This document shows positions 1-64,000 of a DNA stretch of 64,000 nucleotides, piece by piece. Each line of letters starts with the position of its first letter. Within the stretch, counting starts at the first letter, position 1. A program made the position numbers and the translations under genes. The DNA is taken from the NCBI GenBank assembly GCA_016870095.1, contig VGCI01000003.1, positions 78,607 through 142,606 of the forward strand, in the 5' to 3' direction. The stretch comes from Alphaproteobacteria bacterium (GTDB lineage: Bacteria > Pseudomonadota > Alphaproteobacteria > Paracaedibacterales > VGCI01). The notes below the pieces were generated by a model. The model ran no database searches and was not told the origin of the DNA. It saw only the letters and a program-made list of their open reading frames with translations.

Positions 1-1141
1 GAGCACCCGTTACACGTCTTATACGCGCTGATTCTATAAAATTTTCTGAGGTAATAACGCATTCCCTTACCCAATCAATCATTTCATTGGCATCCATAGT
101 TTGTGGAATACGTACACCGATGAGGATACTTCCTTCTTCCCATACATGAGGAAGCTTGTGATAAAATAACCGATCGTTTTGCAGAAAAGGGATTATGGAG
201 TATGTTTGCTCAATGCTTTGAATTATACGTTCCATCCACTCCAGAATTGGATTGATTGTATTGAAAATTTCATTATGTTTGTATGCAGAAAATGAGGGAA
301 TTGTTTGACTAAACCGTAAAGTTGCTAGGCGACCTGCAATCGTACATAAAGTTAAGTATAGATCGTAAGGGTGCGCCTTTCCCGTTCCGACAACAGCTTC
401 AAATAAAGGGAGAGATTCGGCAAGTGGCCTGAGCAATTCACCTGTTTCTCTTAAAATTTCACTGCCAATCTGATTTTGCCATTTCTCGATTAAGTAGGAA
501 GATTTTTCCCGCATTTTCAGGGCTAGGGATGCACAGCGAGTGCCTAGAGGAGAATTTTGATGAACCATAAAACAAGGCGGCATATACGGTGTCAAAAGAA
601 AAGCTTCATCCTGATAAATAATGCGCGCAAGAGGAATATATTCATACCGAGCTGGGGGGACAACGCCCATCACTAGAGCTATTTTTGGTAACAACCTTGG
701 AATCTGGATGATATTGTCGGGTGTATTTTCGTCTACGACTTCAGGACCATCGCTTGATGTATATCGAGGCCATTCTCCAATTACAGAGGAGCTTGTCCCT
801 GTTCGCTCTGGAACAACGAGATACAGGGTCATGGCTTCTTTTGAAAGATCTTCTTTTAAGGGAGTGAGATCTAGTTCTAAGGGAATTTCATTGTCACTAG
901 ATCGATTTACAATAAGTCCGTCTGGCATGACAGCTTCAATTTCTAGAACACGTATAAGTCCAGTACTTAAAACAACAGGATCAAGCTTAAAATGATGGAT
1001 GCCCCAATAAAAAGGAGTCAATCGATGCAAATGGTAGGACATGATTTGCTGATTACGCAATTCCATTTGCTGAAAATGTTGAGGGGATAATAGCATTCCT
1101 TCATGCCACTGAATTTCTGGTATTACAGGCGCTTTAGTCAT
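1..1141 (-). CDS. tssK: Type VI secretion system baseplate subunit TssK (ImpJ/VasE family). N-terminal ~380 aa only; the 3' part runs off the left edge of the window.
   Basis: Absent from the ORF track because it has no stop codon inside the window. My own minus-strand translation from the ATG at 1141..1139 gives MTKAPVIPEIQWHEGMLLSPQHFQQMELRNQQIMSYHLHR... I hand-checked the first ~60 codons. Openness to position 1 is inferred because no minus-strand ORF fragment is listed here. The W-x-EGM-x-L-x-PQHFQQ N-terminus and a later HPYDLYLTLCTIAGRLATL segment match TssK proteins as I remember them. The 621..995 + ORF is its antisense shadow. Confidence 0.8.
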   Translation of the reverse strand, partial: MTKAPVIPEIQWHEGMLLSPQHFQQMELRNQQIMSYHLHRLTPFYWGIHHFKLDPVVLSTGLIRVLEIEAVMPDGLIVNRSSDNEIPLELDLTPLKEDLSKEAMTLYLVVPERTGTSSSVIGEWPRYTSSDGPEVVDENTPDNIIQIPRLLPKIALVMGVVPPARYEYIPLARIIYQDEAFLLTPYMPPCFMVHQNSPLGTRCASLALKMREKSSYLIEKWQNQIGSEILRETGELLRPLAESLPLFEAVVGTGKAHPYDLYLTLCTIAGRLATLRFSQTIPSFSAYKHNEIFNTINPILEWMERIIQSIEQTYSIIPFLQNDRLFYHKLPHVWEEGSILIGVRIPQTMDANEMIDWVRECVITSENFIESARIRRVTGA

Positions 1142-1188
1142 CCTGTCATTCTCCCCTTTGCACAAGATGTTAAAAACATCTATTTAAA

Positions 1189-1281
1189 ATTTTACAAAAA
1201 TCCTTTCTTACTAGTATGAGCAGATTAATCAACTGAGACAAGGGTGTAAACTAAGGAAAGTGCATATTATTTTACAAAAAT
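1189..1281. repeat. 13-bp direct repeat ATTTTACAAAAAT, two copies (1189..1201 and 1269..1281) exactly 80 bp apart, in the region upstream of tssK
   Basis: Both copies read directly in the sequence. They lie in the 295-bp spacer between the skp stop and the tssK start. The function is unknown. Confidence 0.5.
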
Positions 1282-1436
1282 TTTTTATCATTTAATTGTG
1301 CTTAGCAAAAACAATTGCTTTTGCCAATATTGTGTTTAGGGAAAAGCGCCTATTTCCCTCAATTTTTGGCATAAGGTAATCAACAAACGATTAAAAAAAT
1401 AGTTTAGAGACTACACAAAAAGTTTGGGCTAATAAG

Positions 1437-2042
1437 TTACTTATCCAGCCGTTTGATGACTTCATCTGTGAGATCTAACCCATCATTACAGTAAAGAACA
1501 ATTGATTGATCCATTTGATTACCGTCGCCAATCGATGTATTCAAGATAATTTTTAAGTTCAAGGTTTTACCCAGATCATCTATAATCTCTTTGAGATCTT
1601 GTTTAATTTTTACGAGCCCACTTGTATATTCCTGATCTAACTCTTCTCGGCGACTTCGAACAATCTTTTCAAGCTCAGCAACCTTTTTATCAAATTCTGC
1701 CCGTTGTTTATGGTTTTCTTGAGTTGGCTCTTTACCTTCTTCATCACTTTTTTTAAATTGTTCGTACTCTGCGCTAAGTTTTGTTTCTCTTTGTAAAATT
1801 TCCTGATGAATTTTAGCATTCAGATTGTCTAAAGCATTTTTAAATTTTTGAAAAACTTTAGAGTTGGATTTTATGCGATTTATGTCCACAACACCTATGG
1901 ATATAGTGGTGGGAAATTTTGTATTTGTGCGTTTAAAAAGAGAAAAAGATGTGGATGGGAAATGACTCCCAATCCACATAAAAATTCCAGCGCTACATAG
2001 CAATACCAACAAAAATAATAAAATGTTCTTTCGCTGGGTCAT
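1437..2042 (-). CDS. skp: OmpH/Skp family periplasmic chaperone
   Basis: 201-aa ORF immediately downstream of bamA on the same strand. It has an N-terminal hydrophobic signal (ILLFLLVLLCSAGIFMW) and a K/E-rich helical body. bamA-skp adjacency is conserved in proteobacteria. Confidence 0.7.
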   Translation of the reverse strand: MTQRKNILLFLLVLLCSAGIFMWIGSHFPSTSFSLFKRTNTKFPTTISIGVVDINRIKSNSKVFQKFKNALDNLNAKIHQEILQRETKLSAEYEQFKKSDEEGKEPTQENHKQRAEFDKKVAELEKIVRSRREELDQEYTSGLVKIKQDLKEIIDDLGKTLNLKIILNTSIGDGNQMDQSIVLYCNDGLDLTDEVIKRLDK

Positions 2043-2063
2043 TCTTTCTCCTAAAGTCTTGCA

Positions 2064-4331
2064 CTACCAGCGTGAGCTAAATCCAAACAGAAAGCGTTGT
2101 GTATCGTCATATTTCTCTCTCTTCACAGGGATTGCATAATCAATCTTTAGAGGTCCAAAAGGCGATGTCCAGGACAAACCGATACCAACTGAGGCACGAA
2201 TCGTTCGTCTATCGATAACTTGCGGACCTGTTTGGCCCGCTTTCCATGTTGTACCGAAGTCAGTAAATATGGCACCTTTGACGCCAAATTCATTGGGAAG
2301 ACCAATTGGGAAAAGGGTTTCAATAGTACCTGTCCAGGATCGCGTGCCTCCCATAGGGTCTCTTGTAATACTATCTCGTGGTCCAATACCACCCCAGGCA
2401 AATCCGCGGAAGGAATCTGCACCTAATTGAATACTATCCACAATACGAATAGGCTTTTTGCCCGCGCGTAATATTGCTGAAACGTTACCTCTTACGTTGA
2501 TAACAACATCTTCAATAGGTGAATAAAACCATGTTGCGCCAATAGAATTCTTTAGGAAGTTTACTTTTCCTCCTAGACCTGCATACTGGTTACTTAAGCT
2601 TAAGAGATAGCCAGAGGTTGGATCAATACGACTATCACGTCGATCATATGCCAAGGTTTGCCCCACAGCTGATGTTACGAACTTTCCAGCTTGCTGTTTA
2701 ATGATGGCAGAGGCATCATTTGCAATATGAGAAATATGATCATTTTTTAAGGTGTAAGTGAGAGTTTGGCCCAAATATTCCGTAATAGAATAAGCAATAT
2801 GGGGTGAAAAACCATTTGTCGATGAAATAAAGTGTGACAGACGCGTTGAGCGCAGACGGAATAGATCTATACCGGCTTCAAGATTGTAACCTAGGAAATA
2901 GGGATCTGTGATACCTACATCATATTCTTGTGCGCGACGAGCAAGAGTAACGTTCGCATGAACAATTCGTCCTGTTCCCATAAAATTCCGCTCAGCGAAT
3001 TTAACGTTACCCAAAATACCATCAAGGGTTGAGAAACCAGCGGCAACACCCATTTCACCAGTTGGCTGCTCCTCAAGTTTGACCACGAGGCGCGCCTTAT
3101 CTGGTGCTGTGCCTTGTTCTGTCTGAATCTCAGATTTTTTGAAATAACCTAAGTCTTTTAAGTTCTTCTCGGCTTTCTTAAGTTTTGTTGAGTTATAGGC
3201 ATCACCTTCGAGCATACCCAGTTCGCGTCGAATAACTTCGTCACGGGTGCGATCGTTCCCAACGACATCAATACGCTCAATATAGACTCGAGGACCTTCC
3301 CGAACTTCGAAGATGAGATCGATAGTTTTCTTTTCCCTATTTTTTTCAATTCGGGGTTGAATATCAGCAAATGCATATCCGTAGGTGCCGACATGGGTAT
3401 TAAGAGAGGTAACATTACGTTCAATTTGTTTGCGAGAAAACTTAGCGCCACTTTGGATGTCGACAAGCGTCTTTAGTTCTTCGGCATTAACTTGTTTAAG
3501 GTGAGATATTACGTCAATTTTACCAAAAGTGTAAAGCTCACCTTCATCTACGGTAAAAGTAAGATAGAAGTCTTTATGATCTGGGCTCAATTCCGCAACG
3601 GCAGAAACTAATCGATAGTCCGGATATCCCATATCAAAATAATATTGTTGAAGATTTTGTTGATCAGCTGTGAAACGATCCGGGTCAAAGGTATCATCGC
3701 TTGCCCACAAACGGAACCAACGTGCCCGTTTTGTAAACAGCTGCTCTTCTAATCGTGATGAAGAGAAGTGCTTATTCCCAATAAAATTTATTTTGCGAAC
3801 ATAGGTGACTTCGCCTTCATTAATTTCAAAAACCAAATCAACACGATTTTCTTCTAAACGGATAACTTTAGGTTCAACCGTTGCATCAAATCGTCCCATA
3901 CGACGATAAATTTCTAAAATACGTTGTTGAGCAGCTTGAATCTTTGTGCGGGAAAGAACTTCCCGTGGGCGCAATTGAATTTCCTCAGTTAGTTTATCTT
4001 CTTTCAATTTTGAATTGCCCTCAAAAGAAATACGGTTAATTAGGCTATTTTCCGTAACTTCAACGAGCAAACCATTATTCTGACGATGAATTTTAACGTC
4101 AGCAAAATAACCTGTGGCAAAGAGATCTTTTAATGCTTGATTCAGTTGAATATCGTCGAAAGAATCTCCAACCTTAAGGGGTAAGTTAGAAATAACTGTT
4201 TCTGATTCAATACGTTTGTTGCCAGTTACTTGTATCCCTTGAATGGTATTGGCAAACGCAGAAGATGCGAGAGTTGTGGTGACCAAGAAACCTGTTGCAA
4301 AAGACTTTATTGTTTTGGTTGCTGAAAGCAT
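2064..4331 (-). CDS. bamA: Outer membrane protein assembly factor BamA
   Basis: 755 aa with a signal peptide ending SSAFA. A POTRA-repeat region is followed by a beta-barrel ending in the aromatic terminus FGFSSRW. It sits between rseP and skp. Confidence 0.95.
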   Translation of the reverse strand: MLSATKTIKSFATGFLVTTTLASSAFANTIQGIQVTGNKRIESETVISNLPLKVGDSFDDIQLNQALKDLFATGYFADVKIHRQNNGLLVEVTENSLINRISFEGNSKLKEDKLTEEIQLRPREVLSRTKIQAAQQRILEIYRRMGRFDATVEPKVIRLEENRVDLVFEINEGEVTYVRKINFIGNKHFSSSRLEEQLFTKRARWFRLWASDDTFDPDRFTADQQNLQQYYFDMGYPDYRLVSAVAELSPDHKDFYLTFTVDEGELYTFGKIDVISHLKQVNAEELKTLVDIQSGAKFSRKQIERNVTSLNTHVGTYGYAFADIQPRIEKNREKKTIDLIFEVREGPRVYIERIDVVGNDRTRDEVIRRELGMLEGDAYNSTKLKKAEKNLKDLGYFKKSEIQTEQGTAPDKARLVVKLEEQPTGEMGVAAGFSTLDGILGNVKFAERNFMGTGRIVHANVTLARRAQEYDVGITDPYFLGYNLEAGIDLFRLRSTRLSHFISSTNGFSPHIAYSITEYLGQTLTYTLKNDHISHIANDASAIIKQQAGKFVTSAVGQTLAYDRRDSRIDPTSGYLLSLSNQYAGLGGKVNFLKNSIGATWFYSPIEDVVINVRGNVSAILRAGKKPIRIVDSIQLGADSFRGFAWGGIGPRDSITRDPMGGTRSWTGTIETLFPIGLPNEFGVKGAIFTDFGTTWKAGQTGPQVIDRRTIRASVGIGLSWTSPFGPLKIDYAIPVKREKYDDTQRFLFGFSSRW

Positions 4332-4347
4332 TATTTCTACCCTTTAT

Positions 4348-5451
4348 TTATTTCAGTATGAGACGAACAACATCATTCCATGTGGACATGAGCATGACAC
4401 TTACGACTATCGCTAACCCAGCCATGAAAGCATATTCTTGTATCTTTTCTGGAACAGGTTTGCCGCGAATGGCTTCAATGCCATAAAATAAGAGATGTCC
4501 CCCATCAAGAACGGGAATGGGGAGAAGATTGATAAGACCTAAATTAATTGATAAGAAAGCCATGAAGACTAAAAGAGCGGCGATACCCCCTTTAGCACTT
4601 TTCCCAGCCATGTCTCCGATGGATAAAAGGCCGCCTAATTCTTCAGAAGATCGTTTTCCGACAAGCATCTGCCCAATGCCTGTAAGGGCTTCAACGCAAG
4701 TTGTCCATGTTTTTTCAACAGCATGGGTGACGGCTGTTAGGGGATTAACTTTATGGTATTCGGGAAGGGAAGGTTTAATGCCTATCACACCAATAGGTTT
4801 TTGATTGCCTGCAGCATCGGTTTCAACCATTTTAATTTGAATAGTTTGCTCAGCACCATCTCGTGTAAAGCGGACGTCTACATCTTTCCCTTTGTTATTG
4901 ATAATGAGATCCCGCAAATCATAAAAATCTTTTGCGACAATACCATTAAGGCTTATCAGTTTATCTCCAGCCTTGAGGCCTGATTTTTCTGCAATTTTTC
5001 CGGGGACAACTTCGCCGATTACCGCTGGAAGAATGGGTTCACCTTTTATGACAAATAAAGCAGAGAATATGGCGATGGCAAATAGGAAATTTGCCATAGG
5101 TCCAGCTACTGCTACAGCCATGCGTTGCCCAACTCTCTTGCTATGGAGACTCATAGATTTTTCTTCTGAGTTCATTTTCTCTAAAGAGTTAGCGTCAGGA
5201 CGGCTACTCGCATCTGCGTCTCCAAAGAAACGAACATAGCCACCTAACGGAATTGCGCTTATTTTCCAACGTGTACCGGCGCTGTCATTCCATCCAAACA
5301 ACTCAGGTCCAAATCCAATAGAGAAGACTTCAATCTTAACTTTATTATAACGGGCGATAAGATAGTGACCAAGTTCGTGAACAAATACAAGGATTGTTAG
5401 TACAATGAGAAAGGGAATCACATGTTGGGCAAAACTAAGCAGTGAGGTCAT
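4348..5451 (-). CDS. rseP: RIP zinc metalloprotease RseP
   Basis: HELGHY zinc motif in the first TM segment (VHELGHYLIA). Central PDZ-like region and a C-terminal NLLPIPVLDGGH motif. Confidence 0.92.
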   Translation of the reverse strand: MTSLLSFAQHVIPFLIVLTILVFVHELGHYLIARYNKVKIEVFSIGFGPELFGWNDSAGTRWKISAIPLGGYVRFFGDADASSRPDANSLEKMNSEEKSMSLHSKRVGQRMAVAVAGPMANFLFAIAIFSALFVIKGEPILPAVIGEVVPGKIAEKSGLKAGDKLISLNGIVAKDFYDLRDLIINNKGKDVDVRFTRDGAEQTIQIKMVETDAAGNQKPIGVIGIKPSLPEYHKVNPLTAVTHAVEKTWTTCVEALTGIGQMLVGKRSSEELGGLLSIGDMAGKSAKGGIAALLVFMAFLSINLGLINLLPIPVLDGGHLLFYGIEAIRGKPVPEKIQEYAFMAGLAIVVSVMLMSTWNDVVRLILK

Positions 5452-5530
5452 AGATTAAATTCCCGTTCCAAAAAGTTTAATTATTTGCAACCTTAGCTGA
5501 TTCTGGGCGTTATGAAAATGTGCAAAAGCA

Positions 5531-6691
5531 CTAGAAGGCAATTTTTTTGTGAATAACTTTTAAAGCTTCATTGCGAGCTTGTTGATCTATTTGTAAAACT
5601 TCATCAAGAGACCCTAAACGTGACTCGGGCATTTTTTCTAAAACTTCTCGGGAAATATTGACAATATCAAGGTAAGAAATTTTTTCTTCAACAAAAGCCT
5701 GTACGGCAATTTCATTTGCAGCATTAAGAACTGTAGGGCGGTCCCTTCCTATTTTTAAAGCTTGTCTTGCTAACAGAATTGCGGGAAATTTATTGGTATC
5801 CGGCTGCTCGAAAGTAAGCTGCCCAATTGAGGGTAAATCCAATCGTGGAAGATCTGTTTTGATGCGATTTGGCCAGGCGAGAGTATAAGCAATAGGAACG
5901 CGCATATCATGAATACCAAGCTGAGCAAGAACGGAACCATCTTGAAAGGAAAGTAAGGAATGTACGATGGATTGAGGGTGAATCAATATATCAATCTGCT
6001 CTTCAGAAAATCCAAAAATATAGGAAGCTTCAATCATTTCCAATCCTTTGTTCATTAAATTTGAACAATCGATGGTAACTTTTGGCCCCATAGCCCAGTT
6101 GGGGTGCTTTAAAGCTTGCGCAACGGTTACTGCTTTCATTTCCTGCACAGACAGCGTTCGAAAAGGGCCACCTGAGGCCGTTAAAATTAATTTTTCCACA
6201 TAGGAACGATGCGGCTCATGGAAGACTTGAAAAATTGCATTATGCTCTGAATCAACCGGTAAGAGTGTGGCGTTATGATCTTTTATGGCTTTAAGCATTA
6301 CAGGGCCTGCGGAAATCATGGACTCTTTATTGGCTAAAGCAATAATAGCTCCTCGCTCAATAGCCGCATATGTGGGTCGTAATCCTGCTGTTCCCACAAT
6401 CGCAGACATGACCCATTGGGCAGGGGCTTGTGCCGCTTCAATGACAGCCGCCTTTCCTGCAGCAACAGTTATTCCTGTTCCCCCCAAGGCATTTTTCAAA
6501 TTTATATATTGAGATTCGTCTTCTACAACCGCTAGTTTGGCTTTCAGAATCTTACTTTGGGCTGCAAGTGTCCCCACATCTTTTTGGGCAACCAGTGCTT
6601 CAACAGTAAATTGTTCCGGATTTTTTGATAGAAGGTCAACGGTACTCCTCCCAATTGAGCCAGTACTCCCTAAAATCGTAATGGAGCGCAT
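5531..6691 (-). CDS. dxr: 1-deoxy-D-xylulose 5-phosphate reductoisomerase
   Basis: 386 aa with the N-terminal ITILGSTGSIGRST nucleotide-binding motif and LPVDSEHNAIFQ. It occupies the conserved position between cdsA and rseP. Confidence 0.95.
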   Translation of the reverse strand: MRSITILGSTGSIGRSTVDLLSKNPEQFTVEALVAQKDVGTLAAQSKILKAKLAVVEDESQYINLKNALGGTGITVAAGKAAVIEAAQAPAQWVMSAIVGTAGLRPTYAAIERGAIIALANKESMISAGPVMLKAIKDHNATLLPVDSEHNAIFQVFHEPHRSYVEKLILTASGGPFRTLSVQEMKAVTVAQALKHPNWAMGPKVTIDCSNLMNKGLEMIEASYIFGFSEEQIDILIHPQSIVHSLLSFQDGSVLAQLGIHDMRVPIAYTLAWPNRIKTDLPRLDLPSIGQLTFEQPDTNKFPAILLARQALKIGRDRPTVLNAANEIAVQAFVEEKISYLDIVNISREVLEKMPESRLGSLDEVLQIDQQARNEALKVIHKKIAF

Positions 6692-6703
6692 AATTTAGGT
6701 TCC

Positions 6704-7522
6704 TCAAAAAAGCTTAAAAAATTTGAGGCCGACAAAGAAAATGGCCACCAGTAAGAGACTGTCAATTCGATCTAAAAGCCCCCCGTGGCCAGGTATAATA
6801 TGACTAGAATCTTTAACTTTGAAAAGCCGTTTAGCGGCTGATTCTAAGATATCTCCTGTGTGACCCACGAATGTCGTCAATAGTGTCAGACAAAAGAGTA
6901 TGGCTTGGCTTTTTATCCCCAATTCGCAATAAGGAGCAAGAGTTATCCCTATAGCCGTGCCGAGCATAGATCCTCCCATAAATCCGGACCATGTTTTCCC
7001 CGGACTAATGGTGGGGACCAATTTTGCTCCTCCCACAAGGCTTCCTACAACATAAGCGCTAATATCCGTTGTCCAAACAATTATGAGGGCCCATAACAAA
7101 GTAAGAGGGGTGAATTTTGCCAGATTTAAGATAGCTATCATTCCCAGACCAATATAAAGAGGTCCTGAAAGAAGTATTAGCGATGGGATGAGTCTGGTAC
7201 CTAAGCGTTTGTGATAATAAAGAATAAATCCAAAGCCCCCCAGTGTGAAACAAAAAGGAATGACAAAACTGCCTGTTCCCATGATAGCCCACATCATTAG
7301 AAGACTGACAAGAAGATTAATGGGGTGCGTTAAGGGTAGGCCAGACATTTTTGACCATTCCCATAAAAGAATACCCAGTAAAAAGATAGTCAAAATATCA
7401 ACGTAAGGGGATCCGAGGAGGACCGCACCAATTACCAGGGGCCCCCCAATGGCGGTTGATAATGTACGTTTTCCAAAATTACTCTGGTCAAAACTACTTT
7501 TTGGAGGCGATAACTGCACCAT
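6704..7522 (-). CDS. cdsA: Phosphatidate cytidylyltransferase
   Basis: Multi-TM protein with the C-terminal signature SAAKRLFKVKDSSHIIPGHGGLLDRIDS. The longest ORF starts at 7609, inside uppS. I prefer the ATG at 7522 (MVQLSPP...), but the start is uncertain. Confidence 0.85.
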   Translation of the reverse strand: MVQLSPPKSSFDQSNFGKRTLSTAIGGPLVIGAVLLGSPYVDILTIFLLGILLWEWSKMSGLPLTHPINLLVSLLMMWAIMGTGSFVIPFCFTLGGFGFILYYHKRLGTRLIPSLILLSGPLYIGLGMIAILNLAKFTPLTLLWALIIVWTTDISAYVVGSLVGGAKLVPTISPGKTWSGFMGGSMLGTAIGITLAPYCELGIKSQAILFCLTLLTTFVGHTGDILESAAKRLFKVKDSSHIIPGHGGLLDRIDSLLLVAIFFVGLKFFKLF

Positions 7523-8252
7523 AACGACGCTCTCTTTGTTGATAGGTTTCAAGGGCTTGATCAAAATCTTCGGGTGAAAAATCTGGCCACAGTGTAGGTG
7601 AAAACACAAATTCTGTATATGCCATTTGCCACAAAAGGAAATTACTTATTCTTTTTTCACCGCTGGTCCGAATCAGCAAATCTGGATCTGGAATCTCTGT
7701 TGTATAAAGGTTATGACTGAAAATATCTGTGGAGATCTCTTCTACCTTTAATGTACCTGCTTTGACTTGCTCGGCAAGCTTTTTTGCTGTGCTGACGATT
7801 TCATCACGACCACCATAACTGAGAGCCATTATAAGTGTGATTCGGTTGTTTTCCTTTGTGAGGTCTTCGCTATCTTCGATAAGTTTTACTATATCATCGG
7901 GAAGTTTTGTCCGGTCGCCAATGACTTTTAAACGAACACCATTCTCAGCTAAATCCTTAACTTGATTTTTTAAGTTATAACGCAATAGTCCCATAAGTTC
8001 ATCCACCCAACCTTGAGGGCGCAGCCAATTTTCAGCAGAGAAAGCATAAAGGGTTAAATAAGCAATGCCGCGCGAAGCCGCATGATGCACAATTTTACGT
8101 GTCACCTCAGCACCTTTGCGGTGGCCTGATATGGTGGACACACTATTTTTATCCGCCCAACGACCATTTCCATCCATAATAATGGCAACGTGTCGAGGGA
8201 GTGGCGAGCGGGCTATTGCCTCAATATGTGTTTGTGTCAAAGTTTCAGGCAT
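7494..8252 (-). CDS. uppS: Undecaprenyl (isoprenyl) diphosphate synthase
   Basis: HVAIIMDGNGRWA motif, a RTSGEKRISNFLLWQ motif, and a C-terminal ERRYG. Confidence 0.95.
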   Translation of the reverse strand: MPETLTQTHIEAIARSPLPRHVAIIMDGNGRWADKNSVSTISGHRKGAEVTRKIVHHAASRGIAYLTLYAFSAENWLRPQGWVDELMGLLRYNLKNQVKDLAENGVRLKVIGDRTKLPDDIVKLIEDSEDLTKENNRITLIMALSYGGRDEIVSTAKKLAEQVKAGTLKVEEISTDIFSHNLYTTEIPDPDLLIRTSGEKRISNFLLWQMAYTEFVFSPTLWPDFSPEDFDQALETYQQRERRYGAVIASKK

Positions 8253-8406
8253 AACCCTTACAAACCATTAAGAACATTTTTAAAACTATACCTATAAAGC
8301 ATGCTTTTGAATCACTCGTCAATGAAAAGGCAATTGTTTCCTTATCTTTTCTGGAGTAAATGTAAGAAGAAACAAATTCGGTCATGTGAATTAAGAGAAA
8401 ATCCTG

Positions 8407-9177
8407 ATGAAATCTAAAACCAAAATAGGAATCTCAGCGATCGTTGTTTTTATAGCTGCCACAAGCTTATATATATATCCCATTTTCTTGAGCCAACCCC
8501 TGCCATCCGTATTGGTAAAAAAACAACTTTTCGCATCGGCCTTGTCCCCGCAAAGTATTTGGAGTCAAAAGTTTTTAGACCGCAATCCGTTGGTAAAGAG
8601 TAAAATTATTCAATTTGAAGCGGGCACTATATGTCAGAATTTAAAGACATTAAATACAAAATTATTGACTCATGAACAAATTTCTAATGAATTGAAAAAT
8701 AGGGGATATATTTGTGTTTCGCGTCCCTTATCTGTCAATCCGAAAGCACCCATTAAAAAGTATTTGAAGATTGATAAAACCATCACAGAAAATCCAGAGG
8801 AGTCGGGAGTGGCTTACCAGGAAGTTTGTTATGATGCGGCACAACGGGAATGTGTAATTCGAATCAAGCGGGATGGTTTTCCCTTGAACAGGCGATCCAA
8901 TCCTCATTCGTCAAAAGCGGTGTTGTTGGATGCTGAGGCGGATCCAGCGAGTTATGAAAATGAGGCTTTTAAGATTGGGGGAGACGGGCAAGCCATTCCC
9001 AAAGGGCCCCATAAATTTGGCTTGAAGAAGTGCCCTTATAAAATTAGCCAGAATCAAAATTATACAGCGTTATGTGAGGAATGGGTTGATCTCATTATGG
9101 AGCAAGCTCACCCAACTCTGAGGGAGCCAAAGAGGACGCAGAATTTATCTATCAAAACCGTGACGAAAGCCAAATAG
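8407..9177 (+). CDS. Hypothetical membrane-anchored or exported protein; no family recognised
   Basis: 256-aa ORF with one N-terminal hydrophobic segment (IGISAIVVFIAATSLYIYPIFL) and six scattered Cys. Its 3' end overlaps the convergent coq7 by 26 nt. Confidence 0.5.
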   Translation: MKSKTKIGISAIVVFIAATSLYIYPIFLSQPLPSVLVKKQLFASALSPQSIWSQKFLDRNPLVKSKIIQFEAGTICQNLKTLNTKLLTHEQISNELKNRGYICVSRPLSVNPKAPIKKYLKIDKTITENPEESGVAYQEVCYDAAQRECVIRIKRDGFPLNRRSNPHSSKAVLLDAEADPASYENEAFKIGGDGQAIPKGPHKFGLKKCPYKISQNQNYTALCEEWVDLIMEQAHPTLREPKRTQNLSIKTVTKAK

Positions 9178-9736
9178 CTGTTCGAGATATTTTTTTAATG
9201 GTTGAGGTTAAGAACTGATATGCTGGGGCGTCATGTCCCCCAAGTTCGATGGCTGTCTCTTTGTGTGCTATCTCATCTTGCCGACATTCTTCAATAAGGG
9301 TGATTAAAGCGTCATGATGATCTGTTGTTTTTTTTAATTCCTTCAATTGGCTTTGATAATGCTCAGCTATAACTTCTTCAACGGCAATCGTGCAGGCATG
9401 GGCGGCTTTCTCGCCTATGATGGCTGTAATCATCCCAAGAGCATACCCACCGACATGCCACAGAGGTTGTAAAATTGTCGGGCGGACTTGGTTTTCTATT
9501 ATAAGGCGGTTAAATTTTTGTAAATGCTCTGCTTCTTCAGCGGCCATTGCAGTCAAGCTTTCCTCTGCAGGCGTATCTTTTAAAATGGCAAGTTGTCCTG
9601 CATAAATTCTCGAAGCTCCATATTCACCAGCTTGATTAACCCGGATCATTGACTTGATTTCGCTAGAGATTTCGACTGTACGATCGTTTTGTCTTGTCGA
9701 TGATATGATCTGAGGGGGTGTTTTCCTTGAATTCAT
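9152..9736 (-). CDS. coq7: Demethoxyubiquinone hydroxylase (Coq7 family di-iron hydroxylase)
   Basis: RVNQAGEYGASRIYAGQLAIL matches the Coq7 N-terminal signature. Repeated E..H carboxylate motifs are present (EEAEH, DEIAH). Confidence 0.85.
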   Translation of the reverse strand: MNSRKTPPQIISSTRQNDRTVEISSEIKSMIRVNQAGEYGASRIYAGQLAILKDTPAEESLTAMAAEEAEHLQKFNRLIIENQVRPTILQPLWHVGGYALGMITAIIGEKAAHACTIAVEEVIAEHYQSQLKELKKTTDHHDALITLIEECRQDEIAHKETAIELGGHDAPAYQFLTSTIKKISRTAIWLSSRF

Positions 9737-10102
9737 AGCTTAATTAATTCCTTTAACGATAACTCTTAAGGTGACTATATCAGAGAATTAATTGGTTAAG
9801 GACTTAGATTTTTGTAGAAATTTTTAACAGGAAAATTACGGGGCTAATTTTTTTATTTTTTTTATCATAGCCCCTGGCTATTAGATAATCCAAAAGCCAA
9901 TTCGGTTGCAATGATAATTGTATAATTATGAATTAGAAAACGCTTAAAATGAAAGAATAATTTTATATAAGACTTAAATAACTTATTGAAAATAAATGAT
10001 AAAAATAGTAAAAAAATTGAATTTGCGACAAAAGATCACACTCACTTTATTGATGATCATTTATAACTGAAATGAAGATTTTCGTGAAGACAAAACCATT
10101 TT

Positions 10103-11905
10103 CTATCGTCGTCCAAAGAGTTTTTCAATTTCTGGTCTTTGTAGCTTGATATAAGTTGGTCGTCCATGATTGCACTGTCCGGAATAAGGTGTTGCTTCCA
10201 TTTGGCGTAAGAGGGCATTCATTTCGTCCAATGAAAGTTGACGGCCGGCCCGCACACTATTGTGGCAGGCAAGAGTTCCCATAATCTCATTTAGTTGCTC
10301 AGATAATTGTAAGGTAGTGTCCATATCCAAAATCTCAGAACTTAAATCATAGATGAGCTGTTTCCAGTCAGCTTTTCCTAATATAGCAGGGACTTCCCGC
10401 ACCATGATGGCTGTAAGACCAAATTTATCTATAACCAGTCCAAGCTGATGCAGATCTTGTTGGCGAGAAAGAATGGCTTTTAAAGCCTCATCGGGGAGAT
10501 CAACAATTTCCGGTAATAGTAAAGTTTGTCGCTTAATGCCGGCTGAAGCCTGTTCTTGTTTCATTTTTTCGTAAACAAGGCGTTCATGGGCTGCATGCTG
10601 ATCAACTATAACAAGACTTTCAGGGGTTTCACTTAAAATATAGGTGCCATGAATTTGTGCACGTGCAAATCCAAGTGGATACTTATCTGAGGGTTCTGGA
10701 GCTGATTCAGGGATTGTAATTGCAGATAAGGGAGCGGCATGATAGGTAGCAATGGTTTCATCTAATCCCGGGGCTAAGTGCTGTTCAGGAAAAGAAAGCC
10801 GGACGGAATGAGAGGGAGCTGATCTCAAAGAAGGTCCGGAATATTGTTTCCCTGTCCAAGCACCTGGAGTCATGGTTGGCCGTTGGAAAGCAACAATAGC
10901 TTCTTTAGAAATTGTTGTTGAGCTTTGATGCGCGGCTTCCTGTAACGCGTTTTTAAGGGCACTGATCATCGTCCCTCTCACCAACCCTGCATCTCTAAAG
11001 CGAACTTCAGCTTTTGCAGGATGAACATTTATATCAACTTCAGCAGGGTCTATATCTAAAAATAGCGCCAAAACTGGGTGACGATTGCTTGCAAGAAAGT
11101 CCTGATAAGCCACGCGCACGGCAGCAGATAAAAGTTTATCTTTCACCGGGCGACCATTAACAAATAAATATTGAGTTGCCGCAGAACTCCGGTTAAATGT
11201 TGGCACACTGATTTTCCCTTTTAGTGTGAGTCCTTCTCGAACCATGAGCACAGGGCAAGAATTTTCAAGAAAATCCTTTCCTAAAATGGCACTAATGCGG
11301 TCCATGTTATTGGTGTAGGAAAATACTTGGCGTTCTCCATCAAATAAAGAAAAGTGAATTTCGGGATGAGCTAAGGCTAAACGGCTCAGTATATCGACAA
11401 TGTGGGATAACTCCGTTGAGGGGGATTTCAAAAATTTGAGCCGTGCAGGGGTTGCATAAAAAAGGTCTCTGACTTCAACGCGTGTACCACAACCAAAGGA
11501 CGTGGGGGAGAGTGCACTTTTACTGCCTCCCTCAACAGTTAGACGCCAGGCTGAATCATCATTTTTTGTTCGGCTGATAATTGTTAAGCGGCTTACGGCA
11601 CCGATTGAGGGCAGGGCTTCCCCTCTAAATCCCAAGGTTCGAATATTAAATAAGTCGCTATCGGGTATTTTTGAAGTCGCATGTCGCTCCACGCTTAAAT
11701 TTAAGTCGTTTTGGCTCATGCCTTGACCATTATCTGTAATAGAAATTAACGTACGACCCCCTTCGCGAACCACTATATCTATTTTCGTGGCTTGTGCATC
11801 AATGGCATTCTCAACCAACTCCTTAATAGCAGATGCGGGTCTTTCAATGACTTCACCCGCAGCAATCTGGTTAATGAGAGTGGGATCAAGAAACCTAACA
11901 TTCAT
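10103..11905 (-). CDS. mutL: DNA mismatch repair endonuclease MutL
   Basis: GHKL ATPase N-terminus INQIAAGEVIERPASAIKELVENAIDA. 600 aa with a C-terminal dimerisation/endonuclease region. Confidence 0.95.
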   Translation of the reverse strand: MNVRFLDPTLINQIAAGEVIERPASAIKELVENAIDAQATKIDIVVREGGRTLISITDNGQGMSQNDLNLSVERHATSKIPDSDLFNIRTLGFRGEALPSIGAVSRLTIISRTKNDDSAWRLTVEGGSKSALSPTSFGCGTRVEVRDLFYATPARLKFLKSPSTELSHIVDILSRLALAHPEIHFSLFDGERQVFSYTNNMDRISAILGKDFLENSCPVLMVREGLTLKGKISVPTFNRSSAATQYLFVNGRPVKDKLLSAAVRVAYQDFLASNRHPVLALFLDIDPAEVDINVHPAKAEVRFRDAGLVRGTMISALKNALQEAAHQSSTTISKEAIVAFQRPTMTPGAWTGKQYSGPSLRSAPSHSVRLSFPEQHLAPGLDETIATYHAAPLSAITIPESAPEPSDKYPLGFARAQIHGTYILSETPESLVIVDQHAAHERLVYEKMKQEQASAGIKRQTLLLPEIVDLPDEALKAILSRQQDLHQLGLVIDKFGLTAIMVREVPAILGKADWKQLIYDLSSEILDMDTTLQLSEQLNEIMGTLACHNSVRAGRQLSLDEMNALLRQMEATPYSGQCNHGRPTYIKLQRPEIEKLFGRR

Positions 11906-13161
11906 GCGATTTTACTCAAATAGTGTTGAGTCAAAATTTTTCCTTCTTCAACGGCGGGTTGGTCGAAAGGGTTTACGCCCAAAAGATGAGACATTGCAAG
12001 GGTTTCAAGAATATAATGCATCATCAATCCTCCCAAAGTTTTGGCGTCCAATTTTTCAAGTTCAATGACGCGCGTTGGGCATTTGTGACGTCGCAAAGTA
12101 TCGATGGTGGCTTTTTGTTCAGCCATCATTAAATTGCCCATTGATTTTCCCTGAAAAAGATCTACGGCTGGATGCCCTACGGGAGGTATTGCTATTTTAA
12201 ATATGTCATCAAAATGGTTTAACGTAATAAGGGTATAGACTTTATCACGGGGTCCATCTAGATAAAGTTGGAGTTGTGAATGCTGATCGACAGTTCCTAA
12301 AGCTTGAATGGGTGTAATGCCTTGAGCATTATTAGCCTTATCTTTTTTTCCTAAACTTTCTGCCCACAGTTGTCGAAACCACAAGGAGAAAGTGTTGAGT
12401 CGATCTATATAAGGCATCATTACAGTTTGAGTGATTCCCTCCTGGCTTAAACGTATATGTGCAAGAGCTCCCTGAAGAATTTGGCACTCTTGTGTATTAA
12501 TTGCTGCTAAATTAGAATTCAAAATATCACGGGCACCATTTCGTATCTCTTTTGCATTTACACCCGCAATAAGGGCGGGTAGCATTCCCACAACGGTAAA
12601 TACAGCAAAACGCCCCCCGATATTTGTCGGGTGATCTAAGCAAGCAATGTTGTAGGCAGTTGCCAATTGACGAATACCATTTTCAAAAGGTTCGCTGATG
12701 ACAACAAAACAATCTTTAATAATTTTTTCATAACCTAAATCAACCCAATATTGCAGGCAAACTAAGAGTTGCATTAATGTTTCAGCGGTATTGCCTGATT
12801 TCGAAATGGCAATGATACCGGTCTTGGAGGGATCGATTTTATTGAGAGAATTTTTAAAAGTATGGGGATCAATATTGTCTAGGAAATGAAATCTCGGAAT
12901 ACATTTGTTGGCATCTCTTAAGCAAAGAAGGGTTTGCCCTCCTAAGCTAGATCCTCCCGTTCCCAAAATGAAAATATCTTCGAAATTCTGAAATTGATCG
13001 ACTACAGGCTTTAATTGGGACAATAAATCATCAGATTGTAGTTCAATAAATAAGGGGAGGGTTGCATTGAGTGTTTGCAAATAGGATAAAGTTTCCGGAG
13101 CTTCTTCTAGAGAAGGGATTCCATCTAGGTTTTGGGTGAACAAAGTATTTTGCAAAATCAC
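11902..13161 (-). CDS. pgi: Glucose-6-phosphate isomerase (short form)
   Basis: Motifs ISKSGNTAETL, NIGGRFAVF and VNPFDQPAVEEGK correspond to the PGI signatures. 419 aa. Confidence 0.85.
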   Translation of the reverse strand: MILQNTLFTQNLDGIPSLEEAPETLSYLQTLNATLPLFIELQSDDLLSQLKPVVDQFQNFEDIFILGTGGSSLGGQTLLCLRDANKCIPRFHFLDNIDPHTFKNSLNKIDPSKTGIIAISKSGNTAETLMQLLVCLQYWVDLGYEKIIKDCFVVISEPFENGIRQLATAYNIACLDHPTNIGGRFAVFTVVGMLPALIAGVNAKEIRNGARDILNSNLAAINTQECQILQGALAHIRLSQEGITQTVMMPYIDRLNTFSLWFRQLWAESLGKKDKANNAQGITPIQALGTVDQHSQLQLYLDGPRDKVYTLITLNHFDDIFKIAIPPVGHPAVDLFQGKSMGNLMMAEQKATIDTLRRHKCPTRVIELEKLDAKTLGGLMMHYILETLAMSHLLGVNPFDQPAVEEGKILTQHYLSKIA

Positions 13162-13191
13162 AAGCTAAGTCCTTATTTTTAAAACTATTAG

Positions 13192-14628
13192 TTATTTCTT
13201 ATTTGTTTCATTCTGAGGAATTGGGGGTACAGTTACGTTATTTTGATTTTGCCTTAGTTGCGTGCATTGTAGTTCTTCAAGTTTTTGTTTTTCTTTGTAT
13301 CCTTCGGGGTAAATTGTAGCAATGGCTACTGGATTTTTGGATAAGACAAAATTTGCGGCTTCTTGAACTTGCGTAGGTGTCACAGCGTTTATTTTACTGG
13401 GTAAGTTATCGATTTGTTCCACAGTAAATCCGACACCCAAACGAGTAAATGCCATAACACTGCTATTATTTCCATCTCTTGCGAAAGCAAGATTTGCAAG
13501 AATATCTCTTTTAGCATCCGCAAGCTCTTTATGAGTCACCCCTTTTTTAATAACATCTGAAATATGCTTTTGTATGGCGACTTTTAGAGCTGTAAGGGAG
13601 GCATCGGGGGCCAGTGTAGCGGAAAAAGAAAATTTCTCAGGGTCATAACTATCATCATCATAAGAACAGTAGGCACTCACAGCAATTTTCTGTTCATCAA
13701 CAAGGCTTTTATAGAGTCGACTTGTATCATTGCCTCCCAAAATTTGTTCAAGAACAATTAGGGGATAGTAATGCTCGGCATTGGGGGCACGATGGTTAGG
13801 AGCGGCAAAATTCCACTGAACGGTCACTTGACTAACCCGCGGATTTTCTTGTTCAACTGTGATAGTAACTCCTTTATGATCTGGTTCTTTTATGCGAACA
13901 CGCTGAGGAATAGGCTGAGACGGTATCATGCCAAAATGCTTTTCAACCATGGGTTTGAGTTTTTCCATAGTGATGTCCCCGGCAATAACAAGTATAGCAT
14001 TATTGGGTGCATACCATTTTTTATAATGTTCATAGGTTGCTTCTCGTGTATAGGCAGCTATATGTTGAGGATATCCAATGGGGGGAATACCATAGGGATG
14101 ATACCAGAAAGTTGCACGTAATAGAGATTCATAAGCCAAATTAAATGGGTTGTTATCCTGGCGCATCAAGCGTTCTTCTTGAACGACTTTCTGTTCTTCT
14201 TTCAATTCTCTTTCATTCAAAACCAAATTTTGCATTCGGTCGGCTTCAAGTTTGAGATAGAAATCTAAAAATTCAATAGCAATGTCACACGTGTAGGCTG
14301 TGAGGTCAGGCGTTGTGAAAGCATTAATTTGCCCTCCGTTGCTGGTGATAATCTTGCGAAATTGATCTGTGGGAATTTCTTTTGTACCTTTAAACATTAA
14401 GTGCTCAAGGAAGTGAGAGATGCCATGCATCGCTTCAGGGTCATCTGCTGTACCCACTTTATAAATTAAATTAACTGAAACCACTGGAGCCAAGTGATTT
14501 TCGATTAAAACAACTTGAAGACCATTTGGTAAAGATAATGTAGAGGGGTGAAAAATACCCTCTGCAGAAATAGGCGATAGGATGGAGTGAATGAAAAGTG
14601 TAACGGCCAAAATAATCCATTTTTTCAT
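13192..14628 (-). CDS. M16 family zinc peptidase (pitrilysin-like, catalytic subunit)
   Basis: Signal peptide plus the inverted zinc motif HxxEH (HFLEHLMFKGT). Confidence 0.85.
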   Translation of the reverse strand: MKKWIILAVTLFIHSILSPISAEGIFHPSTLSLPNGLQVVLIENHLAPVVSVNLIYKVGTADDPEAMHGISHFLEHLMFKGTKEIPTDQFRKIITSNGGQINAFTTPDLTAYTCDIAIEFLDFYLKLEADRMQNLVLNERELKEEQKVVQEERLMRQDNNPFNLAYESLLRATFWYHPYGIPPIGYPQHIAAYTREATYEHYKKWYAPNNAILVIAGDITMEKLKPMVEKHFGMIPSQPIPQRVRIKEPDHKGVTITVEQENPRVSQVTVQWNFAAPNHRAPNAEHYYPLIVLEQILGGNDTSRLYKSLVDEQKIAVSAYCSYDDDSYDPEKFSFSATLAPDASLTALKVAIQKHISDVIKKGVTHKELADAKRDILANLAFARDGNNSSVMAFTRLGVGFTVEQIDNLPSKINAVTPTQVQEAANFVLSKNPVAIATIYPEGYKEKQKLEELQCTQLRQNQNNVTVPPIPQNETNKK

Positions 14629-16106
14629 TATGAGCTTGCTCCTATTTGTTTTCCTTGAATTATATTTTGGCTGGAAAGTTCTTTAGGGTCACCAACAATA
14701 ACGAATGTCAATTGGTCGGGTTTTAAAAGAGTTTTTGCAACAGCATTAACCTCCTTAAGGGTGACAGCAGAGATAATTTCATTCCGTTTATTGATGTAAT
14801 CTAATCCGAGGTTATCTATTTGATAAACTAATAACGCTTTGGCAATTTTCATAGTTGAGCTGAAATTTAAAGCAAAGCTCCCAATTAGGCGCTTCTTAAT
14901 AAAATCGAGCTCGGCCTGTGTTGCGCCTTCCGCCATGTCTGTCCATATTTTTCGAATCAGAGTGATCATTTCTTTGACACTCTTACTTTTTGTTGATGTA
15001 TCTCCCGCTAGCAGAGAGGAATGCTGTGACCAGGTCAAATTCGCATCAATATCATAAGTTAGCCCCCGTTTTTCACGAATCTCATTCCATAAGCGAGATT
15101 CATATTGGCCTTCTCCCAAGATTTTAAGGAGAAGAAAGGCGGGGTAAAAGTTAGGGTCGGAGCGGGGAATTCCGGGTTGGGCAAACCGGATAAAACTTTG
15201 GGGAATATTAAGAGGCTCAATAACAGTCGTCCCCATTTTGGGTAGAATGGCCCTATCAATGTCATAAGGAACAGCTTTTGGTGGCAAATCTCCAAAAGTG
15301 GTATCCAAATAGTCCTTGACTTCGTTTGCGGAAATATCACCGACAATAGAGATGATTAACTGATCTTGGGCAAATCGGTCTTTCATAAATTGACGTAACT
15401 GAATATCAGTGATTTTTGAAAATTCCTTCAAGGTTTGTTGAACAGTTGTTCCATACGGATGGTTGGCAAAAAGGATCGTATTAAGTTTATTTGTAGCTAT
15501 TGTGCGTTCGCTGTGGAGCGATTGTTCCAATATGGTTAGAATTTGATTTTTGACGCGGATAAGGGCCATTTTGTCAAAGCGAGGCTTTGTTAATATGTCT
15601 TTTAAAATATGAAAGGCTTGATGTATATTTTTTTTGACGGCTCGAATGCTAATTTGAAAGAAATCTTGAGAAGAGGCGATTGTTAGTTCAATATTATTTT
15701 TCAGCAATTCTGCCTTAAATTCTTGGCTATCCCAGTTTCCTGCGCCCTCATCTAATGTGCTTGATAATAAATAGGTAAGACCAGAAAATCCCTTGGGATC
15801 AGAAGCATTGCCGGCATTTTTAAAAGCCAAAGCAACGGAAACAACAGGAATATCATGGGTTTCTACCATCCACGCGCGTAGACCCTTTTTCCCTCTAACT
15901 TCTTGCACATTAATGGGCTTCGATTTGGGTTGGTGTGTCGGCGACGGTAAAGAAGATTGTCCGTGAGCAATACTTACCGAACAATAGAAACCCAAGACAA
16001 TAATACAAGCAAAAAATGCTTTTATGAGTGACTGCTGCAGTAAACTGAGCAATAAACTAGAGTCAGAAATCCTTTTACAAAAAATTCGGGATTTTATCCT
16101 CATCAT
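14628..16106 (-). CDS. M16 family peptidase-like protein (no HxxEH motif; probable non-catalytic partner)
   Basis: 492 aa with M16 two-domain architecture. The equivalent motif position reads GLTYLLSSTLDEG. It abuts the catalytic M16 gene with a 1-nt overlap. Confidence 0.78.
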   Translation of the reverse strand: MMRIKSRIFCKRISDSSLLLSLLQQSLIKAFFACIIVLGFYCSVSIAHGQSSLPSPTHQPKSKPINVQEVRGKKGLRAWMVETHDIPVVSVALAFKNAGNASDPKGFSGLTYLLSSTLDEGAGNWDSQEFKAELLKNNIELTIASSQDFFQISIRAVKKNIHQAFHILKDILTKPRFDKMALIRVKNQILTILEQSLHSERTIATNKLNTILFANHPYGTTVQQTLKEFSKITDIQLRQFMKDRFAQDQLIISIVGDISANEVKDYLDTTFGDLPPKAVPYDIDRAILPKMGTTVIEPLNIPQSFIRFAQPGIPRSDPNFYPAFLLLKILGEGQYESRLWNEIREKRGLTYDIDANLTWSQHSSLLAGDTSTKSKSVKEMITLIRKIWTDMAEGATQAELDFIKKRLIGSFALNFSSTMKIAKALLVYQIDNLGLDYINKRNEIISAVTLKEVNAVAKTLLKPDQLTFVIVGDPKELSSQNIIQGKQIGASS

Positions 16107-16666
16107 TCTCCTTCTTTCTCTGGGGGGGTCGTTTTTTTGCCAGCGTCAAGATTATTTTCAACTTTTTGATCTGTGGTGTTAGGCCGTGATAAAGTCAAAT
16201 TTTCAGAGGCTTCTTTTTTCCAATTTTTTATTTGTGTGATTATTTTCTCAGAGACGTTGCCATCAATCTGGGCTTCTTCATCAACTTTTTTACGAATATC
16301 TGCAGGAACTTCCTGGTTTTCTGATGCCTTTTCAATGAGTTCTTTCTCTCCTTGTGAAGAAGTACGAGCTGAATCAATATGATAATCATCTCCTAAAATT
16401 GTTTTTTGGGCTTTTGCCGTTTCGGGAATAGCGTGCGGATTAGGTTTCCCTGGTGTAGGAGGTGGCAGCTTGGGGCGTGAAGCAAAGTCAGGGGGCAAAA
16501 TAAGGCCTGGACTTGGTTCTGCGGTGTTCCATTCGTTAGGACTTGAGTGGTCTAAACCTAAAGCATTTCGGAAGCTATCGCATCCTCCTAAAATAAGAGT
16601 GTTTAATAGAAAGCCTGTTAAAAAGTACTTTTTATAACTTAATTGTTTTTCAGAAATTATCTTCAT
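16103..16666 (-). CDS. DUF3035-like lipoprotein
   Basis: Lipobox LILGGC, then a P-rich segment (PSPGLILPPDFASRPKLPPPTPGKPNP) resembling DUF3035. It holds the conserved alphaproteobacterial position between lspA and the M16 pair. Confidence 0.6.
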   Translation of the reverse strand: MKIISEKQLSYKKYFLTGFLLNTLILGGCDSFRNALGLDHSSPNEWNTAEPSPGLILPPDFASRPKLPPPTPGKPNPHAIPETAKAQKTILGDDYHIDSARTSSQGEKELIEKASENQEVPADIRKKVDEEAQIDGNVSEKIITQIKNWKKEASENLTLSRPNTTDQKVENNLDAGKKTTPPEKEGE

Positions 16667-16692
16667 TTTTTTACCTAGTTAATGTTTATTAT

Positions 16693-17250
16693 TTATTTTT
16701 GGAACCACATTTCTTTTAAATGCTCAATAATCACGAGACCAACGCCGACAACAATGCCAATGTCTGCAATATTAAATGTATACCAATGATAGCCATGAAC
16801 ATGAAAATCAAGGAAATCTGTAACCGCACCAAAACGAAGACGGTCTATTAAGTTACCAACAGCACCTCCCAAGACCATACCAAATGCAATGGCGAGCATC
16901 TTTGAATCAGACCGCCAAATCCAGGCTATCAGAACAAAAGCAAATGCAAAAGCAATTGAAGCTAGAATCCATACTCCATAAGGATTGTTGCTCGAGAGAA
17001 GTCCAAAACTAACCCCACGATTCCAGGCTAAGATAATATTCAGAAATGAAGTAACCCTTAAATTTTGAGGAGGAACCATGAGGTGATTCAAAACAATCCA
17101 TTTGGAAAGTTGATCTAAAACAAAAATAATTCCCGCAAGTCCCAGGCCCATAAAAGGCCAAATACAAGGCAACGAATGAGAACGCAGCGTTTTTGCGTCA
17201 CTTGACTTTTCTCCAGTTAACTCTTTTTTAATTTTTGCTTTTTTTGTCAT
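16693..17250 (-). CDS. lspA: Lipoprotein signal peptidase (signal peptidase II)
   Basis: Four-TM protein with motifs NRGVSFGL and FNIADIGIVVG. The longest ORF starts at a TTG (17280) inside ileS. The ATG at 17250 lies just after the ileS stop and is preferred. Confidence 0.9.
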   Translation of the reverse strand: MTKKAKIKKELTGEKSSDAKTLRSHSLPCIWPFMGLGLAGIIFVLDQLSKWIVLNHLMVPPQNLRVTSFLNIILAWNRGVSFGLLSSNNPYGVWILASIAFAFAFVLIAWIWRSDSKMLAIAFGMVLGGAVGNLIDRLRFGAVTDFLDFHVHGYHWYTFNIADIGIVVGVGLVIIEHLKEMWFQK

Positions 17251-17252
17251 CT

Positions 17253-20042
17253 TTACACTTCCTCTACGACATCCAGGCAACGTTTACATAAGTCTTCATG
17301 GATGCGTCCGACTTCTTCTAAAACTTTCCAACATCGACTACATTTTTGTCCCTCAGCCAAATTGACTATGACGCCTATATTTGTGACATCTTCGAGAACA
17401 AAAGCACCGGGAGGAGGTTGGGCAATGATTAGTGTTGCTTGAGAGGTAATGGAAAGTTCGGCTAACTCTGGGTCACTCATATCAAGCGATTTAAGAGTTT
17501 CGGCAATCTCAGGGGTTACGTAAATGGCGACATTGGCTTGTAAGCTAGACCCAATTGTTTTCGCGGTCCTTTCAACTTCTAAGGCACCTGTAATGACTCG
17601 TCGCACATCTCGAATAATTTCCCATTGAGAAGCTAAGGCAGCGTTAGTCCAGCTGAAGGGAATATCGGGAAAAACTTGCAAATGGATACTGTCCACATCT
17701 TCTCCATAGCGAGCTTGACGAGCCTCTTCAGTTGTGAAACTTAATACCGGAGCTAACCAATGGGTTAAGCAAGCAAAAATATGGTCCATAACGGTACGTA
17801 CTGCGCGACGTTTTAGGGAAGACGGGGAGTCGCAATAGAGGCAATCTTTGCGTAAATCAAAGTAGAATGCGGATAAGTCAACAGCACAGAAAGTATGTAA
17901 GCTGGCATAAAAGTTCATAAAATCAAAAGTTTCGGCACTCTTTCGCAACGCCAAATCTAATTCAGCCAGACGATGTAAAATCAATTGCTCAAGTTTAGGC
18001 ATATCATTGAAGGGAACTTGTTCTTCTGGGGTGAAGCCATCAAGGGCACCTAACAAATAGCGCAATGTATTGCGTAAGCGGCGGTAAATATCTTCTTGAT
18101 ATTTCAGAATTTCAGTCCCAATGCGCATATCTTCTGTATAATCGACGGATATAACCCATAAACGCAATATATCAGCCCCCATGGTATCAATAATGGTAAT
18201 AGGGGCTAGAGCATTACCTTCCGATTTGGACATTTTAAGTCCTTTTTCATTTAAGGTAAAACCATGCGTTAAGACTTGGCGATAAGGAGCGTTTCCTGTT
18301 GTTCCGCAAGCTTCCATCAACGAGGACATAAACCAACCGCGGTGCTGGTCTGACCCTTCAAGATAAAGGTCGGCTGGCCAAGCTAATTCAGGACGATCTT
18401 TCAAAACAAATTCATGTGTACAGCCGCTATCAAACCATACATCCAGAATATCCATAACTTTGTCGTAATCATTAGGGTTGTATTTGGGAGCTAAAAAGCG
18501 ACTGGCTTCGCTGGTGTACCAAGTATCACCACCCTCTTTAGCAACGGCTTCGACAATGCGGGCATGCACGTCAGCATCCCGTAAAACTTCCCCTGTTTCT
18601 TTGTGAATAAATAACGTCATGGGCGTTCCCCACGCACGTTGGCGCGACAAGTTCCAATCTGGACGGCTTTCGACCATGGAGCGAATACGATTTTTGCCAA
18701 TGGTCGGTAACCAAGTGACTTCATCAATTGCCTTCAAAGATTTCGCACGCAAGTCATTTTTTTCCATGCTGATAAACCATTGTGCCGTTGTGCGAAAAAT
18801 TAGCGGTGCCTTAGATCTCCATGAATGAGGATAACTATGAATGATTTTTGTGGCATGAAGAAGGAGGCCGACTTCTTGAATCGCTTCAATGACTTTGGCA
18901 TTGGCTTTAAAGACAAATGTTCCGGCAAATAAGGGAACATTGGCATAATAGTGACCATCATCCGCAACGGTTCTAGGAATTTCAAGACCATGTTTTTTGC
19001 CAACTTCAAAGTCTTCTAGTCCATGACCTGGTGCTGTATGAACAAGGCCAGTTCCGGCTTCGGTGGTGACATGCTCCGCGTTAAGGAGAGGAACCGGAAA
19101 ATCATACCCCTTTCCTTGTAAAGGATGAGAACAAATTACCCCGGCTAACTCCTTGCCACTAAGAGTTCCAAGTACGTGGTGTGTCTCAACATCTAATTTG
19201 GCGAGAAAGTCGGCAACCAAATCAGTTGCTACAAGGAAAGCCTGGTCATGCTTATCAGACTTAATGACGGAATACTCGATACTTTCTCCATATGCGATGG
19301 CTCGATTTCCGGGGAGGGTCCAAGGTGTCGTGGTCCAAATGACGGCAGCCACATTATTCAAAATAGGCAAGTGCGTTTCCTTGACAGGAAAAGCAACATA
19401 AATAGAGTCTGAGGTGTGATCTTTGTATTCAATTTCTGCTTCAGCCAATGTTGTTTTTTCAACAACGGACCACATAACTGGTTTTTGTCCCCGGTATAAA
19501 CTTCCATTCAGAAGAAAACATCCTAATTGTTCAATAATTCGGGCTTCTGTTTTGAAATTCATGGTGGAGTAGGGATCATCCCAGTCCGCAACGATTCCCA
19601 ACCGTTTGAATTCTTCCCGTTGAATATCAACCCACTTGGCGGCAAAGGTTCGGCATTCGGCTCGGAATTCTAATACATCAACATCATCTTTGTTAAGGCC
19701 TGCATCTCGATAGCTTTCCTCAATTTTCCATTCAATAGGTAAACCATGGCAGTCCCAACCGGGAACTAAAGGAGCGTCATAGCCAAGCATTTGGTATGTT
19801 TTATTGACAACGTCTTTTAAAGTTTCTGTGAGGGCGTGCCCAATATGAATGTGACCATTGGCATAGGGAGGGCCAAAATGAAGAATAAATTTTTTCCGGC
19901 CTTTAGATTGGGAGCGCAAGGTTTTGTATAGGTCAATTTTTTTCCAATAATTCAAAAAATCAACTTCACGTTTTGCCAAATTTGCCTTCATGGCAAAATT
20001 TGTTTTGGGGAGAAAAACTGTATTTTTATAATCGACTTTCAT
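17253..20042 (-). CDS. ileS: Isoleucine--tRNA ligase
   Basis: 929 aa with a HIGH motif (NGHIHIGHAL), a KMSKS motif (LKMSKSEGN) and a C-terminal Cys cluster (CSRCW...CKRC). Confidence 0.97.
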   Translation of the reverse strand: MKVDYKNTVFLPKTNFAMKANLAKREVDFLNYWKKIDLYKTLRSQSKGRKKFILHFGPPYANGHIHIGHALTETLKDVVNKTYQMLGYDAPLVPGWDCHGLPIEWKIEESYRDAGLNKDDVDVLEFRAECRTFAAKWVDIQREEFKRLGIVADWDDPYSTMNFKTEARIIEQLGCFLLNGSLYRGQKPVMWSVVEKTTLAEAEIEYKDHTSDSIYVAFPVKETHLPILNNVAAVIWTTTPWTLPGNRAIAYGESIEYSVIKSDKHDQAFLVATDLVADFLAKLDVETHHVLGTLSGKELAGVICSHPLQGKGYDFPVPLLNAEHVTTEAGTGLVHTAPGHGLEDFEVGKKHGLEIPRTVADDGHYYANVPLFAGTFVFKANAKVIEAIQEVGLLLHATKIIHSYPHSWRSKAPLIFRTTAQWFISMEKNDLRAKSLKAIDEVTWLPTIGKNRIRSMVESRPDWNLSRQRAWGTPMTLFIHKETGEVLRDADVHARIVEAVAKEGGDTWYTSEASRFLAPKYNPNDYDKVMDILDVWFDSGCTHEFVLKDRPELAWPADLYLEGSDQHRGWFMSSLMEACGTTGNAPYRQVLTHGFTLNEKGLKMSKSEGNALAPITIIDTMGADILRLWVISVDYTEDMRIGTEILKYQEDIYRRLRNTLRYLLGALDGFTPEEQVPFNDMPKLEQLILHRLAELDLALRKSAETFDFMNFYASLHTFCAVDLSAFYFDLRKDCLYCDSPSSLKRRAVRTVMDHIFACLTHWLAPVLSFTTEEARQARYGEDVDSIHLQVFPDIPFSWTNAALASQWEIIRDVRRVITGALEVERTAKTIGSSLQANVAIYVTPEIAETLKSLDMSDPELAELSITSQATLIIAQPPPGAFVLEDVTNIGVIVNLAEGQKCSRCWKVLEEVGRIHEDLCKRCLDVVEEV

Positions 20043-20145
20043 AAGCTTACAAGCTGACCTTCATTCCCTATGTGGTTTACGAGTAATTTTTTACTCACAT
20101 AAAAATATACTAACCTTTTTGTATGAATGACAAAAGGGAGTTCGT

Positions 20146-20592
20146 CTATTTTGATGGTTTTTTGCTGCTTAGCCGCCCAAAGTTACTAAATACTTCACGC
20201 AAAACGCCAGTTTCATACCCTGTCGTTTCAGTTTTACGGTCAATCGGTTTAATATTTTTTGCCTCTTCACCGGAGTATGTTTTAATATCGCTTACTGTGT
20301 TACTTTTATCAAAATTAATTACGGTAACTTGTTGTTCCAGAACTTCTGGCGTAAAGAAGGATGTTGTTGCGGTTTTCTTAGAAACATAATACCAAGTATT
20401 TTGGTCAAAAGTAGAAATAGTGGACGGGCTTCCTAAAAGATCTTGCACTTGTTTCTTTGTTTGAACGCCTGGTTTAATTTGAGTAAATTGAACATTTTCT
20501 GCATTGAATCCCCGGGATTCTATAGTTGGGGCACAGCCAATTAAAAAACTTGAAAATATGAAAGAAGAAAAGAGAGATGCATTGCACTTCAT
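20146..20592 (-). CDS. bamE: Outer membrane protein assembly factor BamE (SmpA/OmlA lipoprotein)
   Basis: Lipobox FLIGC followed by a SmpA/OmlA-like core (KKQVQDLLGSPSTISTFDQNTWYYV). Confidence 0.75.
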   Translation of the reverse strand: MKCNASLFSSFIFSSFLIGCAPTIESRGFNAENVQFTQIKPGVQTKKQVQDLLGSPSTISTFDQNTWYYVSKKTATTSFFTPEVLEQQVTVINFDKSNTVSDIKTYSGEEAKNIKPIDRKTETTGYETGVLREVFSNFGRLSSKKPSK

Positions 20593-20683
20593 GAGTTGGT
20601 AACCTAAAATAACTCTAATAATGTAAAATGAAAAACTACACTACATTTGACATCAACTCTTCAAACTGTCAATCATAAAGGTC

Positions 20684-21229
20684 TTGATGATCATGAAAAT
20701 TTTGAATAAAACACAACCTAAAATGACTGATTTAGCTGCTGACCTCTATGCAAGTGTAACAAGTCAAGCCAGACAATATATATTTTTTGTGGATTATCAA
20801 ATTCCTGATACACCGCAAGGTCGATTTGAGATCTTGGCACTCCATTTGGCTTTAATGTTACGAAGACTGAAATTTCCTTGGCCGAATGAGGTTGAGATGT
20901 GTCCCGAACTGAGCCAAAGTTTATGCAATTGGGTTGTGGCTGATATTGAGGAATCAATTAGATCCATGAAAGTAAGTGAATTGAAGATTACGCGCCATTT
21001 GAAGAGACTTATGGAAGGCTTCTATGGTCGACTCGTTGCCTATGACAAAGCGCTGGAATTGAATGATAAGGACATGCTAGAACAGACTATTCGTCGCAAT
21101 GTCTATGGAATTGCTGATAAAATTGTGGATGATATCGTCATGGGTTTGGTTGCTTACACGCGTCAGACCTGGGATTGGATGCTAGAGACAAGCATTTCCC
21201 AAATTATCGTTGATTTAAAAGGAGATTAA
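20684..21229 (+). CDS. Ubiquinol-cytochrome c chaperone (Cbp3-like) family protein
   Basis: 181 aa. Called mainly from its conserved alphaproteobacterial position (bamE, this gene, yceD, rpmF) and general resemblance. No sharp motif was verified. Confidence 0.55.
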   Translation: MMIMKILNKTQPKMTDLAADLYASVTSQARQYIFFVDYQIPDTPQGRFEILALHLALMLRRLKFPWPNEVEMCPELSQSLCNWVVADIEESIRSMKVSELKITRHLKRLMEGFYGRLVAYDKALELNDKDMLEQTIRRNVYGIADKIVDDIVMGLVAYTRQTWDWMLETSISQIIVDLKGD

Positions 21230-21236
21230 GTAGGAG

Positions 21237-21764
21237 ATGGAGTCGGATCCAAATATTGAATTCAGTCGAATTGTCCTTTTTGATGAAATCGGGGCAACAG
21301 GTGCAAAATATCACATAGAAGCCAAAGAGGAAGAGTGTCGAGGTCTGACAAGACGGTTTCAACTCGTGGCTATTCACTTTTTGAAAGCTGATTTTGAATT
21401 GTTTCAGGAATCAGAGCCTGGCTGTTACCGAATTGAGGGAACAGTCGTTGGGGATGTCATTCAAAGTTGTGTATCAACACTTAAAGATGTGCCGGCCCAA
21501 GTTCATGTGATTGTTAATATTCTGTTACGTCCTTCTCGGGAAGAAAATAAGGATGAAGAGTTTATCATTGACTTAGAAGATGAACGCGACATTGAGTATT
21601 ATACTTCAGAATCCATTGATTTAGGTGAGACAGCTGCTCAATATCTTTATTTAAATTTAGATCCTTTTCCCCATGCACCTGGCGCCCCAGAATTTTCTCA
21701 AGACGAGAGTAAAGAGACCTTAAGTCCCTTAGCGCAAGCATTAGAAGTATTAAAAAAGAAGTAG
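21237..21764 (+). CDS. YceD/DUF177 family protein
   Basis: 175-aa acidic protein upstream of rpmF-plsX-fabH, the classical yceD position. Confidence 0.65.
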   Translation: MESDPNIEFSRIVLFDEIGATGAKYHIEAKEEECRGLTRRFQLVAIHFLKADFELFQESEPGCYRIEGTVVGDVIQSCVSTLKDVPAQVHVIVNILLRPSREENKDEEFIIDLEDERDIEYYTSESIDLGETAAQYLYLNLDPFPHAPGAPEFSQDESKETLSPLAQALEVLKKK

Positions 21765-22276
21765 AAAGAATGATAGTAGATAAAAATTTAAGAGATGATT
21801 TTATTATAACTATTAATATTAAAAAGTTTTTTAAGGGGTTCAAAACTTGCTTCAGAGACATCAACATAAATATATAAATTTCTCATTCTCTGTTTCTTTG
21901 TATTCACTAGTGTTCCAGTAAGTTATGGCCTTGAAAGTCCTGATGAATCTGAAAGGGCCAATGCGGATCAAATTACTTTACCCCAGTGAATGCTCCCTCA
22001 GTCCAAAGTAAACTGAATCTCCAACAACGGGGAGGTGTGATCAACAGGTTTTTACAGGGGTATTTTAATAACTCAGAAGAGGGAGATTCATTTTTTTAAA
22101 TTGTTCGTCTAGAATTTAAAAGCCCGATTTTAAGGTCTTATAGGGTTAACTTTAAGCTTTTATCTAAGTTTTCTTTTTTGTTTTGAATTGCCTTTTGTGC
22201 TTGCTCTTTGGGTGAATTTGCGATAAAAACTGTAGCAAGACTGTCTGAAATCTATGTTATCTGGAGTTTTAAAAGA

Positions 22277-22480
22277 ATGGCTGTTCCAAAGAAAAAAACA
22301 TCAAAGTCTCGTAGAGATATGCGCCGTGCGCATCATGCTCTGACATCGATTCATAGTGGTGAATGCCCAAATTGTGGTGCTCGTAAGCTTCCGCATCATA
22401 TTTGTGGATCTTGTGGCCATTACAAAGGGCGGCAGGTTGTTTCCAAGTTGGAAGCTCAAGCTGACCAACAAGACACATAA
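22277..22480 (+). CDS. rpmF: 50S ribosomal protein L32
   Basis: [22 protein letters not shown] plus a CPNCG...CGSCG zinc ribbon. The ORF-track start at 22208 is an upstream extension; the ATG at 22277 is preferred. Confidence 0.95.
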
Positions 22481-22510
22481 GGTGATCTTTCCTTTGGGAG
22501 GAACCTTATA

Positions 22511-23527
22511 ATGTCATTTGTAATATCATTGGATGCAATGGGGGGAGATTCAGCTCCCCAAATTGTTATTGATGGAGCCGCCAAAGCTCTTTCCAATGGC
22601 TTAAAATGTACTTTTCTCGTATTTGGTGACGAGCATAAAATTAATCCTTTCCTATTAAAACATCCCCAGTACAAACAATATTTTAAGATTATTCATACGG
22701 ATGAAGTCATTACAAATGAAATGAAAGTGGTTGTAGCGATTCGCACTCTTCCCAAATCAAGTATGCGTATGGCTATTGATGCTGTCGCGAAAGGTGAAGC
22801 TGCCGCTGTCGTTTCTGCGGGAAATACGGGTGCCTACATGGCTTTAAGCAAGTTGCTACTTAAAACTTTCGAGGGGATTGATCGCCCCGCTCTGGCTACG
22901 ACGATCCCAACTTTGACGGGTCAAGCTCTTGTCATGGATTTTGGCGCAAACGTAGAGTGTACCTCTGAAAATATCACTCAATTTGCAATTTTAGGTCATG
23001 TCTTTGGTCAAAGGTTATTAAAAAAGGCCAGTCCAACGATTGGATTGCTGAACGTGGGTACGGAAGAAGTAAAGGGCAATGCCATTGTTCAAGAAGCGGC
23101 ACAAAAAATACGTAACTTGAAGCATTTGAATTTCCATGGATTTGTGGAAGGTGATGACATTACATCTGGCACGACAGATATAGTCGTGACAGACGGATTT
23201 ACGGGTAATGTTGCTTTGAAGACCATGGAAGGCACAGCAAAACTCATTCAAAAAATGTTAGAACAGTCTTTGCGCCAATCTTGGCGTGGTAAATTGGGGT
23301 ATTTAATGGCTAAAGGTGCCTTTCAAAATATGAAAAATCGTATTGATCCTCGTATGCACAATGGCGCCCTATTTTTAGGCTTAAAAGGAATAGCTGTGAA
23401 AAGTCACGGGGGTATGGATGCATTTGGATTCGCCAATGCAATTCGTGTTGCAGCTTCTCTAGCTTCAGATGCAGCCTCAGGGCAAATTGCAGAGGATTTA
23501 GAACGCTTTTTAAAAGAAGAAAAATAA
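22511..23527 (+). CDS. plsX: Phosphate acyltransferase PlsX
   Basis: 338 aa. [13 protein letters not shown]-terminus and a [16 protein letters not shown] motif. Confidence 0.95.
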
Positions 23528-23531
23528 TACA

Positions 23532-24512
23532 ATGGCTATTCGATCAGTTGTCAAAGGGTGTGGGGCCTATCTTCCTAAGCAAATTGTTACAAATCATGAT
23601 TTGGCTGCAACAATGGATACCACCCACGAATGGATTGTAGAACGTACCGGCATTCACCAACGTCATGTAGCTGCAGAAGGAGAGATGACTTCTGATTTAG
23701 CAACCCAAGCGGCATCTCAAGCTCTCCAGCGAGCAGGCATCCAAGCCGACAATATAGATTTAATTGTTTTGGCGACCACAACAGCTGATGATACCTTTCC
23801 AGCTGCTGCTGTTACTGTCCAAAAAAAGCTAGGGGCACATAACGCTTTTGCATTTGACGTTCAAGCGGTCTGTTCTGGTTTTGTTTATGCTTTAAGTGTT
23901 GCTGATAATTTTATCCGTTGTGGTCAAATTAAAACCGCTCTCGTGATTGGGGCCGAAACGATGTCACGGTTGCTTGATCCGACAGACCGGGGAACAGCAG
24001 TCTTGTTTGGGGATGGAGCAGGAGCTCTTGTCCTTCAAGCTGAGCAAAATGCTGACTCTGAATCATTTTCTCAGCGAGGCATTTTGTCCACACATCTTTA
24101 TTCAGATGGACGATGTCGAGATGCATTATATGTTGATGGAGGCCCGGGTCGAGGCGGCTCAATTGGATACATAAGGATGCAGGGTCGTGAAGTTATGAAG
24201 TGCGCCGTAGAAAAAATTGGGGGTGCTGTTAAAAAAGCACTTGAATTTCATGGGCTTACCCCTCAAGATATCGACTGGTTCGTCCCTCACCAAGCGAACA
24301 TACGAATCATAAATGCTGTAGCAAAGCATTTTGATTTGCCACCGGAGCGTGTTGTCATAACCGTTGATAAACACGCGAATACATCTGCGGCTTCCATCCC
24401 CTTAGCTCTGGCTCAGGCAGAAGCAGATGGAAAAATTTTAACGGGGCAGTTGGTTGTTATTGAAGCAATGGGTGGTGGATTTACCTGGGGATCTGCCTTA
24501 ATAAGGTGGTAA
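23532..24512 (+). CDS. fabH: 3-oxoacyl-ACP synthase III
   Basis: Active-site Cys context [10 protein letters not shown], then HQANIRII and GGGFTWGS. Confidence 0.95.
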
Positions 24513-24538
24513 TGAATAACTAAAAAGAATGGAGAATT

Positions 24539-24832
24539 ATGATGACAGCTGAGACAGTAACTCGGGCTGATTTAATTAACAAAATAACCCAAGATAATAA
24601 ATTGACACGTCAACAAGCTTCTGAAATTTTGAAAAAAACCTTAGAAGAAATTGAAAAAGCTTTGGCTAAGGGAGATCATGTGAAAATTTCCTCTTTTGGA
24701 ACGTTTTCTATTCTTCAAAAGAAAGAACGAGTTGGGCGTAATCCTCGCACGGGCAAAGATGCTAAAATCTCACCTCGTCAAGTGATTAGCTTTCGAGCCT
24801 CTCCTGTTTTCAAAAAGTCCGTCGGAAAATAA
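24539..24832 (+). CDS. ihfA: Integration host factor subunit alpha
   Basis: 97-aa HU/IHF fold with FGTFSILQKKERVGRNPRTGKDAKISPRQVISFRAS. It holds the conserved position after fabH. Confidence 0.9.
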   Translation: MMTAETVTRADLINKITQDNKLTRQQASEILKKTLEEIEKALAKGDHVKISSFGTFSILQKKERVGRNPRTGKDAKISPRQVISFRASPVFKKSVGK

Positions 24833-24876
24833 TTTTTTCTGGATTTTTGAAACGGCACTCTAAAAAGTTATAAGCA

Positions 24877-24908
24877 TTGACCAACTACCCTATAAAATTA
24901 TATATAAT
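24877..24908 (+). promoter_or_regulatory. Possible sigma-70-type promoter for the zeta-like gene
   Basis: TTGACC (24877..24882), an 18-nt spacer, then TATATA (24901..24906); an overlapping TATAAT lies at 24903..24908. This is a visual match only, and -10-like hexamers are common in AT-rich spacers. Confidence 0.3.
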
Positions 24909-24971
24909 ATCATCTAAATTTAAATTTAAGATTACTCAACAAAATATTTAAACCCGTAAGGAAAATAAAAT

Positions 24972-25883
24972 ATGAAACTCCTTAATTTAAACAAACTGCT
25001 TTCCATAATTTCCCTATCAATTATTTTAATGAACTCAGTTTTAGGCAATACGCCTGAACTCATTCCAGGTCAATTTGTAGATGGGCACCTCAAAAATTAC
25101 TCCGAGGAAGAGCGTCGACTTATTGATGATGAGCTTAACAATATCAGCCAACTTTGTTTTCGGGGTCAAAAACCTTCTGTGAATCAGTTAATTTACGTTG
25201 CGACAGCGGGAGGGCCTGGTGCGAGTAAGTCAACAATTCTGGAAACGTATTTGCAAGAAAACTCTGAGTTTGTTTATGCCGATCCTGATCAAAGAGCATT
25301 GAAATTTATGATTAATACATATCTTCAGTCTCTAACGAATTATCAAATCAGCAGAACACCTTCTTATCGACTTTTACTAAATTCAGCTTATGAAAAGTGG
25401 CGTGCTGGTTCAAATTACATAGCATGCAAGATTCTAAATAATGCATATACGCAAAATTACAATATTGCGCATGGAACAACCTCCACAGCCAAAGAAATAA
25501 GTAGTCTCTACGAGAGATTAAAAGAGAGAAAATATAAAATTATTTTGCTGTTATGCGGGTCAACGGATCAAAATCGAATCAATGCGTTGCGTACACGGGC
25601 AGAAACGCAAGGATTTGTCCAAAGTTCGGATGAGGATACTATTAATAAAGGAAAAGCTTTTTGGGAAAGGCTACCCGTATATTTCCAGTATGCTGATGAA
25701 ATACAAATCTATTGGACTCAAGATTTTAAACAAGGGAATATAAAAGCCGCAACTTTTGATAGAGTAAAAGGTTTAAAGATTCTCGACCAAAAAGCCTTTG
25801 ATAGTTTTGTGAAACAGTATGAGTTAGCGCGTAGCGAAAAAAAGGAATTGGTGCCATTTAAATCGATTGTGCCGATTTTATAG
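24972..25883 (+). CDS. Signal-peptide-bearing P-loop kinase-like protein (zeta-toxin / AAA_33-like)
   Basis: N-terminal Sec-type signal (KLLSIISLSIILMNSVLG). Walker A GGPGASKST is followed by the acidic VYADPDQRALKF, as in zeta-toxin-type kinases. No adjacent antitoxin-sized ORF is present. Confidence 0.5.
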   Translation: MKLLNLNKLLSIISLSIILMNSVLGNTPELIPGQFVDGHLKNYSEEERRLIDDELNNISQLCFRGQKPSVNQLIYVATAGGPGASKSTILETYLQENSEFVYADPDQRALKFMINTYLQSLTNYQISRTPSYRLLLNSAYEKWRAGSNYIACKILNNAYTQNYNIAHGTTSTAKEISSLYERLKERKYKIILLLCGSTDQNRINALRTRAETQGFVQSSDEDTINKGKAFWERLPVYFQYADEIQIYWTQDFKQGNIKAATFDRVKGLKILDQKAFDSFVKQYELARSEKKELVPFKSIVPIL

Positions 25884-25896
25884 AATTGTAAGACAT

Positions 25897-25926
25897 TCGA
25901 TCCTGAGAAATATTTCTTAGGATCGA
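25897..25926 (+). terminator. Hairpin downstream of the zeta-like gene (possible terminator)
   Basis: TCGATCCTGAGAAA-TA-TTTCTTAGGATCGA forms a 14-bp stem with one G-U pair. It is followed by ATTTGG, which is only a weak U-tract. Confidence 0.4.
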
Positions 25927-26010
25927 ATTTGGTAGAAATAATCAAAGAATCTAATAACCGCAGGTCTTCTCTTGCAATCCCCGGGCTAGATTAGTATATT
26001 TCGAAGAAGT

Positions 26011-26087
26011 CGGAACGTAGCGCAGCCTGGTAGCGCACTATTCTGGGGGGATAGGGGTCGTGGGTTCAAATCCCGCCGTTCCGACCA
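26011..26087 (+). tRNA. tRNA-Pro (anticodon GGG)
   Basis: Hand-folded 77-nt cloverleaf. Acceptor stem CGGAACG/CGTTCCG; D stem GCGC/GCGC; anticodon stem CTATT/GATAG with loop CTGGGGG; T arm GTGGG-TTCAAAT-CCCGC; encoded CCA end. Confidence 0.9.
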
Positions 26088-26177
26088 TTTACCCTCAATT
26101 TCATTTTTCATAATACTTTCATAGAATCTTAATGAATTTTTCTCTATTATTTAATCACAAGATCTCTAAATGGTTGA

Positions 26178-27398
26178 ATGAATATGACTCAAACTAAGAT
26201 CACATTATCATTTAATGACAATGATATTGTTATTACAGCGGCAAAACGTACTCCTATGGGTGCATTTCAAGGAGCCCTTTCGGCTTTACAAGCTCCCCAG
26301 TTGGGAAGTATTGCCATTGAAGGGGCTTTTCAGGCATCTGCTTTAGATCCAAAAGATATTAATGAAGTGATTATGGGATGTGTTTTACCTGCCGGAATAG
26401 GCCAAGCTCCTGCTCGCCAAGCTGCAATTGGAGCCGGTGTCTCCAACACAACACCTTGTACAACGATTAATAAAGTTTGTGGTTCTGGTATGAAAGCGGT
26501 CATGAACGCGCATGATCAGATCTGTCTTGATAATCGTCGAATCATCATTGCAGGTGGCATGGAGAGTATGACAAATGCCCCCTATTTGCTGGATCGTGCC
26601 CGAGGAGGCTATCGCTTAGGTCACGGAAAAGTGGTGGATCATCTTCTTTATGATGGTTTAGAAGATCCCTATCATCCCGGAAAATTGATGGGGAACTTTG
26701 CAGAAGATACGGCAACACACTTCCAAGTGACTCGCCAAGCTCAAGATGATTATGCCATGGAGTCTTATCGTCGGGTACAATTAGCCGCATCAAAGGGATA
26801 TTTTCAGGCAGAAATAGCTCCCATTGATCTTATTATGGGAAAAAATCGCTTAGAAATACATCAAGATGAGACACCGAGCAAAGTTAAAATTGATAAAATT
26901 CCTCATCTCAAGCCTGCATTTCAAGCCAATGGAACGGTGACAGCAGCTAACTCCTCATCCCTTGCGGATGGGGCAGCTGCACTTGTGCTGATGTCGGCGG
27001 GAGAGTCAAAGAGACGAGGATTGGAGGCAAAAGCTGTCATCCGAGGGCATGTTTCTCACGCCCAAGAGCCAGAATGGTTTACAACCGCTCCTATAAAAGC
27101 TATCGAAAAATTGCTTGAAAACCTAAATTGGTCAACGGAAGATGTTGATTTATTTGAAATTAACGAAGCATTTGCCGTCGTAACAATGGCGGCGATGAAA
27201 AAACTAAATATTCCCCACGAGAAAGTTAATATTTGGGGGGGAGCGACAGCCTTAGGTCATCCTTTGGGTGCCAGTGGAGCTCGCATTCTAGTGACGTTGA
27301 CGCACGCTTTAGAAAAAACGAGGCGTTCGAAAGGAATTGCTGCCTTATGTATAGGTGGAGGCGAAGCGACTGCCATCGCTATTGAACGATTGTCATAA
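26178..27398 (+). CDS. Acetyl-CoA C-acetyltransferase (thiolase II)
   Basis: Active-site Cys context NKVCGSGMKA and C-terminal thiolase signature GIAALCIGGGEATA. 406 aa. Confidence 0.9.
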   Translation: MNMTQTKITLSFNDNDIVITAAKRTPMGAFQGALSALQAPQLGSIAIEGAFQASALDPKDINEVIMGCVLPAGIGQAPARQAAIGAGVSNTTPCTTINKVCGSGMKAVMNAHDQICLDNRRIIIAGGMESMTNAPYLLDRARGGYRLGHGKVVDHLLYDGLEDPYHPGKLMGNFAEDTATHFQVTRQAQDDYAMESYRRVQLAASKGYFQAEIAPIDLIMGKNRLEIHQDETPSKVKIDKIPHLKPAFQANGTVTAANSSSLADGAAALVLMSAGESKRRGLEAKAVIRGHVSHAQEPEWFTTAPIKAIEKLLENLNWSTEDVDLFEINEAFAVVTMAAMKKLNIPHEKVNIWGGATALGHPLGASGARILVTLTHALEKTRRSKGIAALCIGGGEATAIAIERLS

Positions 27399-27408
27399 GC
27401 CTGTATCT

Positions 27409-28650
27409 TTAGTTTTTGGCTAAGACTTTGGGCTGATAAAGATTTGGAAATTTGCTCTTAAGAATATTTTTTGCGGCTTCTCCATCTGCAACCAGAATCT
27501 CTTTAAAGAGTTTTTCTTGGTCCCCAATCGGCATCTGCAAAACCGTTTGGAAGAGCTTGTTTAGATGGTCTAAATATTCCTTGTCAATCCCTTTAACCCA
27601 CATGCCCCCGATAGGCGCTGGAAAAGCACATTGTCGTTCTTTTAGGAGTGGTAACATTTTTTGTCCGCCCATAAGGGAAGGAAGATTTTCACTACTAACA
27701 AAACCACTTTTAGCGGTATGTTTATTGCCATACATGTTACTGCACGTTGTGCATGGCATACTTCCTTCTATTCCCACCATTAATGCGGATCTGTTTTTAT
27801 TAAAATTACTGACCTGTAAGTAAGCATGACCGTGTTGAACTTTTGGAGAAACCGTCTTTGTTGAATTATCATACCGAAATCCTTCGGGAGCAATTTCCTG
27901 ATTAAATTTATCAGGATTACCCACCCCGCCAATAGCAATATTAACTCCCCGATGTTTTCCTGTAATTCCGAGCATCATATTTTTAGGTAAATTTTTCAAT
28001 CCGCCTAATTTTTTTTCTTTTATTTCTAGTTTTCCATTGAGCATTTCAGCACTAAAACCATGGCTTGCTCCAAGTCGTGTCATATCAATTTGCGGAATTT
28101 TCGAAAAATCCCCAGTTAACAAAAGATTATAGAGTGTATTCCCATCTCCAATTTCCATATCAAAAAGAATTCTTTGACCGTGAGATAAAGCGACAGCTAA
28201 CGGATAAGGCCAGGTTTTTAGAGAAGGTATGTTGTTTGCCTGTTCTGTGAATTGTAAAGGCGCATCTGCTAAAATGAGAAATAGCCTTTTTACAAAATTT
28301 TGACGCTCATCTTCTATCATTAATTTTTTGTCGAGACAGGCTTGTGATTTTTGTTGTGCCGGTATAGCCCGTTTGCAAGTGTGAATAGATTTTTCTCGCT
28401 CATTTGAGGGAAACATCGTGTTAAAAAAAACAACAATATCTGCTGTAAATTGTTTTGTAAGGGAAAGGGAATCCTTTTTTTCCATTTCAGGCTTTCCTGT
28501 TCCCCAGGTTCCGGGAGCAATTTTCCAATCTTGTATTGTAATTTTTGGAGTGCAGACGGGTTGGCTAGTCATAATGGATTGGTCATTAATCTTAGCACTT
28601 CCTGTAGAAATTAGGCTTGTAAAAAAGATTATTAAAAGGTTACGTTTCAT
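27409..28650 (-). CDS. Hypothetical exported protein; no family recognised
   Basis: About 413 aa with an N-terminal signal (LLIIFFTSLISTGSA). GGGAAG lies 5 nt upstream of the ATG at 28650; the ORF track starts two codons earlier at a GTG. Convergent with the thiolase gene across a 10-nt gap. Confidence 0.55.
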   Translation of the reverse strand: MKRNLLIIFFTSLISTGSAKINDQSIMTSQPVCTPKITIQDWKIAPGTWGTGKPEMEKKDSLSLTKQFTADIVVFFNTMFPSNEREKSIHTCKRAIPAQQKSQACLDKKLMIEDERQNFVKRLFLILADAPLQFTEQANNIPSLKTWPYPLAVALSHGQRILFDMEIGDGNTLYNLLLTGDFSKIPQIDMTRLGASHGFSAEMLNGKLEIKEKKLGGLKNLPKNMMLGITGKHRGVNIAIGGVGNPDKFNQEIAPEGFRYDNSTKTVSPKVQHGHAYLQVSNFNKNRSALMVGIEGSMPCTTCSNMYGNKHTAKSGFVSSENLPSLMGGQKMLPLLKERQCAFPAPIGGMWVKGIDKEYLDHLNKLFQTVLQMPIGDQEKLFKEILVADGEAAKNILKSKFPNLYQPKVLAKN

Positions 28651-28873
28651 GTTCACTTCCCGAATTTATGTCGGCACAACTATAAAAATATTATGGGCAC
28701 AAAAACTTTAATGAGAAGTGAATATTGGTAATATTCTAAGGATGAGAAAAAATTGTTTAAAGGGTTAAATTCATGATTTTTCCAAAATAATTAAAGAAAA
28801 AACCCATTCACTTGTTGCGCAAGACCTTAAATCCGTCTATAAAAAAGTCAGTGATTTTCCAAGGGGAGTATAG

Positions 28874-29464
28874 GTGAAAATCGTGAATGAATCTCAAATA
28901 AGACGGGCAGAAAATAGATTGTTTTTTCGTCGGTGGGTACAAAATCCTCGTCAATTGGGTACACTTGCCCCTATATCAGTAAAATTATCCCTACTGGCAG
29001 CCAAGCAAGCCGTGAAAAGCTATGTGCCCGGAACCCCTGTCGTTGAGATTGGAGCGGGTACAGGTCGACTCACTCGGGCATTACTGCAGTGCGGTGTTCA
29101 ACCTCAAGATCTTACCGTAGTAGAACTTGATGGTGAGATGTGTGATTTCATGCGCAAATCTCTTCCCCTTATTACCGTTATAGAAGGGGATGCGAATCAG
29201 CTTGCGGAATTAATTAATTCAAAAATTTGTGAAAAAGTTGGGGTTGTTGTATCTGCAATCCCTTTAATGTACTTACCTGAAATTTTACGCAAGTCCCTTA
29301 TAAATGCAGCATTCGCGGTATTAAAACCCAGTGCAAAAATTATTCATGTTACTTATAGCCCTGTATCTCCCTTAAAGTTTTGGGATGCCATTCAGCAAAG
29401 GTGCATTGAGTCAACTTGGATGAATATTCCCCCGGGTTTCGTTTGGCAGTTTCAACAACAATGA
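28874..29464 (+). CDS. Class I SAM-dependent methyltransferase, PmtA-like (COG3963-type phospholipid N-methyltransferase), copy 1
   Basis: GTG start preceded by the RBS GGGGAG. SAM motif VVEIGAGTGRLTRALL. N-terminal FFRRWVQNPRQLGTLAPIS and C-terminal NIPPGFVWQF resemble the Sinorhizobium-type PmtA as I recall it. Confidence 0.68.
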   Translation: MKIVNESQIRRAENRLFFRRWVQNPRQLGTLAPISVKLSLLAAKQAVKSYVPGTPVVEIGAGTGRLTRALLQCGVQPQDLTVVELDGEMCDFMRKSLPLITVIEGDANQLAELINSKICEKVGVVVSAIPLMYLPEILRKSLINAAFAVLKPSAKIIHVTYSPVSPLKFWDAIQQRCIESTWMNIPPGFVWQFQQQ

Positions 29465-30147
29465 CGTATAGCGCTCAAGCCAAAAAGGATATTGCACAAG
29501 CCAAGCGAGATGAAAATCTCCTTTTTTTCAAACGTCTTTTAAAGAATCCCAAGGCTTTGGGAGCTGTTACACCCAGCTCGCTGGCTTTGGCTAATTTTAT
29601 TTGTCGTCATGTGGAATCTACCCCTGAAAGTTTTGTGGTTGAAATCGGGGCAGGGACGGGAAGATTCACTCGGGCGTTATTGCGCTATGGCGTCACCCCT
29701 ACGCAGATTTATGTTGTGGAAATGGACCCAGAGCTTTGCAAATTTTTAACCCAACATTTTCCCCAAGTGACCGTTATTAATGGAGATGCAAGAAATCTTT
29801 TGGATATTCTTCCGGCTCACATTATTGGAAAAGTGAGTACGGTCATTTCTGGCATTCCCCTTGTTAATTTGTCCGAAACCATTCAAGCCCATATTGCTGA
29901 TGCCTGTTTTGCTGTACTTGCCGAAGGTGGGCAAATGTTACAGTTTACTTACGGCCCTATTTCTCCTTTATCCAGTCGCAAACTGGGTTTGCATAAAAAG
30001 CGTTTAGGAAGCGTATTTTGGAATTTTCCGCCAGCAGTAATCTGGGCATATAAACGTGCAGAAATGCAAGAAGAAAAATCTCAAGTTTTCATTCGCCGAT
30101 TACGGAATTTGCGTCGCAAAATTTTGATTAAAGTGAAGCAGAGTTAA
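29461..30147 (+). CDS. Class I SAM-dependent methyltransferase, PmtA-like (COG3963-type phospholipid N-methyltransferase), copy 2
   Basis: The ATG overlaps the copy-1 stop (ATGA at 29461..29464). Motifs FFKRLLKNPKALGAVTPSS, VVEIGAGTGRFTRALL and NFPPAVIWAYKR. The ORF-track start at 29416 is an upstream extension. Confidence 0.72.
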   Translation: MTYSAQAKKDIAQAKRDENLLFFKRLLKNPKALGAVTPSSLALANFICRHVESTPESFVVEIGAGTGRFTRALLRYGVTPTQIYVVEMDPELCKFLTQHFPQVTVINGDARNLLDILPAHIIGKVSTVISGIPLVNLSETIQAHIADACFAVLAEGGQMLQFTYGPISPLSSRKLGLHKKRLGSVFWNFPPAVIWAYKRAEMQEEKSQVFIRRLRNLRRKILIKVKQS

Positions 30148-30319
30148 CCTATAAAAACAGGTTAAAGGCACTGAGTCGTATTTAATGAGCATATTTTTTC
30201 TCGTTTTAGCACAATCCGCGCCCCATTGGCGGTAAGCAAATCTCGTGCTAATGTCATATTAATTACAAGTTTTTAGAAGTTTATTGTTGAGTTATTAATG
30301 ACGCCATGAAAGGGAAGGA

Positions 30320-32302
30320 ATGAATTTATTTCATATTGCTGAAATGGCGCTCATTTCACCATTGGTTGGGTTTGTCATTGCCGGTCTTGGAAGTTTAAAT
30401 CCCCAAAGCTTTACGGAAGAAGGGTTAGACTTTGGAGATCGATTATTTCAAGTCGTTACTTGTACCTTAATGGGTATTTGTGTTTTGGCGTCTCTTATTT
30501 TGTTTCAACAAGTTGGGCTTGGGCACCTGGAGGCTTCAACATTGACGTTGCCCTGGATTCATACGGACCAATTTACTGTTTCGTGGGGCATTAAGCTTGA
30601 CGCATTAAGTGTCACGATGATGCTTATTGTTTCTCTTGTTTCTTTTCTTGTTCATATTTATTCCATCGGTTACATGAAAAACGATAATTGTATTCCTCGA
30701 TTTATGGCCTACCTTAGTTTTTTTACTTTTGCCATGTTGGCGCTTGTTACGGCTCCGAACCTGCTCCAGCTTTTTTTTGGTTGGGAAGGTGTAGGGCTCG
30801 CGTCTTATTTGCTCATTGGGTTTTGGTACGAAAAGCCTTCAGCAGGGGCGGCTGCTATAAAAGCTTTTGTAATGAATCGGATTGGAGATGTAGGGTTGGC
30901 TCTAGGGATATGTGCTATCTTTACTATATTCCAAACCATGGATTTTGAAATACTTTTTAAAGAATTAGCGACTTACTCCACCGGTTCTGCGGGTCGTCCT
31001 ATTTTTAACTATTTAGGGTTTCCTGTTGACGCCTTAAATTTGATTGGTGCTTTGCTCCTAATTGGTGCAATGGGGAAGTCGGCGCAGCTAGGGCTTCATA
31101 CGTGGTTGCCAGATGCTATGGAAGGACCTACGCCCGTATCTGCTTTGATTCATGCGGCAACAATGGTAACTGCAGGCGTTTTTTTACTTGTGAGAATGTC
31201 GCCCTTATATGAATTAACTCCTCTCATACGGGATTTTATCTGTATTATCGGAGCCTTAACGGCGTTCTTTGCGGCAGCTATAGCGGTTACTCAAAATGAT
31301 ATTAAACGCATCATTGCTTATTCGACATGCAGTCAATTAGGATATATGTTTTTTGCAGTGGGCGTTTCTGCCTATGGTGCGGCCATGTTCCACCTCGTAA
31401 CCCATGCTTTTTTTAAGGCTCTTCTCTTTTTAGGCTCAGGTGCTGTTATTCACGCTATGTCAGATGAACAAGACATTCGTCGCATGGGGGGAATTCGTGC
31501 TATGGTTCCTATTACCTATACAATGATGTGGGTGGGCAATCTGTCATTAGCGGGCATTCCCTTTTTTGCAGGTTATTATTCTAAAGACGCAATATTAGAA
31601 GCGGCCTATCTTAAAGGTACTGTTGTTGGTGAAATTGCTTTTGTTTTGGGACTTTTTGTGGCCATAATGACCGCATTTTATTCCTGGCGATTGTTGCTCC
31701 TTACATTTCATGGAACTCCCCGTGCGGATGACCGTGTCATGGCCCATGTGCATGAAGTGTCTCAATCCATGAAAATTCCATTATATATCCTAGCCTTGGG
31801 GGCGATGGTATCCGGCTATCTGGGGCAAGATTTATTTTTAAACACCGGGTTCTGGGGACATGCTATTCCTTCGGCAAGTTTACATCACGGCGGGGCAAAC
31901 TTGTTGTCGTATGTGGTGCGGTTTCTGCCCCTTGTATGTGCTATTATGGGAATTTCTATCGCTTACCTATTCTATTATCAAAATCAAATTATTCCTGATC
32001 GTTTAGCCCTAAAATGGCCTCGTTTATATAGTTTTTCTCTTAATAAAGGATTTGTAGACGAGGTTTATAATCGGTTGTTTGTGGCTCGGGCTCTAGCCTT
32101 GGGTTGGGTATTCTGGAAAAAAGGAGATGAAAAAATTATTGATCGCTATGGTCCGGATGGATTCACAACGGTCTCTATGTTTATTGCCCACCTTGCGGCC
32201 CGTTTGCAAACGGGATATGTTACCCATTATGCCTTTGCTATGTTGTTAGGTATTGTTGCTTTAACAACGTGGCTATTAATTTCAAAAGTTTATAACCTAT
32301 GA
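30320..32302 (+). CDS. nuoL: NADH-quinone oxidoreductase subunit L
   Basis: 660-aa polytopic antiporter-like subunit (WEGVGLASYLLIGFW, HAATMVTAGVFL). Followed by nuoM with an ATGA overlap. Confidence 0.95.
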   Translation: MNLFHIAEMALISPLVGFVIAGLGSLNPQSFTEEGLDFGDRLFQVVTCTLMGICVLASLILFQQVGLGHLEASTLTLPWIHTDQFTVSWGIKLDALSVTMMLIVSLVSFLVHIYSIGYMKNDNCIPRFMAYLSFFTFAMLALVTAPNLLQLFFGWEGVGLASYLLIGFWYEKPSAGAAAIKAFVMNRIGDVGLALGICAIFTIFQTMDFEILFKELATYSTGSAGRPIFNYLGFPVDALNLIGALLLIGAMGKSAQLGLHTWLPDAMEGPTPVSALIHAATMVTAGVFLLVRMSPLYELTPLIRDFICIIGALTAFFAAAIAVTQNDIKRIIAYSTCSQLGYMFFAVGVSAYGAAMFHLVTHAFFKALLFLGSGAVIHAMSDEQDIRRMGGIRAMVPITYTMMWVGNLSLAGIPFFAGYYSKDAILEAAYLKGTVVGEIAFVLGLFVAIMTAFYSWRLLLLTFHGTPRADDRVMAHVHEVSQSMKIPLYILALGAMVSGYLGQDLFLNTGFWGHAIPSASLHHGGANLLSYVVRFLPLVCAIMGISIAYLFYYQNQIIPDRLALKWPRLYSFSLNKGFVDEVYNRLFVARALALGWVFWKKGDEKIIDRYGPDGFTTVSMFIAHLAARLQTGYVTHYAFAMLLGIVALTTWLLISKVYNL

Positions 32303-33891
32303 ACAATCTTCCCCTCCTTTCCGCAATTATCTTTCTCCCCTTAGTTGGCAGTCTTTTTATTTTTGCTATGAAAGGGCAAGAGTCGACCATTGCAAGCAAT
32401 GCAAGAAATGTAGCCATTTGGACATCTTTTCTAACCTTTGCTTTGTCAATTATTTTATGGATAAATTTTGATGTGAGCCAAATATCATATCAATTTGTTG
32501 AAAAGACAAATTGGGTTAAGGATTTAGGTATTCGGTATCATTTAGGAATTGATGGTGTTTCCTTATTTTTTGTATTATTAACAACTTTTTTAACACCTTT
32601 ATGTATTTTAGCCAGTTGGGATTCTATCCAATTTCGTGTACGGGAATATATGATGGTATTTTTACTGCTAGAAACATTCATGATTGGCATGTTTTGTGCC
32701 CTAGATCTCGTCCTGTTCTATGTCTTCTTTGAAGGTGTGCTCATTCCCATGTTCTTAATTATTGGTATCTGGGGAGGGGAGCGTCGAATTTATTCTTGTT
32801 TTAAATTCTTTTTGTATACTTTTTTTGGCTCCGTCTTAATGTTAATAGCTATTTTATCTATCTATTACATTACGGGAAGCACAGACCTTCAAGTCGTCAT
32901 GGACTTCTCCTTTACATTGGCAGCGCAGAGATGGTTATGGTTGGCCTTTTTTGCCTCTTTTGCCGTCAAAATTCCTATGTGGCCTGTTCATACATGGTTG
33001 CCGGATGCTCACGTCGAGGCTCCAACGGCAGGATCTGTTATTTTAGCAGGAATCTTATTGAAAATGGGGGCTTATGGATTCTTAAGATTTTCGATTCCAT
33101 TGTTTCCAGGTGCAACAGTTGTTTTTACTCCATTGATCATGGTTCTCAGCATCATCGCCATTCTTTATGCATCTTTAATAGCTCTTGTCCAAACAGATAT
33201 GAAAAAATTGATAGCCTATTCTTCTATTGCTCATATGGGTTTTGTGACTTTAGGAATTTTTACACTCAACACCCAAGGGGTGACGGGGGCGATTATTCAA
33301 ATGCTGAGTCATGGTATTGTTGCCGGGGCTTTATTCTTGTGTGTAGGAGTGGTTTATGACCGACTTCATACCCGGGAAATTGATCGATACGGAGGGCTCG
33401 TGTCCCGTATGCCTTTTTATGCACTATTCTTTTTAATTTTTACCCTTGCGGCCATCGGATTGCCCGGAACAAGTGGATTTGTGGGAGAATTCTTGGTGCT
33501 TGTGGGTGCATTCCAAATGAATACGCTGGTTGCAACTCTTGCCTCAATCGGTATGGTTTTGGGGGCAAGTTATGCGTTGTGGTTATACCGAAGAGTCATT
33601 TTTGGAAAATTAGTTCACGCAGATTTAAAAACGATATTAGACCTCAATTTGCGGGAAGGCATAATTCTAGGCTCACTGGCAGTTTTGGTGTTGTGGTTGG
33701 GAATTTATCCGCAGCCATTCTTAAATATTATCAATCCCGCAGTTAAAGAGTTGGTTGAAAATCATAAGGCTTGGGTTCAAGAAGAAGCCTCAAATGTAAT
33801 AGAAAAAGCGAATGAAAAGGAAAGTTTGAGCCTTCATAAAATTGCGATGCCCAATCCTGATTCTTCGTTTGTGTGGGGAGCGTCTTTATGA
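32299..33891 (+). CDS. nuoM: NADH-quinone oxidoreductase subunit M
   Basis: 530 aa with WLPDAHVEAPTAGSVILAGILLKMG, typical of NuoM/ND4. Confidence 0.95.
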   Translation: MNNLPLLSAIIFLPLVGSLFIFAMKGQESTIASNARNVAIWTSFLTFALSIILWINFDVSQISYQFVEKTNWVKDLGIRYHLGIDGVSLFFVLLTTFLTPLCILASWDSIQFRVREYMMVFLLLETFMIGMFCALDLVLFYVFFEGVLIPMFLIIGIWGGERRIYSCFKFFLYTFFGSVLMLIAILSIYYITGSTDLQVVMDFSFTLAAQRWLWLAFFASFAVKIPMWPVHTWLPDAHVEAPTAGSVILAGILLKMGAYGFLRFSIPLFPGATVVFTPLIMVLSIIAILYASLIALVQTDMKKLIAYSSIAHMGFVTLGIFTLNTQGVTGAIIQMLSHGIVAGALFLCVGVVYDRLHTREIDRYGGLVSRMPFYALFFLIFTLAAIGLPGTSGFVGEFLVLVGAFQMNTLVATLASIGMVLGASYALWLYRRVIFGKLVHADLKTILDLNLREGIILGSLAVLVLWLGIYPQPFLNIINPAVKELVENHKAWVQEEASNVIEKANEKESLSLHKIAMPNPDSSFVWGASL

Positions 33892-35360
33892 ATTTGGCTT
33901 TTGAGGGTGTAGATTTAAACCTTATTTTTCCAGAACTTGTTCTATTGGGAGTGGCTTTTGTTCTTCTTGTGTTGGGTTTGTATAGGGGCGATTATGCTTT
34001 TAATCGCGTAATGCTATTATCCAAAATTGCTTTAGGGGCGGTTCTCGTTCTTGTTTGTGTGATGCCAGCAGAACGTGAAATTGGTTTCCAAGGGGCTTTT
34101 GTGAGTGATAGTTTTTCAATCTTGATGAAAGCCCTTATTATATCTTCAGCTCTTATTGTGTTAATGGTGAGCCGAAAGTCTCTAACTTCAGAAGATATTG
34201 CTCAATACGAATACCCAATCTTGATCCTGTTTGCTGTTTTGGGAATGATGGTTATGATTTCGGCAAACGACTTGATCAGTTTGTTTATGGGACTTGAATT
34301 ACAAAGTCTAAGTCTATACGTATTGACGACATTACGTCGAGACGATGCCAAAGCTTCAGAAGCTGGAATGAAGTATTTTGTTCTGGGAGCTCTGTCCACG
34401 AGTTTGCTGCTATATGGTTGTTCGTTAATTTATGGATACACAGGAACAACGAATTTTGATGTTATAGCTCATGTCTTGAAAGGAATTCATGATGTTCCTT
34501 TGTCTATAATGGTTGGGTTGGTTTTCCTGATGGCTGGGTTGGTTTTTAAAATTTCTGCGGTTCCTTTTCACATGTGGACCCCAGATGTGTATGAAGGATC
34601 GCCTATTTCCATTACAACATTTTTGGCCTCAGCTCCCAAAATTGCAGGTTTTGCTCTCATTACACGCGTTTTTATATCCCCTTTTTTGCATTTCGTGGGA
34701 CAATGGCAACTTATGCTGGGGGCGATCGCAATAGCCTCAATGATTTTAGGAGCATTTGCAGCTCTAACACAACGGAACATCAAACGTCTTTTGGCATATA
34801 GTTCTATTGGGAATATGGGATATGCGCTTATTGGCATCGTTGTGGGCACTGAAGAAGGGGTAACAGCAAGTACGTTATATATGCTGTTATATCTCATCAT
34901 GATTATTGGGGTGTTTGCGTGTCTTCTCAACATTACACGCCGAAGTCAGGAAACAAATAACATTCAAGATCTTAAAGGACTCGTTCGTTTTTATCCAGGA
35001 ACTTCATTTATTTTAAGTTTTCTCCTATTCTCAATGGCTGGCATTCCCCCTCTTGCAGGATTTCTAGGGAAATTGTACGTATTTAAAGCAGCCGTTGCCG
35101 CAAATTTTTACTTTTTGGCAATTGTTGGCGTTCTGACGAGCGTCGTTGCTGCGGCTTACTATCTTTGGATTATCAAAGCTATTCTTATGGATGCCCCAGA
35201 TTTGGACCGATGGGCGGAGCATTATCGTACTTATCGAAGGGAGCCAGCCATGACTTTTGTTTTGTTGGGGACGGTTGCAGGTCTTCTTTGGATCTTTATT
35301 TTCCCGAATCCTATTATTCGCATCACGAACGATGCTGTTGCTTCTCTATTTGATATGTAG
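33888..35360 (+). CDS. nuoN: NADH-quinone oxidoreductase subunit N
   Basis: About 490-aa polytopic protein (FHMWTPDVYEGSP). The ATG at 33888 overlaps the nuoM stop (ATGA). The ORF-track start at 33873 is five codons upstream. Confidence 0.93.
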   Translation: MNLAFEGVDLNLIFPELVLLGVAFVLLVLGLYRGDYAFNRVMLLSKIALGAVLVLVCVMPAEREIGFQGAFVSDSFSILMKALIISSALIVLMVSRKSLTSEDIAQYEYPILILFAVLGMMVMISANDLISLFMGLELQSLSLYVLTTLRRDDAKASEAGMKYFVLGALSTSLLLYGCSLIYGYTGTTNFDVIAHVLKGIHDVPLSIMVGLVFLMAGLVFKISAVPFHMWTPDVYEGSPISITTFLASAPKIAGFALITRVFISPFLHFVGQWQLMLGAIAIASMILGAFAALTQRNIKRLLAYSSIGNMGYALIGIVVGTEEGVTASTLYMLLYLIMIIGVFACLLNITRRSQETNNIQDLKGLVRFYPGTSFILSFLLFSMAGIPPLAGFLGKLYVFKAAVAANFYFLAIVGVLTSVVAAAYYLWIIKAILMDAPDLDRWAEHYRTYRREPAMTFVLLGTVAGLLWIFIFPNPIIRITNDAVASLFDM

Positions 35361-35368
35361 AGGATTTA

Positions 35369-36097
35369 TTGTTGAATTACATTCTTCATGAATATCCTGT
35401 TGTTGAAAGTACGAATGATGTTGCTAAGAACCTTTTAAAGGAAGGCGCAGGAGAAGGCACAGTTGTTCGAGCGGACCGCCAAACAGCGGGGCGAGGTCGA
35501 CGAGGACGTGAGTGGGTATCTAATTCCGGTAATTTATACTGTTCTTTTATCCTAAAGCCGCACTGTCCTTTGAGCCAAGTCAATCAACTTTCATTTGTTA
35601 TGGCTTTAGCCGTTGGCGAGACGATTTTATCTTTCCTATCCTTGCCCGAGAGTTTGTCTTATAAATGGCCAAATGACTTACTTTTAAATAAAGAAAAGGT
35701 TGGCGGGATATTGATTGAAACAGAGTCCAGTGGGGGAAAACAAGTTGAAAGTTGTGTGGTCGGTATTGGTGTGAATCTTCTATCAAGCCCTTCTCATATG
35801 GCTTATCCCGTGACATCTTTAAAACGGCATGCAAAAGTGACGCCAATTTTAGAGATTTTATTTTCTGAACTTTTGGATCAAATCAAAACTTTCTATCATA
35901 TGTGGAAACAAGACGGTTTCGAGCTTATTCGAGAAAAGTGGCTGCAAAGAGCTTATTGTCTTGGAGAAGATCTATCTATAGTTGTGGGAGAAAACAAAAT
36001 CCGCGGAAAGTTTATTGGATTAGATCCCAGCGGTGGGCTTCTTATTAAAAGAGAAGATAATAGCATTGAAACTCTATTGTCGGCTGAAATTTCATGA
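35369..36097 (+). CDS. birA: Biotin--[acetyl-CoA-carboxylase] ligase (no N-terminal repressor domain)
   Basis: ESTNDVAK near the N-terminus and QTAGRGRRGREW (the GRGRRGR biotin-binding loop). TTG start. Conserved position after nuoN. Confidence 0.87.
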   Translation: MLNYILHEYPVVESTNDVAKNLLKEGAGEGTVVRADRQTAGRGRRGREWVSNSGNLYCSFILKPHCPLSQVNQLSFVMALAVGETILSFLSLPESLSYKWPNDLLLNKEKVGGILIETESSGGKQVESCVVGIGVNLLSSPSHMAYPVTSLKRHAKVTPILEILFSELLDQIKTFYHMWKQDGFELIREKWLQRAYCLGEDLSIVVGENKIRGKFIGLDPSGGLLIKREDNSIETLLSAEIS

Positions 36098-36238
36098 AAT
36101 TTATAGAGCTAGAGGTTATTTCAAGATAAGTTCGTTCCTAAACTTTTATAAAGACTTGAAATGGCTTTCTGAACAGCCTATTTAATGAGTAGTGCTCTTG
36201 TATCAAAAACAAAAATTTAATCTAGGTATAAAATATAA

Positions 36239-37888
36239 GTGAAATATAATCCAACCAAAAAAGATCTATGGTTTCTTCCTCTTGGAGGATCAGGCGAGAT
36301 CGGTATGAATCTCAATCTCTATGGTCACGATAACGAATGGATTATGGTAGACTTAGGAATAACTTTTGGAGATCGGTTAGGTGTGGATATTATTACACCT
36401 GATCCGGCTTTCATTGCTGAGCGTCGAGATTCACTAGTTGGAATTATTATTACGCATGCGCATGAAGATCATATAGGGGCTGTTCCCTACCTGTGGCAAC
36501 ATTTGCAGTGTCCCGTTTATGCAACTCCCTTCACCGCGAGCATTTTACGTCAAAAACTTAAAGATATTTCGTGGGGCAAGAAAGTTCCGATTATTGAAGT
36601 TCCCCTTTCAAGTACCATCCAGGTTGGAAAATTTTCTGTAGAATTCATTACTTTGACTCACTCTATTCCGGAGCCAAACGCTTTGGCGATTACGACACCT
36701 CTCGGCACAATTCTGCATACAGGGGATTGGAAAATTGACAGCAGTCCTTTTGTGGGAGAAGTTACCGATCATAAGCGTCTTAAAGCCTTGGGTGATAAGG
36801 GTATTTTGGCCATGGTTTGTGATTCCACAAACGTTCTTAACGAAGGAAGTTCAGGTTCTGAACAGGGCGTAAGAGAAGAACTTACGGATTTGATTCGTCG
36901 TCATCCGAATGGTCGTGTTGCTGTGGCTTGTTTTGCGTCGAACGTTGCTCGTTTAGAGACAGCTGCATTGGCTGCACGGGCAAACGGTCGTCAACCCGTA
37001 TTGGTGGGCCGTTCCTTAATACGTATGGAAGAAGCAGCACGTCAAAATGGATACCTGACGGACATTCCCCGATTTCTTAATGAAGAAACGGCAGACGGAT
37101 TGCCCCGGGATAGGATTTTGCTTATCGCTACAGGTTCTCAAGGAGAGCCTCGTTCAGCGCTTTCACGTATTGCCTCAGGACAGCATCCAGCTATAGAACT
37201 TGATGCTGGAGATACAGTTATATTTTCATCTCGAATGATTCCGGGTAATGAACGGAGTATTAGTGCGTTGCAAAATCGTCTTGTCTTAAAAGGCGTAAAA
37301 GTCATTACGGCTCATGAGGAAGATATTCACGTATCTGGACATCCTGCTCAGGATGAGCTTCGGCAAATGTATGAATGGGTTCGGCCTGAAATCCTAGTCC
37401 CGGTTCATGGAGAGGCTCGCCATCTTCAAGCCCATGCAGCCTTTGGTTTAGAATGCGGTATTGCTCAATCTATTACGCCAGAAAATGGAACGTTAATTCG
37501 TCTGGCGCCGGGTTCGCCTGAGATCGTTGATAATGTGCCAACGGGGCGAAAAGGTTTTGATGGCAATCGGTTAATTTCTATGGATAGTCTGATGCTTCGT
37601 GATCGTTATCGTTTGTCTATTCAAGGAACAATTGTGGTAACCATTGCACTTGATAAGGTTGGACAGCCGGCTCGTCCGATGCACCTTACGATGTTAGGTG
37701 TTGCCGAACCGGGAGAGGAAATGGATGAATTGTCACGGGATATTAACCGAGTCATACGCCAAACATTATTAGATAATCATAAAAATGAAGAGGTGCTAAC
37801 GGAGGCACTTCGTGTTGCAATTCGCCGAGTTGTGAATACTCGGCTAGGCAAGAAGCCTCTAACTGAAGTACATTTAATACAAGTGTAA
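36239..37888 (+). CDS. rnj: Ribonuclease J (beta-CASP metallo-beta-lactamase)
   Basis: 549 aa with the HAHEDHIGA MBL motif and a beta-CASP region. Conserved alphaproteobacterial position after birA. Confidence 0.9.
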   Translation: MKYNPTKKDLWFLPLGGSGEIGMNLNLYGHDNEWIMVDLGITFGDRLGVDIITPDPAFIAERRDSLVGIIITHAHEDHIGAVPYLWQHLQCPVYATPFTASILRQKLKDISWGKKVPIIEVPLSSTIQVGKFSVEFITLTHSIPEPNALAITTPLGTILHTGDWKIDSSPFVGEVTDHKRLKALGDKGILAMVCDSTNVLNEGSSGSEQGVREELTDLIRRHPNGRVAVACFASNVARLETAALAARANGRQPVLVGRSLIRMEEAARQNGYLTDIPRFLNEETADGLPRDRILLIATGSQGEPRSALSRIASGQHPAIELDAGDTVIFSSRMIPGNERSISALQNRLVLKGVKVITAHEEDIHVSGHPAQDELRQMYEWVRPEILVPVHGEARHLQAHAAFGLECGIAQSITPENGTLIRLAPGSPEIVDNVPTGRKGFDGNRLISMDSLMLRDRYRLSIQGTIVVTIALDKVGQPARPMHLTMLGVAEPGEEMDELSRDINRVIRQTLLDNHKNEEVLTEALRVAIRRVVNTRLGKKPLTEVHLIQV

Positions 37889-37960
37889 AACCTACAAAAC
37901 TGCCTATCAATAAGCAGGGTCACTTTTACATGTAGGCAAATCAGGGGAGTGAAAATTTAA

Positions 37961-38362
37961 ATGCTGAATCGATTAAATCATGTAGCAATTGCGGTACCTG
38001 ATTTAGGTGCAGCTGTTACGTTTTATCGAGATGTTTTGGGGGCAGAAGTCTCTGAAGCTATGGACTTGTGGGAACACGGAGTGACCTCAGTTTTTGTTTA
38101 CCTATCTAATACGAAACTTGAACTGATAACACCTTTAGGAGACCACTCACCCATTGCAGGGTTCCTAACCAAAAATCCTGCAGGGGGTTTGCATCATCTT
38201 TGTTTTGAAGTACAAGATATTCATATGTCATCGGATAAAGTTAACGCGGCGCACGTGAGACTTATTGATGTTCCTAAACAAGGAAGTCAAGGTAAGCCCG
38301 TTGTTTTTATGCATCCTAAAGATGTTTTTGGATGTTTATTAGAGTTAGAAGAATCAGCATAA
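37961..38362 (+). CDS. mce: Methylmalonyl-CoA epimerase (VOC family)
   Basis: 133 aa with LNHVAIAVPDL, NTKLELITPLG and GGLHHLCFEV. Conserved position after rnj. Confidence 0.85.
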   Translation: MLNRLNHVAIAVPDLGAAVTFYRDVLGAEVSEAMDLWEHGVTSVFVYLSNTKLELITPLGDHSPIAGFLTKNPAGGLHHLCFEVQDIHMSSDKVNAAHVRLIDVPKQGSQGKPVVFMHPKDVFGCLLELEESA

Positions 38363-38374
38363 AAGGTAAAATAA

Positions 38375-38548
38375 ATGTGGAAATATGCTTTTTTGATAGG
38401 GCTTAGCACTTTGGTAAGTTCTTGTGGAAAAAAAGGTCCCGTGGAGCCTTTAGAGCCCAGCAGTTATCCTCATACTTATCCCAAACCTAAAATTATAGAC
38501 CAGGAAATTGTTAAAAATTTAAAAAATGAGGATGTTAATGACGACTAA
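38375..38548 (+). CDS. Small lipoprotein, LptM (YifL)-like; 57 aa and below the ORF-track size cut-off
   Basis: My translation: MWKYAFLIGLSTLVSSCGKKGPVEPLEPSSYPHTYPKPKIIDQEIVKNLKNEDVNDD. The lipobox LVSSC is followed by GKKGP..P, like the C-G-x-K-G-P-L pattern of LptM/YifL small lipoproteins. Confidence 0.45.
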   Translation: MWKYAFLIGLSTLVSSCGKKGPVEPLEPSSYPHTYPKPKIIDQEIVKNLKNEDVNDD

Positions 38549-39266
38549 GCCACTTATTCTAATAACACTCGACGTGGAAGAGCCGGGCGGTTATTCAAAA
38601 ATGCCTTGGTTTGCTTTGCGCAAGAATTATTGTGATGCTATTTTAGCTGCGGGAGGCATTCCTTTGCCTGTTCCCCACTATGAGGAGCTAGATGAACATT
38701 ATGCATCTCTAGCCGATGGTTTTGTATTTACAGGTGGAGATTTTGATATTGATCCCGCGTTGTACGGCGAGGCCCACCGTCACGAGACTGTAAGGACCAA
38801 ACAAAACAGAACAACTTTCGAATGGCGTTTATTGGAGTTAGCTCTCGAGAAAAAGAAACCGGTACTCGGTATTTGTGGAGGAATGCAACTTGTGAATGTT
38901 GTTTTAGGGGGAAGCCTGATTCAACATATTCCAGATGAAATCAATAATGGCTTACCTCATGAACAACCCAATCCACGAACTGAGGCAGGGCATGATGTGC
39001 AAATTTATGAAGATACGCTGTTACACAGACTTGTTTATTCTACAATAGTGGAAGGCAATATTCCCGTGAATAGTGCTCACCATCAAGCCATTAAGACATT
39101 AGGGAATGGACTTGTTATTAATGCAATGGCTTCTGATGGCATCATAGAGGGAATTGAAGATACACAACGGCCTTTCTGCTTAGGTATTCAATGGCACCCG
39201 GAATATCATATTAGTCATGCGGATAAAAATATTTTTCAAGGGCTTGTAGAGGCTGCAAAACAATGA
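38526..39266 (+). CDS. Class I glutamine amidotransferase-like / peptidase C26 (gamma-glutamyl-GABA hydrolase family)
   Basis: Nucleophile elbow GICGGMQL and a catalytic-type WHPE motif (GIQWHPEY). The start may be one of the Met codons a few residues downstream. Confidence 0.8.
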   Translation: MRMLMTTKPLILITLDVEEPGGYSKMPWFALRKNYCDAILAAGGIPLPVPHYEELDEHYASLADGFVFTGGDFDIDPALYGEAHRHETVRTKQNRTTFEWRLLELALEKKKPVLGICGGMQLVNVVLGGSLIQHIPDEINNGLPHEQPNPRTEAGHDVQIYEDTLLHRLVYSTIVEGNIPVNSAHHQAIKTLGNGLVINAMASDGIIEGIEDTQRPFCLGIQWHPEYHISHADKNIFQGLVEAAKQ

Positions 39267-40018
39267 CGACATCTTTGACTGCACAGCCGATTGTAGGAGA
39301 ACGCATTGCCAAACGCATGGCCCGAGCGGGTCTTTGTTCTCGACGTGATGCGGAGCGTTGGATCTTTGAGGGTCGCGTAACGATTGACGGAGAAATTCTA
39401 ACCACCCCCGCCATAGTTGTGACGGATAAAATGAAAATTATGGTGGATGGAAAACTCATAACAGAAGTGCCAGAACCTCGACTTTGGTTATACCATAAGC
39501 CTGTTGATCTTTTAACAACTCATCATGATCCACAGGGTCGTCCCACAATCTTTGAAAACTTACCGTCATCCATGCCGAGAGTAATTTCTATTGGGCGTTT
39601 GGATTTAAATTCTGAAGGATTGCTTCTTCTCACCAATGATGGGGAATTATCGCGATATGCTGAGCTTCCTGCAACAGGATGGGCAAGGTCTTATCAGGTT
39701 CGTGTTTATGGAGAAGTTGATGAAAATGCGCTAGCAGATCTTGTGCATGGTGTTACAATAGATGGTATTTCGTACGGCCGCATTGAAGCTCAATTAGAAG
39801 ATCCAAGTCACAATACGCGCTCAAATACTTGGCTCTTTATGACACTTTACGAGGGAAAAAATCGTGAAATCCGAAAAGTTATGGAATACTTAGGGCTTAG
39901 AGTGAACCGTTTGATTCGAGTGAGTTATGGTCCTTTTTCTTTGGAAGACTTAAACCCAGGTCAGGTTAAGGAAATTCCTCGAAGAGATTTTCTAAACGTG
40001 TTTAATGTTAATAAATAA
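39263..40018 (+). CDS. Pseudouridine synthase, RsuA/RluB family
   Basis: N-terminal S4 domain (RIAKRMARAGLCSRRDAERWI). Catalytic Asp motif GRLDLNSEGLLLLTNDG. Confidence 0.85.
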   Translation: MTTSLTAQPIVGERIAKRMARAGLCSRRDAERWIFEGRVTIDGEILTTPAIVVTDKMKIMVDGKLITEVPEPRLWLYHKPVDLLTTHHDPQGRPTIFENLPSSMPRVISIGRLDLNSEGLLLLTNDGELSRYAELPATGWARSYQVRVYGEVDENALADLVHGVTIDGISYGRIEAQLEDPSHNTRSNTWLFMTLYEGKNREIRKVMEYLGLRVNRLIRVSYGPFSLEDLNPGQVKEIPRRDFLNVFNVNK

Positions 40019-40037
40019 GAAAATAATAGGATTATAC

Positions 40038-40607
40038 ATGCCAAATATTAAGTACCCCCTTCTTAAAGGTATTCTTGATTTCTGGTTTTCTGCAGAAGTC
40101 GAGCCATTTTGGTTTTCCAAAAATGATGACTTTGATACAACCATCGTGAAACAATATGGCATGTTATATGAAGAAATGGCGGCGGATTATCGAGATAAAA
40201 AACTTGATGAGATTAAAAGTGGCCAAGAAGCGTTGGCCCTTGTTATTCTTTTCGATCAATTTTCCCGCAATATGTTTCGAAATTCCCCCAAAGCATTTGC
40301 AACGGATGACCTAGCCCTTACCATTTCTAAAAGGGCTGTAGAGAGAGGATTTGATAGAGAATTAACATCTCTCGCACATCACAATTTCTTATATATGCCT
40401 TTTATGCACAGTGAAAATTTAGACGACCAAGAGGAAGGAATTCGTCTTTTTTCAGGTTTGCCGGGAAATGAACAAACAGTTTCTTATGCACGTCATCACA
40501 GGGATATTATTGCAAAGTTTGGCCGTTTTCCTCATCGCAATATTGATCTGGGGCGAAAACCTACCCCTGAAGAGGTTGAATTTGGAAAGACTTTTACAGG
40601 CTTTTAA
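40038..40607 (+). CDS. DUF924 family protein
   Basis: ILDFWF...FWF N-terminus, LVILFDQFSRNMFR and MPFMHSE motifs. The ATG at 40038 is preferred over the track start at 40005. Confidence 0.75.
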   Translation: MPNIKYPLLKGILDFWFSAEVEPFWFSKNDDFDTTIVKQYGMLYEEMAADYRDKKLDEIKSGQEALALVILFDQFSRNMFRNSPKAFATDDLALTISKRAVERGFDRELTSLAHHNFLYMPFMHSENLDDQEEGIRLFSGLPGNEQTVSYARHHRDIIAKFGRFPHRNIDLGRKPTPEEVEFGKTFTGF

Positions 40608-40610
40608 TAA

Positions 40611-41993
40611 TCAAGTTGCTGGTGAGGGAGATATTTTTTCTAAGTTTTCTGGATATTCCTGACTTTGCTTAATAAACAAAGAAAGAATGACTGAAATACA
40701 AGTTACAAATAAAATCACGCCAAAGGCGACCTGATAAGTATGAATGGAGTAGGCGCGAATGCCTGCTTCTGTCATTTGTCCTTCCCAAAAATAGTCAAGA
40801 ACTTGTCCTACATATTGTTGAATCATGGCGGCGGCCAGACTGACGATTCCATTTAGAAATCCTGTCATTGTTCCGGCAACTTCTGGTCCCATGATTGTGC
40901 AAGCGGCAATGAAACACAAAATTTCAGCTCCTGTACAAATTCCAACTGAAAATAAAATAGTATTGCCGAGCCAAATAGGAATATTTGGGACAAATACAAT
41001 ATAGGCTAGAAGCGCAACTATACCAACGCCCCCAAGAATGATTGCCTGCTTTACAGAGCCCAAAAGACGACTTATCCAAGCAAATAAGGGGCAGCCACAG
41101 GCTGTTCCAAAATAAATATAGGATACCATTTGTGCGGCCTCTTGCCGGTTAATATCAAATTTTTCCTCCATGAAGGAAACACCCCATAAATCTGCGACGA
41201 CAGCGATGGAAAGATACAAACCAATAGCAACAAGAGCAAACAACCATGCCTGACCACTTTTGAATACGGATAACACTGATTGGAATGAGGCGTGTTCTTC
41301 TCCAGGTATAATCTCTTTTGTTTTTTTTGAAGCACGGGGGAGAATAAAGAAATTCAGCAGCAAAACAAGAGATCCAATAGCAGCCAGAATCATTAAACTT
41401 GCTCGCCAGCCTTGACTTTCAATGAGCATGACAAGCGGTCGACCTCCTAAGTAAGCCCCAAAGGTGCCAAATGTGGCTGTTAAGCCCATCATGAGACCTT
41501 TCCGATTATCTGGAAACCATTCATTTACAATCTTACTAACAGAAAGAAATGCGCACGCAGATCCGGTGCCCATCATCATGCGGGCTAGATATCCAAACAG
41601 CAATTGTTCACTGTGAGAAAAGAGAAGCACGCCTGAAACGCACAGAGCAATAGAGGATAAGATCATGCGGCGGGTTCCGTATCGATCAACTAACATCCCC
41701 ACAGGTATTTGCATGAGCGCATAACAATAAAGAGCAAAAGAAGATAAGCTACTGAAGCCGCCGGCGGTCACGTCGAAAGCGATCATCAAATCGTCTTTCA
41801 TGACACTAGGAGATACTCTAATAATGTATTGATACAAGTAGAATAAAACTGCACAAAGCCAAAGGAAATATGCAGAAGGAATTCGCCGCAATAACATAAT
41901 TTTTAAATTCTCTTGGTAAATGATACTTTCTTTTTGATAAGTTGTATTGCTGAAGATTGCAAGATTTTTATATAGCGTCTCAAGAATCGGCAA
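40611..41993 (-). CDS. MFS transporter
   Basis: 12-TM-type profile with MFS motif A (VDRYGTRRMIL). The real start is possibly the ATG at 41897 (MLLRRIPSAYF...); the first 32 codons of the long ORF look like translated spacer. Confidence 0.8.
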   Translation of the reverse strand: MPILETLYKNLAIFSNTTYQKESIIYQENLKIMLLRRIPSAYFLWLCAVLFYLYQYIIRVSPSVMKDDLMIAFDVTAGGFSSLSSFALYCYALMQIPVGMLVDRYGTRRMILSSIALCVSGVLLFSHSEQLLFGYLARMMMGTGSACAFLSVSKIVNEWFPDNRKGLMMGLTATFGTFGAYLGGRPLVMLIESQGWRASLMILAAIGSLVLLLNFFILPRASKKTKEIIPGEEHASFQSVLSVFKSGQAWLFALVAIGLYLSIAVVADLWGVSFMEEKFDINRQEAAQMVSYIYFGTACGCPLFAWISRLLGSVKQAIILGGVGIVALLAYIVFVPNIPIWLGNTILFSVGICTGAEILCFIAACTIMGPEVAGTMTGFLNGIVSLAAAMIQQYVGQVLDYFWEGQMTEAGIRAYSIHTYQVAFGVILFVTCISVILSLFIKQSQEYPENLEKISPSPAT

Positions 41994-42154
41994 TCAAATT
42001 AAGTCCTAATAATTTTATAAGGTATAGCCTCTTTCACTAAAACAGCAAAGGCAGAAAACCATAGATATACTCGGATCAAGGTGTTAATTCAATTGCAACT
42101 TAGCTCTTCATCCATTAGAAGTTGATATAATATTTGTTTAACTGAGTAAAAATT

Positions 42155-43255
42155 ATGGGATTTAATTGTGGAATTGTGGGGCTTCCGAATGTTGGAAAGT
42201 CCACTCTATTTAATGCACTAACAGCAACGGCAGCAGCTGAGGCTGCGAATTACCCTTTTTGTACGATTGAACCCAACATAGGTCGTGTGGGGGTACCGGA
42301 TTCGCGGTTAGATAAGCTTGCCCTTATGGCCGGTTCGCAAAAGGTCATTCCAACTCAATTAGAGATTGTTGACATCGCTGGACTTGTGAGGGGAGCTAGC
42401 AAAGGCGAAGGATTGGGCAATCAATTCTTGGGTCATATCCGGAGTGTCGACGCGGTTATTCATGTTTTAAGATGCTTTGAAAATGATGATATTACCCATG
42501 TAGATGGTAGTGTTGATCCCATACGGGATTTGACAACCATAGAAACAGAATTAATGCTTGCTGATTTGGAAAGTTTAGAGCGACGGATGCAAGCTGGAGC
42601 CAAAAAGGCCAAAGGGGGGGATCTGGAAGCTAAAGCTCTCTTAGCGTTAATGGAGCAAGCGAAAAATCATTTGGAGCAAGGGAAACCTGCAAAAACAATG
42701 GTTGTTTCTAAAGAAGACGCGGATCTCTTTCAGCAAATTCAGCTTTTATCGGCTAAGCCAATGCTATACGTATGTAATGTATCTGAAGGCGAAGCCAGTA
42801 CCGGCAATGAATGGACAGCAAAAGTGGACGACTATGCAAAGAATCATGACGCACGGGCTGTTGTGATATCTGCTGCCATAGAGTCTGAAGTCGCTGGGTT
42901 AGATAACGAACAGGATCAACGAGAATTCCTTCAGTCTCTTGGTTTAAAAGAAACAGGCTTAAAGCGCGTCATTCACGAGGGATATGGTTTGCTAAATCTC
43001 TTAACATTTTTCACTGTTGGTCCGAAAGAAGCTCGAGCGTGGACTACCCATCAAGGGTCCAAAGCTCCCCAAGCAGCAGGCGTCATACATACAGATTTTG
43101 AGCGTGGATTTATTTGTGCAGAGACAATTTCTTATGAAGATTATGTTGCATGTGAAGGGGAAGCGGGCGCAAAAGCGGCCGGTAAATTGCGTCTTGAGGG
43201 GCGTGACTATTTGGTAAAAGATGGGGATGTATTTCACTTTCGTTTTAATGTTTAG
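42155..43255 (+). CDS. ychF: Redox-regulated ATPase YchF
   Basis: MGFNCGIVGLPNVGKSTLFNALT P-loop. 366 aa with a C-terminal TGS-like region (IHTDFERGFI). Confidence 0.95.
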   Translation: MGFNCGIVGLPNVGKSTLFNALTATAAAEAANYPFCTIEPNIGRVGVPDSRLDKLALMAGSQKVIPTQLEIVDIAGLVRGASKGEGLGNQFLGHIRSVDAVIHVLRCFENDDITHVDGSVDPIRDLTTIETELMLADLESLERRMQAGAKKAKGGDLEAKALLALMEQAKNHLEQGKPAKTMVVSKEDADLFQQIQLLSAKPMLYVCNVSEGEASTGNEWTAKVDDYAKNHDARAVVISAAIESEVAGLDNEQDQREFLQSLGLKETGLKRVIHEGYGLLNLLTFFTVGPKEARAWTTHQGSKAPQAAGVIHTDFERGFICAETISYEDYVACEGEAGAKAAGKLRLEGRDYLVKDGDVFHFRFNV

Positions 43256-43304
43256 CCTTGCCGGTAATTAAATACAAACTCAAGGCATATAAGGTTATAG
43301 TAAT

Positions 43305-44519
43305 ATGAAAAGCATTCTTCTTCCTCGACGAAGACTTTTGGCAGTATTAATAATGTTAGCCGTTGCCTTAATGGTCTCGAGTATGGATATTTTCTTGCCC
43401 GCGTTGCCAATGATGCGTGATTATTTTGGTACAACAGAATACCTCATGCAACTCAGTTTGATGATTAGCCCGCTTGCAAGCGCCCTCGTAGCTCTTATTT
43501 TTGGGCGCATATCTGACATTTATGGTCGTCGACCGATTCTCTTTGCTTCTTTTGCTTTCTTCTTAATTGGCGGTCTTGGATGTTGTTTTGCCCATACAAT
43601 GGAATCCTTTATGGTTAGTCGTTTTATTCAAGCCATTGGGTGTGGGGGCTTAAGTGTTGTTGGTGTTGTAATCATTGCAGATATGTTTCATGGTATCGAT
43701 TATGCAAGATATATGAGTATATATGGGTCTTTATTTCCGCTCGTGTTCGCAATTTCACCTATACTTGGAGCTCATATAACAGAGCATTTTGGTTGGCGAT
43801 TCTGTTTTATCCTAAACTTTTTGTCCATGTTGATCGTTACCCTATTTCTTCGTGCTCTTTTGCCGGAAACAATAAAAAAGGGTGCCCATGCCAATCAGGG
43901 TGGATTTCGAGAATTACTTGAAAAAACGACGATGCTTCTCACGAGTGCTGAATATTTGTTGATGGTTCTAGGGCACGCGCTTCCTATCACCCTCACAGGA
44001 TTATTTTTGGCAAACGGCTCTTTCATTTTTATTGATGGTTTTGGATATACGCCCACTCTATTTTCCCTATACCAAGCTGTCCCTATTACTCTCAATTTTT
44101 TATCCTCATTACTCTATCGACGGTACATTGGCCGTTTAGGATTGAAGGGTGCCTTGCGGGTGGGTGCAGTAGGAATGTTTGGATTTGTCCTAGGTTCCTT
44201 AGCTTTGGTCACGCATCAAGTCCCCAGTACAGCTATAATAATTCTTGCCATTTTCTGTTTAAGTAATATAGCCATGCCTTTTGTGGTTGCGACTTGTGCG
44301 ACGCGTGCTATAGAAATTTTTCCCGATGATCGGGGTTTGTCGGTATCCATTATGGCCATGGTGAGAAACATATTTCTAGCCGTGATTGTGAGCACAGCAG
44401 GACTTTTCTTTAATGGCACAATTTTACCGGTATATATTGCAATGATGTTGGTCGTTATCGTGGTGCTGGGTATTGTCTTCTTAGCATTACAGCGTCCTCT
44501 CGTTTTTGCAGGGGAGTGA
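43305..44519 (+). CDS. MFS transporter (Bcr/CflA drug-resistance subfamily-like)
   Basis: 12-TM profile with motif A GRISDIYGRRPIL. Confidence 0.8.
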   Translation: MKSILLPRRRLLAVLIMLAVALMVSSMDIFLPALPMMRDYFGTTEYLMQLSLMISPLASALVALIFGRISDIYGRRPILFASFAFFLIGGLGCCFAHTMESFMVSRFIQAIGCGGLSVVGVVIIADMFHGIDYARYMSIYGSLFPLVFAISPILGAHITEHFGWRFCFILNFLSMLIVTLFLRALLPETIKKGAHANQGGFRELLEKTTMLLTSAEYLLMVLGHALPITLTGLFLANGSFIFIDGFGYTPTLFSLYQAVPITLNFLSSLLYRRYIGRLGLKGALRVGAVGMFGFVLGSLALVTHQVPSTAIIILAIFCLSNIAMPFVVATCATRAIEIFPDDRGLSVSIMAMVRNIFLAVIVSTAGLFFNGTILPVYIAMMLVVIVVLGIVFLALQRPLVFAGE

Positions 44520-44525
44520 GAGTCT

Positions 44526-44993
44526 ATGGAATCTATTTCGCTTCTTCCCCCTGAAAACTTTCACCCTAAGATTGAGGTTGCGGGTTGTTATTGTGAATAC
44601 GAGAACAAAATTCTTCTGTTAAAGCGGGCCCCGCATAAACTTCAAGGAATGACATGGGGTATTCCCGGAGGTAAATTAGAGTCGGAGGAAACACCAGTTG
44701 AGGGAGTTATCCGAGAAGTTTTTGAAGAAATTGGGCTGAAAATTGATGCAAATAAATTAAGTGAAATTGATACATTGTATGTTCGGCGTTCGTCAATTGA
44801 CTATATATTTTATAGGTTTCGAGCCCACCTATCCTCTTTGCCCGTACTTCATTTAAATCTTGAGGAACATGTGGAAGCACGATGGGTTACCCTCGAGGAA
44901 GCTTTAGATTTGCCCCTCATTTATGGGGGTGCAGAAGCATTGGTAAATTATAGGACATTTCTAGAGGATAAGGTAAATCTAAAAGGCTCATAA
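44526..44993 (+). CDS. NUDIX hydrolase
   Basis: Nudix box GGKLESEETPVEGVIREVFEEIGL. Confidence 0.82.
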   Translation: MESISLLPPENFHPKIEVAGCYCEYENKILLLKRAPHKLQGMTWGIPGGKLESEETPVEGVIREVFEEIGLKIDANKLSEIDTLYVRRSSIDYIFYRFRAHLSSLPVLHLNLEEHVEARWVTLEEALDLPLIYGGAEALVNYRTFLEDKVNLKGS

Positions 44994-45066
44994 TCGTCCT
45001 TGGCGTATCCTTTACATCAGGCTATAAAAGAGAAGCGTTACACTTCTAATAAAGATTTCTGCAGTC

Positions 45067-48000
45067 ATGACTCCATTCGTTCATTTACGTGTTCATACCG
45101 CTTATTCCCTCGCAGAAGGGGCTATTAAGCTGAAAGATTTGGCCAAGCAGTGTCGCGAATATTCTATGCCTGCTGTGGCAATCACGGATACGGCTAATCT
45201 TTTTGGAGCTCTCGAGTTTTCCATGAGTTGCGCTGAAAATGGTATTCAACCTATTATTGGGTGCCAAATCCATTTGCGCCGATCTTCCCCATCTTCCCCC
45301 GGGAATCAAAAACCTATTGAGCCGGATCAACTTGTTTTGATTGCTCAAAATGAGGAGGGATATCGCAATCTTCTTCATTTGGTTAGTGATTCTTATTTAT
45401 CAGCGGCAAGTGGTGAATTACCTCAAATGACTCTTGAAGCTTTAAAAGAGCGAAGTGCGGGGTTAATAACTTTAACAGGGGGGCCAGCCGGTCCTATTGG
45501 TCGTTTGATTGCAGAAGGTCAACGAAGCGCTGCGGAAGAACTTCTTCTCACCTTAAAAGCCATTTTTCCCAATCATCTCTATGTTGAAATTATGCGACAT
45601 GGATTAGCAATTGAAGATCAAATTGAGCCTATACTGGTTGATTTAGCCTATCAACATGATCTTCCTTTGGTAGCGACCAATGAGGTTTTTTTTAAAGACC
45701 CCGATATGTATGAAGCGCACGACGCTCTTTTGTGTATTGCAGAAGGTAGATATTTGAATCAAGATGATCGCCGACGCGTAACGCCTCATCATTTTTTCAA
45801 GACTGCCCAAGAAATGATAGAGATATTTTCAGACTTGCCTGAAGCCATTCACAATACAGTGGTAATTGCAAAGCGCTGTTCCTATATGCCTATCCCGCGT
45901 CATCCTATTTTACCACCCTATCCGACGGAATCGGGGCGTTCTGAAGGTGAGGAGCTCCGCGATATGGCAGAAAAAGGCTTACACGGGCGCTTGGAGCGTC
46001 AAGTCTATGATTTGACAGATTCTGCTGAAACCAAAATCGAGAAGCGTCAAATTTACTTGGATCGCCTAAACTATGAAATCAATGTCATTGAGAAAATGGG
46101 ATTTCCCGGGTACTTCCTTGTCGTTGCAGATTTTATACAATGGGCAAAAAGTCAAGGTATACCTGTTGGTCCTGGTCGTGGGTCGGGTGCGGGCTCTTTG
46201 GTAGCGTGGGCTTTGACAATTACGGATATAGATCCCATTCGATTTGGATTATTGTTTGAGCGTTTCTTGAATCCAGAACGCGTTTCTATGCCTGACTTTG
46301 ATATCGATTTTTGCCAAGAACGTCGCGATGAAGTGATTACTTACGTTCGTCGCAAATATGGCGACGATCGTGTTGCTCACATTATCACTTTTGGAAAGAT
46401 GCAAGCCAAAATGGTTCTGCGAGACGTGGGACGTGTGCTCCAACTCCCCTATGGTCAGATTGACAGAATTTCTAAGCTTGTCCCCAACAATCCAGCCAAT
46501 CCAGTAACGCTAGAGCAAGCCCTGGAAATGGAACCTTTATTGCGAGAAGCTCGTGATACAGATCCCGCAGTTGCAACGATGATGGATATGGGCATGAAGC
46601 TGGAAGGTTTATATCGTCATGCTTCAACCCATGCTGCAGGCGTCGTGATCGGAGATCGTCCCTTAGCTGACTTGGTGCCGCTTTATAAAGATGAAGGATC
46701 TATATTGCCGGCAACTCAATTCAGCATGAAATATGTGGAATTAGCGGGTTTATTAAAATTCGACTTTTTGGGTTTAAAAACATTAACAATTATTGAAAAT
46801 TGTTGTCAGCGTCTGAAGACAAATGGAATTTCGATTGATATTGCTCAAATTCCCCTTGATGATCCTAAGACTTTTGAACTTCTTCAAAAGGTTGAAACAG
46901 TTGGTGTTTTCCAAGTTGAAGGTGCGGGCATGCGGGACGTGCTGCGCAAGCTTCGACCCGATCGCTTTGAAGACTTAATTGCTTTGGTCGCTCTTTATCG
47001 TCCAGGCCCTATGGATGATATCCCCCGATATCTGGCTTGTAAACATGGTGAAGAGAAAGTGACCTATCTTCACCCCCAATTGCAGTCCATACTGGAGCCA
47101 ACATATGGGGTTATGGTTTATCAAGAACAGGTTATGCAAATTGCTCAAGTTTTAGGTGGATATACATTGGGTGCCGCAGATCTATTGCGTCGAGCCATGG
47201 GAAAGAAAATTAAGTCAGAAATGAATGCCCAGCGTGCTCAGTTTGTTGAAGGGGCAATTAAAAATGGTTTGATACCTGATATTGCCAGTCAAATTTTTGA
47301 TCAAATGGCCAAGTTTGCCGGATATGGTTTTAACAAATCCCACTCTGCCCCTTATGCTCTATTGACTTATCAAACCGCCTATTTAAAAGCGAACCATCCT
47401 CTGGAATTTTTTGCAGCATCCATGACATATGATGTGAATAATACCGATAAACTAAATGTATTTCGTCAAGATATGGACCGATTAAAAATTGCTCTACTGC
47501 CCCCAGATATGAACGCTTCAGAAGTTTCGTTTTGTGTTGAAGGCAATGGCATTCGCTATGCATTAGCGGCTATTAAGGGTGTTGGTGAAGCGGGAATGAA
47601 AATAGTTCGACACGATCGTCAACTTCACGGACCTTTTAAAAGTTTGCTAGAATTTGCCCAGCGAATCGGCACGTGTGGAGCCAGTAGCGCGTTAAACAAG
47701 CGTCAATTGGAAAATCTTGTTTCCGCGGGAGCGTTCGATGGGTTAAATGCCAATCGCAAGCAAACCCATGGTGCAATTGAGAGCATGTTGAGACAGGCGG
47801 CACTTTCAGCTCAAGAAAAACAGAGCCAACAACATAGTTTGTTTGGATTTTCGGCATCTCAAAACCATCAAACTCTTTTGCTTCCTCCCATGAATGATTG
47901 GGGATCTCTTGAAAAATTACAGAATGAGTTTGACGCTCTCGGATTTTTCCTCTCCGCTCATCCTTTGGATATTTATGGATCTTCTCTGGCACGTCTCGGG

Positions 48001-48540
48001 GTGACGTCTAGCGAAACTGTAAAGGAAATGGGAGATGGGGCCACAGTAAAGTTGGCAGGAATTGTATTGGTCAAGCAAGAGCGAACTTCCAAAACCGGTC
48101 AAAAATTTGCTTTTGTAAAACTGTCTGATGCCCAAGGGGTTTTTGAAGTTGCCGTATTTTCAGAAGTCTACAGTCGCAGCCGGGATCTTTTAGAGCCAGG
48201 AAAGCCTTTGCTGGTGAGTGCAATTTTAAAGCAAGAATCGGAAGGTCCGGGAGGTGAGAGAAACTTTCGCTTAACAGGCCAGGGCGTGCAACTTTTAGAT
48301 GAAGCGATGCAATCTTTGACAAAAATGATTAGGGTGCGCGTGAATGAAACGGCAAAAGCCGATGATTTACGTCAAATATTTAAAAGTGCTCCTGCCGGTA
48401 ATGCCCGTGTGAGTATTGAAGTGATTTTTACCTCGACGCCGACCATTCAAATATTGTTGCCTGATAGTTACCACATCCATGCAGAAACACGCTCTCAGCT
48501 TTTGGGAGTGCCAGGCATTATAGGGATTGAGGATTTATAA
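45067..48540 (+). CDS. dnaE: DNA polymerase III subunit alpha
   Basis: 1157 aa. N-terminal PHP domain (FVHLRVHTAYSLAEGA), polymerase core (GRGSGAGSLVAWALTITDIDP, PDFDIDF) and a C-terminal OB fold. Confidence 0.97.
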   Translation: MTPFVHLRVHTAYSLAEGAIKLKDLAKQCREYSMPAVAITDTANLFGALEFSMSCAENGIQPIIGCQIHLRRSSPSSPGNQKPIEPDQLVLIAQNEEGYRNLLHLVSDSYLSAASGELPQMTLEALKERSAGLITLTGGPAGPIGRLIAEGQRSAAEELLLTLKAIFPNHLYVEIMRHGLAIEDQIEPILVDLAYQHDLPLVATNEVFFKDPDMYEAHDALLCIAEGRYLNQDDRRRVTPHHFFKTAQEMIEIFSDLPEAIHNTVVIAKRCSYMPIPRHPILPPYPTESGRSEGEELRDMAEKGLHGRLERQVYDLTDSAETKIEKRQIYLDRLNYEINVIEKMGFPGYFLVVADFIQWAKSQGIPVGPGRGSGAGSLVAWALTITDIDPIRFGLLFERFLNPERVSMPDFDIDFCQERRDEVITYVRRKYGDDRVAHIITFGKMQAKMVLRDVGRVLQLPYGQIDRISKLVPNNPANPVTLEQALEMEPLLREARDTDPAVATMMDMGMKLEGLYRHASTHAAGVVIGDRPLADLVPLYKDEGSILPATQFSMKYVELAGLLKFDFLGLKTLTIIENCCQRLKTNGISIDIAQIPLDDPKTFELLQKVETVGVFQVEGAGMRDVLRKLRPDRFEDLIALVALYRPGPMDDIPRYLACKHGEEKVTYLHPQLQSILEPTYGVMVYQEQVMQIAQVLGGYTLGAADLLRRAMGKKIKSEMNAQRAQFVEGAIKNGLIPDIASQIFDQMAKFAGYGFNKSHSAPYALLTYQTAYLKANHPLEFFAASMTYDVNNTDKLNVFRQDMDRLKIALLPPDMNASEVSFCVEGNGIRYALAAIKGVGEAGMKIVRHDRQLHGPFKSLLEFAQRIGTCGASSALNKRQLENLVSAGAFDGLNANRKQTHGAIESMLRQAALSAQEKQSQQHSLFGFSASQNHQTLLLPPMNDWGSLEKLQNEFDALGFFLSAHPLDIYGSSLARLGVTSSETVKEMGDGATVKLAGIVLVKQERTSKTGQKFAFVKLSDAQGVFEVAVFSEVYSRSRDLLEPGKPLLVSAILKQESEGPGGERNFRLTGQGVQLLDEAMQSLTKMIRVRVNETAKADDLRQIFKSAPAGNARVSIEVIFTSTPTIQILLPDSYHIHAETRSQLLGVPGIIGIEDL

Positions 48541-48544
48541 ATAT

Positions 48545-48570
48545 AAAAAACCCCTCTCGAAAGAGAGGGG
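48545..48570 (-). terminator. Rho-independent terminator of the WCA-protein gene
   Basis: Stem CCCCTCTC (48551..48558), loop GAAA, stem GAGAGGGG (48563..48570). On the minus strand it is followed by a T6 run (A-run 48545..48550 on plus). On the plus strand the trailing sequence CTCATTT is only weakly U-rich, so a role in dnaE termination is uncertain. Confidence 0.75.
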
Positions 48571-48597
48571 CTCATTTAATCTATAAAATTTTTATTT

Positions 48598-49827
48598 TTA
48601 TTTCCAATCATCATCATCAGTTTTAGGGGTTTCTTTTGATTCGATCTTTCCTATAATAGCACCCCTCCTTTGAGACAGGGCTTTAGATAATACGCTTTGC
48701 ACTGTATTAGAATTATCGCCTTGATGTGTCTCTTTACTGTCGGGATGAGGCACGGTATTATCTACTTTCTTAAGCACTTTTCCACCTTGAATTTGAGCTA
48801 ACAGGTTCCCACGAGGGGTAGGTTGAGTTAAAGGTTGCGAGGTAGCAGAATTTTTATCACTCGCGGGCGGTGGGGGGGCTGCAGGTATATCAGATGCCGT
48901 TGAGGGGGCATTGTTGGTCATGCTTTTTGCAGGAAGCTGAGTCGTTCTGAGTTTCTTTGCTTGGATCTGATCCAATAATGGATTGGGTGCCCGTGTTTCT
49001 TCCACCGGTGAGACAGGATCGGTGGAATGTTCAGTGGATGAAGAAGCAGGTATTGACTCATTGAGGGCTGTATTAGGAGGATTGTTTGGTGTTCGATGTT
49101 GCCCCAATTTGGGGGTAGAAGCATCACTTCCAAGGGCGGTTGATGAATGACCTGGAGCTGCGCGTACAAACCCTCCGTCTTTACCGGCAGGAGATAATGA
49201 CTTAGAATCTGAAGACGCTTCTACCGCATTAGACAGACCTAATCGCTCCTTTTCTTTGGTAGTTAGCACATTGAGAAGCTGCTTTTCTTTATCACTCAGC
49301 TTCGTTGGGTCGATACCCGCAGGCACCAAATTGGATGTTGGGACAACACTTCGTGAAGTGGGTGTCATTTCACAATTTTTCATCTGTTTCGCAACTAAAT
49401 CTGCTTTATCCGTCAAAGTTTTGCTTTTTTTCTGGTAGTCATTTAAATACTTTTTCCCACGGGAGTCCGTTGCTTTTTCAAACCGTGTAATATTCTCTTG
49501 GTTATCTTTAATTGCAGTCTCATAACCCATTTTTTCGTCTTCCAATATCTTTTGTAAATTTGCTTTGTTTGTTGGGTTTAAATTCTTACAAAATGCAAGA
49601 AGAGCATCTTTAATTTTTGTGTTATCGCAGTTTGCGGCACAATCATTCACATTTTTTTGAAAATCTTTAGAAGATCGATTTGCCAGCACTGTTTTTCCAC
49701 ATTTTAGCTTGCAAGTTGCTACATTCCACGCAGCTTCTGTTTTTTGTGTGCTTAAACATGTAAATGTTAAAGTTCCTAAAACTAAGCTTAAAATCGAAAT
49801 TGTATTGCGCATAGTTACTTTTTCCAT
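48598..49827 (-). CDS. Exported eukaryote-like actin nucleation-promoting-factor candidate: signal peptide, twin-CX3C domain, poly-Pro, 2x WH2, C helix and acidic/Trp tail
   Basis: ORF 48598..49845; in-frame Met at residues 1, 4, 7 and 12. I prefer Met7 (49827), which has AGGA 8 nt upstream. Residue numbers are those of the 415-aa track ORF. Signal: ISILSLVLGTLTFTCLSTQKTEA. WH2-1: NPLLDQIQAKKLRTT (aa 288-302). PAAPPPPA: aa 321-328. WH2-2: GNLLAQIQGGKVLKKVD (aa 346-362). C-like helix: VQSVLSKALSQRRGAII. Terminus: TDDDDWK. Confidence 0.7.
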   Translation of the reverse strand: MEKVTMRNTISILSLVLGTLTFTCLSTQKTEAAWNVATCKLKCGKTVLANRSSKDFQKNVNDCAANCDNTKIKDALLAFCKNLNPTNKANLQKILEDEKMGYETAIKDNQENITRFEKATDSRGKKYLNDYQKKSKTLTDKADLVAKQMKNCEMTPTSRSVVPTSNLVPAGIDPTKLSDKEKQLLNVLTTKEKERLGLSNAVEASSDSKSLSPAGKDGGFVRAAPGHSSTALGSDASTPKLGQHRTPNNPPNTALNESIPASSSTEHSTDPVSPVEETRAPNPLLDQIQAKKLRTTQLPAKSMTNNAPSTASDIPAAPPPPASDKNSATSQPLTQPTPRGNLLAQIQGGKVLKKVDNTVPHPDSKETHQGDNSNTVQSVLSKALSQRRGAIIGKIESKETPKTDDDDWK

Positions 49828-50012
49828 TGTTTTCATCCTTATCATCTATTATGTCGCCTATAAATTATTATGAGCTAAGAGAATTAAAAAAATCTTAACT
49901 ATTTTAAATCTCTATTTTTTGGATATTTCATAAGGTTCTGAAAGGTATTCAATTCGCAAATAAACTTTTTCAAGTTTAGGAGCTGTGCCTGTTTGGAGAG
50001 CAACTTATTTAT

Positions 50013-50038
50013 AAAAAAAACCCCTCCGAAGGGAGGGG
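50013..50038 (-). terminator. Rho-independent terminator of the second WH2-protein gene
   Basis: Stem CCCCTCC (50021..50027), loop GAAG, stem GGAGGGG (50032..50038), followed on the minus strand by a T8 run (50013..50020). Near-identical design to the 48545..48570 terminator. Confidence 0.75.
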
Positions 50039-50063
50039 TATCTTACATAATTTAAATCTTAGT

Positions 50064-51005
50064 TTAATTACCGTTAGCGGCTGCGGCAGCAGCGGCTTCT
50101 CTTTTTGCTTTCATGGCGAGCGCAGCTTTCTGTATTTCGTTGATACTTGACCCTTGATCGGTGTTCGTTGCTGGTTTAGGTGTACCATTTGCAGATGGAG
50201 TGGGTAGAGAACCCAATCTGCGAGTAGGTGAAGTAGTATCGGGCGCTCCTACAGGATTTGCTGCAACTGGAGAAGTTGTTGCCTTAACATCTGTCTCATT
50301 TTTTTTAAGTTCTCTACCTTTTCGAATGTCAGCTAACAAATCTGCAGGTTGAGTTTTGTTTGCTGGAGAAGGTGCTGTTGCAGGTACTGCTGCTTTTGCA
50401 GAAGCTGGAGGTGGTGGCGGTGGCGGAGCAGGCGGCACATTAGATGGTGCAGTATTCACATCCGCTGGTGACGGAGCTGGTTCAGGCCTAAACATTGGTG
50501 TTGGGACTGGAGGTACAGCTGGAGCTCCGGCCGGAGCTGTTATTGCGGGAGTGGCAACATCCAATGCAACAGGGCATTTCTTCATTTGATCCGCAACGGC
50601 TTTAATCTTAGTGTCTAATAATTTATCTTTACTCGTATATTCTTTTGTGAGTTTTTTCCCTCTATAGTCTGATGCATTTTTAAATTGATCTATTTTACTT
50701 TGATTTGCTTTTTTTTCTTCTTCATAACCGAGTTTTTGTTTACTTAAATCATCATTTAATTTTTTCTTATCTACCAACTTATCGCAGTTAGCGAGAAGAA
50801 CATCCTTAATGATCGCATTATCACAATTTCTAGCACACTCATTCAGAGTTTTCGTCTTGTTTCCTACCACGTACTTATTACATCTTACTTTGCACTCTGC
50901 AGGGCTCCAAGCCACTGTATTCTGAGTGCCTAGACTCATAATTGTTAAAGTTCCCATAATTAAGCTAAGTGTGGAAACTCTGTTTTTGGAAATTAATTTT
51001 TGCAT
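50064..51005 (-). CDS. Exported WH2 / poly-proline protein, paralog of 48598..49827 lacking the acidic/Trp tail
   Basis: Track ORF 50064..51044. The ATG at 51005 (MQKLISKNRVSTLSLIMGTL...) has AAAGGA upstream. It shares the twin-CX3C domain with its neighbour. PPAPPPPPPP at aa 204-213 and WH2 ADLLADIRKGRELKKNE at aa 233-249, numbered on the 326-aa ORF. It ends ...EIQKAALAMKAKREAAAAAAANGN. Confidence 0.7.
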   Translation of the reverse strand: MQKLISKNRVSTLSLIMGTLTIMSLGTQNTVAWSPAECKVRCNKYVVGNKTKTLNECARNCDNAIIKDVLLANCDKLVDKKKLNDDLSKQKLGYEEEKKANQSKIDQFKNASDYRGKKLTKEYTSKDKLLDTKIKAVADQMKKCPVALDVATPAITAPAGAPAVPPVPTPMFRPEPAPSPADVNTAPSNVPPAPPPPPPPASAKAAVPATAPSPANKTQPADLLADIRKGRELKKNETDVKATTSPVAANPVGAPDTTSPTRRLGSLPTPSANGTPKPATNTDQGSSINEIQKAALAMKAKREAAAAAAANGN

Positions 51006-51221
51006 TTTTTTATCCTTTAAATTATATAAACAATACAAATTCATTGTAATTATTAAATAATTAAAAAAATATTAAAAATATATATTAAAAAAATTTTTGA
51101 AATTAACAATTATTAGAATGTCTATAAATTAATATTATTTTAAGATTTTTCATGGAACATAGAATTATAGGTTAGATTTACTAAAAGTTTACAAACTCTC
51201 AAAATAGTTTGGCAAAATAAA

Positions 51222-52754
51222 ATGCAAAAAATTCTGAACCAGCTCGAAGAAAAACGCAAAGCTTGTTATTTAGGGGGCGGCCAGGAGCGTATTGATCGTC
51301 AACATGGTAAGGGAAAATTGACCGCACGCGAACGTTTAGATATTCTTTTAGATGAGGGATCGTTTGAAGAGTGGGGGCTTTTTGTTGAGCATCGATCTCA
51401 AGATTTTGGGTTGGATAAACTAACCATTCCGGGAGACGGAGTGGTGACTGGTTATGGCACTATTAATGGCAGGCTGGTGTTCGTATTTTCCCAAGACTTT
51501 ACCGTTTTTGGTGGCTCATTAGGCGAAGCCCACGCCGAAAAAATTGCCAAAATTATGGACAAGGCCATACAAGTGGGAGCTCCCCTTATTGGGTTAAACG
51601 ATTCTGGAGGGGCGCGCATTCAAGAAGGTGTCGATTCTCTTGCAGGTTATGCAGAAGTTTTTCAACGAAATGTTTTGGCCTCTGGCGTGATCCCCCAACT
51701 ATCTTTAATTATGGGGCCGTGCGCAGGGGGTGCTGTCTATTCACCCGCGATGACAGATTTTATTTTTATGGTAAAACAGACAGCCTACATGTTTGTGACA
51801 GGTCCCGATGTTGTCAAAACTGTAACTAACGAGACCGTTAGCGCAGAAGATTTAGGAGGTGCTAAAGTTCATACGACCCAATCCGGCGTTGCCGATTTGG
51901 CGCCTCCAAATGATATAGATGCTCTTATGCAAGCGCGTCGATTGATCGATTTTTTGCCGCTTTCAAATCGGGAATCTCCGCCCCTTCGTAAAACGTCAGA
52001 TGCGCCAAATCGTCTCGATCCGGCACTGGATACCTTGATTCCCCCTAATCCAAATCTTCCCTATGACATGAGGGAGCTCATCCATAGCGTGCTTGATGAT
52101 GGAGATTTCTTTGAAATGCAGCCTGAATTTGCGCCCAATATTCTCATTGGATTTGGTCGCATGGATGGTCGATCGGTAGGTATTGTTGCTAATCAGCCTA
52201 TGGTTTTAGCAGGCTGTTTGGATATTAATGCATCTCGAAAGGCGGCTCGATTCGTTCGGTTTTGCGATTGTTTTAACATTCCCTTGCTAACCTTCGTCGA
52301 TGTGCCGGGATTCTTACCCGGTATTGAACAGGAGCAGGGCGGTATCATTAAACACGGGGCAAAATTATTATTTGCTTTTGCTGAAGCAACGGTTCCTAAA
52401 GTCACACTTATTACACGGAAGGCTTACGGGGGGGCTTATGATGTTATGAGCTCAAAGCATATTCGCGCAGATGTCAATTTCGCGTGGCCAACGTCAGAAA
52501 TTGCCGTTATGGGCCCTAAGGGTGCTGTAGAGATTATTTTTCGTGGGGATTTAAGTTCGCCTGAAAGCATGGCGTGCCGCGAGGAAGAATACCGAGATAA
52601 GTTTGCAAATCCCTTGATTGCAGCCCATCGTGGATTTATTGATGATATTATTCAACCACGAGAAACACGATTGCGAATGTGCCGTTCCTTAGACATGTTG
52701 GCGAATAAAACACTTGTCAATCCGTCAAAGAAGCACGACAATATCCCATTATGA
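51222..52754 (+). CDS. pccB: Propionyl-CoA carboxylase beta chain (carboxyltransferase)
   Basis: 510 aa. N-terminus [33 protein letters not shown] is typical of PccB and the methylmalonyl-CoA carboxyltransferase 12S subunit. Partnered with pccA downstream, and mce is in the same window. Confidence 0.88.
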
Positions 52755-52894
52755 CTCTCTCACAAAGCACAAGAGTGTCAGTTTAGGCATTAGAAGTTTT
52801 AAGGAACTTCATATCAGACTTAGCTGGCAAATAGGAAGCTGTGACTGAGACGGTTTTTTGGGAACATAAATTGAAATGTTAGGGAGATAACCAA

Positions 52895-53227
52895 ATGGAT
52901 AAAGAAGCACAAGTCAGAGAACGTGTTCGTGAATTACGGGTATATTATACCAATCTGGTCGTTTATGCAGGAGTAACAGCCGGATGTATTCTGGTTTGGT
53001 TGCTCAATGGTGCTGGTGCCTTTTGGCCTATTTGGCCCATTATGGCTTTTGGAATTGCTGCTGCTTTACAAGGCGCGCGTCTTGGACAATTAAAAGCTCT
53101 AGAAGAATGGTTCCCTTTTTTAAGTCCAGAGTGGGAAGAAAATCAGGTTAAGACACTCATTAAGGGACGTAAAGAAGATAAAAAATCAAAGCCCACTGGA
53201 AAATTAACTGACGATATGAACGATTAA
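52895..53227 (+). CDS. Small 2TM-domain membrane protein
   Basis: 110 aa with two adjacent hydrophobic helices (LVVYAGVTAGCILVWLL / FWPIWPIMAFGIAAAL) and a K-rich tail. Located between pccB and pccA. Confidence 0.55.
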   Translation: MDKEAQVRERVRELRVYYTNLVVYAGVTAGCILVWLLNGAGAFWPIWPIMAFGIAAALQGARLGQLKALEEWFPFLSPEWEENQVKTLIKGRKEDKKSKPTGKLTDDMND

Positions 53228-53232
53228 GTTTC

Positions 53233-55152
53233 TTGTTTAGCAAGATTCTGATTGCAAATCGGGGGGAGATTGCTTGCCGGATCATGCGCACATGTCGGCA
53301 AATGGGTATTGGTACGGTCGCCATTTACTCCCAAGCAGACTCAAGAGCTCTACATACACATTCGGCTGATGAGTCCTATCTCATTGGCCCACCTACCCCC
53401 AGTCAAAGTTATCTTAATGCACAAATTATAATTGAAACGGCTTTAGCCGCTGGGGCTCAAGCCATTCATCCTGGGTATGGTTTTTTATCAGAAAATGCAG
53501 ATTTTGCAAAAGCGGTTGAAGAGGCAGGCCTCACGTTTATTGGCCCTCTCTCACGTGTTATTCGGATCATGGGTGATAAACTTCAAGCTAAAACTTTAGC
53601 TCGCCAGGCCGGTGTATCCATTTTGCCGGGTAGTGAAAGTGCAGTGACCACTAAAGATGAGGTTCAACGTTATGCAGATCTCGTTGGCTACCCTTTGTTG
53701 TTAAAAGCAGCAGCGGGGGGTGGCGGCAAAGGTATGCGGATTGTCTATGACGAAAGTCAGATAAACGATAATTTAAATCATGCTATGCATGAAGCTTTTT
53801 CAAGCTTTGGGGATGGGCGGGTATTTGTTGAAAAATATGTGCAATCTCCTCGGCATATCGAAATTCAAATTTTAGGAGACCATCAGGGAAATATTGTCCA
53901 TTTGGGGGAGCGGGATTGCTCCCTTCAAAGGCGCCATCAAAAAGTTATTGAAGAAACTCCCAGTTGTTTTATTACGGCGGATGTGCGCCAAAGGATGGTC
54001 GATCAAGCAATCTCTTTAGCTCGTCAAGTGGGATATACGTCTGCTGGAACGATAGAGTTTATGGTTGCGCCCAATAAGGAATTCTATTTCCTTGAAATGA
54101 ATACACGACTTCAAGTTGAACATCCAATTACAGAAATGGTCACAGGTCTTGATCTTGTTGAACAAATGATTCGTATTGCAGCAGGAGAACCTTTATCTTT
54201 TTCTCAAAGCCAAATTACATTCACAGGTCATGCGATTGAAGCCCGCCTATACGCTGAAGATTCCTGGCAAGGCTTTTTGCCATCGAGTGGTCGAGTTACA
54301 CAATTCATTCCTCCAGTGCTTTCAGACAATCTACGCTTGGATACGGGAATAGAAGCGGGGTCAGAAATTAGTATTTATTATGATCCCATGATTGCAAAAC
54401 TCATTGCATGGGCTCCTAAGCGCCATGAGGCCATTAAAAACTTGAAGCAGGGATTGACACAATTTATTATTGAAGGACCGGTCCATAACACGGGGTTTTT
54501 AGAGCAGCTCCTCCATCAACAAAAAGTAAAAGATGGAGACTATTCTACTCACTTTATAGAAAAAGAGATGAGCCAGAACATACCAGACTGTCAGAAAAAT
54601 TTGGTATCGGCAATTGCCGTCATGATCTATCAGAAAATTTATGTACATGATATTTCATCTGAATGGATTGTGGTGGAAAACGGGCAGGGAACTCTTGTTA
54701 AAATTCAAGATCATTTTATTTGTGTAGGAGAATATAAGACCGAGTTGTATCTTGACTGGGAACCTAAAGAAAAATTGTTTGTTGTGAAAAGTCCTGAAGA
54801 AACTTTTTCCGGCAAAGTGCAGATTACAGGCATAAACTTGACTATTAGTCTTTTTGGCTTTGAATATAAGGTTCAAATTATGCGTCCCAAAACCTGGGAC
54901 TTATATTCACATGTTCAGCCCCCGAAGGCCGTGCCAGATAATCTCCTAGTGAAAGCTCCTATGCCGGGCATTTTGATTTCAATGCCTATAACAACAGGAG
55001 ATCGCGTCAAATTGGGCCAGACTCTCCTTGTTATTGAGGCTATGAAAATGGAAAATGTCATTAAAGCGCCGACACAAGGGGTCGTGAGGGAAGTCTTTGT
55101 TCGTGTCGGCGATACTCTTCTACGAGATCAAATCCTTATAAAACTTGTTTAG
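53233..55152 (+). CDS. pccA: Propionyl-CoA carboxylase alpha chain (biotin carboxylase + BCCP domain)
   Basis: TTG start. N-terminus KILIANRGEIACRI, ATP-grasp GGGGKGMR, and C-terminal biotinylation motif EAMKMEN. Confidence 0.88.
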   Translation: MFSKILIANRGEIACRIMRTCRQMGIGTVAIYSQADSRALHTHSADESYLIGPPTPSQSYLNAQIIIETALAAGAQAIHPGYGFLSENADFAKAVEEAGLTFIGPLSRVIRIMGDKLQAKTLARQAGVSILPGSESAVTTKDEVQRYADLVGYPLLLKAAAGGGGKGMRIVYDESQINDNLNHAMHEAFSSFGDGRVFVEKYVQSPRHIEIQILGDHQGNIVHLGERDCSLQRRHQKVIEETPSCFITADVRQRMVDQAISLARQVGYTSAGTIEFMVAPNKEFYFLEMNTRLQVEHPITEMVTGLDLVEQMIRIAAGEPLSFSQSQITFTGHAIEARLYAEDSWQGFLPSSGRVTQFIPPVLSDNLRLDTGIEAGSEISIYYDPMIAKLIAWAPKRHEAIKNLKQGLTQFIIEGPVHNTGFLEQLLHQQKVKDGDYSTHFIEKEMSQNIPDCQKNLVSAIAVMIYQKIYVHDISSEWIVVENGQGTLVKIQDHFICVGEYKTELYLDWEPKEKLFVVKSPEETFSGKVQITGINLTISLFGFEYKVQIMRPKTWDLYSHVQPPKAVPDNLLVKAPMPGILISMPITTGDRVKLGQTLLVIEAMKMENVIKAPTQGVVREVFVRVGDTLLRDQILIKLV

Positions 55153-55300
55153 CATAGCTTTTTTCCAATGAATCTCTCCCCTTTTTTGTTTAAAATACAA
55201 GCTCATGTGTGATATGGTTTTGACAGTTTTAAAGTAACGCAAAAGTTACCCTAGGTGTGGTGAAAAGACTGATAATTTGAGCAAGGGGATATCCATAAAA

Positions 55301-56320
55301 ATGGCTGACGAACGTTTCTATCAAAAATCTGGACCTTACACTGTACAGGATATTGCCGTCATTTGTGGAATTGAATTAACTCCAAATGTAGATGGCAATC
55401 AAGTTATTACAGATGTTTCTCCTTTGCATAAAGCTGGTTTTGGGCATATTAGTTGTTTTCATAACCCCAAATATCTAGAGCAATTTAAAGTTACAAAAGC
55501 TTCGGTATGTTTGGTGGCATCTGAGTATGCTAAATATGCCCCTAAAAACCTTGTCGTGCTGATAACCCCCAAGCCATACCGGGCTTATGGACAGGTAGCA
55601 GCCCTTTTTTACCCTCCTATTAAGAAAATGGGGGGGATTTCATCTCAAGCAGCAATTCATTCGACTGCAAAAATAGGCAAAAATTGTTATATTGGTCCTT
55701 TTGCCGTCATTGAGGAAAATGTTCAGATTGGTGATGGTTGCGAAATTGGTGCCAATTCTTTTATTGAAGCAAATGTTGAACTGGGTGCTGAATGCAGAAT
55801 TTCCACACATGTTTCCATAAGCCATGCGCTGCTCGGAAAGCGGGTAGTCGTGAAATCTGGTGCTCGAATTGGTCAAAAAGGTTTTGGTTTTCATATGGAT
55901 GAAGATGGCCACTTAAATATTCCCCAACTTGGACGTGTTGTTATTGGTGATGATGTAGAAATTGGTTCAAATACGACAATTGATAGAGGAGCAGAAACAG
56001 ATACGTTTATCGGATGCGGCACACGAATTGATAATCTTGTCCAAATTGCTCACAATGTACAAATTGGTGAAAATTGTGTTATCGTTGCCCAATGTGGAAT
56101 TGCAGGGAGTACGCAGCTCGGTAGGTTCGTTATTGCTGCAGGTCAAGTTGGTATTGCGGGTCACCTTGTTATTGGTGATGGAGTCAAAATTGCAGCAAAA
56201 AGCGGTGTCTACAGCAATATTGAAAAAGGTCTGACTGTTGGTGGCTTCCCAAGTATACCTATTCGAGATTGGCATCGTCAAAGCGTGGCATTAAAAAAAC
56301 TTGTTAATAAGGGAAAATAA
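55301..56320 (+). CDS. lpxD: UDP-3-O-acylglucosamine N-acyltransferase
   Basis: Left-handed beta-helix hexapeptide repeats (IGDGCEIGANSFI, IGDDVEIGSNTTIDRG) and LpxD-type length. ATG at 55301 is preferred over the TTG at 55277. Confidence 0.92.
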   Translation: MADERFYQKSGPYTVQDIAVICGIELTPNVDGNQVITDVSPLHKAGFGHISCFHNPKYLEQFKVTKASVCLVASEYAKYAPKNLVVLITPKPYRAYGQVAALFYPPIKKMGGISSQAAIHSTAKIGKNCYIGPFAVIEENVQIGDGCEIGANSFIEANVELGAECRISTHVSISHALLGKRVVVKSGARIGQKGFGFHMDEDGHLNIPQLGRVVIGDDVEIGSNTTIDRGAETDTFIGCGTRIDNLVQIAHNVQIGENCVIVAQCGIAGSTQLGRFVIAAGQVGIAGHLVIGDGVKIAAKSGVYSNIEKGLTVGGFPSIPIRDWHRQSVALKKLVNKGK

Positions 56321-56326
56321 AGAAAA

Positions 56327-56830
56327 ATGACTCAATCTTCTGTTATCATTCATAATTTTCAAAAGGAAGATCAAACCATGAAAGATGTAAAGTCTTCTAA
56401 CGTTGCTCATATCGAAGAAATAATGTCTCTTATTCCGCATCGTTACCCCATGCTACTCATCGATCGCGTTGAGGACATTGAACCCGGAGAGTCGGCGGTA
56501 GGAGTTAAAAATGTTTCATTAAATGAATGGTATTTTCAAGGACATTTCCCTGGCAGGCCGATATTGCCAGGTGTATTAATCGTTGAAGCTATGGCGCAAA
56601 CTGCTGCTGTCGCAGTCATGAGAAATATCAGTGGAAATGATAAAAGTGTTTTCTTTATGTCTATTGATGAAGCTAAATTTCGCAAACCCGTCGTCCCGGG
56701 AGATGTCTTAAAATTAAAAGTTACAAAAGAAAGAAGTCGGGGTACTGTTTGGAAATTTAAAGGTGAAGCTACCGTTGATGGCACATTAGTTGCTGAAGCT
56801 AGTGTTACAGCAATGATTGGGGATAAGTAA
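56327..56830 (+). CDS. fabZ: 3-hydroxyacyl-ACP dehydratase FabZ
   Basis: [14 protein letters not shown] and [22 protein letters not shown] motifs. The start may be the internal Met at 56378. Confidence 0.93.
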
Positions 56831-56932
56831 CACTTTGTAACATTCCATTGTTTGCCCTCAATTCATTGTTGAGACATCCTATATATATGCAACAAATTCA
56901 CTGCCCTCATTTTACTATTGGGAACTGTTATT

Positions 56933-57733
56933 ATGAATCAAATTCATCCTTCTGCAATTATTGATAGCAAAGCTCAACTGGGCACAGGAATAGAAATTGG
57001 TCCATTTTGTTATGTAGGACCTGAAGTTATTATTGGTGATAATGTTCATTTAGTCTCGCATGTTACGATTTCTGGGCGAACAGAGATCGGGGCGAATTGT
57101 AAGTTTTATCCTTTTTCCTCCATTGGTCATTACCCCCAAGATTTAAAATATAATGGTGAACCTTCGCAGCTTTTTATTGGGGTGAATAATACTATTCGCG
57201 AGTATGTGACCATCCAGCCAGGAACAGAAGGGGGAGGCATGGTTACAAAAGTTGGTGATAATAATCTATTTATGGCTTCTGCCCATGTCGCTCACGACTG
57301 TCGAGTCGGAAATAACGTCATTATGGCAAATTGTGCAACCTTAGGAGGACACGTCACCCTTGAAGATTATGCTTTCGTTGGAGGTTTAGCCGCTGTTCAT
57401 CAATTTGTCCGCGTTGGGGCACATTCCATTATTGGTGGTTTGTCTGCTGTTGTGCAGGATGTCATTCCCTATGGACATGTAAAAGGAGAGCGGGCCCATC
57501 TTGCTGGGCTCAATTTAGTTGGGCTAAAGCGTCGAGGTTTTTCAACGGCAACTATTCAAGAACTTCGCAGTGCTTACGACGATTTATTTGATGTCGCTAC
57601 ACCATCTTTATCAGAGCGAATTGAGGTTGTTGCAAAGAAATATACTCAAAATGAAGACGTTATGCAACTTATTGGGTTTATCAAACAAGAGTCTCGCCGA
57701 AGTCTTTGTTTACCTGAATCTATGGCAGGTTAA
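56933..57733 (+). CDS. lpxA: Acyl-ACP--UDP-N-acetylglucosamine O-acyltransferase
   Basis: MNQIHPSAIID N-terminus, hexapeptide repeats and a C-terminal helical domain. The track start at 56918 is five codons upstream. Confidence 0.93.
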   Translation: MNQIHPSAIIDSKAQLGTGIEIGPFCYVGPEVIIGDNVHLVSHVTISGRTEIGANCKFYPFSSIGHYPQDLKYNGEPSQLFIGVNNTIREYVTIQPGTEGGGMVTKVGDNNLFMASAHVAHDCRVGNNVIMANCATLGGHVTLEDYAFVGGLAAVHQFVRVGAHSIIGGLSAVVQDVIPYGHVKGERAHLAGLNLVGLKRRGFSTATIQELRSAYDDLFDVATPSLSERIEVVAKKYTQNEDVMQLIGFIKQESRRSLCLPESMAG

Positions 57734-57738
57734 ACGTC

Positions 57739-58602
57739 GTGGCTCGTATCCTTGCTCTTTTTGCAGGTCAGGGAGATCTTCCCTCTAAAATCATCCATGA
57801 GTGTCATGCAAAAGGTCTGCCTCTTTTCCTTATTGCTTTTGAAGGACAAACAGATCCAGATCTTATCGATCAAAATCAATCTCTTATTCTGGGCCATATT
57901 TGGATTCATTTTGGAGCCATTGGTAAAATGCTGAATTATATGAAAACCAATAAAGTTACTCATATTATTATGGCGGGTAGTATGCGTCGACCGGCTTGGT
58001 CGGAGCTCAAACCTGATTGGAAAGCCGCCCAATGGCTTACAAGGATAAGTCTTACAAAGTTGGCAGGTGCTAAACTTGCGATAAGTGCTGCGGGTGATGA
58101 TGGTTTATTAAAAACGATTATGACTTTTTTGCGCGAAGAAGGGTTTGAATTTATGAGTTCTGCAGACATTCTTGACAATCTTTTGGCACCTGAAGGAGTT
58201 ATGGGAATGTACGAACCTAACGAAACAGACTGGCAAAATATAACACGGGGAAAAGAAGTTATTCATCTTTTAGGAGCTGGAGATATTGGCCAAGCTGTGG
58301 TGGTTCAAGAAGACCTCGTTTTGGGAGTTGAAGCTATTGAAGGAACAGAAGGATTGCTTTCCCGTTGTGGGTTGCTTCGGCGTGAAGGTCGTGGGGGGGT
58401 TTTGATTAAAATGGCGAAGCCGAACCAAAGCCGCATGGCCGACTTGCCTACCATTGGTGTTGCCACTATTCATCAAGCACAAGCTGCGGGTTTATCGGGT
58501 ATAGCTATAGAGGCTGGATCAACTCAAATCCTAGATCAAAATGCGGTTATAGCAGCTGCAGATAAAGCAGGTCTCTTTCTCATTGGTGTTACATATTCAT
58601 GA
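57739..58602 (+). CDS. lpxI: UDP-2,3-diacylglucosamine diphosphatase LpxI (DUF1009)
   Basis: 287 aa between lpxA and lpxB, the alphaproteobacterial LpxI position. Motif MADLPTIGVATI. GTG start. Confidence 0.85.
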   Translation: MARILALFAGQGDLPSKIIHECHAKGLPLFLIAFEGQTDPDLIDQNQSLILGHIWIHFGAIGKMLNYMKTNKVTHIIMAGSMRRPAWSELKPDWKAAQWLTRISLTKLAGAKLAISAAGDDGLLKTIMTFLREEGFEFMSSADILDNLLAPEGVMGMYEPNETDWQNITRGKEVIHLLGAGDIGQAVVVQEDLVLGVEAIEGTEGLLSRCGLLRREGRGGVLIKMAKPNQSRMADLPTIGVATIHQAQAAGLSGIAIEAGSTQILDQNAVIAAADKAGLFLIGVTYS

Positions 58603-59765
58603 AAAAATACAAGGTTTTCTTGTCTGCAGGTGAACCATCAGGCGATTTTTTAGGGAGTCATCTTATGAGTTCCCTGAAATGGCAGTTCAATAACAATATT
58701 GAATTTGTTGGCCTGGGAGGTTCCTTAATGGAGGAAGAAGGAATGTCTTCTCTATTCCCCATTGATGAATTATCCATCATGGGCCTTGCGGAAATTATTC
58801 CTCATATTTGGCGGATTCGTAAACGCATCTTCCAAACAGTTGATGCGATTGAGAAAATCAATCCTGATATTATCGTAACGATTGACTCTCCGGGGTTTAA
58901 TTTTCGTGTTGGAAAAATACTCAAGAAGAGAGGTAAAGCCATCCCACTTGTACACTATGTTGCCCCTTCTGTTTGGGCATGGCGTCCAGGTAGAGCAAAA
59001 TCAATTGCAAAATTTCTCAATCATTTACTAGTTTTGTTTCCTTTTGAACCTCGCTATTTCCTAAAAGAAGGGTTGCCGACCCAATTTGTGGGGCATCCCG
59101 TGGTTGAGCTGGGATTAATAAATACGGCGCACTCTTCATTTCGACAGCGACATAATATTCCCCTATCCGCTTCAATTTTGACTGTTCTTCCCGGAAGTCG
59201 CCGAGGGGAAATTTCTCGACTTTTACCCATCTTTCAAAAAACGATTTTAAAGCTTCAACAAAATGACCCTAATTTACATGTTGTAATTCCAACTTTGCCT
59301 CACTTAGTGAATCAAATTCACCAGCAATTGACTGTGCCAGCAACAATAGTCACGACACAATTGGAAAAGATTTCGGCTTTACAGGAAAGTCGAGGTGCAT
59401 TAGCTGCGAGTGGTACAGTTTCCTTAGAATTAGGGGCAGCAGGTTTACCAAGTGTTATTGCTTATAAAATAAATCCATTTACGCATTTTGTGATAAATTT
59501 CATGATAAAAGTAAAGTATGCGTGTCTACTTAACATACTGATGAATAAAGAAATTGTTCCGGAACGATTGCAGCAAAAATGCACATCTGAAAATTTAGCA
59601 TTAGCTGTCAAAGAAATTTTATATAACGACAAAGTTCGTGAATCAATGAAAATAGAAATGAAAAGAGCCTTGAGTATGCTTAAAGCTCCTTCAAAAGATT
59701 TGTCCCCAAGTCAGTGTGCCGCTCAATATATAGCCCAAGTCTTAAACATTAATGGTCCTAATTAA
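58599..59765 (+). CDS. lpxB: Lipid-A-disaccharide synthase
   Basis: 388 aa with GEPSGDFLGSHLM N-terminus, IDSPGFNFRV and ASGTVSLELG motifs. Confidence 0.93.
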   Translation: MKKYKVFLSAGEPSGDFLGSHLMSSLKWQFNNNIEFVGLGGSLMEEEGMSSLFPIDELSIMGLAEIIPHIWRIRKRIFQTVDAIEKINPDIIVTIDSPGFNFRVGKILKKRGKAIPLVHYVAPSVWAWRPGRAKSIAKFLNHLLVLFPFEPRYFLKEGLPTQFVGHPVVELGLINTAHSSFRQRHNIPLSASILTVLPGSRRGEISRLLPIFQKTILKLQQNDPNLHVVIPTLPHLVNQIHQQLTVPATIVTTQLEKISALQESRGALAASGTVSLELGAAGLPSVIAYKINPFTHFVINFMIKVKYACLLNILMNKEIVPERLQQKCTSENLALAVKEILYNDKVRESMKIEMKRALSMLKAPSKDLSPSQCAAQYIAQVLNINGPN

Positions 59766-60717
59766 AGATGCCGACTCCAGCTTTGCAGAGGAGCTGAACA
59801 TAGCCAACAAATCCACGATTCATGCGTCCTTGAATGCACCCCCCTCTCGTGAGATGACCTTCTAGAACTTGATCAAATATCATCTGAATATAAGAAAAAT
59901 TTTGGTTTTTGTTGTAAAGATTTATGGCTAACGACCACGCACGAGACCAGACTTCACGAGCTGCAGGGCAGAGGCTTATTTCTGAATCCATTCGCGCAAA
60001 ATGATTATTGAGATAGGTCAAAATTGTGTCAATATCAACAGGCCTTTCTAAATATTTATAGGCAGCAAAAAATTTATCGTTGTTTAACACAAATTCACAC
60101 ATTTGTTGACCCACTTGAGCTAAAGTCAAATTTGGATTGTCAATACTATACAAGTTTCCAATGTCTAAAAGATGGCGGATGTTGTTGCCACCTCCAAATA
60201 CATAATCATCTAAAATATGAACGTCAGAATCGGCGTAAATTTGACTTAAATAATTGAATATTCGCATAAAATTTTCAAGAATAGGTCTTTGTTTTCCCGC
60301 TGCATATTCCCGTGATAACTTATTGGTTCGCAAGATATCTACGCTATGTCCCGGACTATCTTCAAAATTATTGTAACGTACCTGACGATGTTGAATTAAG
60401 GATACATGATCGTGAGTGCTTGTTGCAGAATGGGCCATATCCCCTCTTCTGTTTTCTTCAACCAAAAGTTTGCGAATGTAGTCTAGCGAGGCTTTCTCTT
60501 GTGGGGCAATCACTTGAGGTGGGGGGGCCGTTCTTCGAGTATCATAAAAACCTTCCCGATTGATTTCTGCTTTCAGGCCATCTCTATACTCCTTTAAGGT
60601 TAATCCTAACGAGGCGGTAAGAGCGGTATCTAAGTCATTATCTTGCTCTTGCGCGAAACTAATGGAGATAGTTCCCACAAGAATAGAAATAAAAAAAGCC
60701 CGAATAAAATTTTCCAC
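59758..60717 (-). CDS. Hypothetical exported protein; no family recognised
   Basis: 319-aa ORF with a GTG start and an N-terminal signal (FFISILVGTISISFA/QE). Its 3' end overlaps the convergent lpxB by 8 nt. Confidence 0.5.
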   Translation of the reverse strand: MENFIRAFFISILVGTISISFAQEQDNDLDTALTASLGLTLKEYRDGLKAEINREGFYDTRRTAPPPQVIAPQEKASLDYIRKLLVEENRRGDMAHSATSTHDHVSLIQHRQVRYNNFEDSPGHSVDILRTNKLSREYAAGKQRPILENFMRIFNYLSQIYADSDVHILDDYVFGGGNNIRHLLDIGNLYSIDNPNLTLAQVGQQMCEFVLNNDKFFAAYKYLERPVDIDTILTYLNNHFARMDSEISLCPAAREVWSRAWSLAINLYNKNQNFSYIQMIFDQVLEGHLTRGGCIQGRMNRGFVGYVQLLCKAGVGIFN

Positions 60718-60816
60718 GTTCTAATCTTTCACAATAAATTTTCGGATTTTCTCATTAATACGATGAGAATTATAATTTATATGAGAACGGCAATAAGGAA
60801 ATTCAAGTCATTTTAA

Positions 60817-61623
60817 TTATAAAATCAATAAAATTCCAAGACCAAGGAGAATGCGGTAGATTACAAAAGGGGTTAAAGAATGACGTGCAAGAAAGGTCAT
60901 CATCAAATGGATTGCAGCGATTCCGGCCATACCGGAGAAGATGATGGCCAAACCAATATTGTTCCAAACGAGAGGTGTCCCCTCTTTCACAACATCAATT
61001 GTTGTGAGTGTTGCGGCACCCAATATTGAGGGAATGGACATTAAAAAGGCAAAACGGGCAGCGGCAATTCTGGTAAATCCGAGACTGAGAGCCGCGCTTA
61101 TACATATTCCTGAACGGCTCACACCCGGGACAAGGGCAATAGCCTGTGCAAGACCAATAAGGAACCCTTGCTTTAAAGTTATGGCTTGGAGTGATTTTTT
61201 CTGGGGTCCAAAATGGTCGCTGGCAAACAATACCAGCCCAAACACAATGCTTGTTGTTGCAATAACTCCGACTTGACGAATTTGATCCATACCTAGTTTT
61301 TTTAAGATGAACCCTACGACGACGGCGGGGAGTGTTGCTACGACTAAACTTAAGGCGAGGCGGACTTGATCATCTAATAACGGAAGGCGAAATCCCTGGA
61401 GACAAAATCGAAAGAAATGGGTGCACATACCCCAAATATCATCACGAAAATATATTAATACAGCTAAAAGAGTTCCTACGTGGAGGGCAATATCCATTTC
61501 AAAACCCTGATTTTCCCATCCAAAATAATTGGGCAACAAAATGAGATGCCCGGATGAGGAGATAGGTAAAAATTCTGTCAGACCTTGTATCACGCTCAGA
61601 ATGAGAATATGAAGTATTGTCAT
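60817..61623 (-). CDS. uppP: Undecaprenyl-diphosphate phosphatase
   Basis: N-terminal motif VIQGLTEFLPISSSGHLIL and PGVSRSG. 8-TM profile. Confidence 0.92.
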   Translation of the reverse strand: MTILHILILSVIQGLTEFLPISSSGHLILLPNYFGWENQGFEMDIALHVGTLLAVLIYFRDDIWGMCTHFFRFCLQGFRLPLLDDQVRLALSLVVATLPAVVVGFILKKLGMDQIRQVGVIATTSIVFGLVLFASDHFGPQKKSLQAITLKQGFLIGLAQAIALVPGVSRSGICISAALSLGFTRIAAARFAFLMSIPSILGAATLTTIDVVKEGTPLVWNNIGLAIIFSGMAGIAAIHLMMTFLARHSLTPFVIYRILLGLGILLIL

Positions 61624-62378
61624 GGAAGCTCCAGGATCATTCCATCATAGGCCGGTGTAACATTAGGGGGAGTGCGGCCATTGAGGTCATCATAATCCAA
61701 ATCATGAGTCATATGCGTTAAAATAGACTGTTCTGGTTTGGCTTTATTAATCATCTTAAGGGTCTGTTCTACATTGGCATGACTAATATGGGGTTTATCG
61801 CGCAAACAATCCACTACCCAAATCTTAAGATTTTTCAAAATTTCATAACTTTCTTCTGGTAATTCAATAAGATCAGTAGAATAGGCAAAATCCCCAATCC
61901 GATAACCAAAAGAGGACCGATGACCATGATATTGAAGAAAGGGAATAATTTGAATACCATGAAAGTCTATGATTTCTTCCAGTTCGCGTCCTTCTAAAAA
62001 AGCAGGATATTGAGGATCTAAGGTTGTCAGGGCATACCGATAATTTTGTCTTAAGCGGTTCAAGGTTCCATGATCGGCATATGCGGGTATCGGTTGATTA
62101 TATTTCGCATAAATTTGACGCAAATCATCTATCCCTCCGACATGATCAGCATGGTCGTGTGTATAAAGAACCAAATCAATACTTCCTACTCCCGCATCCA
62201 AGAGCTGTGTGCGAAGATCTGGGCTGGTATCAATTAAAATATTCTTCCCTTTTGTTTGGATTAAAACAGAAGCGCGACGTCGGCGATTTTTAGGGTTATT
62301 GGGATTGCAGGAACCCCATTCTCCGGTGATTAGGGGTACACCGCCAGAAGCGCCGCATCCCAAAATCGTAATCTTCAT
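61620..62378 (-). CDS. MBL-fold metallo-hydrolase (PhnP-like)
   Basis: ILGCGASGGVP N-terminus and YTHDHADHVGG (HxHxDH) motif. 4-nt overlaps with both neighbours. Confidence 0.8.
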   Translation of the reverse strand: MKITILGCGASGGVPLITGEWGSCNPNNPKNRRRRASVLIQTKGKNILIDTSPDLRTQLLDAGVGSIDLVLYTHDHADHVGGIDDLRQIYAKYNQPIPAYADHGTLNRLRQNYRYALTTLDPQYPAFLEGRELEEIIDFHGIQIIPFLQYHGHRSSFGYRIGDFAYSTDLIELPEESYEILKNLKIWVVDCLRDKPHISHANVEQTLKMINKAKPEQSILTHMTHDLDYDDLNGRTPPNVTPAYDGMILELP

Positions 62379-63169
62379 GGTTCTAATCTCGCCTTAGTGA
62401 ACAACGAAAAAAAATTGTTCGTGGTTGCTGTTTCGATCGCACTATAACTTAAACTTTTTAAGTCCGCTAGGAGTTCTGCGGTATAGCGAGTGAAGGCTGG
62501 CTCGTTGCGTTTTCCGCGGTGAGGCACGGGAGCTAAGAAGGGCGCGTCTGTTTCGACAAGCATACGGTCGAGAGGCGTGTCTTGGACAATTTGACGCAAT
62601 CCTTCGGCATTCTTAAAAGTCACAATACCGGAGAAGGAAATATAAAATCCGAGTTCCAGGGCTTCACGCGCAAGGGCAGCACTGCCACTGAAACAATGAA
62701 AAACACCTTTGACGCGACCTTTCCCAGTTTCTTTAAGACACAAAATTGTGTCTTCGTCGGCATCTCGGGTGTGAATAATGAGAGGAAGATTTAGTTTCAT
62801 ACTCGCTAAAATGTGGTCTCGAAATGAGGAAATTTGATCCTCTCGAGGACTCTTGTTGTAATAATAATCAAGCCCAGTCTCCCCAATACCAATAACTTTA
62901 GGATGTTGTGCCAATTTAATAATTTGGTCTGTTAAGGCTTCACCTTCATAACCCTTAAAGTAATGAGTCGCATCATGGGGGTGCACACCCACAGTGCAAT
63001 ATACTTCTGAATAATGATCAGCAATCGCTTGAAGATTTTTAGCTTCTTCCAATTTTGTATTAATGGTTACCATCAATCCAATCCCATTCTCTTTTGCTCG
63101 AGAGATAACATTCTCTAAGTCAGGAGCAAAATCAGGAAAATTTAAGTGACAATGACTATCAATAAGCAT
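62375..63169 (-). CDS. TatD family metal-dependent hydrolase
   Basis: MLIDSHCHLNF N-terminus, GETGLDYYY, and a VETDAPFLAPVPHRGKRNEP motif. Confidence 0.9.
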   Translation of the reverse strand: MLIDSHCHLNFPDFAPDLENVISRAKENGIGLMVTINTKLEEAKNLQAIADHYSEVYCTVGVHPHDATHYFKGYEGEALTDQIIKLAQHPKVIGIGETGLDYYYNKSPREDQISSFRDHILASMKLNLPLIIHTRDADEDTILCLKETGKGRVKGVFHCFSGSAALAREALELGFYISFSGIVTFKNAEGLRQIVQDTPLDRMLVETDAPFLAPVPHRGKRNEPAFTRYTAELLADLKSLSYSAIETATTNNFFSLFTKARLEP

Positions 63170-63172
63170 GAG

Positions 63173-64000
63173 TTATATTTCCTTCTTTACCCAACGAGGG
63201 AATACGCCTTCAGGTGGCGGTAAAATTGTCCCCGGAGTTAGGGGAGTATCCAAATGAGCAAAGGTCCGCATTTCAGGCATAACATTCAGCTGGTCCAAAA
63301 TGCGTTGACTGGCTTGTGGAATAAGGGGTTGGGTTAATAGGGCGATTTGACGGATAGTTTCTGCCAAAACATATAAAATGGTTTTCATGCGCGTAGGGTC
63401 TTCGGTTTTTAGAGACCAGGGTTTTTGCTCATCCACATATTTGTTTGCCTCGCCAATCACATGCCAAATTTCTTCAGCGACTTTGTGCAAAGCCTGTTTT
63501 TCGATTTCACTTCTTAAAGTGGGTAAAATTTCTGTGGCTTTTAAAAGCAGGGCTTTATCTATAAGCGTTAGTTTGTCAGGTGAGGGTAAAATACCTCCAC
63601 AATTCTTAGCAATAAACGAGAGGACTCGTTGTACAAGGTTTCCATAACTATTCGCAAGATCGCTATTGAGTCGTCCAATGAGGGCTGATTCAGAGAAATC
63701 ACCGTCGTTTCCAAAAGGCACTTCTCTTATGAAAAAATAGCGAACAGCATCCCGACCATAAGTATCAACAAGTTTGATAGGATCAATGGCATTCCCTAGG
63801 GATTTTGATATTTTTTCACCTGCATTTGTCCACCAACCATGCGCAAAAACTCGGGAAGGGGCAGGTAAACCTGCGGCCATCAGAAATGCGGGCCAATAGA
63901 CGGCATGAAAACGTAAAATATCTTTGCCAACTACGTGAAGGCTTTGGGGCCAGTAAGACTTAAAATCAACATTTTCCAAATCTGGGTAGCCAAGAGCGGA
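63173..64000 (-). CDS. metG: Methionine--tRNA ligase, C-terminal ~275 aa; the 5' part lies beyond the right edge of the window
   Basis: KMSKS-type motif KISKSLGNAIDP and an anticodon-binding helical domain. The frame stays open upstream of the track's TTG start (…SALGYPDLENVDF…) to position 64000. Confidence 0.9.
   Translation of the reverse strand, partial: SALGYPDLENVDFKSYWPQSLHVVGKDILRFHAVYWPAFLMAAGLPAPSRVFAHGWWTNAGEKISKSLGNAIDPIKLVDTYGRDAVRYFFIREVPFGNDGDFSESALIGRLNSDLANSYGNLVQRVLSFIAKNCGGILPSPDKLTLIDKALLLKATEILPTLRSEIEKQALHKVAEEIWHVIGEANKYVDEQKPWSLKTEDPTRMKTILYVLAETIRQIALLTQPLIPQASQRILDQLNVMPEMRTFAHLDTPLTPGTILPPPEGVFPRWVKKEI

What the first reader, a model, noticed from the sequence alone, without database searches (positions are those of the whole stretch)
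1..1141. Unlisted partial T6SS baseplate gene (tssK) directly abutting the bamA-skp envelope operon
The ORF track shows only a spurious plus-strand ORF here. The minus strand, however, is one open frame from the ATG at 1141 to the window edge, and it has the TssK hallmark N-terminus IQWHEGMLLSPQHFQQ. tssK appears to be the first gene of a leftward transcription unit. The rest of a T6SS locus (tssL/M, sheath, Hcp/VgrG, effectors) is therefore expected just outside the window. As far as I recall, canonical T6SS loci are not commonly reported in Rickettsiales/Holosporales-type intracellular bacteria, which would make it noteworthy in this apparently host-associated AT-rich alphaproteobacterium. 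It also sits exactly where lpxD would normally follow skp.
Basis: partly seen in the sequence, partly recalled or inferred. Interest (0 to 1): 0.6.

Follow-up and report, generated by a model that had tools for sequence, protein, structure and literature searches.

The report
Known split type VI secretion operon
The unlisted gene is a real, intact tssK that heads the tssK-tssL-tssM-tssA piece of a type VI secretion system whose other genes lie at four other places in the genome, a layout already published for this group of protist-associated bacteria (Holosporales), so the finding is correct but ordinary.

Summary
Observation confirmed. The minus strand from ATG 1141 to the window edge is one open frame. 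It scores as TssK (TIGR03353 210 bits, cut-off 100) and its predicted fold matches solved TssK structures. In the assembly the gene is complete (452 aa) and under strong purifying selection (dN/dS 0.04).

Left of the window lie only tssL, tssM and tssA, followed by housekeeping genes. tssB-tssC-hcp-hcp-tssE, tssF-tssG, clpV and vgrG-DUF4280 sit on four other contigs. Twelve of 13 core genes are present; TssJ was not found.

The claim that T6SS is unusual here is wrong. TssK is present in 62 of 62 genomes of the order. Midha et al. 2021 (PMC8163844) describe exactly this dispersed layout, and a 2025 review (PMC11909080) calls the T6SS near-universal in Holosporales. Base composition and the TssK tree argue against recent horizontal acquisition.

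The skp-tssK adjacency is a local rearrangement seen in only part of the genus. lpxD-fabZ-lpxA lie at 55277-57733 of the same window.

This scan has already reported the same module in at least 13 other genomes. The only new detail is a genus-conserved, promoter-like 65-nt block upstream of tssK.

The parts
1..1141 (-). 5' 84% of tssK (codons 1-380 of 452). The last 218 nt, stop codon included, lie left of the window at G000:C3:78389-78606.
   Evidence: open frame, PF05936 132.6 bits, TIGR03353 210 bits. AlphaFold model with pLDDT 83.5 whose top 15 PDB fold matches are all TssK; dN/dS 0.04 against the closest relative.
621..995 (+). Spurious antisense ORF (124 aa) inside tssK
   Evidence: One search lists it. 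It has no Pfam hit and lies wholly within the conserved tssK frame.
1142..1436 (.). 295-nt AT-rich spacer between the skp stop and the tssK start. It has GGGGAG 9 nt before ATG 1141, and a GGGAAA...TTTCCC hairpin at 1338-1359 just after skp.
   Evidence: The spacer cannot be aligned among genus members except for the block listed in the next entry.
1186..1249 (-). Genus-conserved promoter-like block, TTACACCCTTGTCTC-N6-TAATCTGCTCATACTAG-N-AAGAAAGGATTTTTGTAAAATTTT. Candidate -35 TTGTCT, 17-nt spacer, candidate -10 CATACT, then a conserved leader. It spans -45 to -108 from the ATG.
   Evidence: near-invariant in 7 same-genus loci; also present in the closest relative L090; unique in the genome; the consensus scan did not call it, so the promoter reading is inference from conservation.
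1437..2042 (-). skp (OmpH family), last gene of the uppS-cdsA-dxr-rseP-bamA-skp envelope cluster
   Evidence: PF03938, 74.6 bits
2064..4331 (-). bamA
   Evidence: TIGR03303, 753.8 bits
4348..8252 (-). rseP (4348-5451), dxr (5531-6691), cdsA (6704-7609), uppS (7494-8252)
   Evidence: Peptidase_M50, DXP reductoisomerase, CTP_transf_1, Prenyltransf
55277..57733 (+). lpxD (55277-56320), fabZ (56327-56830), lpxA (56918-57733): the half of the ancestral cluster that usually follows skp, here 54 kb away on the other strand
   Evidence: PF04613 LpxD plus Hexapep, FabA, Acetyltransf_11 plus Hexapep

Best explanation
The frame is the 5' part of an intact tssK gene. TssK is the trimeric baseplate subunit of a type VI secretion system (T6SS). 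It links the TssE-F-G wedge to the cytoplasmic parts of the TssL-TssM membrane complex.

The gene heads a four-gene operon, tssK-tssL-tssM-tssA, with an 8-nt gap, a 4-nt overlap and a 1-nt overlap between successive genes. This operon is one of five separate loci that together encode a TssJ-less T6SS in an uncultured Paracaedibacter/Finniella-like member of the Holosporales (genome 1.8 Mb, 40% GC).

This dispersed arrangement is the ancestral, published layout of the group. It has been inherited vertically and is kept under purifying selection.

The position directly behind bamA-skp is a rearrangement confined to part of the genus. It separated skp from lpxD-fabZ-lpxA. tssK most likely keeps its own promoter, the conserved block at 1186-1249.

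Shown here: gene identity, intactness, fold, selection, gene inventory and distribution. Inferred from work on E. coli and other T6SSs: that TssK docks the baseplate to TssL/TssM. Inferred only: that the machine fires a VgrG/DUF4280-MORN spike into the protist host or into competing bacteria.
For: - Identity: sequence matches to PDB TssK 6n38, 5mwn, 6giy, 5m30, 5y0e; fold matches, TM-score up to 0.80 on the target, C-terminal head matched to 5m2y.
- Operon: (DotU/TssL 98 bits with a C-terminal hydrophobic anchor; TssM IcmF-related_N 151 bits; TssA TIGR03363 226 bits).
- Other loci: tssB and tssC; two hcp-like genes with an Hcp fold; tssE; tssF and tssG; clpV TIGR03345 1120 bits, above the cut-off of 885; vgrG 579 bits; DUF4280-MORN.
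- Selection: dN/dS 0.040 at dS 0.44.
- Vertical descent: TssK in 62 of 62 genomes, 10 families and 20 genera; tssK-L-M(-A) conserved in every family sampled; families monophyletic on the TssK tree and the query inside its genus at 100% support; GC of the operon at the 36th percentile of genome windows.
- Literature: PMC8163844 and PMC11909080.
- Own promoter.
Against:
- The promoter-like block falls below the consensus scan's threshold.
- TssJ was not found with TIGR03352 or PF12790.
- TssM matches the TssM models only in its N-terminal third (TIGR03348 194 bits, below the cut-off of 388; IcmF_C only 13 bits at residues 1312-1383). Assembly of the membrane complex may therefore differ from the E. 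coli model.
- Activity, targets and effectors are untested.
Confidence: 0.9

Rival explanations
1. tssK is a decaying remnant of a lost T6SS.
For: TssJ was not detected. The T6SS genes are scattered among housekeeping genes.
Against: The frame is a full 452 aa with no stops and dN/dS is 0.04. Twelve of 13 core genes are intact and score above curated cut-offs or match the expected fold. The same scattered set is kept in all 62 genomes of the order.
Confidence: 0.01
2. The tssKLMA block is a recently acquired horizontal island inserted between skp and lpxD.
For: It interrupts a widely conserved bamA-skp-lpxD synteny. Five genomes of the order do carry a second, canonical-type TssK that looks acquired.
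Against: GC is 0.3995 against 0.402 for the genome. The gene belongs to the order-wide TssK clade, nested in its own genus and family. The block is present in every family at varying chromosomal sites. No integrase, tRNA or repeat boundary was seen among the flanking ORFs.
Confidence: 0.03
3. tssK-A are co-transcribed with uppS...bamA-skp by read-through. T6SS membrane-complex genes would then be part of the envelope-biogenesis operon rather than a separate unit.
For: The genes share a strand. The only hairpin after skp (1338-1359) has no T-run on the minus strand. The junction is kept in the closest relative and in three other genus members.
Against: The spacer is 295 nt with a conserved promoter-like block that is also present in genus members where skp is not upstream (L017, L018, L019). 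In other families tssK has quite different upstream genes such as parB or mutS.
Confidence: 0.12
4. The machine is assembled but non-canonical. With no TssJ and an unusually long, divergent periplasmic TssM, it either anchors in the outer membrane differently or does not span it.
For: (no TssJ). (TssM of 1492 aa with only N-terminal family matches). The review calls the Holosporales system 'probably non-standard' (PMC11909080).
Against: This does not compete with the tssK assignment. TssJ-like genes have been proposed in relatives (PMC8163844; earlier scan note e1-2719213), so a very divergent TssJ may have been missed here.
Confidence: 0.5

Closest known systems
Dispersed T6SS of Holosporales (Ca. 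Bodocaedibacter vickermanii, Paracaedibacteraceae, Caedimonadaceae; Midha et al. 2021, PMC8163844; review by Castelli and Petroni 2025, PMC11909080)
   Same: The modules [tssK-tssL-tssM-tssA], [tssB-tssC-hcp] and [tssG-tssF] are the same, and vgrG is paired with a MORN/YwqK-type gene. There is no recognisable TssJ. The genome is small, about 40% GC and host-associated. TssK falls in the same clade.
   Different: In this genus the module sits directly behind bamA-skp. hcp is duplicated in tandem and tssE follows it. The MORN repeats are fused into the DUF4280 tip protein downstream of vgrG rather than forming a separate upstream ywqK gene.
TssK of enteroaggregative E. coli Sci-1 T6SS (PDB 5M30, 5MWN, 6GIY, 6N38)
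   Same: It has the same three-part fold: an N-terminal beta-sandwich shoulder, a helical neck and a C-terminal head. The N-terminal W-x-E/D-G...P-Q-x-F-Q-Q motif is conserved.
   Different: Sequence identity is only 15-20%. E. coli Sci-1 is a single contiguous cluster with TssJ and a TssM of about 1130 aa (my own knowledge, not tested here). In this genome the system is split and TssM is 1492 aa.
Canonical single-locus proteobacterial T6SS, as expected by TXSScan/SecReT6
   Same: The core parts list is the same: TssA, B, C, D, E, F, G, H, I, K, L and M.
   Different: The genes are not in one locus, TssJ was not found, and no PF05488 PAAR protein is present (DUF4280 takes its place). Five other genomes of the order carry such a canonical second system, but this genome does not.

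Membership tests
TssK (TIGR03353 / PF05936) | Scores above the curated cut-offs of the family models | tested here: met
   TIGR03353 210 bits (cut-off 100) for the window part. PF05936 132 bits (cut-off 23.4).
TssK (TIGR03353 / PF05936) | Three-domain TssK fold: shoulder, neck, head | tested here: met
   AlphaFold2 model with pLDDT 83.5. The Foldseek top 15 PDB hits are all TssK, E down to 1e-22 and TM on the target up to 0.81. The head domain matches 5m2y with probability 1.0.
TssK (TIGR03353 / PF05936) | Encoded together with other T6SS core genes, especially tssL and tssM | tested here: met
   tssL, tssM and tssA lie directly downstream with an 8-nt gap or overlaps.
TssK (TIGR03353 / PF05936) | Forms trimers that bind TssF/G and the cytoplasmic domains of TssL/TssM | not testable with these tools
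   Needs biochemistry or complex modelling. It is inferred only from homology to E. coli TssK.
Complete T6SS (13 core components TssA-TssM) | All 13 core genes present in the genome | tested here: not met
   Twelve were found. TssJ was not found with TIGR03352 or PF12790 in a genome that is 99% complete.
Complete T6SS (13 core components TssA-TssM) | Tube protein Hcp present (reported as apparently lacking in Holosporales by PMC11909080) | tested here: met
   Two tandem 199-aa paralogues give weak PF05638 scores of 28.1 and 20.3 bits. The predicted fold matches Hcp structures 1y12, 7fcf and 4tv4 with TM on the target up to 0.81.
Holosporales dispersed T6SS (Midha et al. 2021) | Separate conserved modules [tssK-L-M-A], [tssB-C-hcp], [tssG-F] and [ywqK-vgrG] | tested here: met
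   The modules lie on contigs C3, C7, C4 and C9, and clpV on C8. The ywqK equivalent is the MORN-containing DUF4280 gene downstream of vgrG, so that module matches only loosely.
Holosporales dispersed T6SS (Midha et al. 2021) | TssK belongs to the lineage's own TssK clade (vertical descent) | tested here: met
   Tree of 66 TssKs: the query sits inside its genus (100%), the families of the order are monophyletic, and the clade is distinct from the canonical clade (99%). TssK is present in 62 of 62 genomes.

The most novel reading that the evidence does not exclude
In this genus the T6SS membrane-complex operon has been captured behind the bamA-skp outer-membrane-biogenesis operon. It is controlled by a genus-specific cis element, the invariant 65-nt block at 1186-1249, possibly together with read-through from skp. 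Assembly of a TssJ-less, long-TssM secretion machine would then be coupled to envelope biogenesis.
Probability: 0.08. Interest if true: 0.35.

Novelty: already known. Interest (0 to 1): 0.12.

Why it matters
It matters little beyond correct annotation. The window's ORF track missed a real gene, and the genome does encode a near-complete T6SS. The T6SS is the leading candidate for host interaction in Holosporales symbionts of protists.

Both the presence of the system and its split layout were already published. This scan has also met the same tssKLMA module in at least 13 other genomes.

Three details may be useful to specialists:
- fold-level confirmation that the weakly scoring hcp-like genes really are Hcp;
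- the absence of any recognisable TssJ alongside a 1492-aa TssM;
- a conserved promoter-like block that could guide expression studies.

Tried and rejected
- Looked for a full T6SS locus left of the window. Only tssL, tssM and tssA are there, then housekeeping genes.
- Searched for PAAR (PF05488), Tox-PAAR-like (PF13665) and TssJ (TIGR03352, PF12790). None was found. DUF4280 was found instead.
- Asked whether the conserved upstream block is a shared regulatory motif of the five T6SS loci. There is no second copy in the genome at up to 2 mismatches, and no shared 10-mer among the five upstream regions.
- Ran Rfam on 1-2100. Nothing relevant came up.
- The consensus promoter scan did not call the conserved block.
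- Tested the lead from earlier notes that a SPOR or TssJ-like gene precedes tssK. In this order the genes upstream of tssK vary and none is of that kind.
- Searched the PDB by sequence with TssM and with Hcp-like 2. There were no meaningful hits, so Hcp was tested by fold instead.

Full report
**Observation**

Translating window 1141->1 on the minus strand gives 380 residues without a stop. It begins MTKAPVIPEIQWHEGMLLSPQHFQQ. The ORF listing shows the frame running off the window, and the only plus-strand ORF there (621-995) is antisense to it and has no family match.

The fragment scores 132.6 bits on Pfam PF05936 (cut-off 23.4). It scores 210 bits on the NCBIfam equivalog TIGR03353, 'type VI secretion system baseplate subunit TssK' (cut-off 100).

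**The whole gene**

The window is G000:C3:78607-142606 in a 1.80-Mb, 15-contig assembly that is 99% complete. In the contig the frame continues for 218 nt to a stop, giving a 452-aa protein. That is the length of most close homologues, which cover 100% of it.

- It matches solved TssK chains by sequence: 6n38, 5mwn, 6giy, 5m30 and 5y0e.
- An AlphaFold2 model built on 34 homologues has mean pLDDT 83.5.
- The 15 best PDB fold matches of that model are all TssK. The TM-score on the target reaches 0.80-0.81 for shoulder plus neck, and the C-terminal head matches 5m2y.
- Against the closest relative (96% amino-acid identity, Logan contig from SRR24115979), dN/dS is 0.040 at dS 0.44.

The gene is therefore intact and under strong purifying selection.

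**What lies left of the window**

- tssL: DotU, 98 bits, with a C-terminal hydrophobic anchor. It starts 8 nt after the tssK stop.
- tssM: 1492 aa, IcmF-related_N 151 bits. It overlaps tssL by 4 nt.
- tssA: TIGR03363, 226 bits. It overlaps tssM by 1 nt.
- An 11-bp GC-rich hairpin abuts the tssA stop.

Beyond that come two unconserved small ORFs, a CBU_0592-family membrane protein, lpxC, an MFS transporter, prmC and the housekeeping clpB (TIGR03346, 1373 bits). The 'rest of the locus' is therefore not next door.

**The rest of the system**

Family searches of the whole genome found the remaining core genes at four other places, each embedded among housekeeping genes:

- C7: tssB, tssC, hcp-like, hcp-like and tssE, between ftsW/rodA and nrdR.
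- C4: tssF and tssG, between dnaQ and nfuA.
- C8: clpV, TIGR03345 1120 bits against a cut-off of 885.
- C9: vgrG followed by a DUF4280 protein carrying MORN repeats.

The two hcp-like genes are 71% identical to each other. They barely register on PF05638, with scores of 28.1 and 20.3 bits. A model with pLDDT 70 nonetheless matches Hcp structures, with TM on the target up to 0.81.

No TssJ was found with either model, and no classical PAAR protein. That makes twelve of 13 core components.

TssM matches its family models only in the N-terminal third. There is a sub-threshold IcmF_C signal at residues 1312-1383.

**Who carries it**

The closest TssKs come from MAGs labelled Ca. Finniella sp. or Alphaproteobacteria bacterium (71-76% in the genome-contig loci, up to 78% among the protein hits). 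Ca. Odyssella, Ca. Paracaedibacter symbiosus, Ca. Finniella inopinata and Holosporales MAGs follow at about 40-50%.

- In the order as held here, 62 of 62 genomes (10 families, 20 genera) have a TssK above the cut-off.
- In an even sample of the class, 44 of 201 genomes do.
- tssK-tssL-tssM, usually with tssA, is contiguous in every family sampled. In one family tssA is divergent, lying upstream on the other strand.
- On a tree of 66 TssKs the query sits inside its genus (100%). The families of the order are each monophyletic.
- The order-wide type forms a clade separated at 99% support from canonical TssKs. The canonical clade includes second copies carried by five genomes of the order, but not by this one.
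- The operon's GC (0.3995) equals the genome's (0.402).

I found no evidence for recent horizontal origin.

**Literature**

Midha et al. [quoted passage not shown]

The 2025 review calls the T6SS conserved in almost all Holosporales genomes except Holospora. It also calls it probably non-standard, for apparent lack of two components (PMC11909080).

Earlier reports of this scan reached the same verdict on the same module in at least 13 other genomes.

**The junction with skp**

uppS-cdsA-dxr-rseP-bamA-skp run leftward and end at 1437. lpxD-fabZ-lpxA are at 55277-57733 on the plus strand, so the usual cluster is split.

- skp-tssK adjacency is found in the closest relative and in L016, L020/L021 and L051.
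- It is not found in L017, L018 and L019 of the same genus.
- It is not found in any other family, where the upstream genes differ.

It is a local rearrangement, not a feature of the system.

**Transcription**

The 295-nt spacer cannot be aligned within the genus, with one exception. A near-invariant block, TTACACCCTTGTCTC-N6-TAATCTGCTCATACTAG-N-AAGAAAGGATTTTTGTAAAATTTT, lies at window 1186-1249 on the minus strand.

The block can be read as -35 TTGTCT, a 17-nt spacer, -10 CATACT and a conserved leader. It is present even where skp is not upstream. It is unique in the genome and shares no motif with the other T6SS loci.

**Mechanism**

By homology to the E. coli system, a TssK trimer would join the TssE-F-G wedges around the VgrG hub to the cytoplasmic faces of TssL and TssM. 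TssA would then prime polymerisation of the Hcp tube and the TssB/C sheath, and ClpV would recycle the contracted sheath.

The target is not shown. It could be host membrane or cytosol, or rival bacteria. The MORN-bearing tip protein and the intracellular lifestyle of relatives make a host target the more likely guess.

**Verdict**

It is wrong on locus completeness and on novelty. The finding is already known and of low interest.

Noticed in passing
window 1186-1249 (minus strand): A block of about 65 nt upstream of tssK is near-invariant in 7 same-genus genomes, while the rest of the spacer is unalignable. It reads as a sub-consensus sigma-70-type promoter plus leader. It is unique in the genome. 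The 13-bp repeat copy at 1189-1201 lies inside it. The second copy at 1269-1281 is conserved only in the closest relative.
   Followed up: partly
L002:12961-17439 (G000:C3:72961-77439, minus strand): TssM is 1492 aa, against a TIGR03348 model length of 1168. Only the N-terminal third matches TssM models, and there is a 13-bit IcmF_C signal at residues 1312-1383. It ends in a Lys/Glu/Pro/Ala-rich tail. Only one strongly hydrophobic segment (residues 10-44) was found. Together with the missing TssJ, this suggests a differently built membrane complex.
   Followed up: partly
L009:11200-11799 and 12118-12717 (G000:C7): Two tandem hcp-like genes are 71% identical. Each has a disordered N-terminal extension of about 30 residues. 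They are nearly invisible to Pfam and NCBIfam, but the fold is clearly Hcp. This fills the 'missing' tube protein noted in the 2025 review.
   Followed up: yes
G037:C9:29744-31051, G006:C20:8373-9680, G027:C34:11866-13179, G028:C8:77908-79221, G031:C24:13730-15037: Five genomes of the same order carry a second TssK of the canonical type (354-406 bits on TIGR03353). These copies cluster with TssKs of large-genome Alphaproteobacteria, so they probably belong to a separately acquired second T6SS. Their gene neighbourhoods were fetched (L040-L044) but not annotated.
   Followed up: partly
L039 (G000:C8:78001-92000): 3923-4543(+), 4597-4902(+), 8065-8637(+), 8764-9858(-): clpV stands alone, flanked on both sides by four ORFs (101-364 aa) with no Pfam match. 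They may be lineage-specific T6SS accessory or effector genes.
   Followed up: no
L002:10493-10987 (minus strand) and L002:9949-10215 (minus strand): Downstream of tssA lies a 164-aa ORF with a signal-peptide-like N-terminus and a basic, Q/R/N-rich, probably disordered body. It is not conserved in relatives. After it comes an 88-aa CBU_0592-family membrane protein that is conserved downstream of tssA in two relatives (L017, L019).
   Followed up: partly
L002:11548-11573: An 11-bp GC-rich perfect hairpin directly abuts the tssA stop codon and faces a convergent small ORF. It is probably a bidirectional terminator closing the tssKLMA unit.
   Followed up: no
L038:6978-7952 (G000:C9, minus strand): The gene after vgrG combines DUF4280 (a PAAR-like tip domain) with MORN_2 repeats in one 324-aa protein. 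It corresponds to the separate ywqK gene described next to vgrG in relatives. An earlier report of this scan already treats it.
   Followed up: partly

Follow-up and report, generated by a model that had tools for sequence, protein, structure and literature searches.

Tandem WASP-like genes between dnaE and pccB in Candidatus Finniella: evidence for an old, variable candidate effector slot

Introduction

Why do two minus-strand genes lie between dnaE and pccB, housekeeping genes that are both on the plus strand, and are they newcomers or old residents of the chromosome? The locus belongs to Candidatus Finniella (Paracaedibacteraceae, Holosporales), an endosymbiont of protists that, according to a review, lives in the cytoplasm of its eukaryotic hosts (PMC11909080). 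A first, sequence-only reading of a 64,000-nucleotide stretch of its genome (the whole stretch analysed, hereafter the window) took the pair, both with WH2 motifs, for a duplicated gene-plus-terminator unit that was probably acquired from outside and then diversified. Bacterial mimics of the WASP family are known in a few pathogens and symbionts (RickA, Wbm0076, BimA and the ActA-like logic), and the literature that was searched describes none from the Holosporales, a large order whose members are obligate protist symbionts. We followed up the locus by comparing seven Finniella genomes (this genome being G000) and the metagenomic relatives L027 and L028.

Results

The ORF map agrees with a head-to-tail pair, which we call genes A and B, and the coordinates of all features are collected in Table 1. 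The likely true starts of genes A and B are at 49827 and 51005, each preceded by an AAGGA Shine-Dalgarno sequence; the resulting proteins correspond to database representatives P0001 (gene A) and P0005 (gene B, 96% identical in the N-terminal part). In the flanks, the C-terminal 399 aa of dnaE share 73–76% identity with dnaE in five other Finniella genomes, and pccB is 83–89% identical to its counterparts in other genomes of the genus.

Table 1. Features of the dnaE–pccB interval, with positions in the window
Feature	Position	Strand	Description
dnaE (DNA polymerase III alpha)	45067..48540	+	left flank, convergent with gene A; Pfam DNA_pol3_alpha, PHP, finger, HHH_6 and OB domains
Gene A intrinsic terminator	48548..48573	-	GAGCCCCTCTC-TTTC-GAGAGGGGTTT and T-run; terminator scan; homologous to gene B terminator
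Gene A	48598..49827	-	409 aa; ORF open to 49845
Gene A acidic (A) element, TDDDDWK	48601..48621	-	translation; profile extends into N-WASP acidic region
Gene A connector (C) helix	48643..48708	-	NTVQSVLSKALSQRRGAIIGK; AlphaFold helix 378-396
Gene A WH2	48757..48816	-	RGNLLAQIQGGKVLKKV; Pfam PF02205, residues 344-363
Gene A short Pro-rich stretch, IPAAPPPPA	48859..48888	-	translation; Pro columns conserved in family alignment
Gene A first WH2-like motif (weak)	48940..48984	-	NPLLDQIQAKKLRTT; read from sequence, no separate Pfam score, weak in family profile
Gene A N-domain	49366..49734	-	mature residues ~38-160 (415-aa numbering); family alignments
B–A spacer with presumed gene A promoter	49828..50012	-	TAAGATTTTTTTAATT at -70 and AAGGA Shine-Dalgarno
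Recombination tract	49846..50579	.	735 bp; A-upstream spacer, gene B terminator and C-terminal half of gene B
Gene B intrinsic terminator	50020..50039	-	ACCCCTCC-CTTC-GGAGGGGT and T8
Gene B	50064..51005	-	313 aa; ORF open to 51044
Gene B WH2 motif	50301..50342	-	ADLLADIRKGRELKK; lines up with WH2 column of family members
Gene B poly-proline run, PPAPPPPPPPA	50400..50440	-	translation; candidate profilin-binding site
Gene B N-domain	50568..50915	-	family alignment; family HMM E 2e-50
Divergent spacer, gene B to pccB	51006..51221	.	promoter-like hexamers present
pccB (propionyl-CoA carboxylase beta)	51222..52754	+	right flank; Pfam Carboxyl_trans, E 7e-197

Gene A encodes, in order, a signal peptide, a Cys-rich helical N-domain, a disordered linker, a Pro-rich stretch, a WH2-like and a WH2 motif, a connector helix and an acidic DDDDW tail. 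The N-domain contains six Cys, four of which are invariant across the family as two C-x3-C pairs, and AlphaFold predicts it to be all helical (pLDDT 86–98). Searching the PDB for the fold of the gene A model returned nothing at E<0.001, only generic helical hairpins, and searches of Pfam, NCBIfam and the PDB with the A and B N-domains found no relative, the NCBIfam scan giving nothing relevant; we regard it as a new, predicted disulfide-rich helical domain. The C-terminal half is mostly disordered in the AlphaFold prediction, with helices at the WH2 and connector positions. A lipoprotein reading of 'TFTC' in gene A was ruled out, as family members do not share this Cys but do share a signal-peptidase I site of the AEA type.

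Gene B starts with a signal peptide and the same N-domain, followed by a long poly-proline, one WH2 and an Ala-rich end. The presence of WH2 in both genes held for gene A, where PF02205 scores 27.0 bits (cut-off 23.1), a helix is predicted at residues 343–352 and the motif aligns to the WH2 of Spire and N-WASP; that of gene B is sub-threshold at 15.4 bits, though aligned with the WH2 of the family. The C-terminus of gene B lacks the acidic-Trp tail and ends in AAAAAAANGN, and its connector region is just an Ala/Lys-rich helix whose equivalence to the C helix is uncertain.

The connector of gene A was matched by the family profile to the C region of N-WASP (6uhc_H, 2vcp_D), with VLSKALSQRRGAI aligned to N-WASP ALMEVMQKRSKAI; its Arg is invariant in the seven family tails aligned, and so is the Trp of the acidic end. 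Gene A carries the sequence elements that define a WCA (VCA) module, namely a WH2 above the cut-off, a connector helix with a conserved Arg and an acidic Trp end, and this order is kept in seven divergent members in which the surrounding sequence is not. The family tail profile matches N-WASP 428–496 collinearly over profile positions 2–72 of 74 (E 9.7e-8). The match depends on the family profile: as a single-sequence PDB query the gene A tail found only a weak Spire WH2 match, and N-WASP peptides restricted to the CA region, compared with the profile, reached E 0.08–0.19, not significant alone. The same tail is found on three other, mutually unrelated N-domains within the order (G004, G060 and G047). 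Since the tail profile matches the N-WASP VCA, gene A is a probable Arp2/3 activator, a candidate imitator of the host WASP switch. Judging from its parts, gene B is probably able to bind actin and profilin but not to activate Arp2/3, which would make it a likely modulator or sub-functionalised partner.

To see how the two genes are related, we compared them part by part. The N-terminal parts align over 157 residues at 45% identity (E 5e-37), and alignment of the C-terminal parts gave nothing significant, as the first reading had described. Its observation of a common terminator design was borne out as well: alignment of the 3' regions scores 36 against 14.4 ± 2.5 for shuffled sequences (none of 1000 shuffles as high), and a chance origin was ruled out by the scarcity of CCCCTC..GAGGGG hairpins with a T-run, of which the entire 1.80-Mb genome has three, two being the terminators of genes A and B. 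The same CCCCTC design stands behind the family genes of G003, G006, G001 and L027. Given that the gene A terminator begins 8 nt past the dnaE stop, it may end dnaE transcription too. Upstream of the genes, local alignment gave no significant similarity overall, its score being reached by 117 of 1000 shuffles; at identical offsets, both copies nevertheless show a 17-nt motif (at -70) and an AAGGA Shine-Dalgarno sequence in its context. In the tree, the A clade and the B clade join as sisters (support 100/100) parted by long branches (0.49 and 0.72), which places the duplication within the sub-lineage of this genome. The two copies of G001 are likewise sisters (100/99), evidence in the sequences for a second tandem duplication that is independent of A/B. 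We conclude that genes A and B, adjacent and in the same orientation with homologous coding and 3' terminator sequences, are a tandem gene-plus-terminator duplication that later diversified.

The claim of foreign acquisition fared differently. The GC content of the genes (0.412) is close to the genome-gene mean (0.415), and their synonymous-codon z values (-0.5 and +0.2) fall within those of 150 genome genes (mean -0.13, sd 1.64), so that the comparison of the supposed insert with the genome shows host-like composition; the low-GC and high-GC halves of the genes reflect their amino-acid make-up (Lys/Asn-rich vs Pro/Ala-rich). Both spacers had been called extremely AT-rich. This is true of 51045–51221, whose 14.1% GC is the lowest among the 451 intergenic spacers of 100–400 bp in the whole genome, and not of 49846–50012, which at 27.5% GC lies at the 21st percentile of the same spacers and is ordinary. 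No integrase, IS element or flanking direct repeat had been seen, and our searches agree: there was no integrase or transposase ORF within 44–54 kb, no tRNA within 40–58 kb and no repeat past short AT-rich chance matches. None of the marks of a genomic island (mobility genes, tRNA or repeats, odd composition, empty sites) was found.

The slot is filled in 7/7 Finniella genomes by exported Pro-rich genes, one to three in each, and L027 and L028, which are closer relatives, have the two-gene A/B tandem as well. Comparing the dnaE–pccB junction for presence or absence of the genes gave no empty site in any of these. The slot adjoins dnaE and/or pccB in 6/7 genomes; in G005 it adjoins pccB, with dnaE elsewhere on the contig. 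There are three genes in G001, at least one in G006 and one each in G002 and G003, in which the interval is fully assembled. The N-domain family is present in 5/7 genomes, the slot being occupied in G004 by an exported polyPro/WH2/C/EEWED protein with a different N-domain and in G005 by an exported Cys-rich, Pro-rich protein, each adjoining pccB. A search for pccB in 40 relatives found it in Finniella and in a single further family (f7); in the four f7 genomes examined dnaE does not lie within ~7 kb upstream of pccB, and no dnaE–pccB adjacency was seen outside the genus. The N-domain family is very small: 1.84 billion proteins yielded 23 representatives at E <= 0.001, and 34 genomes from nine other families of the order yielded none. 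Conserved synteny with host-like codons, the pattern of an old locus, is present genus-wide and does not extend across distant relatives; it comes close to the result that the first reading had named as refuting its idea of an acquired cassette.

One part of the locus has moved. A 735-bp tract is ~96.6% identical to L028 between flanks of 82–89% (sliding identity and mismatch map), and dS is 0.047 for the C-terminal half of gene B compared with 1.13 for dnaE, 0.83 for pccB, 1.29 for the A N-domain and 0.87 for the B N-domain. In a three-way comparison L028 agrees with G000 (92–99%) over the very stretch in which its identity to L027, a close relative of L028, is about 50–60%. We conclude that this tract was lately exchanged between lineages by recombination, and that it is one part of the locus, not all of it, that is horizontally mobile. 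The breakpoint falls on the domain boundary between N-domain and Pro-rich tail. The N-domain dS equals that of the flanks, which indicates that the N-domains co-diverged with the chromosome. The C-terminal half of gene A evolves fast, with a dN/dS of 0.40 vs 0.03–0.04 for the flanks.

Discussion

Our results are best explained, probably, by an old, genus-wide Finniella effector slot with duplicated WASP-like genes rather than by a recently acquired island. An ancestral unit of promoter motif, RBS, coding sequence and CCCCTC hairpin terminator would have undergone tandem duplication in the sub-lineage's ancestor, after which the copies would have retained the signal peptide and disulfide-rich helical N-domain while their disordered C-terminal halves diverged. 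The slot keeps changing, in copy number (1–3 by species), by independent duplication in another species and by exchange of C-terminal modules between lineages; the exchange is by homologous recombination, for which the conserved N-domain on one side and the adjacent gene's 5' end on the other serve as anchors.

Recent horizontal transfer of a foreign two-gene cassette into the dnaE–pccB junction, duplicated thereafter, would fit genes antiparallel to both housekeeping flanks, AT-rich borders, one of them a spacer richer in AT than any other genomic spacer in its size range, a protein family missing from all other searched families of the order, and the movement of a portion of the locus between lineages. 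The WASP-like modules are also eukaryotic-type, which implies some transfer or convergence at their origin. Against this, codon usage and GC are host-like, the locus is devoid of integrase genes, IS elements, tRNAs and direct repeats, similar genes hold the slot in all seven Finniella genomes and the N-domain dS is that of the flanks; we consider a recent insertion very unlikely and largely refuted. Insertion at a much earlier date, in the ancestor of Finniella, may have occurred, as there is no empty dnaE–pccB junction to compare. The timing of the duplication could also be misread: it might date to the genus ancestor or earlier, with gene conversion homogenising the N-terminal halves and single-copy species having lost one gene. 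Paralogs that are closest to each other in two lineages (the G000 group and G001) are what independent duplication and conversion alike would classically leave behind, recombination does occur at the locus, and a conserved N-domain beside a divergent C-terminal half suits tracts confined to the 5' half. The A and B N-domains, however, are only 45% identical and on long branches, so that any conversion must be ancient and not ongoing, and the single genes in the complete intervals of G002 and G003 mean that several losses would be needed besides conversion. We view this history as unlikely, and retain the younger duplication within an old slot.

A different doubt concerns function. The products could be periplasmic or envelope proteins that are not directed at host actin, their WH2-like and acidic-Trp strings having arisen by chance or for a bacterial role. 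This would agree with a classical Sec signal that is accompanied by no recognisable host-directed translocation signal, with a gene B WH2 beneath the Pfam cut-off and with the predicted disorder of most of the C-terminal half. It would agree too with the export machinery of the genome, in which VirB4, the T4SS ATPase, was not found and no route beyond Sec was identified; the genome has a T6SS (TssC) and two secretins, one inside a Tad/Cpa pilus cluster and one orphan. Such an account is quite improbable in view of the WH2/connector-Arg/acidic-Trp order kept in seven divergent members, its collinear match to the N-WASP VCA, the recurrence of the tail on three other unrelated N-domains in an order of obligate intracellular bacteria, and the residence of this bacterium in eukaryotic host cytoplasm (PMC11909080). 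If the gene A product does act on host actin, it would be exported by Sec, fold with disulfides in the periplasm and then pass to the host cytosol or the bacterial surface; its Pro-rich/WH2/connector/acidic-Trp tail would bind profilin-actin, G-actin and Arp2/3 and lead to branched actin nucleation, as in WASP-family proteins and RickA.

The VCA regions of WASP, N-WASP and WAVE have the same element order as gene A (Pro-rich, one or two WH2, an amphipathic connector with Arg, an acidic Trp tail). Gene A differs from them in being much shorter and in having a bacterial Sec signal and, where they have the WH1/GBD regulatory domains, a helical, disulfide-rich N-domain of unrelated type; its paralog B is without the acidic-Trp end. 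RickA of Rickettsia activates Arp2/3 by mimicry of the WASP family (Gouin et al. 2004, as cited in PMC11077975); it is without a Sec signal, and its large N-terminal repeat region (~95 aa) encloses a G-actin-binding domain (PMC11077975). Like RickA, gene A comes from an intracellular alphaproteobacterium and has a C-terminal Pro-rich/WH2/C/A module, by virtue of which it would very likely work likewise. Set against that description, the Finniella proteins begin with a cleavable signal peptide, have a helical N-domain with twin C-x3-C pairs, do not qualify as members of the RickA family, and are encoded by tandem paralogs in a variable slot. Wbm0076 from the Wolbachia of Brugia malayi, a WAS(p)-family candidate effector that disturbs eukaryotic actin dynamics (PMC9980815, PMC6160203), is also an endosymbiont protein with a WASP-family-like actin module; it is proposed to be a type IV secretion substrate, whereas the Finniella genome yielded no VirB4.

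The Finniella locus resembles other effector loci in its lineage-specific tandem duplication with a terminator for each copy, its raised dN/dS in the host-interacting half, its species-variable copy number and its recombinational exchange of modules, but it sits between two core housekeeping genes and not on an island or plasmid. Tandemly duplicated, fast-evolving effector loci are a general pattern in intracellular bacteria. For annotation, our results correct the idea of an acquired island for the dnaE–pccB genes. They also offer a view of effector evolution in a reduced genome, with repeated gene-plus-terminator duplication in a core-gene neighbourhood and tails that diverge and are swapped at a domain boundary, and the full-WCA gene A and tail-less gene B form a natural pair.

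That a putative Arp2/3-type tail is joined to four or more exported N-domains of unrelated type suggests a wide occurrence of actin hijacking among these symbionts of the order. More speculatively, and less likely than not, the locus might be a modular workshop in which the N-domain serves as a common export or anchoring part and tails are recombined, A and B forming a two-component actin machine. The tails would include a full WCA, a WH2-only form and, in one relative, a kinase-like domain. Were this the case, A would switch on Arp2/3 and B, with its poly-proline and WH2, would feed or restrain filament growth, and the protist endosymbionts of the Holosporales would possess a WASP-mimicking system that depends on Sec and has an origin separate from that of RickA.

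Layout of the dnaE–pccB slot

We found that the ORF layout and the Pfam assignments of the flanks agree with the sequence-only reading of the locus, that genes A and B lie head-to-tail on the minus strand between plus-strand housekeeping genes (table). An AAGGA Shine-Dalgarno sequence is located 7–8 nt ahead of each likely start, and these starts agree with the forms present in protein collections (P0001, 409 aa, for A; P0005, 313 aa, for B). The common terminator design was recovered behind both genes; across the 1.80-Mb genome, CCCCTC...GAGGGG with four or more T after it was found at three places, two of them behind A and B. No integrase or transposase ORF, insertion sequence or flanking direct repeat was detected at the locus, as described earlier, nor were tRNA genes found nearby.

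Both spacers had been described as extremely AT-rich. This holds for 51045-51221, between the divergent gene B and pccB, which has the lowest GC content (14.1%) among 451 genome spacers of 100–400 bp; spacer 49846-50012 is ordinary (27.5% GC, 21st percentile). Overlapping A/T palindromes lie within the former at 51058-51105, and this spacer is possibly a regulatory or strongly bent stretch that controls B, pccB or both.

Features of the slot in the window, its content in other Candidatus Finniella genomes and metagenomic relatives, and WASP-like tails in other families of the order
Locus or genome	Feature	Coordinates	Strand	Remarks
Window	dnaE	45067-48540	+	left flank; unambiguous Pfam match
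Window	terminator of gene A	48548-48573		G+C-rich hairpin + T-run
Window	gene A ORF	48598-49845	-	likely start 49827 (MEKVT...)
Window	terminator of gene B	50020-50039		G+C-rich hairpin + T-run
Window	gene B ORF	50064-51044	-	likely start 51005 (MQKLI...)
Window	pccB	51222-52754	+	right flank; unambiguous Pfam match
L028 (relative)	B-A tandem			order pccB / B ortholog / A ortholog / dnaE
L027 (relative)	B-A tandem			order partial B, then A, then dnaE
G001	three genes			235, 491 and 404 aa, in slot
G002	one gene			440 aa; convergent with dnaE; pccB absent there
G003	one gene			511 aa; between dnaE and pccB
G004	one gene			415 aa; divergent from pccB; polyPro, WH2, connector, ...EEWED end; N-domain different
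G005	one gene			276 aa; Cys-rich, Pro-rich; adjoins pccB; dnaE ~5.5 kb off on the other side
G006	at least one gene			runs into contig end
L042 (G060, family f7)	exported protein	1015-1740		WH2 + connector + acidic-Trp tail ...SSDDWGDD; unrelated N-terminal region
L043 (G047, family f8)	exported protein	1495-2766		WH2 + connector + acidic-Trp tail ...SDSDWD; unrelated N-terminal region

Protein architecture of A, B and their family

Judging from their N-termini, both proteins probably begin with a typical signal peptide (basic n-region, hydrophobic core and A-x-A-type site), and the signal-peptidase site reads ...AEA↓(A/G)W across the family alignment. The mature N-domain comprises ~120 aa with four invariant Cys forming two C-x3-C pairs, and AlphaFold predicts it to be all-helical with a long helical hairpin (pLDDT 86–98). 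No relatives of this domain were found in Pfam, NCBIfam or PDB folds. Past it, disorder is predicted, save for two short helices in A at 343-352 (the WH2) and 378-396. The similarity previously seen between the N-terminal halves was confirmed (45% identity over the first 157 residues, E 5e-37), as was the divergence of the C-terminal halves, with no significant similarity between A and B past the N-terminus.

Gene A continues with a short Pro-rich stretch, a weak WH2-like motif, a WH2 (27.0 bits, above the Pfam cut-off of 23.1), the helix VLSKALSQRRGAI and the end TDDDDWK. In gene B the poly-proline run is longer, a single WH2 falls below the Pfam cut-off yet aligns in the family's WH2 column, and the Ala-rich end has neither acidic residues nor Trp. 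Most other family members end in a WCA module (WH2, connector, acidic-Trp) with W, sometimes F; besides B, G001_404 and P0024 are tail-less. A profile was built from seven WCA-type tails of the family, in which Leu, Arg and Trp are invariant. Its positions 2-72 of 74 align to residues 428-496 of N-WASP chain 6uhc_H (E 9.7e-8) in a single collinear match from WH2 through the acidic region, and it also matches N-WASP chain 2vcp_D (E 2.1e-8), whereas matches to Arp2/3-bound CA-only peptides are weak (E 0.08–0.19).

One family protein, P0015 (689 aa), joins the N-domain to a C-terminal region of ~500 aa instead of the Pro-rich/WH2 tail, with a weak, below-cut-off match to ecdysteroid-kinase-like (EcKL/APH-type) proteins (E 0.03). 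The N-domain thus seems to serve as a carrier for various effector domains.

A slot occupied in all Candidatus Finniella genomes examined

Candidatus Finniella is a genus of the Paracaedibacteraceae (Holosporales) whose described members inhabit the cytoplasm of cercozoan and ciliate hosts (PMC11909080). The slot holds at least one gene for an exported, Pro-rich protein (table) in each Finniella genome that we examined, including G000 (99% complete, 1.80 Mb, 40% GC), on whose contig 3 the window lies; the one in G004 was missed by our first search because its N-domain differs. The B-A tandem is also present in two closer metagenomic relatives, L028 and L027. A search of 34 genomes from nine other families of the order did not find the N-domain. 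Among 1.84 billion proteins, its profile retrieved only 23 cluster representatives at E ≤ 0.001, and in nearly all matches the domain starts ~30 residues from the N-terminus, directly behind the signal peptide.

The two genes had been read as a probably acquired insert. Their overall GC of 0.412 is close to the mean of the genome's genes (0.415), and their synonymous codon likelihood under genome usage gives z = -0.5 (A) and +0.2 (B) relative to a sample of 150 genome genes (mean -0.13, sd 1.64), so the composition of both genes is host-like and gives no hint of a foreign origin. Within each gene GC rises from ~32% in the N-half to 47–50% in the C-half, because the former is rich in Lys/Asn/Asp and the latter in Pro/Ala. 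Between G000 and L028, the N-domains (dS 1.29 in A, 0.87 in B) are as diverged at synonymous sites as the housekeeping flanks (1.13 in dnaE, 0.83 in pccB), and A and B therefore diverged together with the chromosome. Among the relatives searched, pccB was confined to Finniella and one other family, and in four genomes of the latter no dnaE was found within ~7 kb upstream of it; hence there is no empty dnaE–pccB junction against which to define an insert. The conserved synteny and host-like codons that the sequence-only reading had set against acquisition are nearly what we observe, at a depth of the genus and not deeper. Given host-like composition, flank-like dS and a slot filled genus-wide, an acquired insert is not supported. 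The locus is better described as a native, genus-wide effector slot in which tandem duplication recurs, divergence is rapid and the host-binding half is exchanged by recombination.

Other variation was seen around the slot. In G002 (L023, G002:C100:3000-8000), the 2TM-domain gene located 3' of pccB in the window directly adjoins the effector gene; pccB was not found anywhere in this 84%-complete genome, which may have lost propionyl-CoA carboxylase. A second small exported Cys-rich family occupies the same slot in G001 (L022:395-1102) and G005 (L026:547-1377), its members sharing 31% identity over 78 aa (E 3e-6); that of G005 has a poly-Pro run, a C-like ...ALLKRRGALAES... helix and an acidic end with no Trp.

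Duplication and exchange of the C-terminal half

In a maximum-likelihood tree built from 25 family members over their N-terminal 175 residues, the A clade (G000, L027, L028) is sister to the B clade (G000, P0005, L028) with support of 100/100, and the single-copy genes of G003, G006 and G002 fall outside both; G001's two family genes likewise pair with one another (100/99). These pairings are most simply read as two independent tandem duplications in the same slot, one in the ancestor of G000's species group and one in the G001 lineage. An older duplication, with paralogs later homogenised by gene conversion, is a less probable rival that could also yield these pairings.

The 3' regions of A and B align with a score of 36, against 14.4 ± 2.5 for shuffled sequences (0 of 1000 shuffles reach 36). 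This, with the coding homology and the sister clades, upholds the earlier view of a duplicated gene-plus-terminator cassette that then diversified. Hairpins of the CCCCTC/GAGGGG type also follow the family genes of G003, G006, G001 (all three genes) and L027, and the hairpin therefore belongs to the ancestral gene unit. Upstream, the overall likeness of A and B is not significant (117 of 1000 shuffles reach the score). Both genes carry, at identical offsets, a 17-nt TTAA(G/T)ATTTTTTTAATT motif (about -70) and the Shine-Dalgarno context. Promoter homology is plausible but unproven.

Nucleotide identity between G000 and L028 is 82–89% in dnaE and pccB and climbs to 96–98% from about 49846 to 50579, a tract spanning the spacer upstream of A together with the terminator and the entire C-terminal half of B. 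Its dS (0.047) is about twenty times below that of the flanks, and 110 bp of non-coding DNA within it are identical. L027 is closely related to L028, with 96–99% identity in dnaE and most of A's N-domain. In the C-half of B and the spacer, however, L028 matches G000 (92–99%) and not L027 (about 50–60%), from which it follows that the C-terminal module was exchanged between lineages. One breakpoint falls where the N-domain of B meets its Pro-rich part, the other where A begins. The C-half of A is hypervariable, being 55–66% identical between G000 and L028, with indels, and 61–83% identical even between L027 and L028; its dN/dS is 0.40, compared with 0.03–0.04 in the flanks. The A/B locus is a hot spot of recombination and diversification.

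WASP-like tails in the order and their possible function

Three further exported N-domains of the order, unrelated to one another, also bear WCA-type tails: those of G004 (Finniella), G060 (f7) and G047 (f8). In G047, another Ala/Pro-rich exported protein is encoded directly upstream of the WCA-tailed one. A 502-aa multi-pass membrane protein of G005 (L026:12946-14454, minus strand), ~3.5 kb downstream of dnaE, ends in ...EDSGSEDDGNW, a Trp-tipped acidic tail like the Arp2/3-binding "A" element, with no visible WH2.

We propose that the C-terminal module of gene A works like the VCA of WASP/N-WASP/WAVE and like the modules of the bacterial WASP-type mimics RickA (PMC11077975) and Wolbachia Wbm0076 (PMC9980815, PMC6160203). 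RickA has no Sec signal and a different N-terminal repeat region (PMC11077975), whereas A and B carry a signal peptide; by that family's description, A and B are not in the RickA family. We found no literature that connects Finniella or other Paracaedibacteraceae with WH2 or with actin nucleation.

From the observed domain order, N-WASP VCA similarity, signal peptide and Cys pattern, and from the published intracellular way of life of the genus, we infer how the pair may act. Protein A would be exported by Sec, its N-domain being oxidised in the periplasm, and would then arrive at the bacterial surface or in the host cytosol. There, its tail would recruit profilin-actin and G-actin and activate Arp2/3 through the C and acidic-Trp elements, like WASP-family proteins and RickA. 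Protein B, whose C-terminus lacks the Arp2/3-binding element, would bind profilin and actin and nucleate no branches, perhaps as a helper or a brake. Export past the inner membrane is the weakest link of this mechanism. The secretion genes of G000 comprise a Tad-type secretin cluster, one orphan secretin and a T6SS; a search of the genome for a VirB4 ATPase found none. The Tad/Cpa-type pilus cluster of this reduced endosymbiont genome (G000:C2:274230-279981) encodes a TPR protein and prepilin peptidase-like, CpaB-like, secretin, CpaD-like and CpaE-like proteins, and the orphan secretin gene lies separately (G000:C4:33140-34825).

Bacterial WASP mimics and tandemly duplicated effectors are already known. 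What is new here is the combination of a Sec signal with a new N-domain, the pairing of a full and a tail-less form, and a documented module swap at the domain boundary.

What the first reader, a model, noticed from the sequence alone, without database searches (positions are those of the whole stretch)
48598..49845. Sec-signal-bearing bacterial protein with a complete WASP-type Pro / WH2-WH2 / C / acidic-Trp module: candidate Arp2/3 activator
Residue numbers refer to the 415-aa track ORF. The C-terminal third reads like the output module of a eukaryotic WASP-family nucleation-promoting factor. The elements, in order, are listed here. (a) WH2-like motif 1: NPLLDQIQAKKLRTT (aa 288-302, nt 48940..48984). 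(b) Proline tract PAAPPPPA (aa 321-328, nt 48862..48885). (c) A near-canonical WH2: GNLLAQIQGGKVLKKVD (aa 346-362, nt 48760..48810), an amphipathic helix followed by LKKV. (d) A connector-like helix, VQSVLSKALSQRRGAIIG. (e) A terminal acidic patch with a penultimate tryptophan, TDDDDWK (CA region nt 48601..48705). For comparison, from memory, N-WASP has ALLDQIRQGIQLKSV ... GALMEVMQKRSKAIHSSDEDEDDDD..DEWED. The order, spacing and key residues (LKKV, RRxAI, D-rich + W) are what Arp2/3-activating VCA regions require. Bacterial WCA mimics are known in only a few lineages (Rickettsia RickA, Burkholderia thailandensis BimA, and partly Listeria ActA). Unlike RickA, this protein starts with a Sec-type signal peptide and a disulfide-type cysteine domain. 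I do not recognise that architecture from any described actin effector.
Basis: partly seen in the sequence, partly recalled or inferred. Interest (0 to 1): 0.9.

Follow-up and report, generated by a model that had tools for sequence, protein, structure and literature searches.

The report
Secreted bacterial WASP-like actin-nucleation mimic
An uncultured freshwater alphaproteobacterium encodes an exported protein whose tail closely copies the part of eukaryotic WASP proteins that switches on actin branching, and it belongs to an undescribed family built on a new cysteine-stabilised helical domain, which points to an unrecognised bacterium–protist interaction.

Summary
ORF 48598..49845(-) encodes 415 aa with every motif at the stated coordinates. 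The second WH2 passes Pfam's curated threshold. The C-terminal 95 aa align at 43% identity, from WH2 through the C helix, with a genuine WH1+PBD+WH2 WASP. A CA-only profile matches eukaryotic CA regions (hhalign 97%). The first "WH2-like" motif fails Pfam and is a lineage-specific insertion.

The gene belongs to an undescribed family of about 20 clusters, seen in metagenomes and unclassified MAGs. Members share a conserved Sec signal peptide and a twin-CxxxC head on a long helical hairpin. That domain models confidently and has no PDB relative. It is followed by a disordered arm ending in polyPro–WH2–C–acidic-Trp. The gene sits between pccB and dnaE in several lineages. Its protein evolves about ten times faster than DnaE, yet the N-domain and the VCA motifs are kept.

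A tandem paralog (50064..51044) lacks the acidic-Trp tail. Other members fuse the same N-domain to a weakly kinase-like module.

Best reading: an exported WASP-type Arp2/3 activator aimed at a protist host. Exposure to host cytosol and biochemical activity are untested. This is a new variant of a known kind (RickA, Wolbachia Wbm0076, BimA, ActA).

The parts
48598..49845 (-). CDS, 415 aa (probably 409 aa from ATG 49827). Identical to NCBI MBM3632743.1, 'hypothetical protein FJX03_03420 [Alphaproteobacteria bacterium]'.
   Evidence: purifying selection
49732..49845 (-). Sec-type signal peptide, aa 1-38. Basic n-region, hydrophobic core ISILSLVLGTLTFTCL, and an A-x-A-type site TEA|AW. Not a lipobox; Cys30 is Ser in the orthologs.
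   Evidence: Hydropathy. The family alignment shows conserved ..LS.ALG.L..TSL.TG.AEA|SW.
49366..49731 (-). N-terminal cysteine/helical domain, aa 39-160. It has a twin CxxxC (C45/C49 and C69/C73) plus C86 and C158, forming a small helical head on a long antiparallel helical hairpin.
   Evidence: AF2 pLDDT 91.9, pTM 0.78. No PDB fold relative, best E 0.39. dN/dS 0.05. Invariant Cys columns.
48886..49365 (-). Disordered Pro/Ser/Thr-rich linker, aa 161-320, fast-evolving.
   Evidence: AF2 pLDDT <50. dN/dS 0.39. Composition.
48940..48984 (-). WH2-like motif 1 (NPLLDQIQAKKLRTT). Degenerate, and a lineage-specific insertion.
   Evidence: No Pfam hit. Absent in P0003 and P0004. Short helix 289-296 in the AF2 model.
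48862..48885 (-). Proline tract PAAPPPPA. It is longer, PPPPPPPP, in the orthologs.
48757..48816 (-). Canonical WH2 (V) motif, aa 344-363: PRGNLLAQIQGGKVLKKVDN.
   Evidence: Pfam PF02205 27-29 bits, above the 23.1 cut-off. PDB profile hits to Spire and N-WASP WH2.
48649..48702 (-). C (connector) amphipathic helix VQSVLSKALSQRRGAIIG, with the conserved Arg-Arg-x-Ala.
   Evidence: AF2 helix 379-402. Colinear with the N-WASP C region and with WASP P0021. hhalign 97%.
48601..48621 (-). Acidic patch with penultimate Trp (TDDDDWK), followed by the stop codon at 48598..48600.
   Evidence: KTDDDDWK is invariant in the 51-89% identical orthologs. Acidic plus W/F ends occur in distant members.
48548..48573 (-). 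Rho-independent terminator after the gene.
50064..51044 (-). Tandem paralog, 326 aa. Same signal peptide and N-domain, PPAPPPPPPPA, WH2 (DLLADIRKGRELKK, nt 50298..50339) and a C-like helix. It has no acidic-Trp tail and ends in poly-Ala.
   Evidence: Pfam WH2 15-20 bits, below threshold.
50020..50039 (-). Rho-independent terminator of the paralog. The two genes are separate transcription units.

Best explanation
The gene encodes an exported mimic of the output (P-V-C-A) module of eukaryotic WASP-family nucleation-promoting factors. The bacterium is an uncultured freshwater alphaproteobacterium that presumably lives in or on a protist, or is eaten by one.

Shown by sequence:
- A cleavable Sec signal peptide.
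- A compact domain with six conserved cysteines, which is expected to fold oxidatively outside the cytoplasm.
- A roughly 250-residue disordered arm.
- At the extreme C-terminus, in canonical order and spacing: a proline tract, a WH2 motif, an amphipathic C helix carrying the conserved arginines, and an acidic patch with a penultimate tryptophan.

Inferred mechanism: the N-domain anchors or carries the protein to the cell surface or out of the cell. Its long helical hairpin may also oligomerise the protein. Once the arm reaches host cytosol, the proline tract recruits profilin-actin, the WH2 delivers an actin monomer, and the C helix plus Asp4-Trp bind and activate the host Arp2/3 complex. That would nucleate branched actin at the bacterium, for uptake, motility or remodelling of the phagosome.

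The tandem paralog keeps polyPro and WH2 but lacks the acidic-Trp tail. It would bind actin or profilin without activating Arp2/3.
For: - The WH2 is above Pfam's curated cut-off.
- The family profile retrieves real WASP proteins (WH1+PBD+WH2) and other VCA-bearing eukaryotic proteins from 1.84 billion representatives. The alignments run from the proline tract to the last residues.
- BLASTP gives 43% identity over 72 aa, from V through C, to a WASP.
- The CA-only profile-profile match is 97%.
- The alignment to N-WASP chain 2vcp_D continues from the WH2 into ..ALMEVMQKRSKAI.
- AF2 predicts disorder with short helices exactly at the WH2 and C positions.
- The motifs are conserved while the rest diverges. 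KTDDDDWK, RRGA and the WH2 core are kept in orthologs only 51-52% identical, whose neighbouring DnaE is 94% identical. Members at about 25% identity still end in acidic+W/F (P0007, P0013, P0035, P0037, L096).
- The signal peptide and paired cysteines are invariant family-wide.
- The N-domain is under strong purifying selection, omega 0.05.
- The same N-domain is fused to a different, weakly kinase-like module in P0061 and L095. This fits a carrier or anchor role for cargo that acts in an ATP-containing compartment.
- Precedents exist: Sec-dependent surface NPFs (BimA, ActA; general knowledge), Wolbachia Wbm0076 (PMC9980815), and a Holospora periplasmic protein whose actin-binding motifs become exposed outside the cell (PMC9866348).
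Against: - There is no biochemical data.
- No route across the outer membrane was identified: no autotransporter barrel, no lipobox, and no secretion-system genes in the 64-kb window, which is otherwise housekeeping.
- The organism's lifestyle is unknown. It retains complex I, the MEP pathway, fatty-acid, lipid A and ubiquinone synthesis, so the genome is not strongly reduced. It was recovered from the lake water column.
- The acidic region is short and sits in a Lys-rich stretch.
- A CA-only profile found no WASP chain in the PDB.
- The eukaryotic CA set used for hhalign had been retrieved with a profile that included CA, so that test is not fully independent.
- The first WH2 is doubtful.
Confidence: 0.55

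Rival explanations
1. The protein is an actin-binding effector that works without Arp2/3. PolyPro and WH2 would recruit profilin-actin or G-actin to nucleate, elongate or sequester actin, as in Vibrio VopL/VopF, Chlamydia TARP or B. pseudomallei BimA. On this reading the C/A resemblance has no functional role.
For: The WH2 is the only element that passes a curated threshold. The acidic patch is minimal. The tandem paralog and some family members (P0009, window 50064..51044) keep polyPro+WH2 but lack the acidic-Trp end. CA alone found nothing in the PDB.
Against: RRGA and DDDDW are invariant in orthologs whose surrounding sequence has diverged strongly. An acidic+W/F C-terminus recurs in distant members. 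The CA-only profile matches eukaryotic CA. A single WH2 is a poor stand-alone nucleator (general knowledge of tandem-WH2 nucleators).
Confidence: 0.2
2. The protein is an envelope or periplasmic structural protein: a helical stalk plus a Pro/Ser/Thr-rich spacer, like TonB- or TolA-type linkers. On this reading the C-terminal motifs resemble VCA by chance or low complexity, and the protein never meets actin.
For: A Sec signal, disulfide cysteines and no recognisable outer-membrane translocation device. Housekeeping neighbourhood. The organism is not shown to be host-associated.
Against: The WH2 is significant and the colinear V-C match to WASP has E 3e-11. The profile's non-family hits whose architecture was checked are eukaryotic WASP-type or other WH2/VCA-bearing proteins; not all 69 hits were inspected. 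The composite motif never appeared in 200,000 shuffles. The motifs are conserved within an otherwise fast-evolving arm.
Confidence: 0.08
3. The gene is an assembly artefact or a piece of eukaryotic (host) DNA mis-binned into a bacterial contig, or a decaying remnant of a transferred WASP gene.
For: The VCA is closest to protist-like WASP sequences.
Against: The identical gene occurs on at least 5 independent contigs from JGI, Logan and NCBI, up to 244 kb long. It has a bacterial signal peptide, a Shine-Dalgarno sequence and its own intrinsic terminator. Its GC content is like its neighbours'. The pccB-gene-dnaE synteny is conserved in lineages whose DnaE is 81-94% identical. Overall dN/dS is 0.21, and 0.05 in the N-domain.
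Confidence: 0.02

Closest known systems
Eukaryotic WASP/N-WASP (class I NPF) VCA output module
   Same: The order and spacing polyPro - WH2 - about 20 aa - C helix (L..AL..RR.AI) - about 17 aa - acidic patch with Trp at the very C-terminus. 43% identity over V through C to a WH1+PBD+WH2 WASP. Colinear with N-WASP 2vcp_D.
   Different: No WH1, PBD/CRIB or SHD regulatory domains. A bacterial Sec signal and a cysteine/helical domain take their place. The acidic region is only four Asp. The protein is encoded in a bacterial housekeeping locus.
Rickettsia RickA
   Same: An alphaproteobacterial protein with Pro-rich, WH2 and CA elements that activates host Arp2/3 at the bacterial surface (PMC10002696 and Gouin 2004 as cited there).
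   Different: RickA has no Sec signal. Its N-terminal region is a ~95-aa repeat enclosing a G-actin-binding domain (PMC10002696). The protein here has a cleavable signal peptide and a twin-CxxxC domain.
Wolbachia Wbm0076 (WAS(p)-family mimic)
   Same: N-terminal hydrophobic segment + polyPro + V + C + A. Toxicity in yeast depends on the conserved Arg in V and C and the Trp in A (PMC9980815). A similar TM-polyPro-VCA protein (P0030) from an alphaproteobacterial contig was also hit by the family profile.
   Different: Wbm0076 uses a membrane-spanning helix for targeting. Here the hydrophobic segment is followed by a conserved A-x-A cleavage site and a 120-aa disulfide domain that Wbm0076 is not described as having.
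Burkholderia thailandensis BimA / Listeria ActA
   Same: Sec-exported, surface-anchored bacterial proteins that present WH2/CA-like elements to host cytosol (general knowledge; PMC9569871 for BimA).
   Different: BimA is a trimeric autotransporter with a C-terminal beta-barrel anchor, and ActA has a C-terminal membrane anchor. Here the VCA is at the free C-terminus and the only folded part is N-terminal and all-helical, with no barrel or anchor domain.
Holospora obtusa 89-kDa periplasmic protein
   Same: A periplasmic protein of an alphaproteobacterial protist symbiont, with actin-binding motifs that become exposed outside the bacterium during infection (PMC9866348).
   Different: No sequence relationship was tested. 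The Holospora protein is not described as a VCA mimic.

Membership tests
Pfam WH2 motif (PF02205) | Profile score at or above the gathering cut-off of 23.1 bits | tested here: met
   aa 344-363 scores 27.0 bits, and 29.2 bits as an isolated fragment.
Pfam WH2 motif (PF02205), first motif aa 288-302 | Profile score at or above the gathering cut-off | tested here: not met
   No hit at E<=10. Absent from orthologs P0003 and P0004.
WASP-family VCA output module | C (connector) amphipathic helix with conserved Arg, immediately after the WH2 | tested here: met
   AF2 helix 379-402. BLASTP V-through-C alignment to WASP P0021, E 3e-11. hhalign CA vs CA 97% (the eukaryotic set is not fully independent). 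A CA-only search of the PDB was negative.
WASP-family VCA output module | Acidic C-terminus containing a conserved Trp | tested here: met
   DDDDWK at aa 410-415. Invariant in orthologs. Acidic+W/F ends in distant members. The patch is shorter and less acidic than typical.
WASP-family VCA output module | Binds G-actin and activates the Arp2/3 complex | not testable with these tools
   Needs pyrene-actin/Arp2/3 assays or complex modelling.
Eukaryotic WASP/WAVE proteins (whole-protein membership) | N-terminal WH1/EVH1, CRIB/PBD or SHD regulatory domains | tested here: not met
   Pfam finds only WH2. True WASP hits show WH1+PBD under the same search.
RickA | RickA-type N-terminal repeat / G-actin-binding region and absence of a Sec signal | not tested
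   No RickA sequence was available for comparison. By reading, the architecture differs: a signal peptide and Cys domain here, none in RickA per PMC10002696.
BimA-type trimeric autotransporter | C-terminal YadA-like beta-barrel membrane anchor | tested here: not met
   No such Pfam domain. The protein ends in the VCA. The AF2 model has no beta structure.
Wbm0076-type TM-polyPro-VCA proteins | Uncleaved N-terminal transmembrane helix directly followed by polyPro-VCA | tested here: inconclusive
   A hydrophobic N-terminal segment is present. It is followed by a conserved A-x-A site and a 120-aa Cys domain. Cleavage was not tested experimentally.
New family defined here: signal peptide + twin-CxxxC helical-hairpin domain | Match to the N-domain profile with invariant C..C / C..CDN cysteines | tested here: met
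   Both window genes score E 4e-57 and 5e-59. About 20 clusters at 50% identity in 1.84 billion proteins. Positional orthologs in L001, L085, L088 and L096.

The most novel reading that the evidence does not exclude
The conserved signal peptide and twin-CxxxC helical-hairpin domain may be a previously unknown Sec-dependent carrier or surface-anchoring module. An uncultured alphaproteobacterial lineage would use it to deliver several kinds of eukaryote-targeting cargo from the periplasm to a protist host. The cargo seen so far is WASP-type VCA arms, VCA-less WH2 arms and a weakly kinase-like enzyme. That would amount to a new effector-export or display route, with the VCA captured from a host WASP gene.
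Probability: 0.25. Interest if true: 0.8.

Novelty: new variant of a known kind. Interest (0 to 1): 0.65.

Why it matters
Bacterial proteins that copy the WASP VCA module are classic tools for studying actin assembly, and they mark an intracellular lifestyle. Described examples come from only a handful of pathogens and symbionts: RickA, Wbm0076, B. thailandensis BimA and ActA.

This finding adds a whole family from uncultured environmental Alphaproteobacteria. Where its members are deposited in NCBI they are annotated only as "hypothetical protein". The VCA is attached to a Sec-exported, disulfide-stabilised domain that has no structural relative in the PDB. The gene sits at a conserved chromosomal locus and evolves fast.

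If the protein is active, three things follow. It flags an unrecognised bacterium–protist interaction in lakes. It offers a minimal, naturally unregulated Arp2/3 activator for biochemistry. It also raises a concrete question about how a periplasmic protein reaches host cytosol. The fusion of the same N-domain to another cargo type makes that export question testable.

Tried and rejected
- **GTDB genome scan with the family alignment:** no relative found. The pattern chosen was specific to close orthologs, so distant members could have been missed.
- **DnaE-anchored scan of GTDB:** the best match was 63% identical, and no family member lay beside dnaE in any of the 80 loci. The lineage could not be placed below class level.
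- **Word-indexed search with an 18-sequence alignment:** only 7 hits.
- **CA-only profile against the PDB:** only designed coiled coils, no WASP CA chains.
- **Foldseek of the confident N-domain model against the PDB:** nothing better than E 0.39, only generic helical hairpins.
- **Kinase-like module of P0061 and L095:** no PDB sequence match. Only a sub-threshold EcKL Pfam hit, E 0.032, so the 'kinase' label stays tentative.
- **Sub-threshold Pfam hits DUF1151 and MYG1 in the N-domain:** treated as chance.
- **Lipoprotein idea:** rejected. There is no lipobox, and Cys30 is Ser in the orthologs.
- **Autotransporter idea:** rejected.
- **Eukaryotic contamination:** rejected on synteny, terminators, GC content and selection.
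- **Literature searches:** no paper describes this family or its accessions.
- **dN/dS against the 89% identical L090 fragment:** suggested omega >1 in the VCA, but the counts (11.5 non-synonymous vs 1.5 synonymous) are too small to use.
Full report
**1. The observation**

Each motif is at the stated residue and nucleotide positions. An ATG at 49827, preceded by AAGGA, is the more likely start (409 aa). This does not affect the signal peptide. The gene has its own strong intrinsic terminator at 48573..48548.

**2. Statistical checks on the VCA-like tail**

- Pfam WH2 (PF02205) matches aa 344-363 at 27.0 bits against a curated cut-off of 23.1, E 3.3e-6. The isolated fragment scores 29.2 bits.
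- The first 'WH2-like' motif (aa 288-302) gives no hit at E<=10.
- A profile of the Pro-V-C-A region of four orthologs hits Spire and N-WASP WH2 chains in the PDB (2e-7 and 1e-4). The alignment to N-WASP 2vcp_D continues colinearly into the C helix..ALMEVMQKRSKAI against ..ALSKALSQRRGAI.
- An exhaustive HMMER search of 1.84 billion representative proteins with the full-length family profile returned 69 hits. About 20 share the N-terminal domain (section 3). Most of the rest match only profile positions ~270-369, that is, from the proline tract to the terminal Trp.
- Of the second group, 26 sequences were fetched and read and 13 were scanned with Pfam.
  - P0021, P0029 and P0051 are genuine WASP architectures (WH1 + PBD + WH2).
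  - P0046 and P0066 are IMD+WH2 proteins.
  - P0042 is a WASH-like CCDC53 protein with four WH2 motifs.
- Pairwise BLASTP of the window's last 95 aa against WASP P0021 gives 43% identity over 72 aa, spanning WH2, linker and C helix, E 3e-11.
- A CA-only profile of ten family members matches a CA-only profile of eleven eukaryotic sequences at hhalign probability 97%, P 1e-10. The caveat is that those eukaryotic sequences were found with a profile that already contained CA.
- A CA-only profile against the PDB found nothing relevant.
- In 200,000 shuffles of the C-terminal 135 aa, simple WH2, C and acidic-Trp-at-end patterns appeared 1, 8 and 6 times, and never together.
- AF2 predicts the whole C-terminal 250 aa as disordered, apart from short helices at 289-296, 348-353 and 379-402. 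This is what is expected of a VCA region.

**3. The rest of the protein and the family**

*Signal peptide.* The N-terminus is a typical Sec signal: a basic n-region, a 16-residue hydrophobic core, and TEA|AW.

*N-domain.* It is followed by a domain with cysteines at 45, 49, 69, 73, 86 and 158. Using 20 homologs, AF2 models aa 36-165 with pLDDT 91.9 and pTM 0.78. The model is a small helical head carrying the twin CxxxC motifs, sitting on a long antiparallel helical hairpin. Foldseek against the PDB finds no significant relative; the best hit has E 0.39 and only generic hairpins appear.

*Family membership.*
- The N-domain group of hits comprises about 20 clusters at 50% identity (P0005-P0017, P0019, P0020, P0035, P0037, P0061).
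- They share the signal peptide, almost motif for motif (..LS.ALG.L..TSL.TG.AEA|SW), and the cysteines.
- Many also end in polyPro, WH2, a C helix and an acidic tail with W or F at or near the C-terminus: P0007 ..ETENEWR, P0012 ..GDFEENNFD, P0013 ..EITDDGW, P0035 ..LDFEQDWGEK.., P0037 ..ETDEDWNTH, and the L096 gene ..KDAEDDEWK.
- Two members (P0061; L095 966..3011) carry the same N-domain fused to a ~480-aa module with an HGDLH..N...IDTG motif and a weak EcKL kinase-like Pfam hit, E 0.032. No PDB relative was found for that module.

*Annotation.* The family is known only from metagenomes and unclassified MAGs. The window protein is NCBI MBM3632743.1, 'hypothetical protein [Alphaproteobacteria bacterium]'.

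**4. Genomic context and evolution**

- *Paralog.* Directly upstream, at 50064..51044(-), lies a paralog with its own terminator. It has the same signal peptide and N-domain, PPAPPPPPPPA, a WH2 (DLLADIRKGRELKK, below the Pfam threshold at 15-20 bits) and a C-like helix. It has no acidic-Trp end.
- *Synteny.* The pair sits between pccB (51222..52754) and dnaE (45067..48540). The same position is occupied by family members in L001, L085, L088 and L096.
- *Rate of change.* DnaE is 94% identical between the window and L001, and 81% identical between the window and L085. The VCA proteins are only 52% and about 25% identical.
- *Selection.* By Nei-Gojobori estimates (window vs L001), dN is 0.29 for this gene against 0.031 for dnaE. 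Omega is 0.05 in the N-domain, 0.39 in the linker and 0.26 in the VCA. So this is an old resident gene, not a recent insertion; its GC content matches its neighbours'. Its arm evolves fast while the motifs are retained.
- *The organism.* The rest of the window is housekeeping: BamA, Skp, RseP, Dxr, CdsA, Coq7, MutL, LspA, IleRS, PlsX, FabH, NuoLMN, RNase J, PCC and the Lpx genes. The genome is therefore not extremely reduced. No secretion system is visible in this window.
- *Source and placement.* The contig comes from the Lake Tanganyika water column. The closest DnaE among GTDB species representatives is 63% identical and belongs to an unclassified alphaproteobacterium; Rhodospirillales-type genera are at 57%.

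**5. Mechanism**

*Shown by sequence.* Export by Sec is very likely. The conserved cysteine pairs argue that the N-domain folds outside the cytoplasm. The C-terminus is a WASP-type P-V-C-A module.

*Inferred.*
- The N-domain anchors or carries the protein to the surface or outside the cell. It may also oligomerise the protein. Clustering of NPFs is known to potentiate Arp2/3 activation (general knowledge).
- In host cytosol the tail recruits profilin-actin and G-actin and activates Arp2/3.
- Fusion of the N-domain to a possibly ATP-dependent enzyme module in other members fits a role as a carrier for cargo acting in host cytosol. This is weak evidence.
- Precedents are the Sec-dependent surface NPFs BimA and ActA, Wolbachia Wbm0076 (PMC9980815) and a Holospora periplasmic protein whose actin-binding motifs become exposed (PMC9866348).

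*Main gap.* The route across the outer membrane and the organism's lifestyle are both unknown.

**6. Comparison with known systems and novelty**

It works like a class I NPF output module. It is not a member of the eukaryotic WASP/WAVE families, because it has no WH1, PBD or SHD domain. It is not a BimA-type autotransporter. Its architecture is neither RickA's (no Sec signal in RickA, PMC10002696) nor Wbm0076's (TM helix directly before polyPro-VCA). Independent bacterial VCA proteins also surfaced in the search: P0028 on NCBI MAG GCA_964607885.1, P0030 in an alphaproteobacterial context, and P0068, which looks bacterial from its sequence but whose contig was not examined. No paper describing this family was found.

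Verdict: a new variant of a known kind. Function and topology are untested.

Noticed in passing
window 50064..51044 (-): Tandem paralog with the same signal peptide and Cys/helical domain, a longer polyPro and a WH2, but no acidic-Trp tail; it ends in poly-Ala. In L001 the corresponding paralog has diverged further and lacks a clear WH2. It may be an Arp2/3-independent partner or antagonist of the VCA protein.
   Followed up: partly
P0061; L095 966..3011 (+): The same signal peptide and N-domain are fused to a ~480-aa module with an HGDLH..N / IDTG motif and a weak EcKL kinase-like Pfam hit (E 0.032). This suggests the N-domain is a modular carrier for different cargo.
   Followed up: partly
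window 27409..28656 (-): A 415-aa ORF with a Pfam Ntox11 ('novel toxin 11') domain, 38 bits, above the cut-off of 25. It is a possible polymorphic-toxin or effector gene in an otherwise housekeeping region.
   Followed up: no
L091 6001..7353 (P0028); L092 6001..6897 (P0030); P0068: Unrelated bacterial proteins with signal/TM N-termini that also carry WH2-C-acidic modules; P0068's acidic end lacks a Trp. P0028 is on an NCBI MAG next to Fic and fragmented accA/accD-like genes. P0030 is in an alphaproteobacterial context and resembles the Wolbachia Wbm0076 layout. P0068's contig was not examined. Bacterial VCA mimics seem more widespread than described.
   Followed up: partly
window 52895..53227 (+): A small 2TM (PF13239-type) gene lies between pccB and pccA. 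The same arrangement is conserved in L088, L096 and L085, next to the effector locus.
   Followed up: no
window 8407..9177 (+), 24972..25883 (+), 59758..60717 (-): Three ORFs of 256-319 aa have no significant Pfam match. 24972..25883 has only a weak AAA_33 hit. They are orphan genes of unknown role.
   Followed up: no
P0031: A eukaryote-like protein with an N-terminal signal-peptide-like segment and Cys-rich region, followed by a very long proline region and a VCA. This is an unusual architecture among the profile hits.
   Followed up: no
L085 18462..19586 (+): A patatin-like phospholipase gene lies a few kb from the positional ortholog P0013. This gene type is common in intracellular bacteria (general knowledge).
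   Followed up: no
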